Below are positions 1-64,000 of a stretch of DNA of 64,000 bases, piece after piece. The translations under genes and the position numbers were made by a program. The DNA is from Octopus sinensis (taxonomy: Eukaryota). Location: positions 4,836,001 to 4,900,000 of the forward strand of contig NC_042999.1 in assembly GCF_006345805.1 (NCBI RefSeq). Reading direction: 5' to 3'. Position 1 is the first letter of the stretch. Every line of letters starts with the position of its first letter. Below the pieces are notes generated by a model. That model had not been told where the DNA came from and ran no database searches. It saw only the letters and a program-made list of their open reading frames with translations.

Positions 1-504
1 CACAGACACATGTTCATACATACATACATACATTCACGCACACATACATACATAGTAATCAGGTGTTAAATTCCATTACACTTACCTGATTGAATCAAAA
101 CAAATTACAATAATACCACAGTTTTATTTTCTCTTAATTCCCTTTCGATATTGTTCCACATGTAAAAGACCTTTGCGGTTGTTAAATCCAAAATGACAGG
201 AGATTCAGTCAAGGTGGGGAGGGGCACGGAAAGCGGGGGGAAGAAAAGAAAAAAAAGAAAAATGAATGTGTAAATAAAAAAGCGTGTAGAAATTAGTTTT
301 GTGTTTAATGTTTGAATTACATTCGTTGTTTTGAATGTCAATTAAGTTTGGTGCGTTTTTGTTTTAATTAATGAAGTTTTGGTGTTTACAAAATTGTATC
401 TGGTTAGAAAGAATACCAGCATTGAAGGAAGAAGGTTTGAGGAAGCTAAGTGTGTGGGTGTATGTCTGCGTAGGTGCGTGTGTTCGCCTCTTAATATGTT
501 AGTC

Positions 505-535
<31 letters not shown>

Positions 536-716
536 GTGTGTATGTGTGTGTGTATGTGTATGTGTGTGTGCGTGCTTGTATATGTGCAGTATGTATGTGT
601 ATGTATTTGAGTGCGCGTTTATGTACGCATGTTTATATGTATATGCGTGCCCGAATGCTTGTGTGCGTGTATGTCTGTTTGCGTGGGAGCGTGTGTTCGC
701 CTCTTAATATGTTTAA

Positions 717-948
717 GGTGGCGAGCTGGTAGAACCGTTAGCACGCCGGGCAAAATGCTTAGTGGTATTTCGTCTGCGGTTACGTTCTGAGTTCAAATTC
801 CGCCGAGGTCGACTTTGCCTTTTCATCCTTTCGGGGTCGATAAATTAAGTACCAGTTACGCACTGGAGTCGATCTAATCGACTTAATCCGTCTGTCTGTC
901 CTTGTTTGTCCTCTCTGTGTTTAGCCCCTTGTGGGTAGTAAAGAAATA
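717..948 (+). mobile_element. tRNA-derived SINE, family A
   Basis: Head GGTGGCGAGCTGGTAGAA..GAGTTCAAATTCC (A/B boxes), body GGTCGACTTTGCCTTTCATCC, tail CCCCTTGTGGGTAGTAAAGAAATA; TSD AATATGTT; more than 12 copies in window. Confidence 0.9.
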
Positions 949-1679
949 AATATGTTAGTATGTATGTGTGTGTGTTTGGGTACTTACGTTTATCTTATGA
1001 CTGCGAGTTATGGACTTGTTGGTGTTATCCGTAAACGGGAGTAAAACTGAAACAAGCCACTGATTTCTGTACTTTTAAAACACCACCAGTTCTTCAACCG
1101 TTTGCTTGAAATTTCCTTCTCTCTTTCGCTCTCTCTCTCCCTCTTTCTCTCTCTCCCCCACCGCCTTGCTCACCGTCTTTCAATGCCTTCCATTTACTTC
1201 ACGGTCTCTTTCTTCCACCTGTTTGATTACTTTAATATTTCCGTTGCTAAGCATTGATGAATGCCAAGAGATGATCAGTTGAGAAGAAGAAGAAGAAGAA
1301 GAAGCAGAGAGTTTGAGGTGTAGAGAGAGAGAGAGAGAGGAATTCGAACGAAGGAGAGAACCAAGCTGGGAAAAAAGAATTCAGTAGTTGCGAAGAGAAA
1401 GATAAAAGTTGTGTGTTCGAACGAGATAAATTTAAATGAGTGAACGAATTAAATACTTATTTAAAAAATAGCTGTAAAGAAGGATGTTGATGAAAGTAAG
1501 AAAGGAAAGGAGAAAGAGGTGAATGAAATGTAAAGTGCTGTGGGGGGGGGGGAGAAATAAGGAAGGGTGAAGGAAGATAGGGAGGGATAACAATTGAGTG
1601 TGAGAAAGTGGGAGTGGATGTGAGAGTTAAGAGAAGAGCGTGAGTTGCAGAAAGAGGGGAAAGAGATAGAGAGACAAAC

Positions 1680-2060
1680 AGAGGGAGAGAGAGCCAGATA
1701 GATAAGCAAAGAGAGGGTAAGAGAGAGAGAGGGAGAGAGAGGGCAAGCAGAGGGTAAGAGACAAATAGACAGGCAAGCAGAGGGTAAGAGAGACAGATAG
1801 ATAAGCAAAGAGAGGGTAAGAAAGAGAGAGAGAGCAAGCAGAGGGTAAGAGAGACAGATAGACAAGCAAAGAGAGGGTAAGAGAGACAGATAGATAAGCA
1901 AAGAGAGGGTAAGAGAGACAGATAGATAAGCAAAGAGAGGGTAAGAGAGACAGATAGATAAGCAAAGAGAGGGTAAGAGAGACAGATAGATAAGCAAAGA
2001 GAGGGTGACAGAGAGAGGGAGAGAGAGCAAGCAGAGGGTAAGAGACAAATAGACAGACAA
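1680..2060. repeat. purine-rich minisatellite, ~32-bp unit
   Basis: Tandem GAGAGGGTAAGAGAGACAGATAGATAAGCAAA. Confidence 0.9.
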
Positions 2061-2253
2061 AGCGAAAGTGAGAGATAGATAGAAAGAGAAGATGGTAAAT
2101 GAGAGAGAGAGAGACAGAGTAATAGATGTATGAACGGTTGGGAAGGGGAGTGGAAAATCTTGTTGTAAGTGACATTGCCAGAAATAGAATAATAAACAAA
2201 CTGATAAACAAAAGCCTGATGGAAATAGGACAGAAGCGGAAGAGACACACATA

Positions 2254-2254
2254 T

Positions 2255-2301
<47 letters not shown>

Positions 2302-2310
2302 TCACTACCA

Positions 2311-2362
<52 letters not shown>

Positions 2363-2380
2363 CACCACCACCACCACCAC
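2254..2380. repeat. (TAC)n/(CAC)n microsatellite
   Basis: Direct reading. Confidence 0.95.
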
Positions 2381-4507
2381 GACGGTTGTTATTAGTATTT
2401 ATTAGTATTAGTAGTTGAGTGGTATTAGTAGAGTAGAAACGGAGCGGAATTGGATTAAGGAGCGGAAGAAAGGAAAAGAAAACTGATGGGTGTTTGTGGG
2501 AGCGATATCTGAATGAAATGAATCGATTTTCTCATCGTTATTTATGTTGTATTTCAAAAATAATAATAGTAACCGCAGCGAGGGGTTTAACAGAGCTGTG
2601 GGAGGGCTCGGTGTGGCGAAGAATAAGAAAGATCCCACACGGATTCACGCACAAAAGGTGAAAGAAAATCTAAAGAATACTATAATACTATTGCGAGGAT
2701 CGGCGATAACCGTTATACACACGATGAATTAGTCGTGGGAAAGGAAAATACGGAATCTGTAAGGGGAAAATTCGAAATCTATTAATAGGTAAATAAATTG
2801 ATATAAATTAAAGAGAAGTCTTTAATTTCACTTCGTTTTCTTTCAATAATGTCCTTGATTGATAAACTTGAAAGTCATTTTGTTTCCTTCTCAACTTACT
2901 TAGAAAGTTAAAATAATTTCTCGCTTAAATAATATCCAACGGAATCTTGGAACCGAAGATGGAAGAACTGTTGTCGTTTAGCATACTAGAAATGACAACC
3001 AGGTCTCCGTCTAACCATGAACTGTAGCAGGATGCACTGAATTATGTACTCTAAGGTGCGCTGTGCACATCCACCCACCACCATCACCACCAATAAAAAA
3101 TGGGTGGAAAAGTCGTATGTAGGATGTCTTTTATGATGGGTCTGGTCTTCTCAGTGAAGGCTAAATAATAAGATAAACCAAGAATTTTAAGTGGAAGTGT
3201 TACGAAATATACTGAACATGTTATGTTTGTCAATTTGTTTTTTTTTTGATTTTCCTAACAAAAATTTCTTAGAATTCTTTCAACTAAACATCGGAACGAG
3301 ATTCCAACCCGATTCAATATCGCCCTTACTTTTATAGAACTGATCTCAAATACATTTTAATAAAGCCTGTCGCTGCTTTGATTCCCCTGTTCCGCCCTGG
3401 CAAAATGACTTGGCGCGACTCAAAGATTTATTTTTCCAGTTATTACCAGGTCTCCACCTGACTGAAGGCTAAGATACACATTCTGTTAAGAAGTTATAAA
3501 CGTATGGGTCACAGTGTGACCGTCAGGACCTGTCCTGGCTATTCCTGTTCCACCGTACATTCTGGTAGTGGTGGTGGTCACGGCGCAGACAGACCAAGTG
3601 GACTCGGCCAGGATGAAACAGATGATGTTCTTCCGAACTTGTTATTGGTGGCGTGCAGCATCCCAGTTTGGGACGAGAGAATTATCGATGCTACAACTAT
3701 TTCTTTCTCTCTCTCTCTCTCTCTCTACTCTTTTTGTCTATATATATATTTCTCTCTCTATCTATCTTTTCCTCTCCCCGCTCTATCCATTTCTCTCTTT
3801 GTTTCTCTCTCTCTCTCACCCTCTCTAAGTTCATAGACTGGTGCTTCTCACTGACTTTATTTCCTCGTAACTTTTGAAAAAAAACAACATTTCTCTCGTA
3901 GAAACTTTGCACACATATGTCTTCGAGGTCATAGCTAACAATTATGTTGATAAAATTCTGAAAAACAGAAATGATTGTTTTTTGGAGAATTTTCAGGATC
4001 GTTCTCCGACCTCCCCCGGGCTGATTTTGCGTAAATTTAGCATTTTACACCTTTTTGGTTGCAAATTACGTTTGAAACATCAACATTACGTAATCTAGAC
4101 TGAAAAACATATTTATCCAAAATGTCACTAAGAAATTGCATCTTAGTTAGGAATGGGATGAGAATGATCCGAAACTTCTTTAAAAAATTATTTAAAAAAA
4201 TTTTTTTTTTTAATGTTTATCAACATAATCGTAGTGTATATCCCCGAAAACGTATCTTTTCAAAATTACTCTTTAAAAATATAAAAGCTATGAAGAAACA
4301 AAAGTTGGCAGGGTGCACCAAATTGTTGTTATACCATTTTTTATGTTCGTCTAGGTTAAGTAGAAGAGACCAGTGTTCTTTAGAATGCTAGTTTGTCGTC
4401 GTAACAAACTGTCTACCTCGAATGCCTATGTGATCTTTCAGTTTAAGCATATATTTTTTATTCTATTTATTTATTTATGGTTCGTTGTGTATATGGTCAG
4501 TGTGGTC

Positions 4508-5419
4508 CAAGCGCTGGATTAACCCATTAAGCAAAACAAGCACGTTTTTAGGGCATCAAGGGATGGGGACACCACAGAAACGAAAATGGTTTACGGCACA
4601 AAAGAAATCACGGCAAGACTTCTGCCCCCCCCCCCAAAAAAAAGAACTTTTATTATTTTTTTTTCGACACAAACCCCACCTTTTCGGTTACGGGGAATAC
4701 GAATCTGCAAAAAAATTGGCAAAATTCGACATTTCTAAATTACCACCCTACCCCCATTTCCTTCGTTTTAAACTTTTTTCACACAATTTTTTTTTTCAAA
4801 ATATGCAGAAAAATACGGACATCATGATTCGGACAAAAATTTCAAAACATTTCTGTATTTACGGTTAGGGTTTTAGGGTTAGGGTTGAGGTTTTAGGGTT
4901 AGGGTTGGGGTTAGGGTTTTAAGGTTAAGGTTTTAGGGTTAGTGTTGGGGAAAAAGTTAAAATCGAAGAAGTTGTGGGGGAAAGGTGGGGGGGATTTCAC
5001 AATGCCGATTTTTGGCAATTTTCCGGAACCTCCGTTTCCGAAAACAGGGATTTTTGGAGAAAAAAAATTACAAAAATAAACAAATTCCGGTGAAAATGGG
5101 AGTGGACGGGCGGAAGTATTTTCCGAAATCACTTTAAACTCGCTAAAATAATATTCGTTATGTTTTATCTCTACTAAGTATAGATGCAGAAGTTTTACGT
5201 AAAATTAATTTTAACGATATCATCAAACACTGCAATTAAAAACAAAAACGGAGAAAACTTTTCAAATATAATTAAAATGGAAGCATTCAAAAATAAACAT
5301 TATTTTCTATCTTACCGTGAATTTTGTTGCATTACGAAAAATAAAAAAAAAATTATTTAATGGTTTATTAAACCATTTATTAAACCTTTCAAGTGCTTAG
5401 GGGTTTTAATCCGGCCCTG
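4508..5419. mobile_element. hAT-like MITE with a nested TTAGGG-containing element
   Basis: Imperfect TIRs CAAGCGCTGGATTAA / TTAATCCGGCCCTG; 8-bp TSD GTGTGGTC (4500-4507, 5420-5427); relative at 33847-35034. Confidence 0.75.
4865..4942 (+). repeat. telomere-like TTAGGG variants inside a repeat element (inverted partial copy at ~6750-7060)
   Basis: TTAGGG/TTTTAGGG units; flanking 4611-4865 matches the reverse complement of 6800-7060. Confidence 0.8.
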
Positions 5420-5519
5420 GTGTGGTCTGTGTACAATCTATGATAAACGTAGTTCACTGATCCAAACAGGAAGATACTAAACACTGTGGAGATATAAGGG
5501 GCCCAGGCAAGGACATATC

Positions 5520-6115
5520 GGTTTCAAATTTTGGCACAAGGCCTACAATTTCAGGGAAGGGTGTTGGCCAATTAAATCGACTCCAGTGCTCAGCTGGTAC
5601 TTAATTTTCGACACTGAAAGGACGAAAGGTAAAGTCGACCTCAGCAGAATTTGAACAGAGAACGTGAAGACGGACGAAATACTGCTAAGCATTTTTCCCA
5701 CCGTGCTAACGTTTCTTTTCTACTCTAGGCACAAGGCCCGAAATTTTGGGAGATGGGACCAGTCGAATTAGATCGACCCCAGAACGCAACTGGTCCTTAA
5801 TTTATCGGTCCCGAAAGGATGAAAGGGAAAGTCGACCTCGGCGGAATTTGAACTCAGAACGTAGCGGCAGACGAAATACCTATTTATTTCTTTATTGCCC
5901 ACAAGGGGCTAAACACAGAGGGGACAAACAAGGACAAACAGACGGATTAAGTTGATTATATCGACCCCAGTGCGTAACTGGTCCTTAATTTATCGGCCCC
6001 GAAAGGATGAAAGGCAAAGTCGCCCTCGGCGGAATTTGAACTCAGAACGTAACGGCAGACGGAATATGGCTACGCATTTCGCCCGTCGTGCTAACGTTTC
6101 TGCCAGCTCGCCATC
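5520..6115 (-). mobile_element. SINE A trimer with three different tails
   Basis: Three consecutive body copies; internal junction GACGAAATAC|CTATTT at ~5879. Confidence 0.85.
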
Positions 6116-7569
6116 TCCAGACAAGCAAATATTAGATATAAAGATAGGAGCGGCTCAGACTTAGGAGATACTAGATGCTGAGGACGCCACTAGTGGTTCA
6201 GTCAGGAGATACTAGTGACTCGGAGTGGGGAGACAACGGGCCAGGCGGGAAATAGTAGATGTTAGGAAGTATCAGTGGCTCGGGAAGGTATGTTGAGGAG
6301 ATATTTATGATAAAGAACGTGAAGGATCTAATGTATTCGTTTCTTTCTGCCGGTCATGGGTGTCCTAATTTAAGTTTATTCATCGTTTTTTTTTTTTTTG
6401 TTTTGTTTTCTTTTTAAATCTTGACTCGGCCTTCTTTGTGTGTACCTGAAGACAAAGAAGCCAAGGTTGGCTTATCCACTCCTTGAAAAGTGTACCCGAT
6501 CAGTAATGCTATGTAATAAATATGTTTGTTGAAGCATTGCAATTATAAAAGAAATACGAGCCACCTCTAAGATTAATTACGCGATACCAGGAGCGATACA
6601 TAATCTGATTCGTCGTAACTGTTGTGGAAGTGTTTAAGAGTAACTCTAAGTATTTTTGTCATCTGTGTGTGGTGTGCGTTATACGTTGTTGGATTGGAAG
6701 GCGGCGAGCTGGCAGAAACGTTAGCACGCCGGCCGAAATGCTTAGCCTTTTTTCCCTAACACTAAACCCTAACCCCAAAACCCTAACCCTAAAACCCTAA
6801 CCGTAACTACAGAAATGTTTTGAAATTTTTGTCCGAATCATAATGTTCGTATTTTTCCGCATCTTTTGATAGAAAAAAATCTGAAAAAAGTAAAAAAAAA
6901 ATTAAGGAAAAGGGGGTGGAGGGGGTAATTTAAAAATGCCGATTTTTGCCAAATTTTTTTGCAGATTCGTATTCCCCGTAACCGAAAAGGGGCGGGTTGT
7001 GTCGAAAAAAAATTTTTTAAGGGTGGCTTGGGGCGGGAGATGGATGGAAGTCTTGCCGAGAATTGTTACTAGGATTTAACTGGTACTTTTTTTTATCGAT
7101 CTCGAAAAAAAAAAAATGAGATTCGAACTCAAAGCGCAGAGAACCGCAAAGATTGCTAAAGCAATACAATACAACGATTTAACAACCCAACCAGTTGAAC
7201 TTCAGGAAAGCGAAACAATAAACAAAAATAATGAATGAAAAATAGCTAATAGCCCTGTATAACAATGAAATAATGAAAACGGAAATGAAAATAACCTTTC
7301 CTAAGGGTATTTTCTGTGTAGATCACGAATATAACATCCATTTCTTTCTGTGAGCCTCCAGTTTCTCGTAAATTATCTTACTTATGTTAAATGCACTGAT
7401 GGTTCCGTAGGGATTGAATGCAAACAGGATTGGGTCGAAACTGACAACTCTAAAAGTTATGAACGGATTTTGATATAATTTTAATGGGGTGTTCTTCAGG
7501 AATCGTCAATCTAACCTATGAAAATTATAAAAGTACACTCAATATTTTTTGTTATATGTGTCCAAATCC

Positions 7570-8100
7570 ATAGTAAATGTAACGAGAAACCACACCTCAT
7601 CACCCAAGCTAAACTCAATGATCTAGTTCGTGATCCAACACTTACTAAGCAACAGAATGAAGTCATGGCTTCACATCTGTAACAATGGAACCTGTTAGAT
7701 AAAGATACTCGAATTACAGTATTTAGGAGGCGTCATTCAGATCTACAGTAATTTTAAGACATAAGTTACAATTTTAATTGTGTCTGGAGAGAGTCATTTT
7801 CTTTTTGTGCCTTATAATGTAACACACTCACCGGTAAAATTTCCACGTATTTCTTATTTTTATTTTCATAAGATTTTCATTGCGTCCTGCAACCTTTTCA
7901 AAAGTCTTGACTCTTTAAGATATAAGTTACAAGGAGAAGGAACATGAGTAGCCCTACTTAATGGGCTACAAACTGGATACGGCCAGATCAGAACATGGAC
8001 CCCTCTATGAAGAGGAGGAATCATGTCAACACCACTGCGTATAAAACTAGGCCTTATAAAGCAATTTACCAAAGCACTGCAACATAACAAGCCATTATTT
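7570..8100 (+). pseudogene. decayed DNA transposase fragments (Chapaev3/CMC-like)
   Basis: KPHLITQAKLNDLVRDPTLTKQQNEVMASHL*QWNLL and TPLRIKLGLIKQFTKAL motifs; family name from memory. Confidence 0.65.
7779..7915 (-). mobile_element. single arm of the 41.3-kb hammerhead-bearing repeat family
   Basis: Near-identical to 41367-41500; minus strand TTGAAAA-G-GTTGC-AGGAC-GCAAT-GAAA. Confidence 0.75.
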
Positions 8101-8509
8101 ACAATTGACGTTAAACTAAGGTATTTTTCGATGTTGTTATTATTATTATTCAGGTCACTGACTAGAACCGAAATCGGAATCTTGGGGTTAATAGCCCACG
8201 CTCTTATGGAGTGAATTTTAGTGCTTATAAATCTAATATTTTCCTATCCTTCCTTAATACTGGTTCTCATATGTTGTTCATATCTGCACCTGTCTGTTCC
8301 CAATGCATTCTCAAACGGCTTAACCAAATCAAATCAAATTTTACCTGGTAATACTATCACACCCCAGGAATGTCAGCATGTAATTTTTATGGATTAAAAC
8401 AATGCTACATTCACACTGATTCCGTATTATGTCTCAAAACTCGAAGAATAAAAGTGAAACCTTCGACGGAGTAAGTTATAGATAGTCTCACTTTTAATAG
8501 TTTCATTGT

Positions 8510-8673
<164 letters not shown>

Positions 8674-8776
8674 AATACAAAAAATGGGACAAGAACGCGA
8701 CAACAAAACATCCAGACACTTTGGTCATGTGTATATATATATAGAAGGTTTGGAGATGATGTACATGTATTATATG

Positions 8777-9041
8777 TTAGAAGAAATGAGGTACTCAGAA
8801 ATCCGGATGCTTTTATATTTACAGATATTTATTAGTATGTTACATGTTTTTATATATCATATATTAGCGCTTTCGTCCATTCTAGTGGAGTCTTCAAATT
8901 GAACACTCCAATTTGAAGACTCCACTAGAATGGACGAAAGTGCTATAATATATGATATATGATGTATAAAAACATGTAACATACTAATAAATATATGTAA
9001 ATATAAAAGCATCCGGATTTCTGAGTACCTCATTTCTTCTA

Positions 9042-9042
<1 letters not shown>
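8777..9042. mobile_element. fold-back element (~125-bp arms), Penelope-pLTR-like
   Basis: 8777-8901 is the reverse complement of 8909-9042; hammerhead-like motif in each arm; solo copy at 50813. Confidence 0.75.
8911..8947 (+). ncRNA. degenerate minimal hammerhead motif (U3-G8); mirror copy on minus strand ~8863-8899
   Basis: TTGAAGA-C-TCCA-CTAGAA-TGGA-C-GAAA-GYGC-TA; stem I weak. Confidence 0.45.
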
Positions 9043-9044
<2 letters not shown>

Positions 9045-9072
<28 letters not shown>

Positions 9073-9150
9073 TGTATGTATGTATGTATGTATGTATGTA
9101 TGTATGTAGGTAGGTAGGTAGGTAGGTATGCATGCATGTATGTATGTATG

Positions 9151-9180
<30 letters not shown>
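9045..9180. repeat. (TATG)n/(TAGG)n microsatellite
   Basis: Direct reading. Confidence 0.95.
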
Positions 9181-9181
<1 letters not shown>

Positions 9182-9473
9182 TAAGCCTTGTGAGTGGATT
9201 TCGTATATGGAAACTGAAAGAAAACTGTCGTATATATGTGTATATTTGTATGTTGCTACGTTTAATGTCCCCGTAACTTAACGGTTCGGCAAAAAACTCC
9301 GTAGAATAAGTACTAGTCTTACAAAGAATGAATCCTGGAGTCGAACTGTTCGCAGTCACCTGACTGAAACAATAAAAAAAACTATGCCATCTTAATCCGG
9401 AGCAACGCCGGGTATATCTAATAATATCAATGAAAGATCGCTAACAAAGAAAAAAAACTGACGTCTAATATAT

Positions 9474-9871
9474 ATTTCTTTACTACCCACAAGGGGACAA
9501 ACAAGGACAGGCAAAGGGATTAAGTCGATTACATCGACTCCAGAGTGTAACTGGTACTTAATTTATCGATCGCGAAAGGATGACAGGCAAAGTCAACCTC
9601 GGCGGAATTTGAACTCAGAACGTAACGACAGACGAAATACCTATTTCTTTATTACCCACAAGAGGCTAAACACAGAAGGGACAAACAAGGACAGACAGAC
9701 GGATTAAGTCGATTAGATCGACGCAGTACGCAACTGGTACTTAATTTATTGACCCCGAAAGAATGAAAGGCAAAGTCGACCTCGGCGGAATTTGAACTCA
9801 GAATGTAACGACAGACGAAATACCGCTAAGCATTTTGCCCGGCGCGCTAACGTTTCTGCCAGCTCGCCACC
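9474..9871 (-). mobile_element. SINE A head-to-tail dimer
   Basis: One TSD CGTCTAATATAT (9462-9473, 9871-9882) encloses two units joined at 9640/9641. Confidence 0.9.
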
Positions 9872-10230
9872 GTCTAATATATTTAATTATTACCGGGAAA
9901 TATATGACAGTCCCGCAAACCTACACTAAAATTAATACTTTACGTATTCCAGAACTCCGGATTTCCTTATTCTTATCTTCGAAGTCACTTAATAGGTAAG
10001 TACAATTATTTAACCAGGTGGAACTTTTCTTGTTGCTCTGCTGTCGGCAGTGGTTTTTACATAAATGTTTGTAATACTGAGTTGAAATCTGAGCCATTAA
10101 AATCGAGGTTTCAAATCCAGTGCACCGGCAATACCAGGGACCGGTAATATTTCTTAGTAATATTGATTTATACCGGAAACAATATATATGATGAATATAA
10201 TAAAAGATGACAATTTTTTTTTATCTTATA

Positions 10231-10615
10231 CTAGCAGTATCGCCCGGCGTTGCTCGGGTTAGTAAGGGAAATAACTATATAAGCATTTTTAGAGAGTTAT
10301 AGCAAAAAAAACTGCATTAAAAATGGAAAAAAAATGATAGTAATTTTTTTTAAATTGTTGACTCATCGTAGACTGTTTTAGAGAGTTACTTCCCTTATAT
10401 AATAGCGAAAATGCATTAAAATGGGAAAAAATTATGGTAAATTTTTTTTTTAATCGTAGACTCATCGTAGACGCGCGCTAATACCCAGAAGGGCTCAATA
10501 TGAATCACGACTATAAGATACCCGGTTTTGGTTAAACTGCACCGCAAAATGTGGGAGTAGTTAGGAATCTAAATCGAAGGAGACAGACACACAACTTGAC
10601 TTTTATATATAAAGA
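10231..10615 (-). mobile_element. non-autonomous Helitron
   Basis: 5' TCTTTATATA, 3' CCCG-AGCAACGC-CGGG hairpin then CTAG, A|T insertion site, no TSD. Confidence 0.85.
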
Positions 10616-10849
10616 TTTATTTTGTAAACAAAGAATACAATATTACATAAGCATTTTATAATGTTTCTTCTCTTTTCTGGAAACTGGCCAAGTACTGGCA
10701 GCTGTTGGCTCGCAGACCAACATTTTCTGTAGCACTGTTCTAAATAATCATTCTTCATCTGAATTACTTGGTAGGAGATGGCGTAGCGAAACTAAAGTTT
10801 GTAGTTCATTGACTTGCTGAGCTAAAAACATACCATTGCTTCAATTTAA

Positions 10850-11374
10850 CCCATTAACTGCCAAATATGTTTATTCATATATTTTGGCTTTGCCAGGTGT
10901 CTTAAGAGTTAAAATGATATAAAGTATTTAAATTTTCTTCATATGTGAATTATTATGGAAATTATGATAAATATTTCAAGAAGTCCCAAATAGGGATTGC
11001 TGAAAAAAGGGATATTTATCCTTTTCTATTCAATTGCAATAATAAACATTTAAAATTTATTTTTAACTCTAGTATCAAATGCGAATGTGTATGAAATGTC
11101 AATCAATGATACAGATGGGAAGTGCAAAGACAAAAAAAAAAAAAACGTTTTCGAAACAGTCAATATTTTTGTAGTTCAAAAATTGCGATTTATGACATAA
11201 AATGTCGTCTAGAATTAACCAGAGCTGATAATGACAAACTTTAACGACTAAATATTGTTAAACACACCTCTGCAAATGCCATGTACATAAGCAATTCTCT
11301 TCAAATACAACGAACAACCTGCAATGAAACTGTTTTTAGGATATCCCCAAATGGGGCCCATGGCAGGCAATGGG
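10850..11374. mobile_element. piggyBac-like MITE
   Basis: TTAA flanks; TIRs CCCATTAACTGCCA / TGGCAGGCAATGGG. Confidence 0.65.
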
Positions 11375-12435
11375 TTAATTAATTCCGCAGGCTCTCTTTT
11401 GTTCCTACTTTGAATAGCCCATCATTATTTCCAGAAGAAAACTTTGTCAAGCATCTAGTAACCACTCAAATACGGATGTCCCTGGCAAATAATTGTACGA
11501 ATTACCAGTTTAACACACACCATTATTTTATGAGGAGAATTGTTTTATTTGAATGCAGGTTTTGTTTGTGATGTTAATTGTCTTTTTTCGTATCTCTAAT
11601 TAATTTAATTCAGCAACTTGAATTCAGCAGCTAATTAGATTAGCCAAGCAAGATTTATTAATAACGAAAAAAAAGTGTGAGGGTGGGGATACTAAGATTC
11701 TGCACTTTAGTAGTCGACCCAAAAAACAGTTAGTGATTGTTAAGAATCAAATTATAAAATGATTTTATAAGCCGTAAACATCATTGCTACGATACGTACT
11801 TGTCTACAATAACAAGCACGTCTAACAACCGCTTCATCCATGAAACCGGGAAAGCCTTGTGTAAATGGCCCAAAGGACTTTATTGTTACAAATGATACAC
11901 AAAAGACTGAGTCTAATAGAAGTAGGGAAAAAATTTTGAATCAAACAAATTTGAGTATTACAGTTATATTTTATATGGTTAATATAAAGCGTTACGCCTA
12001 TCAGAAAATCAAAAACAAAATGTGTGTAATAGGTGTAAAACAACTTCCTATGAACGAATATGAAAAAAAAATGCCCGCACGCGAAAGGGGGGTGGGGGAG
12101 AGGCCTCGGAAAATTCACATCGGGAAGTTCCGAAAGCGTCTGAGGGGCTGACCCGGGCACCAAAACAAAAAAAATAGTGTAATATGTGTAAAACAACTTG
12201 CTCTAAACGAATATGACAAAAAAAATGCGCGCTCGCGAAAGGGGGGTGGGGGAGAGGCTTCGGAAATTTCCCATCTTCAGTCCACGGCCTTTAAACTAAG
12301 AAAAAATAGTGTAATTGGTGTAAAACTACTTGTTCTAAACGAGTATCAAGAACACACACTCACACATGAATCATAAACTCCGTATTTTTGTACATATTTC
12401 GCAAAAAAAAAAAAAATATATATATATATACACAA

Positions 12436-12472
<37 letters not shown>

Positions 12473-12497
12473 ATATACATACACACACACATATATA

Positions 12498-12701
12498 TAT
12501 TTCTTTACTACCCACAAGGGGCTAAACACAGATTAAGTCGATTACGTCGACCCCAGTGCGTAACTGGTACTTAATTTATCGACCCCGAAAGGATAAAAGG
12601 CAAAGTCGACCTCGGCGGAATTTGAACCCAGAACATAACGGCAGACGAAATACGGCTACGCATTTCACCCGGTGTGCTAACGTTTCTGCCAGCTCGCCGC
12701 C
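12498..12701 (-). mobile_element. SINE A
   Basis: Matches family A head, body and tail. Confidence 0.9.
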
Positions 12702-12921
12702 TTATATGATTAATATATATATATATATATATATATACATACATACATACATACATACATACATACATGACACACACACACACACACACATACATATATT
12801 ATAGTCATGTTTTATATATATATAACGGGAAGTTTTACGAAAATAAACAAAAGACGAAGGTAGGTGGAGTACAAACAAACAATTGTATTAGTATGGCGCT
12901 CAGGAATAGAAATAAAACAAG

Positions 12922-12959
12922 TCTTTTACGTTTCGAGCATACGCTCTTCAACAGAAAGA
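12922..12959 (-). ncRNA. minimal hammerhead-like motif with A6U change
   Basis: TCTTT-CTGTTGA-A-GAGC-GTAT-GCTC-GAAA-CG-TA-AAAGA; 5-bp stem I, 4-bp stem II. Confidence 0.55.
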
Positions 12960-14380
12960 TACACAGAAAAGAAACAAGGAGAGAAAAAAATGCGTGCAGA
13001 AGCTAGCGATTCAACATGGCGATCTGATTCCGGCCAGAAGTCAGAGATCAGACGTTAGACGCTAGAGGGATGGGTGCGTGTGTGTATGAGAGAATATGTA
13101 TGTGTGTATGAAAGGTCTGGACGTGTGTATGTATGTTGTGATGTGTAATGTCGTATGGTGTTGTGTGGTGTAGTGTGGTGTAGTGTGGTGTGGTGTGATG
13201 TTGTGGGGAGGTGGGGAAAGCCCATGTGGGGTGTGGATTCGGCTGGGGGTTGGGTAGAGTGGGGGCTGTGGGGAGAGTAGAAGGGAGAGAGAAGAGGGGA
13301 GGAGGAGGGAAGGGGAGTGAGGGAGCAGAGAGAAAGAGGGAAGAGGAGGGAAAGAGAGTAGGGGTGAAAAGACGAAGGACTGAAGAGAAATAGGAGTCGG
13401 GGGGAGGTTAGATGAGAGTTGAGACCAAATGGCGTAAAAGAGCGAAGAGAGAAGATTAATCATATATATATATACACACACACATATAAATATATAAACC
13501 AAAGTTTGAGGTATACTAAGGTTAAGGTTACAATTAGGGTTTTGGGGTTGAGTTTAGGTTTACAGTTGAGATTTAGGTTAGATTTAGGGTTAGTGTTGGC
13601 GTTTGGGGTCAGTCCAACCAGTGGATGGCTGGGGTTAATCAATTATAAACATCTTTAGTGAAGATTTTATCTAAAATTCTTTTGGAATAAGTGAATAACA
13701 AAATCAAATTCACCGTGAAAAATTATATGAAGCTATCAACTTTGTATAAAAAAAATTAATACAATTTTTGTAGCAAAAAATTTATAAACGAAAGTTCAGA
13801 ATTATAGGTACAGAGTGGTTAAAGTTTTCAAGTTGACAACAGCCTTGTTTCTTACTCTGGGAACAGACACCAATGAGTTTGTGCCTTACGATTGGCTAAA
13901 ATTACCCAAAATTTGCAAACTTTAAAAGCTATTAACTTTTCTTTTTTTTTTTATTTATGGCAAAGATGAATTTCATTTCCTTAATTAGCATACAAAACTA
14001 CATTAATACATCAAATTTAAAATCAATTGGAACAAAATTAAAGGAATTGAAAATTGAAAGCCAAATAGAAAAGCTGTCTTTTGTTATTATGAATAGTTGT
14101 ATGTCTGTATGTACGCATGGATGGATGGAGACAATCAATATTAAAGGATCGTTCAATACTTTTCAGTAGAGTATCAGATTTATTTTATTTTCGGAACGAC
14201 ATAGTTGACAGTGACTTGGAAATTTCGGATTAGTCGCCTTTATCAGACCATACACTCACTCGCACGTACACATGACTAATATTATCTTCACTGCATAATT
14301 ATTTCAAATTAACTTTTTAAATACTCAGTGCATTAAGAAATGGCAACACTTAACGACTATTATTTTACATATGGCTAGAA

Positions 14381-14421
<41 letters not shown>

Positions 14422-14976
14422 CTGTTACTCCCTCTCTCTCTCTCTATCTATCAATCACTCCCTCCCTCTCTCTCTCTTTCTATCTATCTCTCCCTCTTTC
14501 TCGCTTTTTCTCTCAGTAACTCTATTCTACAAAACATTTTCACACCAACTCTTATATATCCTACAATTATTTTGCTAATTTAATTTTCTTTGGTTATTTA
14601 CGTACACCAACATGAATCACTGCTTGGTTTTAAATGAGATCAAATTAACATATTTTGACAGTCCCGAGCTGCACAGTTTTCGTCAAGCAAATTCACTCAC
14701 AAAGCATTTGTCGACCCAGGGCTATATAGTAACAGACACTTGCCCAAGGTGTCGCGCAGTGGGACTGAACCCGAAACCACAAGATTACAAAGTGAGATTG
14801 TTAACAACACGGGCACACCTGCGCATATTGCCAAACAAAAGTTACGGTTAGAAAAGGCTGTTTATTTATGTGACTTTATATTCATGTATGTTATTTTACA
14901 TATATATATATATATATATATTAAAATGTATTCGTGTAACTGACGTTCTTTGTCTGCTAGGAAAAACATTGGTTGA

Positions 14977-15026
14977 TGTGTATGTCTTTTCGCTGCTTTG
15001 TACAAGGGGCAAAGATCTTCAGCACA
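14977..15026 (-). ncRNA. degenerate hammerhead motif in a probable Penelope-like remnant
   Basis: TGTG-CTGAAGA-T-CTTTG..CAAAG-CAGC-GAAA-AGACA-TA-CACA. Confidence 0.4.
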
Positions 15027-15444
15027 ATTGTGATAATCTATAGCGTAAAAGAAAAAGAAGGTAATTCAAATTATTTTTTAAAGCTGAAAGGACTGGGAAA
15101 ACCACGCTCGCTCGAGGTGACCATTCTATTGGTTAAATATAAAAAGGCCGTGGCCTCAATTACGTCAGAGCATCTAACAATAAGTTCCTTGATTGGCAAA
15201 AATAACAAGGTATTAAGATGAGCCAACTTTTCTTCCAAAGGTTGTCCTGGTCTGTTGTGTATAAAAGTATAACTGTCTGATTATAAATGGTGTCAAGGAT
15301 TAACATTGTACGTATTAAAAGAAAGATTTAAGCAAAGGAGTGGAGACCTACCCACCACTGTTTTCACACCGAATTGTGCTGTGAAACAAAACACCGTTTA
15401 ATGCGTCAGTAAAGATTTTTTTTCTTTTTTCTTTTATTCTACAA

Positions 15445-15841
15445 CTAGCAGTATCGCCCGGCGTTGCTCGGGTTTGTAAGGAAATAACTATATAAGCATT
15501 TTTAGAGATTTATAGCCCAAAAAATAGCAAAAAAATGCATTAAAAATGGGAAAAAAATGATGGTAATTTTTTTCTTTAATCGTTGACTCATCGTAGACAT
15601 TTTTAGAGAGTTACTTCCCTTATATAATAGCGAAAAATGCATTAAAATGGAAAAAAATGATGGTAAATTATTTTTAAAATCGTAGACTCATCGTAGACGC
15701 GTGCTAATACCCAGAAGGGCTCGATACGAATCACGACTATAAGATACCCGGTTTTGGTTAAACTGCACCGCAAAATGTGGGAGTAATTAGGAATCTAAAT
15801 CGTAGGAGACAGACACACAACCTCACTTTTATATATAAAGA
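15445..15841 (-). mobile_element. non-autonomous Helitron
   Basis: Same TC...hairpin-CTAG family as 10231. Confidence 0.85.
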
Positions 15842-15984
15842 TTACATACCTTTTTGTCAAACTGTGTACACCCTACTTCCCTCTCTTCCTCTTTCTCTCT
15901 CAGATTGGTCAAGTGATACAGACACCTCTAACGAGATTGGGAAATCGATTAGAGCTCTTTTTCTTTCTTTCTTTTTTTTTCATA

Positions 15985-16330
15985 TCTTTTACTTGTTTCA
16001 GTCATTTGACTGTGGCCATGCTGGAGCACCGCCTTTAGTCGAACAAATCGCCCCAGGACTTATTCTTTGTAAGCCTAGTACTTATTCTATCGGTTCTATT
16101 GCTGAACTGCTAAGTTTCGGGGACGTAAGCATGCCAGCATCGGTTGTCAAGCGATGTTGGGGTTGGGGGTGGGGGGAATACAAATACATACACACACACA
16201 TATATATAAATGTATATATATATATATATATATATGATAGGCTTTTTTCAATTTCCGTCTACCAAATCCACTCACAAGGCGAGGGTGCCACGCAGTGGGA
16301 CTGAACCTGGAACCATGTGGTTGGTAAGCA
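15985..16330 (-). mobile_element. SINE family B, internally deleted
   Basis: Matches 17701 family. Confidence 0.8.
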
Positions 16331-16709
16331 AAACTTGACTTTAAAAGGATTTAGATAATCCTATCAGGTGGTGCTATTAAGTTAGACATGGCCTGGACCA
16401 ATCTTTGGTCGAAACATATCTAAGTTTATATAATATATATATATATATATAAGTTTAACAATTAAGGATAATCTCTTAATAAGGGATCTTAACAAGAAAT
16501 TATCAGGTAGTTAGCGTGAAAACCTCATAAAAGAAAAGAATTCGAAAATAATTTTTTTCTTTTGAACAAATTAATTATATCTATATTGTATAGAGGGCAT
16601 TATTACACATAAATGCCTCACACTAAGAGGGACAAAGTCATTACTACCAAAATTATACTAATCATACCTAAATGCAGTTTTTCAAAGCAAGACATTTAAA
16701 AATGAATTT

Positions 16710-16767
16710 AGTTCTGTATCACCGTGATTTCACATTCAACTTACGTCTTATGATCATCAGCAGAACT
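16710..16767 (-). ncRNA. type I hammerhead ribozyme (CUGAUGA)
   Basis: AGTTCTG-CTGATGA-stem II-GAAA-TCACGGTGA-TA-CAGAACT. Confidence 0.8.
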
Positions 16768-16821
16768 GATTCTGAACACATCATAAATAGGTGGTAGTTT
16801 ATTTATGATGTGTTCAGAATC

Positions 16822-16879
16822 AGTTCTGCTGAAGATCATAAGACGTAAGTTGAATGTGAAATCACGGTGATACAGAACT
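16822..16879 (+). ncRNA. type I hammerhead ribozyme (CUGAAGA)
   Basis: 7-bp stem I AGTTCTG/CAGAACT; stem II CAT/ATG plus GAC-GTAA-GTT; stem III TCAC/GTGA; UA cleavage site at 16871-16872. Confidence 0.8.
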
Positions 16880-17000
16880 AAATTCATTTTTTAAATGTCT
16901 TGCTTTGAAAAACTGCATTTAGGTATGATTAGTATAATTTTGGTAGTAATGACTTTGTCCCTCTTAGTGTGAGGCATTTATGTGTAATAATGCCCTCTAT

Positions 17001-17040
<40 letters not shown>

Positions 17041-17044
17041 AATT

Positions 17045-17280
17045 GAGATAGGGGTTGTAAATGCAACCCTCCATGGGATAACATATATCCAATATACTGC
17101 TAGTGAAGTACCCAACAAAGTTAATACATAAATGTTAAGGATTGCGATGCAACCAATTCATTTACTGTATTATATGGGCAAAGGTAAAATGATTTACCAC
17201 AAATTACTAATACAAGATAAGAAAATGGAGAAATACATCTAAATCAAATATCAATTACCAGATAATACTCAATCACATAT
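17045..17280. repeat. unclassified (TA)n-associated repeat, diverged homologue of 44109-44341
   Basis: Shared blocks TGAGATAGG, TATCCAATATACTGC, TAATACATAAATG, ATAAGAAAATGGAG. Confidence 0.65.
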
Positions 17281-17355
17281 TTTATTAAACCACCACATAA
17301 GAGACTGTAGGGTTAAACATAAAAAAGCAGAACAAATCAGTGTACATAATCAGTG

Positions 17356-17389
<34 letters not shown>

Positions 17390-17700
17390 ATATAGTTATA
17401 TATTTGTGTGTTTGTGTTTGTCTCCCACCATCGCTTGACAACCGACGTTGGTGTGTTTACATCTCCGTCGCTTAGCAGTTCAGCAAAACACACCGATAGA
17501 GTAAGTACCAGGCTTACAAAGAATAAGGCGATTTCTCGGACTGAAAGGCGGTGCTTCAACATGGCCACAGTCAAATGACTGAAACAAATGAAAGAATTAA
17601 AAAATAATAAAAGAATATAGCATATATTTCACGAGGTGGTGCCATTAAGTTAGACATGCCTGGGCCTATTACTAGCCGAAACCTATCAAAGTTATATGTA

Positions 17701-18091
17701 GGCGCAGGAGTGGCTGTGTGGTAAGTAGCTTGCTAACCAACCAATGGTTCCGGGTTCAGTCCCACTGCGTGGCATCTTGGGCAAGTGTCTTCTGCTATAG
17801 GCCCGGACCGACCAATGCCTTGTGAGTGGATTTGGTAGACGGAAACTGAAAGAAGCCTGTCGTATATATGTGTGTGTGTATATGTTTGTGTGTCTGTGTT
17901 TGTCCCCCCAGCATTGCTTGACAACCGATGCTGGTGTGTTTACGTCCCCGTCACTTAGCGGTTCGGCAAAAGAGACCAATAGAATAAGTACTGGGCTGAC
18001 AAAAGAATAAGTCCTGGAGTTACTCGATTAAAGGCGGTGCTCCAGCATGGCCGCAGTCATATGACTGAAACAAGTAAAAGAGTAAAAGAGT
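17701..18091 (+). mobile_element. tRNA-derived SINE, family B (CORE-like block)
   Basis: Head GGCGCAGGAGTGGCTGTGTGG..GGTTCAGTCCC, CTTGGGCAAGTG block, internal (TA/TG)n, (GTAAAAGA)n tail. Confidence 0.9.
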
Positions 18092-18096
18092 ATATG

Positions 18097-18131
<35 letters not shown>

Positions 18132-18329
18132 GCCTGAATGCAGTTCCACTTTACATAATTTGATAACTCAGTATTAAATTAAATGAAGATTCTTACCTTT
18201 ACAAATTAGGATTTGTTCTAATTAACAGGTAGCCAAAATTAAAAAGCAACGAAGCTCTCGTACGTCAAACAGGTGCAACCAGGTATTTTGCTGCCTAATC
18301 TAGTAAACCCTGGAATGAAACAACACTAA

Positions 18330-19290
18330 TCCTCCTTCCTCTCCTTCTTTTCCTCCACATCTCCTCATCTCTCCCTCTCCCTCTCTCTCTCTCTCTTTCT
18401 TCCTCTCCTTCTTTTCCTCCACATCTCCTCATCTCTCCCTCTCTCTCTCTCTTTCTTCCTCTCCTTCTTTTCCTCCACATCTCCTCATCTCTCCCTCTCC
18501 CCCCCCCTCTCTCTCTCTTTCTTCCTCTCCTTCTTTTCCTCCACATCTCCTCATCTCTCCCTCTCCCTCTCTCTCTCTCTTCCTCTCTCTCTCTTTCTTC
18601 CTCTCCTTCTTTTCCTCCACATCTCCTCATCTCTCCCTCTCCTCTCTCTCTCTCTCTTTCTTCCTCTCCTTCTTTTCCTCCACATCTCCTCATCTCTCCC
18701 TCTCTCTCTCTCTCTTTCTTCCTCTCCTTCTTTTCCTCCACATCTCCCCATCTCTCCCTCTCCCCCCCCTCTCTCTCTTTCTTCCTCTCCTTCTTTTCCT
18801 CCTCCACATCTCCTCATCTCTCCTCTCTCTCTCTCCTCTCCCTCTCTCTCTCTTCTTTCTTCCTCTCTTCTTTTCCTCCACATCTCCTCATCTCTCCCTC
18901 TCCCTCTCTCTCTTTCTTCCTCTCCTTCTTTTCCTCCACATCTCCTCATCTCTCCCTCTCCCCTCTCTCTCTCTCTTTCTTCCTCTCCTTCTTTTCCTCC
19001 ACATCTCCTCATCTCTCTCCTCTCTCTCTCTCTCTCTCTGTCTTCCTCTCCTTCTTTTCCTCCACATCTCTCCCTCTCTCTCTTTCTTCCTCTCCTTCTT
19101 TTTCTCCACATCTCTCCCTCTCCCTATCTCTCTCTCTTTCTTCCTCTCCTTCTTTTCCTCCACATCTCCTCATCTCTCCCTCTCCCTCTCTCTCTCCCCC
19201 CTCTCTCTCTCTTCCTCTCCTTCTTTTCCTCCACCAGTTGACTCCTCATCTCTCCCCCCTCTCTCTCTCCCTGTCTTATCTCTCTTTCTC
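18330..19290. repeat. polypyrimidine minisatellite, ~55-70-bp unit
   Basis: Repeated TTCCTCTCCTTCTTTTCCTCCACATCTCCTCATC plus variable (CT)n. Confidence 0.95.
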
Positions 19291-20429
19291 TGGCGCTGGT
19301 AACTTTCTTTTCTCGTTTTTTAGTTCTTCAAAGCAAACAATAAAAAGAAGAAAAAGAAAGTTGCTCACACGAAATGTTATGTTAGTCCTTTAAAAACATC
19401 TTGTAGCCACTTATTAATCTGGTCATCGACAAAGCAAATAAAACTCTTTTTTTCTTCTTTCGTTTGCCCACCCCCATCAAATTACTATTTTTTTCTTACT
19501 TTGATGTTTATTTTGCAATCAATATTCACTTCAAAATGTATGAAAAACGAATAACGAGTCACATCTGGGAATTAAAGGTTTCTGAAAATGCTTCAAATGT
19601 AAAGTGGAATTATAATAAGTGTGTGAATACATACACACACACACACATGCATGCATACATACATATATGCATACATACATACATACATGCATACATACAT
19701 ATATTGCGCTGATTCACACCTGTTTAGTTACACAAAATTTCAACCTGCCAGTTTATGAGTTCCTTCATCTTACACACACACACACACACTCACACAGATA
19801 CATATCCTTCATACTCACACATGTGTGTGTGTGTATTGTATGCATGTATCTATGTATGTATGTACCTATTCACTCGTGTATAAGTTGCACCTCTAATTTA
19901 GTATTAAATCTTGGTGGTCATGTCGCTGCCATCAATGATGAAGATGATGGTGATGTGGTCAAAATACAATAGTTTTGCTGCTTATCTGCTATGAACTAAA
20001 GTTTTACAAATAATAATGTCACAGTTTATGAAAATGAGACTGATGTTTATACTGTTTCTAACGAGCCTATTCACTTGCTAAATAGCATTTGCAATCATTA
20101 AAATGAAAATAGACTTTAATGAAGGAAGATTAATATCAAATGATGCGTCAAGCAGTACAGATAAAACAGATTTGTTCAATGTATTTTTGCCTCTCTACAT
20201 GAGAATAGATACCTGGAATGGTTGTGAGGTTAAGTAAATCGCTTTGTAACCACATGGTATTGGGTTCAGTCCCTCTGCTCAGTACCTTGTGCAAACATTT
20301 TCTACGATATAGCCTTCGGCCAACCAAAGCCTTGCGAGTGAATGTGGTAGATGAAAATTGTAGATGCCCATTCTGTGTGTGTGTGTATTTAAAAGTGTTT
20401 ACGAGTGACCCCTCAGTTTATGGCCACAG

Positions 20430-20720
20430 GGTATCTTTTTTCTCATAAATAACAGTGACAAATTCATATGACACCGCAAATAATTGTTGTTGACAAAGAT
20501 TCGGAGAGATTGTATTCACCTCAATAGACGTCATTGATTGGTTGAAATTGCCGAAATGCAAGAAATTAAACAACAAATACCTTACAAACTACAGAATTTT
20601 ATCAAGAAAGCCAAGAGAAAAAGATGTTTTATAAACACATTCTACCAGTATACGAAGTTTAAAAGTGTTTAGTTACAAAGAAATTATTTGAAAAATCTGC
20701 CGGTCAAACCGAAAAGATCC
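20430..20720. mobile_element. partial copy of the 39747 MITE family
   Basis: Ends in CAAACCGAAAAGATCC; internal match to 46662-47067. Confidence 0.75.
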
Positions 20721-21582
20721 AAGGATTGTCCTCTACATGCCAACATACCATAGTATCGTTAAATGACAACGACAACATTACCAATATATTTTATTTATCT
20801 TTCGTTTATTTCCTTTTAATATATACATACATAGACAGATAAAGAGCTAGATTTCAATTAACAAAATGTGCTTTCGTCAATTCACAAAACAAACAGGCAA
20901 GGAAACTTGAAATAAAACTTGTAATAAAATTAATCCTAACATACGTCGTGGGGTGCCTCCGATGCTGGAATTCACTTAATCAACGAAGGCATATTTCATT
21001 GGCTGCGCGAACATTTAACTGCAATATTTATTGCCGAACATAAAGGCATTTGGTGTCGACTACTACAGTGAACGATATTAATAATTGCTGACTAGAAGAG
21101 AGAGATATATTGCTTAAAAATTTTTGAAAGCTATCTGTGTCACAACATACGATTGATTCAAAAATATGCGATGTCATCTCTGCAAATCTCAGTGGTGACA
21201 GAGGTCGTTGACCATCAGTGCCCTAATCTACAAGCCAAACGATTTTTATAGGCAATCTGAAGCAAAATTCTTGAACGTTCGAGAAAACCGTATCACGCTT
21301 ATTTGTCGGTTTGCAGACTATTAACATGAAACTATAGTGGTTCGCTTGTGATGTTTGACTGCATATTTAGTGGCTAGGTTTTGAATTACTGCTACACACA
21401 GAAACAAAGACTCTAATTTTCAAGTAGGATTTTGGTCGATTCACTGCTTAACTTATTTTATTGTCCTCTGGATAGATGAAAGTCAAAGTAATCCGTGACA
21501 GGATTTGAACTCAGAAGTAAGCTACAAAATCATACAATGAAATGGAATAAAAGTAATTTGTCTGTCTCTCTCTGTCTGTGAG

Positions 21583-21717
<135 letters not shown>

Positions 21718-22513
21718 GTCATTGTTGTCATCATTACCATCATCCTTTAAAGTCTGTTAGCCATGGCAGCATGGGTTTGGTAGTCTTTCAGAGGACTGCG
21801 TTGAGATCCATTGTCTGTTTTTGCATGGTTTCTACAGCTTGATGCCCTTCCTAACACCAAGCACTCCACAGAATTATTCTAAGCTTTTTTTTGTGGCACC
21901 GACATTAGTGAGGTTGCCATATAACAAGCAAGACAAAGACAAGACACACACACTCAACTGAGTGGGAGTGTATTTTGAGAGAGGGAGGGTGGCTTTATGC
22001 TTAGTGTTGAACGGCTAAAATATGAGAGAGCAACAGGCTCAAGTGTCTTCCTGTAGAGGAGATAAAGATGGTGGTGGTGAGGAGACAGAGCCAACCCCCA
22101 ACATAAGTACAAAGAGAGAATACAGACAGAGGTTCAGGGGGAAAGGAGAGGATGAGTAAGTTCTTATGAGTCTGAGTGGAGGGTGAGAGATGGTTAGAGA
22201 TAGGGTGGAGGTGTGGTTGGTGTTAAACACTAATATGGAGGTAGGAGATACACTGTACAAAGTTGTCGTCCAACGGATACAATTGTCCAGTATTGTCCAG
22301 ATTGGCTTCATCTATTAAAGTTTCTTGTCTTCATTTATACATGTAATCACTTTTTTTTAAATAGCCATTATCATGTGTGCGTGCGTGCCTGTCTGTATCT
22401 GTGTGCGTCTGTGCTTATGTCCACGCTAGTGTAAGAACCATTGTTGCTTATGTTATTTTATTTTATGCTCTGTAACTTTGTGGTTCAGCAAATAGCTTTC
22501 GATAAAATAAATA

Positions 22514-22875
22514 CCTATTTCTTTACTACCCACAAGGGGCTAAACACAGAGAGGACAGACAAACGGATTAAGTCGATTATATCGACCCCAGGGCGTAACT
22601 GGTACTTATTTAATCAACCCCAAAAGGATGAAAGGCAAAGTCGACCTCAGTGGAATTTGAACTCAGAACGTAGCGGCAGAGGAAATACCTATTTCTTTAC
22701 TACCCACAAGGGGCTAAACACAGAGAGGACAAACAAGGACAGACTTAATTTATCAGCCCCGAAAGGATGAAAGGCAAAGTCGACCTCGGCGGAATTTGAA
22801 CTCAGAACATAACAGCAGATGAAATACGGCTACGCATTTCGCCCGGCGTGCTAACGTTTCTGCCAGCTCGCCGCC
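22514..22875 (-). mobile_element. SINE A dimer
   Basis: TSD TAAAATAAATA; junction GAAATAC|CTATTTC at ~22688. Confidence 0.85.
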
Positions 22876-23073
22876 GTAAAATAAATATAAATACCAGCCT
22901 GAATTAAATGCTCTTGCAATTATCTTCTCACAACGCAGAATATTAATCATGGCACAGTGACCTGGTTTCCTTCCATATCAGTTATTATTTCGTTTTACAC
23001 AAGTGTTTGGTTAAGTGGTAGAGTATTTTGTGGTCAGGACACTACTTTAACCTTGTGGTGTTCTCACTCACTA

Positions 23074-23268
23074 GGCGCAGGAGTGGCTGTGTAAACTGTG
23101 TGGTAAGTAGCTTACTTCCCAACCATATGGTTCTGGGTTCAGTCCCACTGCGTGGGACCTTGGGCAAGTGTCTTCTACTATAGCCTCGGGCTGACCAAAG
23201 CCTTGTGAGTGGATTTGTAGACGGAAACTGAAAGAAGCCCGTCATATATATGTATATATATATATATA

Positions 23269-23307
<39 letters not shown>

Positions 23308-23952
23308 TCATCATCATCGTTTAGCGTCCACTTTCCATGCTAGCATGGGTTGGACGGTTCAACTGGGGTCTGGGAAGCCAGAAGGCTGCACCAGGCCCAG
23401 TTTGATCTGGCAATGTTTCTACGGCTGGATGCCCTTCCTAACGCCAATCACTCCATGAGTGTAGTGGGTGCTTTTTACGTACCACCGGCACAGGTACCAG
23501 ACGAGTTTAGCAAACAGCCATGATCGGATGGTGCTTTTTATGTGCCACCGGCACAGGGGCCAGGCGAGGCTGGCAACGGCCACAAACAGATGGTGCTTTT
23601 TACGTGCCACCGGCACGAGGCCAGTCGGGGCGGCGCTGGCAACGGCCATGAACAGATGGTGCTTTTTACGTGCCACTGGCACGCGGCCAGTCGGGGTGGC
23701 GCTGGCAACGGCCACGTTCGGATGGTTCTCTTACGTGCCACCGGCACTGGTAACTCAGCTGCAATTCCCATTGAGCGATTTTGATTCTGATTCTCACTTG
23801 CCTCAACAGGTCTTCACAAGTAGAGTTTTGTGTCCCAAGAAGGGAAGGTATGCATAAGTGGGCTGGCTACATCCCATGTAGAAGGCCACGGGTTATGGTC
23901 TCACTTGTCCTGCCGGGTCTTCTCACGCACAGCATACTTCCAGAGGTCTCGG

Positions 23953-23998
<46 letters not shown>

Positions 23999-24228
23999 CA
24001 TATGTGTGTGTGTATATGTTTTTGTGTGTCTGTGTTTTTCCCCCCAACATCGCTTGACAACCGATGCTGGTGTGTTTACGTCCCTGTAACTTAGCAGTTC
24101 GGTGAAAGAGATCGACAGAATAAGTACTAGGCTTACAAAGAATAAGTCCTGGGGTCGATTTGCTTGACTAAAAAAAGACTGTGCTCCAGCATGGCCACAG
24201 TCAAATAACTGAAACAAGCAAAAGAGTA
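23074..24228 (+). mobile_element. SINE B split by a family C insertion
   Basis: 5' half 23074-23250, 3' half ~24000-24228. Confidence 0.85.
23305..23950 (-). mobile_element. retroposon family C with (GAT)n tail and internal ~60-bp tandem units
   Basis: (CAT)n then CGTTTAGCGTCC, CTGGATGCCCTTCCTAACGCC, repeated GGTGCTTTTTACGTGCCACCGGCAC. Confidence 0.8.
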
Positions 24229-24753
24229 AATGTCTGTTAAAGTAAGTTCCCTGGACATCACTGTCTTTGACTCCCAGGATTAGTAGGGCCGATAACCCGA
24301 TCTCCATCATGTATAAGTGACTGATATCATAGCATACTGCCTGAATGGGATACTAGTTAATCTCAGGGTTCATTTACAGCTAAATGGACAAAAGCAAAGT
24401 AAAATGAAGTGTTTTGCTCAAGAACTCAATGTACCGCCCACCTCGGGAATCGGTGCCTTGATTTTGCGATCATGCGAGGAACACCCCCAACCATTAAACC
24501 ACGCGCAGTCACAAGTATGTGATGCAGGTTTATTAATTCATAACACTCTAACATTTTTTTTTTTCTTTTGTCTTCGATCAGTAACAGTTATTTCTTATTT
24601 GTTTTGATCTGGAAATTAAAAGAAATGACTGCTATTCCCCCTCAAACTGCTTTTGTGACCTTGTCATCAATGTCTTGAAATCAACCTAATTTTCTTTACA
24701 TTTCAGACAGATTCAGCGTTGAGTTGCTGAAACAGAAATATGATTATAGTAAA

Positions 24754-25094
24754 CTAGCAGTATCGCCCGGCGTTGCTCGGGTTTGTAAGGGAAATAACTA
24801 TATAAGCATTTTTAGAGATGTAAAGTATAATAGCCATCTCAATATGGCTAACCCCAAAGAGGGGCGGTTACTGTAGCTTTTTACGTTCTGAGATTTAATA
24901 ATACATTTTTAGAGAGTTACTTCCCTTATATATGCCAAAAATGCATTAAAAATGGGAAAAAATGAAGGGCTCGATATGAATCACGACTATAAGATACCCG
25001 CTTTTGGTTAAACTGCCCCGCAAAATGTGGGAGTAGTTAGGAATCTAAATCGTAGGAGACAGACACCACACAACCTCACTTTTATATATATAGA
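24754..25094 (-). mobile_element. non-autonomous Helitron
   Basis: TC...hairpin-CTAG termini. Confidence 0.85.
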
Positions 25095-25392
25095 TATTCT
25101 GCACAATACCACAAATTTGTTTGTCAGTTGCTTGACTTTAACCACTTGAGCATGTCCCTTCGCAGCTAACTATATGTGCATCTCTGATGATGAGCAGGAG
25201 TAGTGGGGGAGCATCAGAGCCATGTGTTGAGAGGGATTCTTTGGGGCTTGAATAAATATCGTAAAAGCAAAGCTTGAAGGAAATATTAGCTATTTTTCGT
25301 ACTTTTTAAGAGTAAGCAAACAGTAAATAACAATTGCTACCCAAAGACAAAAATTGTGTTACATAGTGTAAATCAATTTTGAAGTAAATATT

Positions 25393-25674
25393 TACGGAGA
25401 TGTACTTGCGAAGCAAGTGACTTGATCTGAGATCGTGTGCTGGAACGAAAACAATTGCAGCGTGGATGGTGTTTATAAGCCATTTAAGAAACCCACAAAA
25501 ACCGTTAGATTCACTTCAACATTTAAATTTAATTTGTCAAAATATTTTCGTCACTTTGAGACCGCGACCTATTCTCTGACAAAACTTTGTGCTGGTCAGT
25601 GAACAGGTCGCGGTCTCAAAGCGACGAAAATATTTTGACAAATTATATTTAAATGTTGAAGTGAATCTAACGAT
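25393..25674. mobile_element. TSD-flanked fold-back element, Penelope-pLTR-like
   Basis: 16-bp TSD TTTTGAAGTAAATATT (25377-25392, 25675-25690); arms 25503-25580 and 25595-25672. Confidence 0.8.
25595..25639 (+). ncRNA. minimal hammerhead ribozyme, G3-C8 variant
   Basis: GTCA-GTGAACA-G-GTCGC-GGTCTCAAA-GCGAC-GAAA-ATAT-TT-TGAC. Confidence 0.7.
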
Positions 25675-26093
25675 TTTTGAAGTAAATATTATTTTAAAGT
25701 AAAGACTATTTGCCAACATAATGTGGTTGTCCTGGATGGGACGCTTGTTACTGTTTTTTAGCCCCAGTAAACATCATTTCCAGCTGTTTATATGACACAA
25801 TATCTGTGTCCTTATATTTTCGAACAGGGAGCTCAGCACTCCCATTCAGCATAAAGCAACAATCGTCCCACTGTTACTGAATATTTCTCTTTGAGAGATT
25901 TAGAAATAATGTTTATGTTTGAATATTTTCTTTTCTATAAATTTCAGTTCCAAGGACAGATTTTTGATAAAACCAGTTTTCAAACATAGCAGCAAGCTAA
26001 TAACTGGGATGGTATTTTTTAGTCAATCCCCCTCATTGCACGTGAATTAAGCCATTAATTTACAACAGCTTCATGAAGCAATCACCTGATACA

Positions 26094-26510
26094 TACTCTT
26101 ACTCTTTTACTCTTTTACTTGTTTCAGTCATTTGACTGCGGCCATGCTGGAGCACCGCCTTTAGTCGAGCAAATCGACCCCGGGACTTATTCTTTGTAAG
26201 CCCAGTACTTATTCTATCGGTCTCTTTTGCCGAACCGCTAGGTGACTGGGACGTAAACACACCAGCATCGGTTGTCAAGCAATGCTAGGGGGACAAACAC
26301 AGACACACAAACATATACACACACACTTATATATGTATACATATATACGACAGGCTTCTTTCAGTTTCCATCTACCAAATCCACTCACAAGGCATTGGTC
26401 GGCCCGGGGCTATAGCAGAAGACACTTGCCCAAGATGTCACGCAGTGGGACTGAACCTGGAACCATGTGGTTGGTTAGCAAGCTACTTACCACACAGCCA
26501 CTCCTGCACC
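26094..26510 (-). mobile_element. SINE B, full length
   Basis: Matches 17701 family. Confidence 0.9.
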
Positions 26511-26526
26511 TATTTTCAGAAGGGTA

Positions 26527-26980
26527 CATCATCATCATCATCATCATTTAACGTCTGTTTTCCATGCTAGCATGCGTTTGACAGTTTGACCAGGGTCTGG
26601 GAAGCCAGGTGGCTGCACCAAGCTCTAGTCTGATCTGGCAGTGTTTCTACAGCTGGATGCCCTTCCTAATGCCAACCACTCCGTGAGTGTAGTGGGTGCT
26701 TTTTACGTGCCACCGGCACAGGTACTAAGGGAGGCTGGCAACGACCACAATTGGTTGGTGCTTTTTACGTGCCACCGGCACAGGTACCAGGGGAGGCTGG
26801 CAACGACCACGATTGGTTGGTGCTTTTTAACGTGCCACCGGCATGGAAGCCAGTCACGGCGGCGCTGGCATTGACCACGTTCAGATGGTGCATTTTCCGT
26901 ACCACCGGCCCAGGTATCACAACTACAATTTCCATTTGATTTTTTGATGTTGATGTACTTGACTCAATAGGTCTCCTCAC
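26527..26980 (-). mobile_element. retroposon family C
   Basis: Matches 23305 family. Confidence 0.8.
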
Positions 26981-27129
26981 TGGGGACCACTTTTCCTTTT
27001 CTTGATATAAAAGTTATAAATTCTGTTTTTGCATCTTTTAAAATGGATCGATTTCATCAACATTAAACAGTTTTTGTTTTTTAAGAATAGGAACTTCCTT
27101 CAATTGTTTTAGCTAATCGTAGCCCAAAT

Positions 27130-27790
27130 TCTTCATCAGCTTACTTGCACTCAATCCACTTTCATACTGCAATCTGAGATTATGAATAAACCTTCAGTTT
27201 ATAACTTTTTCAAGCTATCCTTTACTACCTGGATTGAGTTCTTTGCAAGGAGGTAAAACATTAAGTGTGAGTCCATTGATGGACTTCTGGGAGTATTGTT
27301 TCCACCATTGCTCATAATATTAGGGTCCAATAAAACAATGTCATGGATCTTTCAGTACCTTCAAAACTTCTTTCCGAAGCTGCCTGAGGCAAAGGTCAAA
27401 GGTGTTTGTTTGGACATCAAATAAATCCCTGAATTCCTCCAGATGCTATGTAGGGAGGAAAGAGCAGCTTCAAACAGTTTTGTTACTGCGATTGGGTGCT
27501 TTCTGGTCAGTCACAAGACAGGAAACCAAATGGAGCTGGTTGGGACCGTGGTGAAGAACTACAGCCAAAAGGGATGCAGGAAATCCTAGAAAATCCAGTC
27601 CATGATGTTTACTTTGATGAATTCAAGAACACGGGAGCATACTCAGAGGAGCAAGGCGTGCACTTCCACCGAGATACATTACACTTTGAATGTGAAGAGG
27701 CACAACAAAAACCTGATGAGGAACTCTTTTGGTTATTGGTGGAATGGTATGTTTCATTACAATCACAAATATCAAAAAATGACATTCTTC
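27130..27790 (+). pseudogene. decayed Chapaev3/CMC-like transposase C-terminal half
   Basis: KLPEAKVKG and GAYSEEQGVHFHRD (cf. GAxSxEQGERFHQD); frameshifted. Confidence 0.65.
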
Positions 27791-27837
27791 TCAACTTTTG
27801 GATAATCTAAGTACAAATACATATTAAATTTCTTTCC

Positions 27838-28167
27838 ATGCCGGTGGCACGTAAAAAGCACCATCCGAATCGTGGCCGATGCCAGTGCCGCCTCAACTGG
27901 CTTCTGTGCCAGTGGCACGTAAAATGCACCAATCCGACCGTGGCCGTTGCCAGCCTCGCCTGGCACCTGTGCAGGTGGCACGTAAAAAGTACCCACTTCA
28001 CTCATGGAGTGGTTGGCGTTAGGAAGGGCATCCAGCTGTAGAAACATTGCCAGATAAGACTGGAGCCTGGTGCAGCCTTCTGGCTTCCCAGATCCCTGGT
28101 CGAACCGTCCAACCCATGCTAGCATGGAGAACGGACGTTAAACGATGATGATGATGATGATGATGAT
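27838..28167 (+). mobile_element. retroposon family C
   Basis: Tandem units then GGACGTTAAAC(GAT)n tail. Confidence 0.8.
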
Positions 28168-29920
28168 GTTGTTTTTTCTGACCTTAGATGCATGAAAATG
28201 TGCTAATTCACTCATTTTCCCATAGAAAGGAAGTAAATTTCAAAATATCACACATGTACATGCATGCACACACACAGACATGCGCATGCACACACACACA
28301 TACACTCAAACATCATTGTTTTGTTACGGCAGTAATTTTATTCAGCTGAATACACGTCATTGATTGGTTGAAATTACCGAAATACGACAACTTTAACAAG
28401 AAATAACTTTGAAAATATAAATTTTTCTCAACAACACTAAGAATAAAAGATGTTTTATATGACACATTCTACCAGTGTCTGAAGTTTGAAAGTGTTTAGT
28501 TACAAAAAATTAATTTCTCGATCTGCCAATCAAAATTTCGCCGTGAACATTTTTGCTGTAGGAAAATTCACCATTAGAAATTTTAAGTGACTTCATCACG
28601 TTTTTTTCATAAAGTGTGACGTTGAATAAAGACATTCCAATTTAGTACTTTTTTAAACTCTCTTATCATTCTTTTTATTTATTTAATTAATTTATTTATT
28701 TATCTAAAAATGCTGATATAGTATGTTTTATCTAATGGCGAAATGGCGAAGTTTCCAAACATCTCTGCTTAGTGTACCTCAAATTAAATACGTACACTGT
28801 TTTTTTTACCAGACTTATTGCACATTTAGTTTTTACCACGAAATATATGTAGATTGTCTTTTAAAGTGAAGAGATTTCCTAAAAAACGGAAAGAGAAAAA
28901 AATTTAAATGAAGAAAATAAACTTTTTCGAAATGACAACGGAAGTGAATTATTTGCTTGAATAAATTGTATCTCGTCTAACACAAAGATTTCTCTATTTT
29001 GTACGCTGTCATTTCAAGCAAAGTTTTTTTCTCTTTTTGGTTTGTAGTTTTCGTTTTTTTTTTCACTGTAAACATCAAAAAAGATTTATTTATTTATCTA
29101 TTTATTTATTTATATTACAATAATAGTCTTCTTGGTCGTCTGTTGTGAATTCCATTACATCTAGGATGCATCATAGGAATATCAAATCGACACCAGTTCT
29201 TGACTGTTATTTTCGGTATCTAATTTAGGCATAAGCTAATGAAACTACAGCTCAGGTTCTCACCATTCATAAAGGTCTCAAGATAATTCTTTCTAGTTTC
29301 TTGTACAAGGCCAGCAATTGTTGAAGGATGTGGGGAAGTCTGTTACATCGACGCAAGAGCTCCACTGTACTTATTTTGTCGATCCTGAAAGAATGAAAAG
29401 TAAATTCTACCTTGGTGCTCGGCGGCATTTGAACTAAGTACATAAAACCGGAAGAAATCTGTCTTGCTAACAATTCTGCCAGTTCACTGCCTTAGGCCTC
29501 AAGATAAATAAAAAGTATATATTGTCAATTTTAAGGAGACTTTCTAGTGTAATTTGTTTTTAATTAGGGGTCTTCAAGCTTTAATTAACTTGAGGTACCA
29601 CACCAAGTCTAAATCCAGCACTGGGTACTTTATTTCATCAACTCTGCAAAGACGAAAGGTGGGATTTGAACTCAGAACATGAAGGGCTTCAGTCAAATAC
29701 CACGTGCATTTTGTCAGATGCTCTACAATTCCATCAATCTACCGTTAAGATATGTTCTTATTGTAACTACTACCATCGATGCTGAAAGTACTGCTGTTTT
29801 TGTATCAAGTATGAGACATAAAACTTTCAGTGTCGGGAAGATAACTTTTCTGTGGATATATTAAGCCAATGTCACATCCCACCCCCCCATGATTTCGTAT
29901 CTATATTAGAGATATGTATC

Positions 29921-30438
29921 TGGTGGACGCATCTGAAATGATTGGAGACAAACACTTTCCTCTCTGGTCAATCTCTCATCAACTTCTTCAAGTATCACTT
30001 GAAAGGGAAAGTGGGAATAGAGAGGCAAGTTTTGTCTAGCGAATATTTAAAAAAAAGATGGGTGAATGTAGCAAGGATGGCACGTATGAATGACGAAGCC
30101 ACCTTGAGCATAATCCTATGAACCCGGAAAAATTTTAAACAGGGTTATTTACTTGCAAACAAATGTGTTAACATCTGACATTATTGACCGAGGTTAGTGT
30201 GGTCTTTTCCGTAGGCTTTTCTTTCTACAGATAAACCTTATCTGCTTCCCCCTTTACACTTTACATCATGATATTTCTGTGATACACGATCCCTATTGAT
30301 TGTTTTTTTTTTCCCTCCCTTTTACGATCTCTTTTGATTAAAAACCTACCCCACTTTTTTTTGTCTCCCCAAAAAGAAAAGTTCTACTTTGTAATCTGTT
30401 CCGTCTCTGTGCAGCCCTGTGTGGCTAATAAAGAAACA
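29921..30438 (+). mobile_element. 5'-truncated LINE 3' end (L1/Tx1-clade-like)
   Basis: 19-bp TSD TATATTAGAGATRTGTATC; ORF end WWTHLK*LETNTFLSGQSLINFFKYHLKGKVGIERQVLSSEYLKKRWV; AATAAAGAAA tail. Confidence 0.7.
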
Positions 30439-30539
30439 TATATTAGAGATGTGTATCCATTCAGATGAGCAGACAACCAGATTACATTTTCCAAATGTAT
30501 CACTTGAGAAAGCATAACCCTGCAATTAGGACTGAGGCT

Positions 30540-30710
30540 AGTTAGCTGTTATTTTATGCCAGTTGTACTCCATGGGACAGAAACTTGTACGATGTACTGA
30601 GCAAATGAAAAGAAGATAGATGCCTTTGAGATGTGGATCTTTTGTAGAATAAACTGGAAAGACATGGTAACAAACACTGCAGTACTAGAAAAGCTGAAAG
30701 TTCGAAGGCA
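30540..30710 (+). pseudogene. RTE-type LINE ORF fragment
   Basis: EKKIDAFEMWIFCRINWKDMVTNTAVLEKL. Confidence 0.75.
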
Positions 30711-30717
30711 CCAATTG

Positions 30718-30920
30718 TCATCATCATCACCATCGTTTAACGTCCGCTTTCCATGCTAGCATGGGTTGGATGATTTTGACTGAGGACTGGCGAACCAGAT
30801 GGCTGCACCAGGCTCCAATCTTGATTCGGCACAGTCTCTACAGCTGGATGTCCTTCCTAACGCCAGCCACTCCAAGAGTGTAGTGGGTGCTTTTTACGTG
30901 CCACTGGCACAGGGGCCAGT
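30718..30920 (-). mobile_element. retroposon family C, 3' part
   Basis: Matches 23305 family. Confidence 0.8.
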
Positions 30921-30934
30921 CAACAACTAACTAA

Positions 30935-31322
30935 TCTCTCTCTATATAAAGCTGAAGTTGTCTGTGTATGGCAGGTTTGGTAGCCTTCAACTAACACTAT
31001 CTCCTCCGAGACCCTGTGGCTCAAGTTGACCAAAATTGAGAGTATAATAGAAGGCTTGCTCTTCATTCCCTAGAAGATAAAATTCAAATCAGACCATGTT
31101 AACACCAAAAATCATTTACATCAAAAAGGTGCTTTTTTTCTATGAAAATCCCTATTTTTTACGATTTTTTGACTGCTGTGTCGCCATTTTTCGGTGTATT
31201 TCAACCAAAAAAATGTTCACTTAAAGAGAATAACAAGCTACATAATGCAACATTTTACTTTTCAAAAATTCCAATTCTAAAGGGTCGAAACAAACCCGAG
31301 CAACGCCGGGTGATACTGCTAG
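30935..31322 (+). mobile_element. Helitron with the shared 3' end and a different interior
   Basis: TC start; CCCGAGCAACGCCGGG..CTAG end. Confidence 0.7.
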
Positions 31323-31662
31323 TATATATATAAATCTCTACTTTTTTTTATTGGCCTGTAAAAATAACTGTTTCTGCAAATACTAAAATATTCACTTCTT
31401 CCATAAAAATATTTCTAGCTTCTCTCAGATTACCGTTTACCTCTTACTTGTTCCAGTCATTAGACTGTGGCCATGCTGGGGCACTGCCTTGAAGAATTTT
31501 AGTCGAATGAGTCAACTGCAGTGTTTATTTTTTATGCCTGATACTTATTCTGTCGGTTCCTTTGTTGAACCACTAAGTTACAGGGACGTAAACCCACCAA
31601 CAACGGTTGTCAAGTGGTGGTGGGACACAAAGAAACACAAGCATATATATATATATATTTAT

Positions 31663-32076
31663 ATACTCTTTACTCTTTACTCTTTTACTTGTTTCAGTCA
31701 TTTGACTGTGGCCATGCTGGAGCACCACCTTTTAATCGACAACTCGACCCCGGGACTTACTCTTTTGTAAGCCCAGTACTTATTCTATCGATCTCTTTTG
31801 CCGAACCGCTAAGTAACGGGGACATAAACACACCAGCATCGGTTGTCAAGCAATGCTAGGGGACAAACACAGACACACAAACACACACACGCATATATAT
31901 ATATACATATATACGATGGGCTTCTTTCAGTTTCCGTCTACCAAATCCACTCACAAGGCTTTGGTCGGCCCGGGGCTATAGCAGAAGACACTTGCCCAAG
32001 ATGCCACACAGTGGGACTGAACCCAGAACCATGTGGTTGGTAAGCAAGCTACTTACCACACAGCCACTCCTGCGCC
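31663..32076 (-). mobile_element. SINE B
   Basis: Matches 17701 family. Confidence 0.9.
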
Positions 32077-32483
32077 TATATATATATATATATATAACCT
32101 TGACCTGAGGCTATAGTAGAAGACATTTGGCCATGGTGCCACCCAGTGGGACTGAACCCAGAATCATGTGGTTGGAAAGCAAACTTCTTACCACACAGCC
32201 ATGCTTGAGCACGTACATTTTTTTCTGACATCAACTTGTCAACATTACTTGGTTTCTTCCCCAGGAACAGTAGTGTTCCTTGTAAAACCATTACAATAAA
32301 ACACATAAACAGCTAAAACCGAAGATTATCATTCTCGTTCATCTAACGTTAATCCTTATTGTCACAGTTGCTAATATTTTCGTGAAAGAACCAATAATAA
32401 TAATAATAATAATAATTAATAAAATGCCACATGTTTGTCTTCTATTACTTAAATGCCCTGTATTTTTATTTATTCTTAACATA

Positions 32484-32888
32484 GGCGCAGGAGTGGCTGT
32501 GTGGTAAGTAGCTTGCTAACCAACCACATGGTTCCGGGTTCAGTCCCACTGCGTGGCATCTTGGGCAAGTGTCTTCTGCTATAGCCCCGGGCTGACCAAT
32601 GCCTTGTGAGTGGATTTGGTAGACAGAAACTGAAAGAAGCCTGTCGTATATATGTATATATATGTATGTATGTGTGTGTGTGTCTGTGTTTGTCCCCCTA
32701 GCATTGCTTGACAACCAATACTGGTGTGTTTACGTCCCTGACACTTAGCTGTTCGGCAAAAGAGACCGATAGAATAAGTACTGGGCTTACAAAGAATAAG
32801 TCCCGGGGTCGATTTGCTCGACTAAAAGGCGGTGCTCCAGCATGGCCGCAGTCAAATGACTGAAACAAGTAAAAGAGTAAAAGAGTAA
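32484..32888 (+). mobile_element. SINE B
   Basis: Matches 17701 family. Confidence 0.9.
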
Positions 32889-33219
32889 TGAAGCCACTGT
32901 TCTCTCAGTTTCTATTGTTTCAAATCAATATTTTTCACAGGTGAAAATCATGTAAATAATCCAAAGGCAAAGTCATCAGTTTTATTTTCATTCGGTTTCT
33001 TCAAATCAAACAATGAAGCTAGACGTTGTTCAGAAATATTTTTTTAATTACTTTTCACCTGTGCATCAGGTGTTCATACCACATCGATAAAATAGTGTCA
33101 TATTGTATTTTAAAACATATGAGGACTTCGATAACGTCTTTATGGGAGACATAGCTGTCAGGCAACTATCATGTTCAGTCAACTTCAGAAATATGTTATT
33201 TGTGAAGCATTGTGCAAAT

Positions 33220-33292
33220 GGGAAATTAGCTCAAGTGGTAGAGTGCTTGCTTAGCATGCAAGAAATACGAGGATTGAGGACTGGATTCTCCA
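33220..33292 (+). pseudogene. tRNA-Ala(AGC) pseudogene
   Basis: 73 nt, GGGAAATTAGCTCAAGTGGTAGAG, anticodon loop TTAGCAT, ATTCTCCA end; T-stem broken. Confidence 0.75.
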
Positions 33293-33846
33293 TGTCTTTC
33301 GAACATTGGATTTACCTGTAATTTACCTGTAATTAAAGTCACTTTGAGACAAAAGTTATGCAATAGAATTGATTAAGAACCCTTTCTTTAATTATGTTCC
33401 AAATATCACATTAATATGTTGATAAATAAAAAAGTTACAGTTATTTAATGAAACAAGCCTAGATTCATGATTATTTTAGAATTTAATTGAAACTCATGAG
33501 GGGTGTATTTTGGTCAGAAATATAGTAACAAAAGGGTTAAGGCAGTAAGCTGGCAGAATTGGTAGCACAATGAGCAAAATGCTTAGCGGCATTTTGCCTG
33601 TCTTTATATTCTGAGTTCAAATTCCGCCGAGGTCCACTTTGCCTTTTATTGTTTCCAGGTCAATAAAATAAATACCAGTCCCCGTCACTTAGCGGTTCGG
33701 CAAAAGAGACCGATAGAATAAGTACTGGGCTTACAAAGATTAAGTCCCGGGGTCGATTTGCTCGACTAAAGGCGGTGCTCCAGCATGGCTGCAGTCAAAT
33801 GACTGAAACAAGTAAAAGAGTAAAAGAGTAAAGAGTATATCGAGAG

Positions 33847-35034
33847 CAGCGCTGGATTAACTGTTAAACAAAATAAGCACGTGCTTAGGGCACCAAAGGA
33901 AGAGGAGTACCACGGAATTGGTAAATGGTTGACAGCACAAAAGAAATCAATTTAAACTTGCTAAAATAGTTTTCGAAGTGGTTTATGCGATCGGAAATAT
34001 AACTTCGAAGTGTTCAGGGTGTCATAGTGAGGATCGGGTCAAAGACTTAGCAATTAAAAAATGTAGGAAAAAGCTTTTTGAATATGAATAAAGTAGAAGT
34101 GCACAAAAACAAGAGCACTCAGAGAGCGCAAACCTCCGCCAAGGCAACACCAATGTCCTCTCGACGATTAGCTGGAGATGATTTTTAAAACGAGAATATA
34201 TGAAATAAACTCAACTGCTCTCACAAATGAGAATAGAGATCGATGTATTGAATCATGTATATATGTAAGTACACTGTAAAATGTTAATGTGTATGTATAA
34301 TCTTTATATATAAAAGAGAGGTTGTGTGCTGTCTGTATCCTACGATTTAGATTCCCAACTACTCCCACATTTTGTGGTGCAGTGTAACCAAAAGCGGGTA
34401 TCTTTTAGTCGTGATTCATATCGAGCCCTTCTGAGTATTAGCACGCGTCTACGAAGAGTCTACGATTAAAAAAAAAATTTACCATCATTTTTTCCCATTT
34501 TTAATACATTTTTTTGCTTTTATATAAGGGAAGTAACTCTCTAAAAATGCTTATATAGTTATTTCCCTTACAAACCCAAGCAACGCCGGGCAATACTGCT
34601 AGTATATAATATAAGAGACATAATCAGAGAAAGACTTGAAAGTCAACATAAGATCGTAATACTTCATGTAAAGTAAATATAACAAATAATCCAGAATTCT
34701 TGTCTGGTACAGGATTGATCCCAAAATATAATCAGTTCGTGCCAGTTACAAGGCCAAACATCTCTGAAAGTTTCGTCCGAATCCATCCAGCGATTCTTGA
34801 AATATTTTGTCCCCGGACAAACAAACAAACAAACACAACTGAAAACAATACCCCCCCTTCGCGAAGATGGAAGTAATAAACATCATTTTCCATCTTACTG
34901 TTAGTTTTATTTCATTTTAAAAAATAAAAGTTTATTTTATGATTTATAATTGTTTATAATTTGAATTACATATATAGAGGAGCACCAAAATCTTTTAAGT
35001 GCTTAGGGCCTCTAAGGGCCCCGATTCGGCCCTG
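33847..35034. mobile_element. hAT-like MITE hosting nested elements
   Basis: Ends CAGCGCTGGATTAA / GATTCGGCCCTG, homologous to the 4508 element. Confidence 0.65.
34301..34602 (+). mobile_element. non-autonomous Helitron
   Basis: A|TC...CTAG|T. Confidence 0.85.
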
Positions 35035-35325
35035 ATCTCATGGACAACTATGTTTAGAGTGTTGTTCAAAGGGAAACTTATCGACATCTCCACAATGCCA
35101 TAGCTTCATTGAAGGCTGCAGTTGCCCAGGCCCCTAATCTGTCAGGTGATGATGCTTAACCGCTATGAAATCCTCTCGAACTGTGAGTGTGGTTTGAGAA
35201 GGTCTCCCAGTTTAATTGTGGAACTCTATGACGTGTTTTCCATTCTGTAACAGCTTGACCTTCAATAATACATTTATGTAAACGGGTTATTTGGATTATT
35301 TTTCAATGGCATTAACCTTGTTTAA

Positions 35326-35546
35326 CCCTTTAGCATTTAAACTGGCCATATCCGGCCCAAAGTAGTCTGCCTGTTTTATGTTCAAACTGGCCAGATCTGG
35401 TCTCTTACACCAACCCTACAATATCATCTTAAAAATTAACAGCTACCTCATCAAAATCTCATAGCTACAAGATAATGCCTGATTAGTTCAAAACAATGAG
35501 GATGTAAAAGCATTAATTTTGGCAGAATAATGTGAACACTAAAGGG
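35326..35546. mobile_element. piggyBac-like MITE
   Basis: TTAA TSD; TIRs CCCTTTAG/CTAAAGGG; second copy at 49700. Confidence 0.8.
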
Positions 35547-35754
35547 TTAAATTTTGCAATAGTCAAATTATTAGGAGTGGCACAAATTCAAAATTATTTC
35601 TGAGAGCTCTGTTATTGTATTGGTCATCATCGCCACCACCACCACCACCACCATCATCATCATCATCGCATGAATCAATGGTTTTGCATATTGACTGATT
35701 CTCCATGAAATATGTTGATAATTTCTTCATTTATAGACTCAGCAACATTATTGG

Positions 35755-36060
35755 TTGTTGTTTGTTCCTTCTCGAGCCATGTCTGGCTCATAAGGGCCTG
35801 TTTCCAGGTTTCCTTGGCGTATAGGTTCCCCACCTGGACGGGACGCCAGTCCATCGCAGATACGCTGTTAGATGTCGGAGGAGAGAGAGAGTGAGAGAGT
35901 TGTGGCGAAAGAGTCAGCAGAAGTTCGCCATTACCTTCTGCCGGAGAAGCGTGAAGCTTAAGTGTTTTGCTCATAAACACACACACTGCCCAGTCTGAGA
36001 GTCGAACCCGCAATCCCTCAACCACAACTCCGCTACTCTAACCTCTAGGCCATGTGCCTC
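35755..36060 (-). mobile_element. tRNA-derived SINE (further family, V-domain-like block)
   Basis: Minus strand TGGCCTAGAGG..GGTTCGACTC; GCGATGGACTGGCGTCCCGTCCAGG; (AAC)n tail. Confidence 0.65.
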
Positions 36061-37481
36061 TACAACCTCATTGGTAGAGGTTAGTATTCCTCGGTATACT
36101 AGTGCAGAACCCAACGACATAAGTGATGGTCTGTACCAGCAAATATTAATCCTAGGAGAGTTTGTAGAAGAGTTCAGCTAATTGTTCTGATCTCTCCTAA
36201 TATTTCTTCCAAATTTTGGTACAAGGCCAGCAATTTCAGGGTATGAAGTGAGTCAATTACATGGACCCCATTGTTCAACTGGTACTTGTTTTATCACTCC
36301 CGAAAGAGTAAAAGGTAAAATTGACCTTGTCAGTATTTGAACTCAGAATGAAAAGACAGACGAAATGCCACTAAGCATTTTGCCCGGCATGCCAACGGTT
36401 CTGCCAGCTCGTCTCCTAAATATAATACAAGCAAAACACCCCCCGTCCAATGGACGGTGCTGAGTTGTGAAACATTTAAACCAAATTTTCTCAAAACAAC
36501 TTGTCTGACCGCCCCATAGGCCTCCCCTTTGACTGATTTAACCTAAATTTGAGACACCAGCAAAAGAAGAAATAAAGATAAACTTTTTTTCTATTCCAAA
36601 GAAAAACGATTTTATTCACACAAATATGCAACCGAAGAGTTTAAAGTACCAGTAATGATAAGGCTGTTGACTGGGAGAACACAAACATAGTTTAAACAGT
36701 AAGCTTATCAGGAAAGAAACTTGTCTTTAAGCAGTACAAAAACAACAAAAGATGGAAGGTGCAGTTAGGTACAGGTTGACGGCAGAAAAGCAGGACAAAA
36801 TCGATGCATGCAAATGTGTTAGCTGGAGGTAAATCTAGATGGAAAAGCATAATGATTTTTTGCGCAAACTGCACGTGCATTTTTCTCACGTACGTTTAGT
36901 ATCGATTGCAACAGCTGATGTACTTGCGCGTATAAATGCACTTTCCCACGGCTTTATTGATTGCATTCTCACCTGGAATCGATTTTTGTAATTTTTTCAA
37001 GACTTATACACGCCCTGTTACCATCGGTATCTACATATCGAATTTGAGCACAATCAGATGGAGGATGCCCGAGTTCCTAGAAAACACACACAGACAGATA
37101 GAACGGATTTTATATAATAGATTACTTGGTCTGTGGCGTTTGCAGGAACCGATGGGCTGCGAAAAAATTTATCATTTCACGTCCTTTCTGATACAACACC
37201 CTTTTGAAGCTCAGTTTTGCTAACAGTGTTCAGTTGTTCTCTTCCTTCATTGAGCTGAAACAGGACATTGAGCTCTGATCACAGTCCTCACCATTCTGTA
37301 TTCATGTGTCCATGGTAGTTTCTGTTTTATCATGCTAGTCCAAAATAAAGAATGGTTCCTGTACAGCTTGTCTAGTAAATACCACAGCAAGAACTGGTTG
37401 ATCCAGACATGATTCCGCATGCTTAATAAGTGTTTGATTGTTTTTATGTGGCTGCTAGTGCCGTCAACGAAGAAGACAACT

Positions 37482-37702
37482 GGACGATCTTTCGGTACAA
37501 GTACCATAACTGCCAAATCTGTTTGTTTACATTTGAAGAAGATCGTCACTTTCCGTAAAGTTTTTTTTTTAAATGTATGTGGGGTTAGGGTAAATTTTGG
37601 GTTAGGGGTGTGGGAAAAAGGTTTCTTTTTTTCTTCAGAAATGTAAATAAACTCACGTGGGTTTATAATTGGCAGTTATGGTACTTGTACCGAAAGATCG
37701 CC
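37482..37702. mobile_element. MITE with ~32-bp TIRs
   Basis: CGATCTTTCGGTACAAGTACCATAACTGCCAA inverted at both ends; GACAACT duplicated outside. Confidence 0.8.
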
Positions 37703-38745
37703 GACAACTCAACAGTTTCTAACGAACAGGGTAACCCTGTATTTTATCAGCATCGCTTTTCACAATAATCTTATTAACTAAGTCTTAAATATGATTTTAT
37801 TCTACTAAGCAGATCAAGAACGTTATTATTCTATATCGAATGAAGGCACATGGCTTAGTGGTTAGGGTATCCAGCTCACGAGTGTAAGGTCGTGTGTTCA
37901 ATACCTAGCAGCGCGTTGTATTCTTAGGCAAGACGTTTTATTTCACATTGCTCCTGTCCACCACCACCATCCACACATCGTCTGTGTTTGTGTGTCCACC
38001 ACCACCATCCACACACACACCACCACTTGACAACCGGTGTTAATGTGTTTACGTTCCCGTAACTTAACGGTTTGGCCAAAGTGACTGATAGAAAAAGTAC
38101 TAGGCTTTAAAAACATGAATATTGGGGCCGATTTATTCGGCTAATAACTTCTTCAAAGCAGTACTCCAGCATTGCCATAGTCTAATCACTGACACAAATA
38201 AAACAAGAAAATTTACTTGAGGTAGGAGTAGGGGTCGATAACTCATTGACGGTTCCATGAAGGGGTCTGGCGCAACGTTGTGAGTTCAAATTCCGCTGAG
38301 GTCGACTTTGCCTTTCATCCTTTCGGGGTCGATAAATTAAGTACCAGTTACGCTCTGGGGTTGATGTAATCGATTTAATACCTATGTCTGTCCTTGTTTG
38401 TCCCCTCTATGTTTAGCACCTTGTGGGTAATAAAGAAATAGGTTCCATGAAGGGGTCAATAATATAAGGAGTTTACTGATCCTTGCTCTAAACGTTTGCA
38501 CACCTTGCAAGAAATAACAGCCAAAGCTTCCCCAATTCACACTGTACTGTCTGAAAGAATAAATGGAACGAAAAGACATTTGAGAAAGCAGTACTAAATA
38601 CAAAAATACGCTATCCCTCTAAAAGTTAGACTGGATGGTCACTTCTAGAATACCTTTAGACATTCGCCTAATCTTCTCGATAAGAGATTACCTGTGGCTA
38701 AACAAAAAGAACAGCTTAGATCTTTCAACGAACCAAAATAAATCT

Positions 38746-39249
38746 TCTTTATATATAAAAGAGAGGTTGTGTGCTGTCTGTCTCCTACGATTTAGATTCC
38801 TAACTACTCCCACATTTTGCGGTGCAGTTCAACCAAAACCGGGTATCTTATAGTCGTGATTCATATCGAGCCCTTCTGGGTATTAGCGCGCTTCTACAAT
38901 GAGTCAACGATTTAAAAAAAAATTTACCATCATTTTTTTCCATTTTAATGCATTTTTTCGCTATTATATAAGGGAAGTAACTCTCTAAAAATGTCTACGA
39001 TGAGTCAATGATTTAAAAAAAAATTTACCATAATTTTTTTTCCATTTTAATGCATTTTTTCGCTATTATATAAGGGAAGTAACTCTCTAAAAATGTCTAC
39101 GATGAGTCAACGATTTAAAAAAAATTTACCATCATTTTTTTTTCCATTTTTAATGCATTTTTTTGCTTATTTTTTGGCTATAAATCTCTAAAAATGCTTA
39201 TATAGTTATTTCCCTTACAAATCCGAACAACGCCGGGCGATACTGCTAG
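38746..39249 (+). mobile_element. Helitron with an internal ~101-bp tandem duplication
   Basis: TC...CTAG|T; block GATGAGTCAA..CTCTCTAAAAATGTCTAC repeated. Confidence 0.85.
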
Positions 39250-39746
39250 TCTGTTTTATAAAACTGGAAAGAAAATTCCGACTGTCTCTCTCTACATGGA
39301 GATCTTCATACAATATTAAAGAGAAATACACGTTTATTTATTCGTTTTATTTATTTTAGTTTTAATCAACTCTGGTGAATAGATGGAATCTTGTCGTGGA
39401 TGCAATAAGGAGAATACACAAAACCCGGTCATATCTGGTTTCTTTTCAGCTTTTCTTCTATTTAATGAAATCGATGAGAGAAGAAATAATAAACTTTTGC
39501 TTCGGCGAATAAAAGCAAAGACACGTCTCATCGTTTGCGTTGTTGTTCTCATTGATCTTAATGGAAGCAGCTTTAACACCAGAATTTACGTCACTGCAGA
39601 ACCTCTCGCCCCCTGATATTGTTTATTGTGGTTGTTTTTTGGCCCTAGTTGAATAGAGCTATAACCAAAGACATTCCAGTAATGACTATCACCTAAGTCT
39701 CTATTCATCACGACTTCTCTTCCTGTTATGTGTTATTTTCTAAAAC

Positions 39747-40158
39747 GGATCTTTTCGGTTTGAACGGCAGTTTTTAACATAATTTCTAGGTAACTAAAAA
39801 ATTTTAAACTTCGTATACTGGTAGAATGTGTTTATAAAACATCTTTTTCTCTTGGCTTTATTGAGAAAATTCTATCGTTTGTAAGATATTTTTTTTTCTT
39901 CAATTTCTGCAATTTCAACCAATCAATGACGTGTATTGAGGTAAATACCATTCTGTGCCGTATGAATATGTCCCTCGTTTAAGAAACAGATTGGGTTTAT
40001 TTACATTTGTGAAGAAAAAAAGATACCCTTCCCCCCAATCCTAACCCTAACCCTAAAACAGATTGAAATGCAATAGATCGATACTAGGGTCATAATTATG
40101 GGTGACAATTTCATATGATACCGCTAGAAAAAAACTGCCGTTCAAACCGAAAAGATCC
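39747..40158. mobile_element. MITE, 8-bp TSD, GG-starting TIRs (Merlin-like, superfamily uncertain)
   Basis: TIR GGATCTTTTCGGTTTGAACGGCAGTTTTT; TSD TCTAAAAC. Confidence 0.85.
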
Positions 40159-41304
40159 TCTAAAACGATAGGATTTGGTTAGGACGGGAAATTGGCTGCT
40201 GCTGCTGTCGTTTAACCCCAGGTCGGACCTGATCAGGTGAACCTGTAGGAAATACGACTGTACGTAAGGAGTTGGTGACAAATGTCTCCTTTTGAACGCT
40301 GCACGGCCGCCCCTAACAAAATATAAAAGCCAAATACATGATATAAAGCACAGTTGCCAAAAGGAATAAATGAAGACGATAACCGTTCTACTGTTTGTGA
40401 GAGCTTTATTTACAAATGTGTATAAAGAGAGTGTGTGTGAGTGCTAGCAAAGTGTAGTGTCTGAATGCGTGTGCATAGGTGTTGGTGTGTTTACATCCCT
40501 GTAACTTAGCGGTTCAGCAAAACATTGATAAATTAAGTACTGGGGTCGATTCATTCGGCTAAAATTCTTCAAGGTGGTGCCCCAGCATGGCCGCAGTCTA
40601 ATGCTTGAAACAAGTAAAAGATAAAAGATACATCCGAACAAAGCTAGATGCTTACACACACAAACAGAGGAAGAGAAAAACATATGAACGTCTGCTGTCA
40701 AATTAGTCAACATCGAAACAGCGATACCAAAATGTCTTATTTCTTTATTGCCCACAAGGGGCTAAACACAGAGGGGACAAACAAGGACAGACATAGGTAT
40801 TAAGTCGATTACATCGACCTCAGTGTGTGACTGGTATTTATTTAATCGACCCTGAAAGGATGAAAGGCAAAGTTGACCTAAGCGGAATTTGAACTCAGAA
40901 TGTAAAGACAGACGAAATACCTGGCATCGGCCACGTTCGGATGGTGCTTTTTATGTGCCACCGGCACAGGAGCCAGTTGAGGCAGCGCTGGCATCAGCCA
41001 TGTTCGGATGGTGCTTTTTATGTGCCACCGACACAGAAGCCAGTCGAGGCAGCGCTGGCATCGGCCGAGACAATGACAGACAAAAGTCTCCTGCTTTGAG
41101 TTGGCAAATGTCTCCGAAAAGGAACTCCACAACCCCCACCAGGAACTTGCAGTGCAACTTTGAGATATCCTCTTCCCTTTCTACTAGGTTTCTTGAGTAT
41201 TCTATCTGATAGAATACTTAAAATCCCTTTATCACATGTCCGTTCTTGGCCAATGCCTGGGCAAAAAGAGGACCCTCAAATTGCCTGCCTTCTTACTTGA
41301 TATT

Positions 41305-41636
41305 TCGTTTTGGGATTTGGTTGACAAGATTCTTTATATGAGTTCGTGTGTTGAAGCATATTCTGTTGTGTCTGGGGAGAGTCATTTTCTTTTTGTGCCT
41401 TATAATGTAACACACTCACCGGTAAAAATTTCCACTTTTTTCTTATTTTTATTTCCCTAAAATTTTCTTTGCGTCTTCCAACCTTTTCAATAGTTTTGAC
41501 TGTGATAGAAAAGGTTGCAAGATGCAACGAAAATTTTAGGGAAATAAAAATAAGAAAAAAGTGGAAATTTTACTGGTGAGTGTGTTACAATATAAGGCAC
41601 AAAAAGAAAATGACTCTCGCCAGACACAACAGAATA
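41305..41636. mobile_element. TSD-flanked fold-back element, Penelope-pLTR-like
   Basis: 12-bp TSD TTACTTGATATT (41293-41304, 41637-41648); arms 41358-41488 and 41508-41636. Confidence 0.8.
41457..41540. ncRNA. mirror pair of minimal hammerhead motifs, U3-A8 variant (each arm degenerate)
   Basis: Three-copy consensus CTA-TTGAAAA-G-GTTGC-AAGAC-GCAAC-GAAA-AT-TT-TAG. Confidence 0.55.
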
Positions 41637-42246
41637 TTACTTGATATTATTTCCTCTCTCACTTCCAGCATATCACCCACTATGCCACATGTTATAATTA
41701 GTGGTTCTATAATATAAAATTGTTTTATTAGTGAGAAATTCCTTTGTTTTTTGACTCGTAAAGGATGCTCCCCGACTTGACTCCATTCCATGGAATGAAT
41801 GTAAGCTGGTGCAGCCAAAATGGAAAACAGCTGGCAAAGATAATTAGCGATTGATGAAACAGGAATAAGAAAATATCGATTTTTGTTCCCACAAAAGAAG
41901 TCCTTTGAAGTCGATGTTCAAAAGACAGTTCAGAATTTTATGAAGCCGCTTTATGTGTTTAATCTGCAAAGTTAGATCTGGTTAATATACAAGAATCTCA
42001 GGATTTTTTTTTTTTTTCTTAAATGAAAGTAAATTCACTTCAAATCCCAGGATTTCATAAAGAGAACTGCTGAAATCCTTTAATCTTAACAGAATTCCCT
42101 CGTTATGGCGCCTACTTGTGGAGTACTTCTAGTGATGTCATATGTACTTCAGAAAGAGCAGCTGAGGTACACTATTCTAGCATACTATACACAACGTAAA
42201 TGTAATTGTTTTCATTTTATTTAAAATATAAGTATTTTTATTCTTA

Positions 42247-42648
42247 TCTTTATATATAAAAGTGAGGTTGTGCGCTGTCTGTCTCCTACGATTTAGATTC
42301 CTAACTACTCCCACATTTTGCGGTGCAGTTTAACCAAAACCAGGTATCTTATAGTCGTGATTCATATTGAGCCCTTCTGGGTATTAGCGCGCGTCTACGA
42401 TGAGTCTACGATTTAAAAAAAAATTACCATAATTTTTCCGTATTTTTAATGCATTTTCGCTCGGTTTATATAAGAGAAGTAACTCTCTAAAAATTTATTA
42501 TTAAATCCCAGAACGTAAAAGGCTACAGTAACCCCCCCCCACCTTTGTGGTTAGCCATATTGAGATGGCTATTATACTTTACATCTCTAAAAATGCTTAT
42601 ATAGTTATTTCCCTTACAAACCCGAGCAACGCCGGGCGATACTGCTAG
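42247..42648 (+). mobile_element. Helitron, first of a tandem pair
   Basis: A|TC...CTAG directly abutting the next TC. Confidence 0.85.
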
Positions 42649-43165
42649 TCTATATATATAAAACTGTAGTTGTGTGAGTGTCTGTCTCCTACGATTTAGA
42701 TTCCTAACTACTCCCACATTTTGCGGTGCTGTTTAACCAAATTCGGTTATCTTATAGTCGTGATTAATATCGAGCCCGTCTGGCTATTAGCGCGCGTCTA
42801 CGATGAGTCTACAATTTTAAAAATAATTTAACATAATTTTTTATTCCATTTTAATGCATAATTTTTCGTGTGTCGATGGCGGCGGAGTTGGCGTCCACGC
42901 TCAAACACCTGCACCTGTGTTTACTTCTCCCCCTTCTTCCCTCCCTCGTGAAGCTGTGGGGAAGGGAGTGTAAGGAAATCAACGTCGTAATGCGTTGTCA
43001 AGGAGACCAGCGTTCTTTTAGAACAACGACTTCATGGCTTGAAGACACCAAAACAGAAATGGCTAAGAAAGCCCGAATTGGCATCTATAAAGGAAGTAAC
43101 TCTCTAAAAATGCTTATATAGTTATTTCCCTTACAAACCCGAGCAACGCCGGGCGATACTGCTAG
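42649..43165 (+). mobile_element. Helitron subfamily with a ~220-bp GC-richer insert
   Basis: TC...CTAG|T; near-identical to 45502-46018. Confidence 0.85.
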
Positions 43166-43466
43166 TTCGAGATACGAGTGTGTGTGCGTGCAAACTTGTT
43201 GCATTTTTGTTTTACTTTCCCTCTTCTACAACAATAAAGATAGACAACCATTCGATCTAGGAATGTGTTTTGTGAGCATATTCCATAAAAATTTCCCTTG
43301 TTTGTTTATGTATTTATACACTGAATGACATATCAGGGAAATTATTTGAAAAACATGAATTACCTACATGACATGGTAATTGTTCTTATAATTTGTTCCA
43401 GAACTGCACGAAACACTCAGTCCTTGGTTTCTGTTGCTTCTGATAAATAGTATATGTGTGTGTGTG

Positions 43467-43545
<79 letters not shown>

Positions 43546-43606
43546 CGCTTAGAGATTTATTATTGTTATATATATATATATATTATATATACATATATAT
43601 ATATGT

Positions 43607-43967
43607 GGAGGCGCAATGGCCCAGCGGTCATAGGATCGCGGTTTCGATTCCCAGACCGGGCGTTGTGAGTGTTTATTGAGCAAAAACACCTAAAAGCTCC
43701 ACGAGGCTCCGGCAGGGGGTGGTGATCCCTGCTGCACTCTTTCACCACAACTTTCTCTCACTCTTTCTTCCTGTTTCTGTTGTACCTGTATTTCAAGGGA
43801 ACGGCCTTGTCACTCTCTGTGTCACGCAGAATATCCCCGAGAACTACGTTGAGAGTACACGTGTCTGTGGAGTGCTCAGCCACTTACACGTTAATTTCAC
43901 GAGCAGGCTGTTCCGTTGATTCGGATCAACCGGAACCCTCGTCGTCGTAACCGACGGAGTGCTTCCA
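43607..43967 (+). mobile_element. tRNA-derived SINE inserted in (TA)n
   Basis: GGAGGCGCAATGGCCCAG..GGTTTCGATTCCC head; head and body similar to the 35755 family. Confidence 0.7.
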
Positions 43968-44038
<71 letters not shown>

Positions 44039-44108
44039 TATATATGCATATATAGATGTATATATATATAATATATATATATATATAGGTGTATATATAA
44101 GTACAAAG

Positions 44109-44466
44109 TGAGATAGGTGTTATGAGTGTAACTCACTATGGGATATCAGTTATCCAATATACTGCCAGTGAAGTGCCCAAAAGGCTAATACATAAATGCT
44201 TACGATTGCAATGCAATTAATTCGTTTATTGTATTAGATGGGCGAAGGTAAAATGTTTTACCTCAAATTCATAATACAAAATAAGAAAATGGAGGAATAG
44301 ATTCCTTTCAATCATCAACTTACAGATAATACCAATTCATATATTATATGAATTGGTATTATCTGTAAGTTGATGATTGAAAGGAATCTATTCCTCCAAT
44401 ATGAATTGGTATTATCTGTAAGTTGATGATTGAAAGGAATCTATTCCTCCATTTTCTTATTTTGTA
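44109..44466. repeat. repeat ending in a fold-back plus a tandem duplication
   Basis: ~44290-44341 inverted at 44347-44398, then repeated and extended at 44400-44466. Confidence 0.75.
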
Positions 44467-44475
44467 TAGGTGTAT

Positions 44476-44513
<38 letters not shown>

Positions 44514-44595
44514 CGCGTATAAATATAAACGCGTATAAATAAATATACACACTTGTGTCTAAATGTATTCGTGTATATTCACACACACACGTGTG

Positions 44596-44628
<33 letters not shown>

Positions 44629-45501
44629 GTGTGTGTGTGTGTGAATATACACGAATACATTTAGACACAAGTGTGTATATTTATTTATACGCGTTTATGC
44701 TCATAATTGTGTATATACATTCATAATTTATATTTCACATATATATATATAGTTAGCCAATAAGCTGTCATGGCGCGTGCATTTAAATATACTTAATTGC
44801 CCTTCCAAATCGTAGGCGCGGGCATGGCTGTGTGGTTAGGGAGCTTGCTTCCTAGCTATGTGGTTTCGGGTTCAGTCCCACTGCGTGGCACTTTGGGTAG
44901 GTGCCTTTCACTATAGCCCCGAGCTCACCGGAGCTTTGTGATTGAATTCGGTAGGTGGAAGTTACTGCCGTGTGTGTATATGTGCGTGTAGGTGCTTGTG
45001 CCTCTCCGAAAGAGAGAGAGGGAAAAACTACCTCGCTTGGTAACAGGTGGGGGTTGGCGTCAGGAAGGGCATCCGGCCGTAGAAAGCTTGCCACACGCTT
45101 AGCGCTGCGTATATGTGCATACATTTTTTTTATTACACGTTTCTGTTATATATATTTTATATATATAGGATAATCCAGAGGTATGCAGTACGATCGTTTC
45201 ATGCGATTCCATTTAATTGGACATCAATTTAAAACGTAGAGCAATCTTCAGCTGCACAAAGATATAGAATTTAATTAAATTAGAAGGACACATTAGTATA
45301 ATTTTACCCACAATCACCAAGAGGTTGAGAAGATAGACAAAGAACATGTTTTACCAACATCATAGTTGCAACTATTGCTTATTTTGATTTTTATCGCCCT
45401 ATTTTGAGATTTTATGGATACTAAATTCTGGTTCTTCAACTTAAGTACCATATTCATCTGAATCTAAATTTTTACTGAACTCATCATCCATACCTAGTAT
45501 A

Positions 45502-46018
45502 TCTATATATATAAAACTGTAGTTGTGTGAGTGTCTGTCCCCTTCGATTTAGATTCCTAACTACTCCCACATTTTGCGGTGCAGTTTAACCAAATTCGGT
45601 TATCTTATAGTCGTGGTTCATATCGAGCCCGTCTGGCTATTAGCGCGCGTCTACGATGAGTCTACGATTTTAAAAATAATTTAACATCATTTTTTATTCC
45701 ATTTTAATGCATAATTTTTCGTGTGTCGATGGCGGCGGAGTTGGCGTCCACGCTCAAACACCTGCACCTGTGTTTGCTTCTCCCCCTTCTTCCCTCCCTC
45801 GTGAAGCTATGGGGAAGGGAGTGTAAGGAAATCAACGTCGTAATGCGTTGTCAAGGAGACCAGCGTTCTTTTAGAACAACGACTTCATGGCTTGAAGACA
45901 CCAAAACAGAAATGGCTAAGAAAGCCCGAATTGGCATCTATAAGGGAAGTAACTCTCTAAAAATGCTTATATAGTTATTTCCCTTACAAACTCGAGCAAC
46001 GCCGGGCGATACTGCTAG
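45502..46018 (+). mobile_element. Helitron subfamily with insert, first of a tandem pair
   Basis: A|TC...CTAG; copy of 42649-43165. Confidence 0.85.
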
Positions 46019-46416
46019 TTATATATAAAAGAGAAGTTGTGTGTCTGTCTCCTAAGATTTAGATTCCTAACTACTTCCACATTTTGCGGTGCAGTTTAAC
46101 CATAACCAAAACCGGGTATCTTATAGTCGTGATTCATATCGAGCCCTTCTGGGTATTAGCGCGCATCTACGATGAGTCTACGATTTAAAAGATAATTTAC
46201 CATCCATTTTCCCCATTTTTAATGCATTTTTGGCATATATAAGGGAAGTAACTCTCTACAATTATATTATTAAATCTCAGAACGTAAAAAGCTACAGTAA
46301 CACCCCTCCCCTTTGTGGTTAGCCATATTGATTTGGCTATTATACTTTACATCTCTAAAAATGTTTATATAGTTATTTCCCTTACAAACCCGAGCAACGC
46401 CGGGCGATACTGCTAG
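46019..46416 (+). mobile_element. Helitron, second of a tandem pair
   Basis: Same subfamily as 42247; CTAG|T end. Confidence 0.85.
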
Positions 46417-46560
46417 TATATAATATATGTATGTTTTAAACATTGATTATTACACAGATTGCTTACATGAAATTATGGTATGGCATTGTTGTCCCTTCCA
46501 CTCAATTCACATTCGTTTTTTAAAACCCTTAAATTGCATGTTTACTCTGAAATATTCGTT

Positions 46561-47264
46561 GGTACTACTTGAGAACAAGTGGTCACGGTGCGCGCACTCG
46601 CGTAGTCGTGCATCCGCGCTAGCTAGTCATGACTAGTCGATCCTTACTTTGTGTTTTCGTGAGATCTTTACGGTTTGACCGGCAGTTTTTTCTAGCGGTG
46701 TCATATGAAATTGTCACCCATAATTATGACCCTAGTATCGATCTATTGCATTTCTATGTTTTAGGGTTAGTGTTAAGGGTGGAGGGAAGGGTATCTTTTT
46801 TTCTTCACAAATGTAAATAAACCCAGTCTGTTTCTTAAACGAGGGACATATTCATACGGCACAATGTTTTTTTACCTCAATGGACGTCATTGATTGGTTG
46901 AAATTGCAGAAAAAAAAACAACAAATATCTTACAAACGATAGAATTTTCTCAATAAAGCCAAGAGAAAAAGATGTTTTATAAACACATTCTACCAGTATA
47001 CGAAGTTTAAAATTTTTTAGTTACCTAGAAATTATGTTAAAAACTGCTGGTCAAACCGAAAAGATCCTTTTCGTGTGTTATTTACTTTGTGTTTTATTTA
47101 CTTCGTTTAACAAAAATTATTTACTTTGTGTAAAAAAATTATTTATTTTGTGTTTTATTTACTTTGCTAGGTAGTCGTTGTAGGATCGACTAGTCACGAC
47201 TAGCTAGCGCGGATGCGCGACTATGCGAGTGCGCGCACCGGGATCGCTGTTCTCAAGTAGTACC
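46561..47264. mobile_element. MITE, ~84-bp GC-rich TIRs, 9-bp TSD (MULE- or Merlin-like)
   Basis: GGTACTACTTGAGAACA../..TGTTCTCAAGTAGTACC; TSD ATATTCGTT. Confidence 0.9.
46662..47067. mobile_element. nested MITE of the 39747 family
   Basis: TSD TTTTCGTG; TIR RGATCTTTWCGGTTTGACC. Confidence 0.9.
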
Positions 47265-47286
47265 ATATTCGTTTACATTCTACTTA

Positions 47287-47539
47287 TATTGGGTTAGTGC
47301 ATAATTATTGCGGCTTTTTTTTTAACAAAATTCATGCAAAAAATAACAATAACAATATTTAACCAAAACATCTTTAAATGACGGTCTGACCGTCTGCCAA
47401 GCAAATGGGAAGCAATAATTGAAGTAGATAGTGAATATGCTCCAGAACAATCATTTAAAGATGTTTTTGTTACATGTTATTGTTTTTGTTGAATAAAATT
47501 TGTTGAAAAAAAGCTGCAATAATTATGCACCAACCCAAT
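47287..47539 (+). mobile_element. mariner deletion derivative
   Basis: TIRs TTGGGTTRGTGCATAATTATTGC; interior DRLPSKWEAIIEVDSEY resembles a mariner transposase C-terminus. Confidence 0.8.
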
Positions 47540-47748
47540 CGTTTGTATGAGCCGGCTATCTGTTGGACATTCTGGGAAGAACGTGTTTTTATTTCACATT
47601 GCTGTGTGGCTAAGAAGCTCAGTTTGCAACCATGTGACATCTTGGCCAAATGTCTTCTACTACAGTCCCCAGTCCGACCAATGCCGTGTGTGTGTGTGTC
47701 TGTCTGTGTGCGTGCATGTGTTCTACGCTGTTTGACAATAGGTTTTGG

Positions 47749-48066
47749 GGTACTGCTAGCGAACAGTGGTCCCGGTGAGCGAATTCGCGTAGTCGCGCAT
47801 TCGCGCTAGCTAGTCGTGACTAGTCGATCCTACAACGACTCTCCTAGCAAGGTAAATAAAACACAAAATTATAGCATATTTTTCTACTTTCACTTCTGAC
47901 AGCTAATACCATGACAGTGCCAAATAATTTTTTTACACAAAGTAAATAATTTTTGTTAAACAAAGCAAATAACACACAAAAACACAAAGTAAGGATCGAC
48001 TAGTCATGACTAGCTGGCGCGACTGCGCGTGTGCGTGCACCGGGACCACTGTTCGCCAGTAGTACC
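47749..48066. mobile_element. MITE of the 46561 family inside an old SINE B
   Basis: 9-bp TSD AGGTTTTGG. Confidence 0.9.
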
Positions 48067-48481
48067 AGGTTTTGGCTTGTTTACGTCTCCGTAACTTGGC
48101 AGTTCGACAAAAATAAGTACTGGCGTTGATTTGTTTGACTAAAACCCTTTCAAGATGGTGCCCAAGCATAGCTGCAGTCCAATGACGACGAACGATGAAC
48201 GTGTAACCAACAGAATGTTGATCAGTCTTTTTATTAAAATTGCCATTTGTTAAATGGTGACGCTTTAATAATAATAATTTGAGCCTCGTATTTGATCGCA
48301 CCATGGTGGTTTATGATCCCTGAAATGTTCACGGAAAGAAGACTACTGGTCTTTCTGTTTTGGTTGAGAATAGCTGCAATGACCACACCAAATAAAAGTA
48401 TATCTCTCTCAACTTCCAAGTAGTATGGCTCTTTCCCCCCTGGTTCTTTCCCCCTGGTTCTTCAGTATCCTGCCACTTGAA

Positions 48482-48887
48482 GGTGGCGAGCTGGCAGAAA
48501 CGTTAGCACGCCGAGCGAAGTGCTTCGCTGTATTTTGTCTGTCTTTATGTTCTGAGTTCAAATCTGCCGAGGTCGACTTTGCCTTTCATCCTTTCGGGGT
48601 CGATTAAATAAGTACCAGTTACGCACTGGGGTCGATGTAATCGACTTAATCCATTTGTCTGTCCTTGTTTGTCCTCTCTGTGTTTAGCCTCTTGTGGGCA
48701 GTAAAGAAATAAGTATTTTGTCTGTCTTTACGTCCTGAGTTCAAATTCCGCCAAGGTCGACTTTGCCTTTCATCCTTTTGGGGTTGATAAATTAAGTACC
48801 AGTTGCATACTGGATCAATCTAATCGGGTTCCCATCCACCCCCAACCCGAAAAAAATTTCAGGTCTTGTGCCTAGAGTAGAAAAGAA
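48482..48887 (+). mobile_element. SINE A dimer
   Basis: 16-bp TSD TATCCTGCCACTTGAA; junction at ~48713. Confidence 0.9.
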
Positions 48888-49082
48888 TATCCTGCCACTT
48901 GAATTTAAGAAATGCCGTTTCTATCTCTTTTGTTATAATCGGGGGATGAAACTTGCTTGAATGATCATACGCTAGCAGATTCTGAGGAAATTCCATGGTT
49001 ATTTTGGAAATTGTGAGATGGAATTGTATTGTTTTTCTGAAGAATTTGATCATGTGGGCTGGTATAGTGCTTTCCATGCACA

Positions 49083-49151
<69 letters not shown>

Positions 49152-49521
49152 GCCTCTCCTTTCAACTAAATAACATCCCCACTGCACTAAACATGGTCTC
49201 TTCTTCCCTCTCTCTCCCTTCAATTAATAAATCATATAACATTAACAGTCCCTTTTTATCAGGTCTCCCTACTAACCACTCTTCTCGTTCTCTCTCTTCG
49301 CTTCTTTCTCTCCAACTAATCACGTGACACTATTACACATTCGCCTCAGTGTTTGAACATTGAGATTCACTGAGAATGATAGGGGAAAATGCCAAGACTC
49401 CTACAAAACGATTTAATATTCCAAAAATCATATAAATCATGCATTGTCAGAATAATCATATATTCATTGAGAATAGCCAAGAATTCCACAAATTGATTTA
49501 ATATTCCAGAAACATATAAAC

Positions 49522-49653
49522 CATGCGATTGTTGGAACCATCCGGGATCTTGACACAGCTTTTTGTTTTCAACTAAACAACCAAGGTTGTTCAACCTTTG
49601 AGTTAAAAAGAGAAATTTACTCTCGTTGCCACAGACATTCATACTTTTAGCAG
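49522..49653 (-). CDS. candidate coding exon, product unknown
   Basis: Strong acceptor TTTTTTTTAATTCCTTACAG; open frame AKSMNVCGNESKFLFLTQRLNNLGCLVENKKLCQDPGWFQQSH; donor GTTTAT weak. Confidence 0.35.
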
Positions 49654-49699
49654 CTGTAAGGAATTAAAAAAAATTAACATTGTGATCTTCCTGTGTTAA

Positions 49700-49991
49700 C
49701 CCTTTAGTGTTTAAACCGGCCATATCTGGCCCAGATATTCTAAATGTTTTATATTCAAACTGGCAATATCTAGCCCCTCACACCTAACCTACATTGAGAT
49801 TCTAAAAATAAACAATCACGTCGCAGGAGTGGCTGTGTGGTAAGTAGCTTGCTAACCAGCCACATGGTTCCGGGTTCAGTCCCACTGCGTGGCATCTTGG
49901 GCAAGTGTCTTCTGCTATAGCCCCGGCCGACCAAAGCCTTGTGAGTGGATTTGGTAGAAGGAAACTGAAAGAAGCCTGTCGTATATATGTT

Positions 49992-50022
<31 letters not shown>

Positions 50023-50332
50023 TTGTGTTTATTCCCCTAGCATTGCTTGACAACCGATGCTGGTGTGTTTACGTCCCCGTCACTTAGCGGTTCGGCAAAA
50101 AGAGACCGATAGAATAAGTACTGGGCTTACAAAAAGAACAAGTCCCGGGGTCGAGTTGCTCGACTAAAGGCGGTGCTCCAGCATGGCCGCAGTCAAATGA
50201 CTGAAACAAGTAAAAAGAGAAAAAGAGAGTACGTCATTGAAACCTCAAAGCTATGAGATAATGCATGATTAATTCAAAACAATTTGAGTGAAAAAGTATG
50301 ACATTTAACAGAGTAATCTGAACACTAAAGGG
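49700..50332. mobile_element. piggyBac-like MITE interrupted by SINE B (~49820-50230)
   Basis: TTAA TSD; TIRs CCCTTTAGTGTT/AACACTAAAGGG. Confidence 0.85.
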
Positions 50333-50778
50333 TTAAACCACAGATGAGGTTTTCCAATAAGCTAAGGCTCCAACTAGTTTTTCGTCCTCGATAACCGAAC
50401 CCATAATGAGCTGAAAGCAAAACAGTTTTTTGTCACTTTAAAAAGTAACTTGAGTGAACCAGCCACAGCTTCTTATTGCACCTTCGAATGCTTTATATTG
50501 TTTGCCCTCGTTCTTAATTGGAACTAGGTGCTAACCACTATAGAAAACATTGGCACTGAATTCTTGCCACTAAGCAATCTTGTTCCTCAGTGTCATCGTC
50601 ATCATCATCATCGTTTAACGTCTGCTTTCCATGCTGGCATGGGTTGGACGATTTTGACTGAGGGTTGGCGAACCAGATGGCTGCACCAAGCTCCAATCTT
50701 GATCTGGCAGAGTTTCTACAGCTGGATGCCTTTCCTAACGCCAACCACTCCGAGAGTGCAGTGCTGCTTTAAATAAAG

Positions 50779-50812
<34 letters not shown>

Positions 50813-50818
<6 letters not shown>

Positions 50819-50952
50819 GAAATGAGGTACTCAGAAGATCGGATGGTTTATATTTACAGATATTTATTTATATATTACGTTTTATATATATATATATCAT
50901 ATCACTTAGATCATTAGCGCTTTCTCCCATTCTAGTGGGGTTTTCAAATCAA
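50813..50952 (-). mobile_element. solo arm of the 8777 family with hammerhead-like motif (U3-A8)
   Basis: Minus strand TTGAAAA-C-CCCA-CTAGAA-TGGG-A-GAAA-GCGC-TA. Confidence 0.65.
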
Positions 50953-51290
50953 ACTATATATCATCCGAAAACATAAATCCGAAAAAAGAAGTTATAGAAC
51001 AGTGTATATGTTGGCTAAAGGCCTCTCTAGAATGTAAAGAAGAAAATGAGCTCGTTACTCAATGTCAACAAACGGGATTGTCTCCCTTTGGCTATCGATT
51101 GCCGATGTCAACAAAAGGGGTTGTGTCCCTTTGACTATCGATTGCCGGTGGTCCTTACTCATGGGAGTGTCCTGTCAATTCGCCGTCATTTAATTTGTCC
51201 CCAGTCAATTCGTGGAGATCACAGGAAAAATGGAAGAACGGATATCTGAATTTAAAAAAACGTTTATTTTAAGGTTTGTTGTATTACATA

Positions 51291-51860
51291 CTAGCAGTAT
51301 CGCCCGGCGTTGCTCGGGTTTGATTCTATCTATTCACCAGAGTTGATTAAAACTAAAATAAATAAAACGAATAAATAAATGTGTATTTCTCTTTAATATT
51401 GTATGAAGATCTCCATGTAGAGAGAGAGGGTCGGTATTTTCTTTCCAGTTTTATAAAATAGACTAGCAGTATCGCCCGGCGTTGCTCGGGTTTGTAAGGG
51501 AAATAACTATATAAGCATTTTTAGGGAGTTATAGCCCAAAAAGTAGCAAAAAATGCCTTAAAAATGGGAAAAAAATTATGGTAATTTTTTTTTTAAATCG
51601 TTGACTCATCGTAGACATTTTTAGAGAGTTACTTCCCTTATATAATAGCGAAAAAATGCATTAAAATGGAAAAAAATGATGGTAAATTTTTTTTTAAATC
51701 GTAGACTCATCGTAGACGCGCGCTAATACCCAGAAGGGCTCGATATGAATCACGACTATAAGATACCCGGTTTTGGTTAAACTGCACCGCAAAATGTGGG
51801 AGTAGATAGGAATCTAAATCGTAGGAGACAGACACACAACTTCTCTTTTATATATAAAGA
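51291..51860 (-). mobile_element. composite Helitron with two 3' termini
   Basis: Body 51463-51860, 141-bp extra segment 51322-51462, second hairpin-CTAG at 51291-51321. Confidence 0.85.
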
Positions 51861-52580
51861 TTTACTTTTTCTTAAAATTTAAGATTGTGTGCAATTGCTT
51901 TTAGAAATATAATTTTTTGGCTTGGATCATATTTTTCCATAACATTTTTTATACGCAGGTTCATATCTCTGTATTTTTTTCTATTTATTTGGTTCTTCTC
52001 CTTGCATAAACTTCTGCAATTTGGTTCTGGCAAACCTTTCCTCCCATTCAATCACATCAGTAAGTCTCCAAATATGTGGATGACTTATATTCACTGTGTT
52101 TTCCAGCACGCTGTTGTAGGCTTCTAAACTATTTGTAGTACGAGCAATCCCCGTCATACATCGATCCCAGACATTCCATACAGGCAATGGAAATGGAGGT
52201 TCATGGCATCGCCTCCTCTGTCCTCGGGTGGTCCTATATAATTATTTTCAAAATAGGATACAATTGACTGTGGAATATCATCATCACCTACAAATTGTTC
52301 ATATCCGTCAACAACATCATCAATCGGCAGGAAGGCAAGGGCTACAAAACACTGCACTTTTAGACTAAAACTGTCATCTTTGAGATATCTGCATCTTAGT
52401 CCTTCTTGCACACATTTTGTCCGAAATGAAACAAGCAGCATGCCAAATTCGATCCAGGAAACCATTCCAGAAATCCGTTATGGGCTGCTTTTTCGAAATC
52501 TATAATTATATTATCAGGTCCCTCATTCTGCATTAATTTATTTATTTGGGCAAAAAGTCTATAATATGTGTCTTCACTTT

Positions 52581-53467
52581 GGTAAATATGAAGAATCTTT
52601 CCCATCGACAAATTAAAAAAAACACATTTTTCTAGGGTAAAACGGATGTGTTGTTTACGAAAAATGTATTAAAAATAGGGCATGGTAACCGTTTCAGAGA
52701 TATTCGCATTTTAGGAAGGTTCTGAGTACAATTTGTGAAGGAAATTGTTTGGAGACCTGGGATGAGGTGTAAATACCTCAAGCAGTATATGGGGAGGTAT
52801 TCTGTTCATTAAATCTATTCCAAATCATGCTGAACGTCTCCATCGCTTTCTTACGGAGAGCAGCAAACTGCATCTGGGACCCTCTTAAAAATGTGGATAT
52901 ATTTGAAACGGTAAGCTTGCTCTATTTTTTGTTCCTTTTTTTCATAATATACAAGTTTATTTTACCGTAGAACGTTAGACTAAGGTAAAGCATGTGCACA
53001 TTGGTTAGGGTTAGTTTAAGCTTTGATTTTGGGTTAGCGTTAAGTGGTATGCATGCATTTTACCTATTTCTTTACTACCCACAAGGGGCTAAACATAGAG
53101 GGGACAAACAAGGACAGACATAGGTATTAAGTTGATACATCGACCCCAGTGCGTAAGTGGTACTTAATTTATCGACCACGAAAGGATGAAAGGCAAAGTC
53201 GACCTCGGCGGAATTTGAACTCAGAACGTAATGGCAGACGAAATACCGCTCAGCATTTCGCCTGACATGCCAACGTTTCTGCCAGCTCGCCGCCTTATGC
53301 ATGCATTTTACCTTCGTCCGTAACCTTCATAAAAATGCGCATATCTCTGAAACAATTAGTTTGCCCTAATTTTTATTGCGTTTTTCATAATCTACATGTC
53401 CATTTTACTCTAGAAAACTGGGTTTTTTTTTTATATTTGTCATTGGGAAAGATTCTTCATATTTACC
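52581..53467. mobile_element. long-TIR MITE inside the MULE remnant, containing SINE A (53065-53294)
   Basis: TIR GGTAAATATGAAGAATCTTTCCCA; SINE TSD TATGCATGCATTTTACC. Confidence 0.8.
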
Positions 53468-54042
53468 CGAAGTGTTTCATCACTTGTAAATATTAGCATT
53501 CTAAACTAAATCTTCCATCCCTGTTGTCAATCTGTAAAAACGTTTTATCCTTGTCAAGATAGGAGTCTTCACTTGGAATGGAAACCCCAACAGATGTAAG
53601 TGGGGTGGCAGGATAGTTGGAATCAACTTGCCTCCAATGTCTAATATTCCTATTAAGCTGTGCAAACGGAGGTATTTGCAACAATGTACAGTCATTTAAA
53701 TTCTGAACTTCACCAGCTATAATTGAACGAGGGGCATCGCAAGATGAAATAGACTTTACTTTATTATTTGAAACTATTATCCTTGCATTTACCTCTGCAG
53801 CAGTTGAAGCGTGATTATGGATCCCAATCTTCTTAAGCTCTTTATAATTTTCATCTGTATGAAGTCTTGCCTTGCACACACGATTTTCACACCTCCAGTA
53901 TATCTACAATCCATCTGCATTCTGCTTATTTCTTGTGTGTATATAATTTTTTTTGATCGACCAGTTGTTTTTCCTTTCTCTGAAGTTATGATCTTGCAGG
54001 TTGTCATGTTGATGGGAAGACGTTTTGAATAAATTTAATTCC

Positions 54043-54282
54043 TTTTTTTCTTTCTTCTTTACTACCCACAAGTTGCTAAACATAGAAGGGACAAACAAGG
54101 ACAGACAAAGGGATAAAGTTGATTACATCGACTCCAGTACGAAACTGGTACTTAATTTATCGACCCCGAAAGGATGAAAGGCAAAGTCAACCTGGGCGGA
54201 ATTTGAACTCAGAACATAACGGCAGACAAAGTACCGCTAAGCATTTTGCCCGGCGTGCTAATGTTTCTGCCAGCTCGCTGCC
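54043..54282 (-). mobile_element. SINE A (putative donor copy)
   Basis: 14-bp TSD ATAAATTTAATTCC (54029-54042, 54285-54298). Confidence 0.9.
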
Positions 54283-54862
54283 TTATAAATTTAATTCCAT
54301 TTGCTTGGAAATCTTCGTTCATAAACTGTTCAGCACAGATACTTGAGAGGGGAGGGTGGGGAAGGTTAAAGAAAGGAAAAAAAAATATCTAAAACTGTCC
54401 AACGACAATTTTAATTCTAAAGTGATGGTTCTAAACTTTTCCTTGAAAATCACATTTCAAACATTTTGGGATGAATTGAGCAGCAACACTATTTATTTAT
54501 ATATTTATTATACCTTTTACATAACCCAAATTTATACATTACATCACACTAACTTTTAAAAGCATCCTTAGTTTTTAACAAGGGTATTATTTGTAATCAT
54601 AGGGACTTATCTAGCAGTCACAAAAAGCGTTATATATTACAATTAACAACACTGGATATTACTACCAGGTATAACTCCTTTGACTAACATCGCTGGTCAA
54701 CTAGTCATTTTCCCCACTTTTTGCTTCATTCATCTAATTGAAGAAACATACACATGTGTGGAGCCCAAAAGAATCACATGTAAGCCTAAAGACTTCAACT
54801 TTTTCCTTTTTCTTTTCATTTCCCCTTTTCTCCTATCTATATTCCTCTGATAAACTCTAAAT

Positions 54863-54941
54863 CATTCTGACGATGTTTGTTAAATGGAATGAAATAAATG
54901 CAAATTTACTTCGAAAGAACAAACTGAAACAGCTGTAAATG
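54863..54941 (+). ncRNA. type I hammerhead ribozyme (CUGACGA)
   Basis: CATT-CTGACGA-T-GTTTGTT..AACAAAC-T-GAAA-CAGCTG-TA-AATG. Confidence 0.7.
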
Positions 54942-55029
54942 TTCTTGAACTACAATTAAACTATGACCTTTTAATACCAGTGATCAACTTCTAATTGTTA
55001 AATGTTGATCCATTTCTTTTCTTATCTGA

Positions 55030-55099
<70 letters not shown>

Positions 55100-55689
55100 G
55101 CGATGGGCTTCTTCAGTTTCTGTCTATCAAATCCACTCACAAGGCTTTGATCGGCCTGAGGCTATAGGAGGTGCCAACCTGGAACCATGTGGTTGGGAAG
55201 CAAGCTACTTACCACACAGCCACCCCTGCACCTATATATCATCATCATCATCATTTAATGTCTGTTTTTCATGCTGGCATGGGTTGGATGGCTTGACAGG
55301 AGCTGGCCTGGCAGAAGATTGTACCAGGTTTCAGTGTCTGTTTTGTCATGGTTCTTATGACTGGATGCCTTCCTGAAACCAGCTGCTCCACAGTGTGGGT
55401 TGAGGGCTTTCTATGTGCCAGGCAAGGTCAGTTTTGGCATGGGTTTTACAGCTAGATGCCCTTCCACACACCAACCACTTTACAGTTGACAGGGTCACCG
55501 AGTAACTTGCAAAAGAAAGAACCTTTGAGAGGGGAGGGGCCATTGGAGGAGGTGACCTTGTGCTAGAGGATGAAAGGTGTGACAGAGAGACAGAAATAGG
55601 TAACCAGATACATAGTTGCCTAGTCAGAGAATGAGGAATGTGGAATGAAACAGGTGTGTTGGTGTAGAGAAGGTACATGGATAACCAGT

Positions 55690-56095
55690 CAAAGGAGAGA
55701 ACAAGACAGAGAAAGAGAGGAAGATGGAGAGAGAGAGAGGAAGAGGGAGAGAGAGAGAGGAAGAGGGAGAGAGAGAGAGAGAGTTGGGAAAAGGGTGTAG
55801 AGGAGAAGGGGGAAAGAAAGAAAGCAGGAAGAGGGAGTGGGAAAGAGGGGGAAAAGAGAGTGAGTGAGAGAAAGGAGGATGCTGGATGAGAAAAGGAGTG
55901 AGGACAAGAGAGGTGGGAGAAAGGGAAAGGAGAAAAGGAGAGGGAGAGAAAGGTACAAAGAGAGGGAGTTAGAGTCAGAGAAAGAGAGAGAGAGATTGTG
56001 TGAAAGGAAGAGAGCAAGAGAAAAAGGTGGGGGAAGTGAAAGGAAAGAGGAAAAGAAAGAGTGAGAGAGAAAGAGTAAGAGAGAGAGAGAGAGCA
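55690..56095. repeat. GA-rich low-complexity tract
   Basis: Direct reading. Confidence 0.9.
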
Positions 56096-56734
56096 GTGTG
56101 AGTAGGCTGAAGTAATAAAGGAATTTATTGTGGAATTCTAATCCAAATCGTCTGACATATTTTTTTCCCCTTTTTTCCTTCCCAAAAGTGACCACCATTT
56201 TAATTTCCGATGTAATGTTTGCTAAGATCTCAAGATCTCATAATCTTCAGCCTTTTCTACTCAATGACGTCAAATGCAATCAATAGATTTACTTTTCACC
56301 TGCCAACTTCACTCATTTTTTTGTTTTGTTTTATTTTCCTAACCTTCTCTTTCCCCCATTTTCTTTTCTTTTTCTCATTCTCTCGTTTCTTCATATTTGT
56401 TCTTTCTTGTTCTCAGATCTGAAGACGTGATTCTTTCGTTTTTAGTTTATGTTTCTCTATTGACACAAATTCTTGAACAAACAGTCAAAAGAATTGATAA
56501 GTATATAAAAACATATAACTCGTGCAGGATCAGTTAAATAAATAAAACAATGATAAATAAAGTAAAATGATGATAATTACTGGTATTGTTTATTTTTAAA
56601 ACAATTGTTATAGGTTCTAAGGAAATAAATTGTGATATACAAGGCATTCTCAAGAATTTTCCATTTTTTTGTGTCTCTCGTTGTTTACATATTTCATGTT
56701 GTTTGCACAGTTGGTGACATCCTGTACCCGTATA

Positions 56735-56800
<66 letters not shown>

Positions 56801-56849
56801 TCATCACCATCATATATATTTATTATTGTGTGTGTGTGTATATATATCT

Positions 56850-57215
56850 GAGCATTAGGTTTGTCAGTTTCTATCCAGTCTCCTCAGCTGATGTTTGTGC
56901 CGGATGTGACTTTGCAGTCCAAGTCGGCGGCAAAAGAGTCATGGGCAGAATTCACACAGGATGGTCAGTGTGGGTCGAGGATGTTGAAGACGCTCCATTC
57001 TTCTCCTGTGCTTTACCTCCTCATTCTGTTGTCTGTTCTGCTCGAAGTAGCTGGCTCCATTGCAGATAGAAGTCCTCCAGGCTGTCCTATCCATGGCAAT
57101 CTGTTCCCATGAGGATGGCTGGATGTTAGTTTGAGCAAGGGTCTGTTTGAGCTGATCTTTAAAATGGAATTTTAGACCTCCTCTGGGTCGTGTTCCAATT
57201 GCAAGTTCTCCATAG
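56850..57215 (-). pseudogene. RTE/BovB-like LINE ORF C-terminus
   Basis: YGELAIGTRPRGG..FKDQLK..WEQIAMDRTAWR..CEFCP*..GLQSHIRHKH. Confidence 0.85.
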
Positions 57216-57333
57216 ATATGTATACATGTATTTCTGTATACATATCTTGGAGCCTGGTGCAGACATTTGGTTCGCCAGTCCTCAGTCAAATCGTCCAACC
57301 CATGCTAGAATGGAAGGCGGACGTTAAATGAAG

Positions 57334-57459
57334 ATGATGATGATAGTGGTGATGATGATGATAATGATGATGATGGTGATGATGATGATGATGGTGGTGA
57401 TGATGATGATGATGATGATGATGGTGATGATGGTGGTGATGGTGGTGATGATGATGATG
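57334..57459. repeat. expanded (GAT/GGT)n tail of a family C copy
   Basis: Follows GGACGTTAAA. Confidence 0.9.
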
Positions 57460-58874
57460 TGTGTCTCCACATCATTCCATCTATACATATCTCACTATTC
57501 ACCAATCATGTTGACTAATTACTCTCCTTCACTGACTTAGTAATTAATTAATCCAAACAATGCCAGAAACTTAAAGGTTGTTTCCATATTGATTGTCATG
57601 GTTCAAATATCCTGTAGGATGTGATTCGTTTTCAATCATATTGCTGAGTTTTAATTATGTCCTCATCTTCTACGATTCTCTCAGCCGCTTGTCGTCTGAC
57701 AGACTCGGCCATTTCTTCACCATATATAAATAATCATGAAATAAACTTCTAGACATTCCTCCCATTTCATCTTATTGTCAAATTGCAATCAACAGCTAAT
57801 GCTGATTATTGCTGCTATCCTTCTTTCGCTTTCCACTTGCTTTAAACAGAAGATTACCAGAATCTTATATATTTATCTATTTTCATTCTCTTCACTATTT
57901 GGCTATCAATAAACAACCTCAAGCTTCGAAATCAATCTAATTTTTTCTATAAGACATATTGATCACTTGTAGGCAAGGTCAATGTAGCAGCAATACCCCC
58001 AGATGAAATAGAGCACTGGGTCCTGTAGTATTATATATTTATTTGTTGTTTTTTTTTTTGTCGAACAAATCAACCCTAGGACTTATTCTTTCTAAGCCTA
58101 GTATTTATTGCTAAGTTATGAGGACGTAAACACACCAACATCAGTTGATGGTGGAGGTACAAAACCACACACAAAAATATATATATATGACAGGCTTCTC
58201 TCAGTTTCCATCTGCCGAATCCTCTCACAAAGCTTTGGTCAGCCTGAAACTATAATAGAAGACACTTGCCCAAGGTGCCACACAGTGGGATTGAACCTGG
58301 AACCATGTGGCTGGGAAGCAAGCTTCTTACCACACAGCCACTCCTTTTTTTGTTAATACTTATCTGCAATAAACTGCTTAACTTCCTCAATACACCAAAT
58401 ATCTAAGTTTTTTTTCCATGCAATTCCTAATAATAGGATTTTTTAAACATTGAATGGCTAAGAGAGTCCAGTAGAGTAAAAGTGGAACCAAAGGGGATCA
58501 TAGGTAAAAAATAATGTTTAAGAACCACTGATATAGATTATGGTTATACTGGAATTTGATCTGCAAGAAAAGAATTGTGCTGAGTGCAATGGATAATTCA
58601 CATATCTTGACTTTGTTTCGTCATACATTTTGATGAGGTGTGTGAATTATTGTTATATTTATTTTTCCACATCAAATTCTGGCATAATTGCACCATATAA
58701 AAATGTATTTGTTGAAAAGCTCATTTTTCAGAAAGTTATGAGGAAACAAAGATGGTGTGGGGGTACATTTCTGTAGTTATATCACATAACCAAATGGTTA
58801 AGAATTTGGCTTTGCAACCTCATGGTTCTGTGTCCAATACCTCTGTGACATGCTGGACAAATGTCGTTGATTAA

Positions 58875-59210
58875 GGCGGCGAGCTGGCAGAAACGTTAGC
58901 ATGCCGGGCGAAATGTCCAGCGGTATTTCGTCTGCCGTTACGTTCTGAGTTCAAATTCTGCTGAGGTCAACTTTGCCTTTCATCCTTTCGGGGTCAGTAA
59001 ATTAAGTACCAGTTACGCACTGGGGTCGATGTAATCGACTTTATCCCCTTGTCTGTCCTTGTTTGTCCCTTCTATGTTTAGCAACTTGTGGGTAGTAAAG
59101 AAGAAAGAAAAAAAGGAATTAAATTTATTCAAAATGTCTTCATCATCAACATGACTACCTGCAAGATCATAACTTCAGAGAAAGTCACCCCTTGAGGGTA
59201 ATAAAGAAAT
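58875..59210 (+). mobile_element. SINE A with 70-bp transduced flank and a second tail
   Basis: TSD AAATGTCRTTGWTTA; 59115-59184 matches the reverse complement of 53974-54042. Confidence 0.85.
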
Positions 59211-59544
59211 AAATGTCATTGTTTAGGCCTAGGGTTAACCCATACTTTCTGAGTGAAACTGGGTTGATGGGAGCCATATATAAGCTCATCAGCTAGATTG
59301 TACCTGTGATTTAAGTGGCACACCTTGTCACACAGTGTATTATGTTGATAACATTAATTGTACTTGTGTCTATCAAGGCCACTCTCCTGATGATGTGCTG
59401 ATACATAGCTGCTGTTGCTGGGTTGTATTCATGTAATTATTTATATAATCATCATCATCATCATCATCATCGTTTAGCGTTCGTTTTCCATGCTAGCATG
59501 GGTTAAATATTCTATGTAATGAAATCAAAAATCAAAATCAAATT

Positions 59545-60078
59545 CGATGACTGGCATCCGTGCTAGCGGGGTGCAAAGAGCACCATACGAGTGTGATCAT
59601 TGACAGAGTGGCTAACTGGCTTCCGTGCCAGTGGCACTTAAAAGACACCATTCCAGCGTGATCGTTACCAGCACCACCTTACTGGCACTCGAGCCCCATG
59701 CTAGTTGGGTATTAAGAGCACCATCCGAGTGTGATCATTGCCAGAGCGGCTATCTGGCCTCTGTGCCGGTGGCACGTAAAAGACACCATTCGAGTGTAAT
59801 CATTATCAGCATCGCCTTACTGGCACCTGTGCCAGTGGCATGTGTAAAAGGTTCAAGCGAGGTCGTTGTCAGTGCCGCCTGACTGGCCCCATACCAGTGG
59901 CATGTAAAAGTACCCACTATGCTCTCGGAGTGGTTAGCGTTAGGAAGGGCATCCAGCTGTAGAAACTCTGCCAGATCAAGATTGAATCCTGGTGCAGCCA
60001 TCTGGTTCGCCAGCCCTCAGTCAAAATCATCCAACCCATGCTAGCATGGAAAGCAGACATTAAATGATGATGATGATG
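59545..60078 (+). mobile_element. retroposon family C
   Basis: GTGCCRGTGGCAC units, GAAGGGCATCCAGCTG, (GAT)n tail. Confidence 0.8.
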
Positions 60079-60529
60079 TTGGTATGATATGGAAAACTCA
60101 GTAATTAACAGTTGTTACCATTGCACAGAAACAATTGTTGTGATTTGTGATTAAAGCCATCTTATTTTATAAATTTTTATACACACACACACTGTTTTGC
60201 TTGTGTATACATTGTACTTGTTTCCATGAAAATTCAATGTCAAAAGAAGTAGCATGTAATTATGTACTCATATAAAAATCCCCAATGCTATAGATATGGC
60301 ATGTTGTTTTTGTTCTTTAACAAAATATCCTGATAATACACTTGAGTGATTCGTTTTATAATCAATAATCAGCATTTAATGATAATTTCTGAGTCTCGTA
60401 ATTCACTGTCAATAAATAAACTCGTTGACTCTCTCATTGATCAGACAGGAAAGCAATTAAATATAATTAGCATGTATAATTACAATGGCGTGTGGAAGTA
60501 GAGCAGAACAACACAGCTCGTTGATTGCA

Positions 60530-60926
60530 TACTCTTTTACTCTTTTACTTGTTTCAGTCATTTGACTGCGGCCATGCTGGAGCACCGCCTTTAGTCGAGC
60601 AAATCGATCCTGGGACTTATTCTTTGTAAGCCCAGTACTTATTCTATCGGTCTATTTTGCCGAACCGCTAAGTGACGGGGACGTAAACACACCAGCATCA
60701 GTTGTCAAGCAATGCTAGGGGGACAAACACAGACACACAAACGTACACACACACACATATACATATATACGACAGGCTTCTTTCAGTTTCCGTCTACCAA
60801 ATCCACTCACAAGGCATTGGTCCGCCCGGGGCTATAGCAGAAGACGCTTGCCCAAGATGCCACGCAGTGGGACTGAACCCAGAACCATGTGGTTGGTTAG
60901 CAAGCTACTTACCACACAGCCACTCC
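60530..60926 (-). mobile_element. SINE B
   Basis: Matches 17701 family. Confidence 0.9.
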
Positions 60927-61293
60927 TATTGATAAAATAATTAATTTGCTTTCTTTAAAAAACTGCCAAACATTTATTTTGTACCAGAAAATATATTTTG
61001 ATTCTATTTAAAATGCAGAGCAGATGGTGTATACATTGCCGTAAAAGCTCGTATGTATTTCATAATTTATTACTTGTCATTGTCGTCATCATCATCATGT
61101 CCACTTTTCTATCATTCTCATGTGGGTCGGACAGGTTTGTTGAGGCAAGTTTTCTGTGACTGGATGCCCCTCCTGTCATTAACCCTCGTCTGTTTCCAAG
61201 CAAGGTGATATTTTTCTCTGGTCAGAAATATTTTTCCTGGAAGACTAAAAATGAGCGACATCACTTGTAGGATGGTTACATTCACTTACAAAA

Positions 61294-61527
61294 GGCGGCA
61301 AACTGGCAGAAACGTTAGCGCGCTGGGTGAAATGCTTAGCGGTATTTCATCTGTCGTTACGTTCTGAGTTCAAATTCCGCCCAGGTCGACTTTGCCTTTC
61401 ATCCTTTCGGGGTCGGTAAATAAAGTACCAGTTACGCACTGGGGTCGATGTAATCGACTTAATCCCTTTGTCTGTCCTTGTTTGTCCCCTCTATGTTTAG
61501 CCCCTTGTGGGCAGTAAAGAAATATAT
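61294..61527 (+). mobile_element. SINE A
   Basis: TSD ATTCACTTACAAA. Confidence 0.9.
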
Positions 61528-61611
61528 ATTCACTTACAAACATCACATGACATCAAGGCAAGGAACCACACACACGCATATACAACATATATATATCTTA
61601 CAGAGTGTATT

Positions 61612-61848
61612 TCTATTTCTTTACTACCCACAAGGGGCTAAACAAAGAGGAGACAAACAAGGACGGACAGACAGACGGATTAAGTCGATTATATCAACCC
61701 CAGTGTGTAACTGGTACTTAATTTATCGACCCAGAAAGGATGAAAGGCAAAGTCGACCTCGGCGGAATTTGAAGTCAGAACGTAGTGGCAGACGAAATAC
61801 TGCTAAACATTTCGCCCAGCGTGCTAACGTTTCTGCCAGCTCACTGCC
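61612..61848 (-). mobile_element. SINE A
   Basis: TSD TTACAGAGTGTATT. Confidence 0.9.
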
Positions 61849-62034
61849 TTTTACAGAGTGTATTGGATGCTTTCTTCTTTTTTTTAAGGCACCAGCACCA
61901 GTGAAGTAGCCTTGTATTTTACAAGACCAAGGTCGTCTTTGTTTGATTAGTGGTGCAGTAGAGAAAGGAAAGCATGTTTATGCTGTGAGACAATATTTAT
62001 AAAAATATTATTGACTTCAAGGTTTTGTTTCTAC

Positions 62035-62234
62035 CATTTATCTGTTATGTACTTCAAATGATTTCTGGAAAGTACCATGTCTTGTATTTGTAAAGAACCA
62101 GAGAAATAGAATTGTCTGATGTCTCTGTTGTTGCCATGGACATCAACAGCCTCATAAGTGAAGTAGAATAAATAGACACGACTGGGAATTGAAAATGTGG
62201 CTCCCCAAGAAGTATCATTATAAGACAACAATGG
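62035..62234 (-). CDS. candidate coding exon (extracellular beta-sandwich-like)
   Basis: Open frame PLLSYNDTSWGATFSIPSRVYLFYFTYEAVDVHGNNRDIRQFYFSGSLQIQD..KW between AG and GTAGAA. Confidence 0.4.
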
Positions 62235-62417
62235 CTTCGTGGAACAAAAATTATAAAATAGCACTTAATGTAATGATAACTAAACATTGTTATGGAATAT
62301 CAATATAACGACTTTGCCTGTTTTCTCACCAGTCACACTTAAAGGTTGAGGTGCCAGGCTGTAATCTCATGAACACAAAAATGGAAAACACACACACACA
62401 AAATCATACTCACTTTT

Positions 62418-62812
62418 TAACTCTTTTACTTGCTTCAGTCATTTGACTGTGGCCATGCTGGAGCATCGCCTTTTGTCAAGCAAATCGACCCCAGGACTTA
62501 TTCTTTGTAAGCCTAGTACTTATTCTATCGGACTCTTTTACTGAACCGCTAGGTTATGGGGACGTAAACACACCAGCATCGGTTGTCAAGCGATGTTTAG
62601 GGGACAAACACAGACACAAAAACATATACACACACACATACATATATATATACACATATATACGACGGGCTTCTTTCAGTTTCCGTCTACCAAATCCACT
62701 CACAAGGCTTTGGTCGGCCCGAGGCTATAGTAGAAGACACTTGCCCAAGGTGCCACACAGTGGGACTGAACCTGGAACCATGTGGTTAGTAAGCAGGCTA
62801 CTTACCACACAA
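62418..62812 (-). mobile_element. SINE B
   Basis: Matches 17701 family. Confidence 0.9.
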
Positions 62813-63067
62813 CCGTCCCCATCATTTAACTTTGTCTTTCATGCTGGCATGGATTGGACAATTTGACAGGAGCTGGCAAGCCGGTGGGGCTGCACCAGGC
62901 TCTAGTCGTCTTTTGGCATGGTTTCTATGGCTGAATGCCCTTCCTAATGCCAACCACTTTCCAGAATGTACTCAGTATGTTTATGTAGCAGCAACATGAG
63001 TGCATTTTATGTGCATTTGTCATGTGGTGCTGGCACATAACATGGCTGTTTTATAAGGCATCTGCAT

Positions 63068-63631
63068 AGGTGCTTTTTACATGGTGCGGGCCCAGGTGCT
63101 TTTTACATGGTGCGGGCCCAGGTGCTTTTTACATGGTGCGGGCCCAGGTGCTTTTTACATGGTGCGGGCCCAGGTGCTTTTTACATGGTACGGGCCCAGG
63201 TGCTTTTTACATGGTGCAGGCCCAGGTGCTTTTTACATGGTGCGGGCCCAGGTGCTTTTTACATGGTGCGGGCCCAGGTGCTTTTTACATGGTGTGGGCC
63301 CAGGTGCTTTTTACATGGTGCGGGCCCAGGTGCTTTTTACATGGTGCAGGCCCAGGTGCTTTTTACATGGTGTGGGCCCAGGTGCTTTTTACATGGTGCG
63401 GGCCCAGGTGCTTTTTACATGGTGTGGGCCCAGGTGCTTTTTACATGGTGCGGGCCCAGGTGCTTTTTACATGGTGTGGGCCCAGGTGCTTTTTACATGG
63501 TGCGGGCCCAGGTGCTTTTTACATGGTGCAGGCCCAGGTGCTTTTTACATGGTGCGGGCCCAGGTGCTTTTTACATCGTGCCTGCCCAGGTGCTTTTTAC
63601 ATCGTGCCTGCCCAGGTGCTTTTTACATGGC
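63068..63631. repeat. 26-bp minisatellite, ~21.5 copies
   Basis: Unit GGTGCTTTTTACATGGTGCGGGCCCA, at the end of a family C copy. Confidence 0.95.
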
Positions 63632-64000
63632 ATCTCATGGCAATATAGTGACATTACTCTGCTATGTTACTGCTAGAATTTGAAATCCTTTAGTATTTGT
63701 GAAACATTCATCATTTTAATGAACAGTCATAGAAAGGGAACCACTGTAAGATATTTAGTAACTTTAATTACTTACATCAATAACGTTGATTGATCTGTTG
63801 AGTGAAGTCTCGACTGGATTGCAGTTTGTGGATGTTAGAGAAGTAAAAGGGGAATTGATCAACAGATATAGGTTTAGTTTAGGGATCTCAACACGTCTAT
63901 AGGGTGTCAGGAACCTCGCATGAATACTTGAAAAGAGTGAACTCCAACAAAGGTACCCATGGGGCAGAAGATAATAGTATTAAACTGAGGTACCCATGGG

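Follow-up and report, generated by a model that had tools for sequence, protein, structure and literature searches.

In the established hammerhead structure, positions 3 and 8 of the core must pair, and this tertiary pair was established by an engineered swap. The closest described relatives of the motif reported here are the minimal hammerheads (min-HHRs) of Penelope-like elements (citations marked "in part" refer to the accessible part of the source). Their consensus comprises an extra nucleotide, a G10.1-C11.1 pair and a palindrome, and they occur in pairs on opposite strands with a spacing of 100-700 bp (Cervera and de la Pena, 2014, PMC4209133, in part); among the motifs listed there, U17 occurs in 24 of 56 and the extra nucleotide is a G in 1 of 56. 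Cleavage by min-HHRs is poor, even when they form dimers (PMC4209133, in part). Naturally exchanged 3-8 pairs have been described as U3-A8 (Perreault, 2011, PMC3088659, in part; Penelope-like Cercyon elements of Schistosoma, PMC4209133, in part), and a table for Chlamys and Hydra shows C3-G8 in all 34 rows (PMC8557442, in part). In the Poseidon element PAc of the anole, a C3G/G8C double mutant partly restores the ribozyme (Frangieh, 2024, PMC11167929). The anole hammerhead needs protein in order to cut, and in vitro the element can insert without this ribozyme; priming takes place 111-118 nt into the ORF, and both target strands are extended (PMC11167929). PMC3884650 (in part) likewise refers to an engineered G3-C8 variant. 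The pseudo-LTRs (pLTRs) of EN+ Penelope elements are 193-218 bp long, include the first 12-22 codons and form head-to-head inversions flanked by 8-10 bp duplications; self-priming was proposed for their palindromic junctions (Arkhipova, 2013, PMC3846280, in part). For Octopus vulgaris, the accessible part of a repeat study lists 190 Penelope-like families and reports no ribozymes (PMC13282606), and PMC6765202 (in part) served for context.

We analyzed a window of 64,000 nt of the Octopus sinensis genome (NC_042999.1), in which a 282-base insert at 25393-25674 lies between the two copies of an exact 16-nt direct repeat. This repeat is present exactly twice within the window. The insert is an ordinary dead copy that consists of head-to-head stubs of an element's end module, one near-complete and one partial (Table 1). 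Its inverted arms (25496-25580 and 25595-25679) are 85 nt long with five mismatches and were predicted to fold with -138.9 kcal/mol (z -15.8), which bears out the first-pass annotation of a fold-back insert bounded by a target-site duplication. The end of the inverted copy and the target duplication have a 5-nt match. The left copy accounts for three of the arm differences and the right copy for two; all five are private and none is compensated, which indicates that the long hairpin is decaying. Judged by these differences, both copies have decayed by about 3% since insertion. RNA editing was ruled out as their origin, as they are present in the DNA. A second copy of the unit was not found within the 64-kb window. 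A small hairpin of 6-7 bp (25403-25419), about 10 nt from the fixed 3' end of the unit, may correspond to the stem-loop that the anole element uses for priming.

Table 1. Features of the insert and its borders (positions within the window).
Feature	Position	Strand	Remarks
Left copy of the 16-bp target-site duplication	25377..25392	+	Family alignments start at 25392/25393 (loose ends)
Near-complete short unit (pseudo-LTR and ORF start of a likely Penelope-like element)	25393..25594 (202 nt)	-	High depth in 4/4 runs
First 30 codons of the parent ORF	25394..25483	-	27/30 identical to residues 1-30 of P0003
Fold-back formed by both copies, 85 bp	25496..25679	.	Buries both hammerhead motifs
Decayed hammerhead motif of the left copy	25533..25583	-	U4A and C8U in the core; stem II with one G-U; stem I of 7 bp
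Second, inverted partial copy, head-to-head	25595..25674 (80 nt)	+	Corresponds to 25580 through 25501 of the unit
Intact minimal hammerhead motif (type I) with G3-C8	25595..25639	+	Predicted cut between 25635 and 25636
Right copy of the 16-bp target-site duplication	25675..25690	+	

Several other repeats and frames surround the insert. An older high-copy repeat at 25150-25373, about 80-85% like the aligned contigs and presumably SINE-like, ends just left of the target duplication. A dispersed 400-bp family with CA/TA-run ends, which we take to be an octopus SINE, is represented at 26090-26500 and by copies near 18092, 24230, 31660, 32888, 33838, 50227, 60530 and 62405 that are 88-97% alike. 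Another dispersed family contains 102-bp units in tandem and has a TA-rich end; it occurs at 24800-25100 and near 10488, 15714, 34431, 38876, 42780, 45633 and 51733. We assume this family to be Helitron/HINE-like. Degenerate TTAGGG-like runs in opposite orientation lie about 1.8 kb apart (4859-4947 and 6754-6807), and a 26-bp tandem repeat with 21.7 copies and 96% matches occupies 63068-63630. A minus-strand frame at 53493-53903 with a sub-threshold FLYWCH match (E 0.0017) is possibly a DNA-transposase remnant, and an open frame at 56939-57304 (minus strand) without Pfam match seems to us to resemble the C-terminal end of an RTE-type LINE.

The right arm contains a hammerhead motif in which stem I has 4 bp (25595-98/25636-39) and is followed by the core GUGAACA (G3 at 25599, U4, G5, A6, A7, C8 at 25604, A9), an extra G at 25606, a stem II of five Watson-Crick pairs including G10.1-C11.1 (25607-11/25621-25), GAAA (25626-29), the palindrome AAUAUU (25629-34) and U17 (25635). 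The right arm and the family letters carry the consensus core U4, G5, A6, A9, G12, A13, A14, A15.1-U16.1 and H17. In place of the literal C3 and G8 of CUGANGA, this copy and its family have G3 and C8, and the motif was thus classed as a variant. G3 and C8 could form a Watson-Crick pair, as would be expected in the three-dimensional fold. On the minus strand, the core of the left arm reads GAGAAUA. Both arms therefore agree with the first-pass annotation, which had spelled out the stems, the extra purine and the palindromic stem III of the right arm and had noted the decayed core and longer stem I of the left. What is described here is hammerhead anatomy, and activity is predicted from it. The extra nucleotide, the palindromic stem III, U17 and the opposite-strand pair are ordinary for Penelope-like elements; G3-C8 alone is unusual.

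Fold predictions for the isolated right-arm motif gave pair probabilities of 0.89-0.99 for helices I and II; the probability of stem I dropped to 0.04 when 25591-25700 was folded. The hammerhead helices of the left copy reached 0.50-0.97 with the unit folded alone. In the fold of the whole insert, the hammerhead helices had pair probabilities of 1e-21 to 1e-44, and in transcripts of either strand the long hairpin left them below 1e-20. According to these models this copy would be dead, as the 85-bp hairpin buries the motif and makes the ribozyme fold unavailable. The palindrome AAUAUU allows a helix III between two molecules, and the 6-bp A-U duplex contributes just -0.2 kcal/mol.

We estimated the chance level with a descriptor derived from the published min-HHR consensus that accepts any Watson-Crick 3-8 pair; it was formulated post hoc and run without a positive control on published hammerheads. 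It matched solely at 25599 in the window and in none of 150 window shuffles or 100,000 unit shuffles. Among 1.78e9 positions of order-2 Markov sequence there were 165 matches irrespective of the 3-8 letters, 37 when a Watson-Crick pair was required and four when pair and palindrome were both required, the last corresponding to about 3e-4 expected per window. Rfam yielded no hammerhead match, neither at the gathering score nor at E up to 10, as anticipated by the first-pass claim that a standard search would miss the motif. The exact motif pattern had no loci in viral contigs, where P0005 (see below) likewise found none. In metagenomes, 119 loci with scattered letters at positions 3 and 8 were found, none resembling the unit beyond one 34-nt match. 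Two of the metagenome loci (L006:3028-3052 and L009:789-813) carry CTGATGA and a stem II identical to that of the octopus motif and are possible canonical hammerheads. Nine bacterial GTDB loci with the 19-mer were taken as chance.

The hammerhead appearance might instead be due to chance, be a coding by-product or mark the end of a DNA transposon (MITE/Helitron-like), with the long hairpin being functional as a microRNA or editing substrate. We regard this as very improbable and as largely refuted already. A 40-codon frame crosses the motif, the two unit ends share a 5-nt inverted match, and the only Rfam matches are sub-threshold microRNA-precursor models. However, the background rate is 2e-9 per position, searches with the 40-codon frame found neither a homologue among longer proteins nor a Pfam family at the cut-off, the private, non-compensated arm differences show a decaying hairpin, and the motif is located upstream of, and in the same sense as, the start of a Penelope-type ORF.

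This ORF starts with an ATG at 25483, 56 nt downstream of the predicted cut. The last 90 nt of the unit on the hammerhead strand are an open frame, and the fixed 3' end lies 91 nt after the ATG. The 30-residue frame had one match among 1.84 billion representative proteins, P0002 of Octopus bimaculoides (E 1.4e-4), whose longer relatives include P0003 of O. sinensis (XP_029654200.2) and P0004 and P0005 of O. vulgaris. P0003 continues in frame past the 30 aligned residues and is identical to P0005 in 120 of 151 residues (E 2e-80). The pseudo-LTR overlaps the ORF start. The matching proteins also point to an octopus host. In P0003 the Penelope ORF N-terminus is fused to a methyltransferase domain in one chimeric gene model, which is probably a mis-annotation. 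P0005 contains the motifs PxKF, DKSG, PxLYGxxKxHK, RPV and DVxSLY and ends after RT motif A; we take this set to be that of a Penelope-type RT. GxKF and DKG are named as Penelope RT motifs in PMC8557442 (in part). Atlas neighbours of P0005 scored up to 0.97, and their clusters carry DUF8422, RVT_1, HTH_animal and GIY-YIG, the endonuclease being seen solely in these clusters; the search with P0002 gave only a 0.75 match. P0004 and P0005 were not recognised as RT in Pfam, NCBIfam and PDB searches, and a single-sequence fold of P0005 had a pLDDT of 33. The motifs and Atlas neighbours thus place a Penelope-type RT in the parent ORF through a chain of three gene models, as no single full-length protein or DNA contig joins hammerhead, RT and endonuclease. 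Taken with the inverted insert structure, the target duplication and further inverted joints in 3/3 DNA runs, the unit is likely the pseudo-LTR of a Penelope-like retrotransposon. The first-pass annotation had not recognised this pseudo-LTR or the ORF start within it. A tRNA-derived SINE was rejected with 0 ARAGORN genes and no tRNA-like Rfam match, a weak test for decayed heads, and searches for coding remnants with two other frames found nothing.

To determine the family state, four public runs, namely three DNA contig sets (organisms A, B and D) and one raw RNA run (organism D; X22), were aligned to 25150-25618 at 80% likeness. The 16,887, 27,355 and 13,893 contigs and 4,324 reads aligned include the neighbouring older repeat, and depth is a sum over contigs that gives no copy number. 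Coverage was very deep from 25392/25393 to a short fixed end, the family 5' end, about 5 nt beyond 25594, and variable AT-rich flanks were present at both unit ends in 4/4 runs. The unit is high-copy and fixed at both ends. C8 (25571) accounted for 94.7%, 92.1% and 97.0% of DNA depth and 434 of 466 RNA reads, and U4 (25575) for 98.0%, 97.7% and 98.6% and 435 of 449 reads, respectively. The single C>G place in each DNA run is 25161, and therefore C3 is below 5% there; the RNA run has three C>G places, and this bound holds for the three DNA runs only. With C8 and U4 in the majority and C3 rare, GUGAACA is the family state and the left arm its decayed form.

The first-pass annotation had staked its reading on GTGAACA and stem pairing being present in the family consensus. 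Both were found, the family letters at the left-arm positions being those of the right arm, and the exchange of both 3-8 partners holds in the copy and at the family level. Among the 40 of 190 letter differences listed, the one majority difference in a stem restores a Watson-Crick pair: the majority letter at 25553 (91-93% in DNA, 371 of 694 RNA reads) pairs in stem II, and the minority letter gives G-U. Subfamilies differ elsewhere (25422, 25585, 25587), and the other core letters and both helices are intact at the family level. The expressed copies of run X22 departed from the DNA majority at 25534, 25553, 25585 and 25587: stem II had the G-U in 47% of reads, the two changes 5' of helix I were present in about 90%, and 81 of 865 reads carried a 2-nt insertion next to helix I. 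A C3-G8 sister family was not found, and covariation therefore rests on comparison with the general consensus.

The structure of the insert suggests how it might have arisen. The GIY-YIG endonuclease of the element would have nicked an AT-rich site on either strand, with an offset of 16 nt. Reverse transcription would then have been primed from one nick about 91 nt inside the ORF, giving the fixed 3' end, and from the other within a U-rich internal stretch that matches the end of the target over 5 nt. Both cDNAs would have run to near the RNA 5' end, stopping 5 and 19 nt short, and then have been joined. The template was presumably uncleaved RNA because both copies retain the core. The empty target site was not seen, which we count against this explanation. 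Self-priming fits less well, as the last bases of the loop cannot pair back on 25581-83.

Since positions 3 and 8 must pair, the retention of every other core letter beside G3-C8 suggests that the master element has been under selection for the active fold. We therefore favour, with moderate confidence, the explanation that the insert consists of head-to-head pseudo-LTR copies of a family whose G3-C8 motif would keep a weak, dimer- or protein-assisted self-cleavage in the parent RNA, this copy itself being dead. By analogy with described systems, such weak, assisted cleavage would be the likeliest reading of the motif. The -0.2 kcal/mol of the dimer duplex and the poor cleavage of min-HHRs speak against it. 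Of the 12 distinct inversion breakpoints among the 15 of 106 joints listed, 4 lie within 25533-25539, on the 3' side of helix I and at a distance of 2-5 nt from the expected cleavage site. In a post hoc comparison with uniform placement, from which deletion-type and go-back rows were left out, p was about 0.001. This cluster is no proof, as it fits cleavage, stalling of the RT at helix I or switching within the 7-bp inverted repeat equally.

The same Penelope pseudo-LTR might alternatively carry a non-cleaving hammerhead descendant, retained as a folded protein handle or as passenger of a successful master copy. This is the main rival explanation; we consider it unlikely, and several observations speak for it. 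Ribozyme-dead mutants of the anole element insert normally in vitro, no reads end at its cut site, and the double swap rescues only partly (PMC11167929); as cutting is not needed for anole insertion, selection may act on the fold or on binding and not on cleavage. Both octopus copies derive from uncut RNA, and the RNA ends show no pile-up at the predicted cut, with both strands equally represented; the latter is weak evidence from one fragmented library of mostly passive copies, of which about 6% was read. On the other hand, the other core letters and both helices have stayed intact at the family level despite the subfamily differences, and unselected change at both positions would yield a Watson-Crick pair in only 3 of 9 outcomes.

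The origin of G3 might also lie in splicing. The sequence shows directly a U run followed by CAG that ends on G3, at the 5' strand of helix I, and in D. virilis an intron of the pLTR ends at the 5' end of helix I (PMC4209133, in part). G3 could thus have been fixed as the G of an intron acceptor with C8 as compensation, and splicing would rebuild helix I from an upstream exon. As the unit extends only about 23 nt upstream of G3, the donor would have to lie outside it, and no spliced joint or loose end at 25576/25577 was found among the rows listed. We regard this as improbable; as an origin story it is compatible with the favoured explanation of weak, assisted cleavage.

A natural G3-C8 hammerhead was not found in the literature searched, which yielded engineered uses and unrelated work; PMC11014351 makes no mention of one, and the published supplements searched contained no copy of the octopus family. 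Two studies outside the scope of this search may bear on novelty and activity, Lunse 2017 and Przybilski and Hammann 2007; the former reportedly surveys small hammerhead variants in Penelope-like elements and may already list G3-C8. G3-C8 as a natural family state appears to be new, natural U3-A8 and engineered G3-C8 having been published already. A genome family with a natural swap provides evolutionary confirmation of the 3-8 pair in an orientation not found reported from nature. Published descriptors require CUGANGA and therefore overlook such families, a point to consider where Penelope families are said to lack hammerheads. Several octopus species have retained this partly crippled core, and whether it still cuts would be a cheap way to tell if Penelope hammerheads are maintained for their cleavage or for their fold. 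A tentative extension, which we consider doubtful, is that this high-copy octopus lineage has run on active G3-C8 hammerheads cutting in vivo, as the cluster of inversion breakpoints at the cut site might suggest; it would be the first natural example from animals, and G3-C8 would recur in other Penelope families. CUGANGA surveys would then miss whole ribozyme families, and some elements scored as hammerhead-less would have one.

In comparison with known systems, the octopus unit resembles EN+ Penelope insertions (PMC3846280, in part; Craig, 2021, PMC8557442, in part) in its pLTR of about 200 bp with the first codons, its inverted 5' neighbour, the target duplication and the occurrence of solo pLTRs. 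It differs from them in that the insert is without ORF body, the inverted copy is cut on its 3' side and the duplication is 16 bp instead of 8-10 bp. The family is not identical to Naiad_Obim or Hydra-1_Obim, whose N-termini and hammerhead differ as far as the accessible sources describe them. Like the animal non-LTR retrozymes (bioRxiv 10.64898/2026.07.22.740005, in part), the octopus unit is short, hammerhead-bearing and pLTR-related. Assignment to the retrozymes was rejected, as no head-to-tail joint occurred among the 15 of 106 joints listed and the flanks are variable; on this evidence the unit resembles dispersed pLTR stubs and not a tandem array.

With the min-HHRs of metazoan Penelope-like elements (PMC4209133, in part) the motif has in common the type I topology, a short helix I, a 5-bp helix II with G10.1-C11.1, the extra nucleotide after A9, a Drosophila-type six-base palindromic stem III, U17, a U-rich 5' flank, the location in the pLTR and the opposite-strand pairs. 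It differs in G3-C8, as the motifs listed there have C3 in 53 of 56 cases, U3 in 3 and G3 in none. PAc (PMC11167929) and the octopus element are alike in having a Penelope-type ribozyme near the ORF start and priming inside the ORF, the latter being presumed for octopus, whereas the ORF of PAc starts within stem II and not, as in octopus, downstream of the cut. The engineered C3G/G8C exchange in PAc is identical to the core of the octopus family, in which G3-C8 is the natural family state and activity is predicted. Like the natural U3-A8 hammerheads (PMC3088659 and PMC4209133, both in part), the octopus motif represents a compensated exchange of the 3-8 tertiary pair. U3-A8 arises by two transitions that keep the pyrimidine-purine order, whereas G3-C8 of the octopus family involves two transversions that reverse it.

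Follow-up and report, generated by a model that had tools for sequence, protein, structure and literature searches.

A composite octopus SINE as a likely scar of DNA repair from an inverted neighbour that mimics parent-to-daughter retrotransposition

Carriage of source flank to a new site is recognized, in the 3′ transduction of LINE-1 and SVA elements, by two tails, the 3′ TSD of the source within the carried segment and an outer TSD (PMC4859970). Chimeras made by reverse transcriptase (RT) template switching, such as those of U6 and LINE-1, and SINEs that exchange modules contain parts that run in the same sense but derive from different templates, all enclosed by one TSD (10.1101/2025.02.02.635956; PMC4758252), with RT switching being the route proposed in the former source for LINE-1 chimeras and in the latter for SINE module exchange. 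Templated insertions can arise by DNA repair, through one-sided invasion, MMBIR or aborted SDSA plus end joining (SDSA+EJ). In these, copying from one end along a homologous template runs too far, and the other junction is closed by end joining, which adds a few bases. SDSA+EJ-type products are described for the Drosophila germline, where they predominate among the products of gap repair (PMC2895639), and for plants (PMC9299229), and non-allelic repair between repeats has been reviewed (PMC7407515). A SINE at position 58874 of a 64-kb stretch of octopus DNA (the window, the whole stretch that was analysed) resembles all of these systems in part and is likely a DNA-repair scar that mimics retrotransposition from parent to daughter.

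SINEs make up about 40% of octopus TEs according to one survey (PMC8967140), and variable tails on a common core have been described (PMC4824008). The SINE family present at high copy density in the window is built, like the octopus tRNA-derived SINEs (tRNA-Core, tRNA-Deu) and the MetaSINE-like core-plus-variable-tail superfamilies, of a tRNA-type head, a shared core and alternative tails, of which it uses three. OK and OR2, together with OR1, are names of octopus tRNA-derived SINEs which we take to be comparable to this family; a search for the family motifs in published papers and part of their supplements gave no sequence match to a named SINE family. Putative A-box-like and B-box-like motifs are located at positions 12–13 and 76–77 in both of the copies discussed below, while ARAGORN found no tRNA and Rfam no tRNA match, the Rfam hits being restricted to microsatellite matches to miRNA models under the gathering scores. 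The family tail can form a hairpin which covaries across the tail types with a score reached by none of 500 shuffles, a control inflated by kinship among the copies; folding energies of the hairpins in general were no better than those of shuffles, and by folding energy alone the intact tail hairpins were not beyond shuffles (z about −0.5). Clear TSDs of 8–18 bp were recognized at nine loci other than 58874 among the 16 entries tested.

The donor is a SINE on the minus strand (54043–54284), with a tRNA-type head carrying the A- and B-box-like motifs, the core and a tail with a broken hairpin and an expanded A-rich end. It is bordered by identical 14-bp TSD copies at 54029–54042 (3′) and 54285–54298 (5′), the latter of which ties the origin of the flank tag described below to this locus. 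The donor is located, in the same sense, at the start of the gene of a FLYWCH-MULE transposase, now a decayed relic (51875–54007, minus strand) disrupted by frameshifts, stops and one insertion, which is 78% identical to a MULE protein of Octopus bimaculoides and matches in Pfam MULE with E=2e-8 and FLYWCH with E=5e-4, the latter below the curated cut-off. The tract copied (53974–54115, minus strand) comprises the last ~73 bp of the SINE, the TSD and 55 bp of flank, and the first codons of the relic (MTTCKIITSEKG), beginning at a presumed start codon, likely fall inside the tag.

The recipient SINE begins at 58874–58875 on the plus strand, separated from the donor by 4589 bp, so that the pair is inverted and head-to-head. 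A single outer TSD surrounds the whole composite including a second tail, with its 5′ (58859–58873) and 3′ copies (59211–59225) identical at 13 of 15 positions, a level of match equalled at 16 of 3000 random positions. Within this frame and all in plus orientation, the 5′ body of the recipient (58874–59037) is, by derived-site comparison and split trees, not donor-derived. The transition to donor sequence occurs in register within shared homology at 59025–59041, which narrows to 59038–59041 if the CpG site 59037 is counted; this interval overlaps a 6-bp perfect hairpin (59025–59039) and is also the point where the tail types of the family part ways. A donor-type SINE 3′ end with its A-rich tail follows (59042–59114), recognized by alignment and derived-site sharing, and then the tag (59115–59184), composed, as the earlier note had described, of the donor TSD (59115–59128) and MULE flank (59129–59184, 56 bp), together exactly 70 bp. 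The tag differs from the corresponding 69 bp of the donor locus (53974–54042) by three mismatches and one indel and is found at exactly two places in the window, while the recipient tract as a whole (59042–59184) differs from donor 53974–54115 in 5 of ~143 alignment columns. Three bases, TCA (59185–59187), which match neither what follows in the donor nor the usual tail, connect the tag to the second tail (59188–59210), in which the hairpin is intact, the alleles are not those of the donor and a single loop position is changed. This second junction is non-homologous, with no microhomology found.

Several observations of the earlier note hold at this level of resolution, such as the derivation of the 3′ end and the tag from the 54043–54284 copy, the loss of the tail stem-loop in the donor, the second tail with its enclosing 15-bp TSD, and the origin of this last tail from a copy different from the donor. 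The simpler reading of what had been called a fresh, re-added tail is that it already belonged to the resident copy. The note had also set the locus apart from a segmental duplication, which is rejected here as well, with similarity ending at the TSD and the tag, the tag confined to two places in the window and the 500-bp flanks scoring 63 and 41 against shuffled means of 66 and 41. An assembly artefact is unlikely given the 5 differences between patch and donor, and copying from recipient to donor is rejected because the TSD of the tag has its partner at 54285–54298 and the flank continues into the MULE relic.

The variants which the earlier note had seen shared by the two copies are present. 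Donor and recipient agree in the A-rich end and in having the CAAC variant of the tail, and three shared body variants (columns 171, 217 and 236–237) and the tail end occur in none of 13 other aligned units, with the remaining shared body variants present in one to five of these 13. Sharing is confined to the 3′ part, though, which speaks against a relationship of parent and daughter. Upstream of 59037 the two copies share none of the derived sites and are discordant at 21, while from 59042 on they share seven and are discordant at one (Fisher p 5e-6; 0 of 5000 permutations), the strongest split among 105 pairs, of which the runner-up has p 0.0026. Upon exclusion of CpG transitions the split is reached in 20 of 20000 permutations, and in 202 of 20000 when neighbouring changes count as one; of the non-CpG alleles derived in the donor, the recipient retains 0 of 5 in the 5′ part versus 7 of 7 in the 3′ part (p 0.0013). 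A test of sharing weighted by the positions of recurrent family variants is weaker (P 0.005–0.1). Identity of donor and recipient amounts to 98.4% over the 3′ part, and to 87.4% over the 5′ part versus a family mean of 88.3 ± 2.0% (85 control pairs), where the donor is the least similar of the 14 partners of the recipient and the 5′ two-thirds of the two copies are no closer than those of unrelated family members. Split trees of nine full-length units, with six truncated or deleted units of the 15 left out, group the pair for the 3′ part only (support 99), the 5′ tree giving no resolution. Since none of 21 derived sites in the 5′ part and seven of eight in the 3′ part are shared, the 58874 locus is, judged by its alleles, a three-part mosaic of non-donor body, 143-bp donor patch and non-donor tail. 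The recipient SINE appears not to be a daughter of the 54043–54284 copy, with residual doubt arising from CpG decay. In this the locus differs from 3′ transduction, as the element upstream of the flank does not reproduce the source, the end of the segment is not a transcript end as judged by T4+ runs (Pol III), the last tail is the hairpin tail of another SINE copy instead of a homopolymer, and the source lies close by.

Repair is the best explanation because the donor is situated 4.6 kb away and inverted, and because one junction is homologous and one non-homologous. It is probable that a broken end of the resident SINE copied the neighbour and was then end-joined to its own tail, by SDSA plus end joining or an MMBIR-type fork template switch. 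An ordinary SINE would have inserted at 58874, creating the 15-bp TSD, after which reverse transcription would not be needed. Immediately 5′ of the tail hairpin, a break or a stalled fork could subsequently have freed a plus-strand 3′ end, which, as it reads in the SINE sense and the neighbour is inverted on the same arm, would by this geometry be able to pair in register with the plus strand of the neighbour through fold-back or D-loop invasion. Copying would have placed donor alleles over ~45 bp of the resident 3′ body and proceeded through the donor tail, the TSD and 56 bp of MULE flank, an outcome that is displayed by the patch, before the newly made strand came free and end joining linked it, with three extra bases, to the end bearing the resident tail and TSD. 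The end of the tag coincides with no Pol III terminator, which counts in favour of repair, as do the stronger decay of the outer TSD and the low chance of a random donor so close by, for both of which see below. LINE breaks mended from homeologous copies are covered in the review cited above, as is the reduction of recombination by heterology (PMC7407515), and the ~12% divergence between the donor and recipient SINEs counts against repair via homology. So does the position of the crossover, as an RT pause would also be expected at this hairpin and tail-swap point, and so do the lack of microhomology at the second junction and the other mosaics and in-register multimers of the family, which may be RNA-made; the repair reading also presupposes a recipient that existed before the patch. 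Compared with described SDSA+EJ, where the template is the sister chromatid or a construct, the template here would be a diverged, inverted SINE 4.6 kb away, and the 58874 case is a fossil known from sequence alone; it is likely a new instance of an already known repair outcome and not a new way of jumping.

RNA-templated routes are, taken together, unlikely. The earlier note had proposed priming on an intact tail and then one template switch to the donor RNA. This is unsupported, because RT would go on to copy the whole remaining donor body, 5′ end included, yet the 5′ 164 bp are non-donor. An RNA route needs a second switch back, and leaves the 4.6-kb proximity of the donor unexplained. In such a retrotransposition event the intact tail of an RNA X would be primed, RT would move with three added bases to the read-through RNA of the neighbour, and at the core hairpin would resume, in register, on RNA X, with the RNA of the defective neighbour probably nascent, tethered and captured in cis. 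We regard this as improbable, although it would place everything within one TSD and the crossover at the perfect hairpin and tail-exchange point of the family, and a read-through RNA of the donor is plausible because the nearest T4+ run lies 434 bp beyond the end of the tag and the donor is in sense position at the MULE gene start. Two switches would be required, one of them in register and with a local genomic neighbour as the foreign template, which sets the locus apart from known RT chimeras, in addition to a fresh insertion 4.6 kb from the donor and a jump landing by chance 70 nt behind a homologous SINE. The tag end without a Pol III terminator also stands against it. The patch contains neither an intron nor an added poly(A) by which an RNA stage would be recognized. 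The outer TSD moreover appears older than most, with 2 of 15 positions decayed, one of them a CpG change, versus 1 of 126 over the nine clear TSDs (p 0.03), a main count from which 12704 (microsatellite), 6116 and 33537 (doubtful) and 40921 and 36421 (none found) were left out; with the doubtful 6116 TSD added, p is 0.10. The divergence of TSD versus patch is not significant (p 0.10–0.13), and the age order from TSDs is suggestive only.

The same three-part structure would be obtained if a nick or break in the tail of the resident SINE had been filled by reverse transcription from donor read-through RNA, by self-insertion or RNA-templated repair, and resolved in register through homology, a sequence of events we consider more doubtful still. 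A purine-rich stretch at the tag end is compatible with it, as are in-register SINE multimers at four loci in the window, two of which share non-consensus bases over 18–20 bp at the restart point in a TSD-like manner. These multimers, however, restart at body position ~50 instead of at the hairpin and are without unique flank; at 58874 the inner junction has no duplication, ~45 bp of resident sequence are replaced, and the proximity of the donor would be unexplained unless the RNA was used in cis.

Ranking below both, and quite unlikely, is that the whole 58874 element descends from the 54284 copy by one switch, the 5′ differences being later products of CpG decay or of gene conversion with a third copy as template. 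CpG sites do crowd the 5′ part, with 36 of 167 positions against 2 of 61 in the 3′ part, 12 of the 21 5′ differences are CpG-type transitions, the number of non-CpG differences alone is only mildly high (P 0.01–0.17), and the total would be tolerable for a whole-donor copy if CpG sites changed 10-fold faster and the higher patch rate applied (P 0.05–0.11). The CpG excess measured in the family is merely 2.3–4-fold, though, at which P falls to 5e-4 or lower. The donor would furthermore need to have equalled the family majority over its 5′ 167 bp at the time of copying, yet to have had seven variants in its last 61 bp, and to have gained only later alleles common to other subfamily members which are missing from the 5′ body of the recipient. 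Among these alleles, a CCCAGG transversion is confined to the donor and the copy at 61292 (2 of 19 matches), and a T allele accompanies the GCGTAC-type haplotype in the donor; both are absent from the recipient and likely represent inherited donor markers. Such descent would also leave the proximity unexplained.

That the composite or the SINE with its MULE flank is a dispersed subfamily, or that the patch stems from a third locus such as another SINE-bearing MULE copy with the closeness coincidental, is barely credible, for although MULE starts are probably multi-copy, as a relative exists in O. bimaculoides, and the difference of patch and donor exceeds that of typical TSD pairs (5 of ~143 versus 1 of 126; not significant, p 0.22), the tag occurs only twice in 64 kb, a bare tail after unique sequence is seen in 1 of 20 tail-motif matches in the window, and the chance of a random donor less than 5 kb away is 1e-4 to 4e-6 (assumed genome size 0.1–2.5 Gb).

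The composite passes the usual visual tests for 3′ transduction, yet the tagged source did not supply its body. As flank tags serve to assign source elements, mimics made by repair would give false parents in SINE-dense genomes, against which allele sharing along the whole body together with donor distance and orientation provides a cheap safeguard. The locus also suggests local exchange of sequence, and transfer of unique flank, between inverted SINEs at close spacing. Its weight is modest, since it is one fossil only and the repair outcome is already known, and would be greater if many such patches existed genome-wide or if patches were RNA-made. Should capture in cis with two switches be true, the retrotransposition complex would routinely use local transcripts as templates, and a borrowed tail could enable defective SINEs to spread their sequence and flank.

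The inversion of the pair, the TCA bases and the unlike 5′ two-thirds are features absent from the earlier note. A possible template for the three bases, AAAGTCA at 54183 on the donor plus strand, is not claimed, as 12–14 of the 64 trimers find such a template by chance. Segments with a single partner in the window number 22, and one of the other 21, 42649/45502, proved upon alignment to consist of two copies of a dispersed repeat.

The SINE at 54043-54284 (minus strand), bounded by an exact 14-bp TSD and located where a decayed FLYWCH-MULE gene probably starts, of which the fragment in the window shares 78% identity with an Octopus bimaculoides protein, is the donor of a patch in a second SINE, which starts at 58874 on the plus strand, in inverted, head-to-head orientation and at a distance of 4589 bp. 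As the earlier note had described, this recipient continues from tail variants of the donor into 70 bp of donor TSD and MULE flank (59115-59184) and ends in a second tail, whose hairpin folds while the mutated one of the donor no longer does. Three bases, TCA, separate the 70 bp from the second tail. The composite is enclosed by a TSD matching at 13 of 15 positions, a score equalled at 16 of 3000 null positions. Within the 64-kb window the 70-bp tag is found at these two places only, and a flank comparison showed the sequence outside both loci to be unrelated, as opposed to a segmental duplication; the recipient is a real, well-defined feature.

The parent-daughter relationship proposed in the same note does not extend over the whole element. 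In an alignment of 15 units carrying the tail type of the recipient, sites were classed where donor or recipient differs from what most of the remaining 13 units carry; from the 5' end of the recipient to 59037, 21 sites are discordant and none is shared with the donor, whereas from 59042 on seven are shared and one is discordant (best-split Fisher p 5e-6, reached in 0 of 5000 permutations). This split is the strongest of all 105 pairs, the next best having p 0.0026. Identity between the two copies is 87.4% in the 5' part (family mean 88.3%), where the donor ranks least similar among the 14 partners of the recipient, and 98.4% in the 3' part (mean 90.5%; one control pair at 100%). Judged from allele sharing, the recipient is very probably a mosaic and no daughter of the donor.

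Three plus-strand segments can be distinguished, namely a non-donor body (58874-59037) delimited by the allele-sharing test, a 143-bp donor patch (59042-59184) with five differences from 53974-54115, and a non-donor tail (59188-59210). Body, tail and outer TSD constitute one ordinary SINE, in which sequence copied from the donor has taken the place of some 45 bp ahead of the hairpin. The first junction, within 59025-59041, shows in-register homology, the second three extra bases and no homology. The crossover interval coincides with a perfect 6-bp hairpin of the SINE core (59025-59039), which is also where the tail types diverge; the donor counterpart of this hairpin (54118-54132) has one CpG-type mismatch.

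Because CpG positions are concentrated in the 5' part (36/167 versus 2/61 in the 3' part), CpG decay was tested as a possible source of a spurious split. With non-CpG sites alone the split was reached in 20 of 20000 permutations, and in 202 of 20000 once adjacent changes were merged; the recipient retains donor-derived non-CpG alleles at 0/5 sites in the 5' part versus 7/7 in the 3' part (p 0.0013). Under a whole-copy model, the 5' difference count has P <= 5e-4 at the measured CpG excess of the family (2.3-4-fold) and P 0.003-0.11 at an assumed 10-fold excess, while the sharing test, weighted by the positions of recurrent variants, yields P 0.005-0.1. Two donor alleles look inherited, namely a transversion that otherwise occurs only at 61292 and a T that GCGTAC-type units also carry, and both are absent from the recipient.

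One homologous plus one non-homologous junction is the outcome expected when a single end copies a homologous template and is then end-joined, and the recipient was probably patched by aborted SDSA plus end joining or by MM-BIR, the replication-fork template-switch type, provided that it already existed. Most gap repairs in the fly germline consist of incomplete synthesis followed by end joining, with common junction insertions (PMC2895639), one-sided invasion is the SDSA-type model in plants (PMC9299229) and homeologous copies serve at appreciable frequency in the repair of LINE breaks (PMC7407515). At a presumed break, the plus-strand end on the left would read SINE-sense and could anneal to the plus strand of the neighbour, which lies inverted on the same arm; homology-driven repair would account for the donor that was chosen as well as for the copying that ran on into its flank. 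Prior presence of the recipient is weakly suggested by parsimony and by the mismatches of the outer TSD (2/15 versus 1/126 in other TSDs; p 0.03, rising to 0.10 when a doubtful TSD is included). Proximity of the donor weighs most for a DNA template, the chance of a genome-wide RNA template originating within 5 kb being 1e-4 to 4e-6 for assumed genome sizes of 0.1-2.5 Gb. The sequence itself establishes the mosaic, both junctions and which way the copying went; a resident element, a break and a DNA template are inferred.

The same three-part product could, less probably, arise from two RT switches during a single insertion or from patching of a resident copy on an RNA template; the patch carries no direct mark of either an RNA or a DNA stage. 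The crossover on a perfect hairpin at the tail-swap point of the family and the in-register SINE multimers at four loci of the window favour such routes, as does the acceptance of RT switching for SINE module exchange (PMC4758252; 10.1101/2025.02.02.635956), but local nascent RNA is required to account for the proximity. The single template switch of the earlier note, whose structural observations stand, is probably wrong, and the bolder reading that the inserting complex captured nascent RNA of the neighbour is improbable. The recipient is not classed as a 3' transduction because, despite the visual hallmarks given in PMC4859970, it fails in source-derived body and transcript end, the two defining features. 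The first Pol III terminator lies 434 bp beyond the end of the tag. A literature search by title and abstract start, covering few subscription papers, found none that describes such an arrangement for an octopus SINE.

The window consists of repeat-rich animal DNA, likely of an octopus by the MULE match, in which BLAST with the element at 58860-59230 matched 18 loci, one of them weakly; no named SINE family was matched. The copies have TSDs of 8-18 bp and A/B-box-like motifs. Their common core bears three alternative tails, all with a CTTGT loop, in which the stem is swapped between types in a compensatory way (89.6% of cells paired, nine altered on both sides; the score is reached by none of 500 shuffles and all slid controls are worse). 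The tail hairpin is likely a recognition hairpin for the partner LINE reverse transcriptase. The loop stays the same while the stem changes from CCC/GGG to GGC/GCC, for example at 59188-59210, 48855-48882, 5523-5550 and 36208-36235. GGT begins the TSD or 3' junction directly after the tail in three other insertions (53065, 38440 and 22516) and likewise most multimer restart points, possibly reflecting target preference or tail-target microhomology.

The multimers at 9470-9873(-), 22514-22877(-), 48479-48890(+) and 5522-6116(-) consist of a full unit with tail and a unit that restarts near position 50 of the body. Two of the four have TSD-like non-consensus bases common to both units over the first 18-20 bp past the restart, a pattern that suggests self-insertion resolved by homology. 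The multimer at 5.5-6.1 kb has three units with three tail types, the first two sharing variants far from the junction.

The MULE relic is interrupted, with about 50 codons missing relative to the O. bimaculoides protein, by inverted repeats of about 145 bp (52581-52721 and 53322-53467; 81.5% identical), between which lie a further SINE (53065-53297) and telomere-like GGGTTA repeats. Another inverted pair of about 255 bp (4657-4910 and 6754-7012; 86%) has CCCTAA-like repeats at the start of each copy, and the one on the right cuts short a SINE head at 6698-6745. A young dispersed repeat of about 520 bp with up to 98% identity (42649-43167, 45502-46020, 38775-39390 and 51322-51834), often in tandem and ending in CTAG, is by its end pattern a Helitron-like candidate. 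A tandem array at 63040-63680 is composed of 26-bp units with about 95% identity between units.
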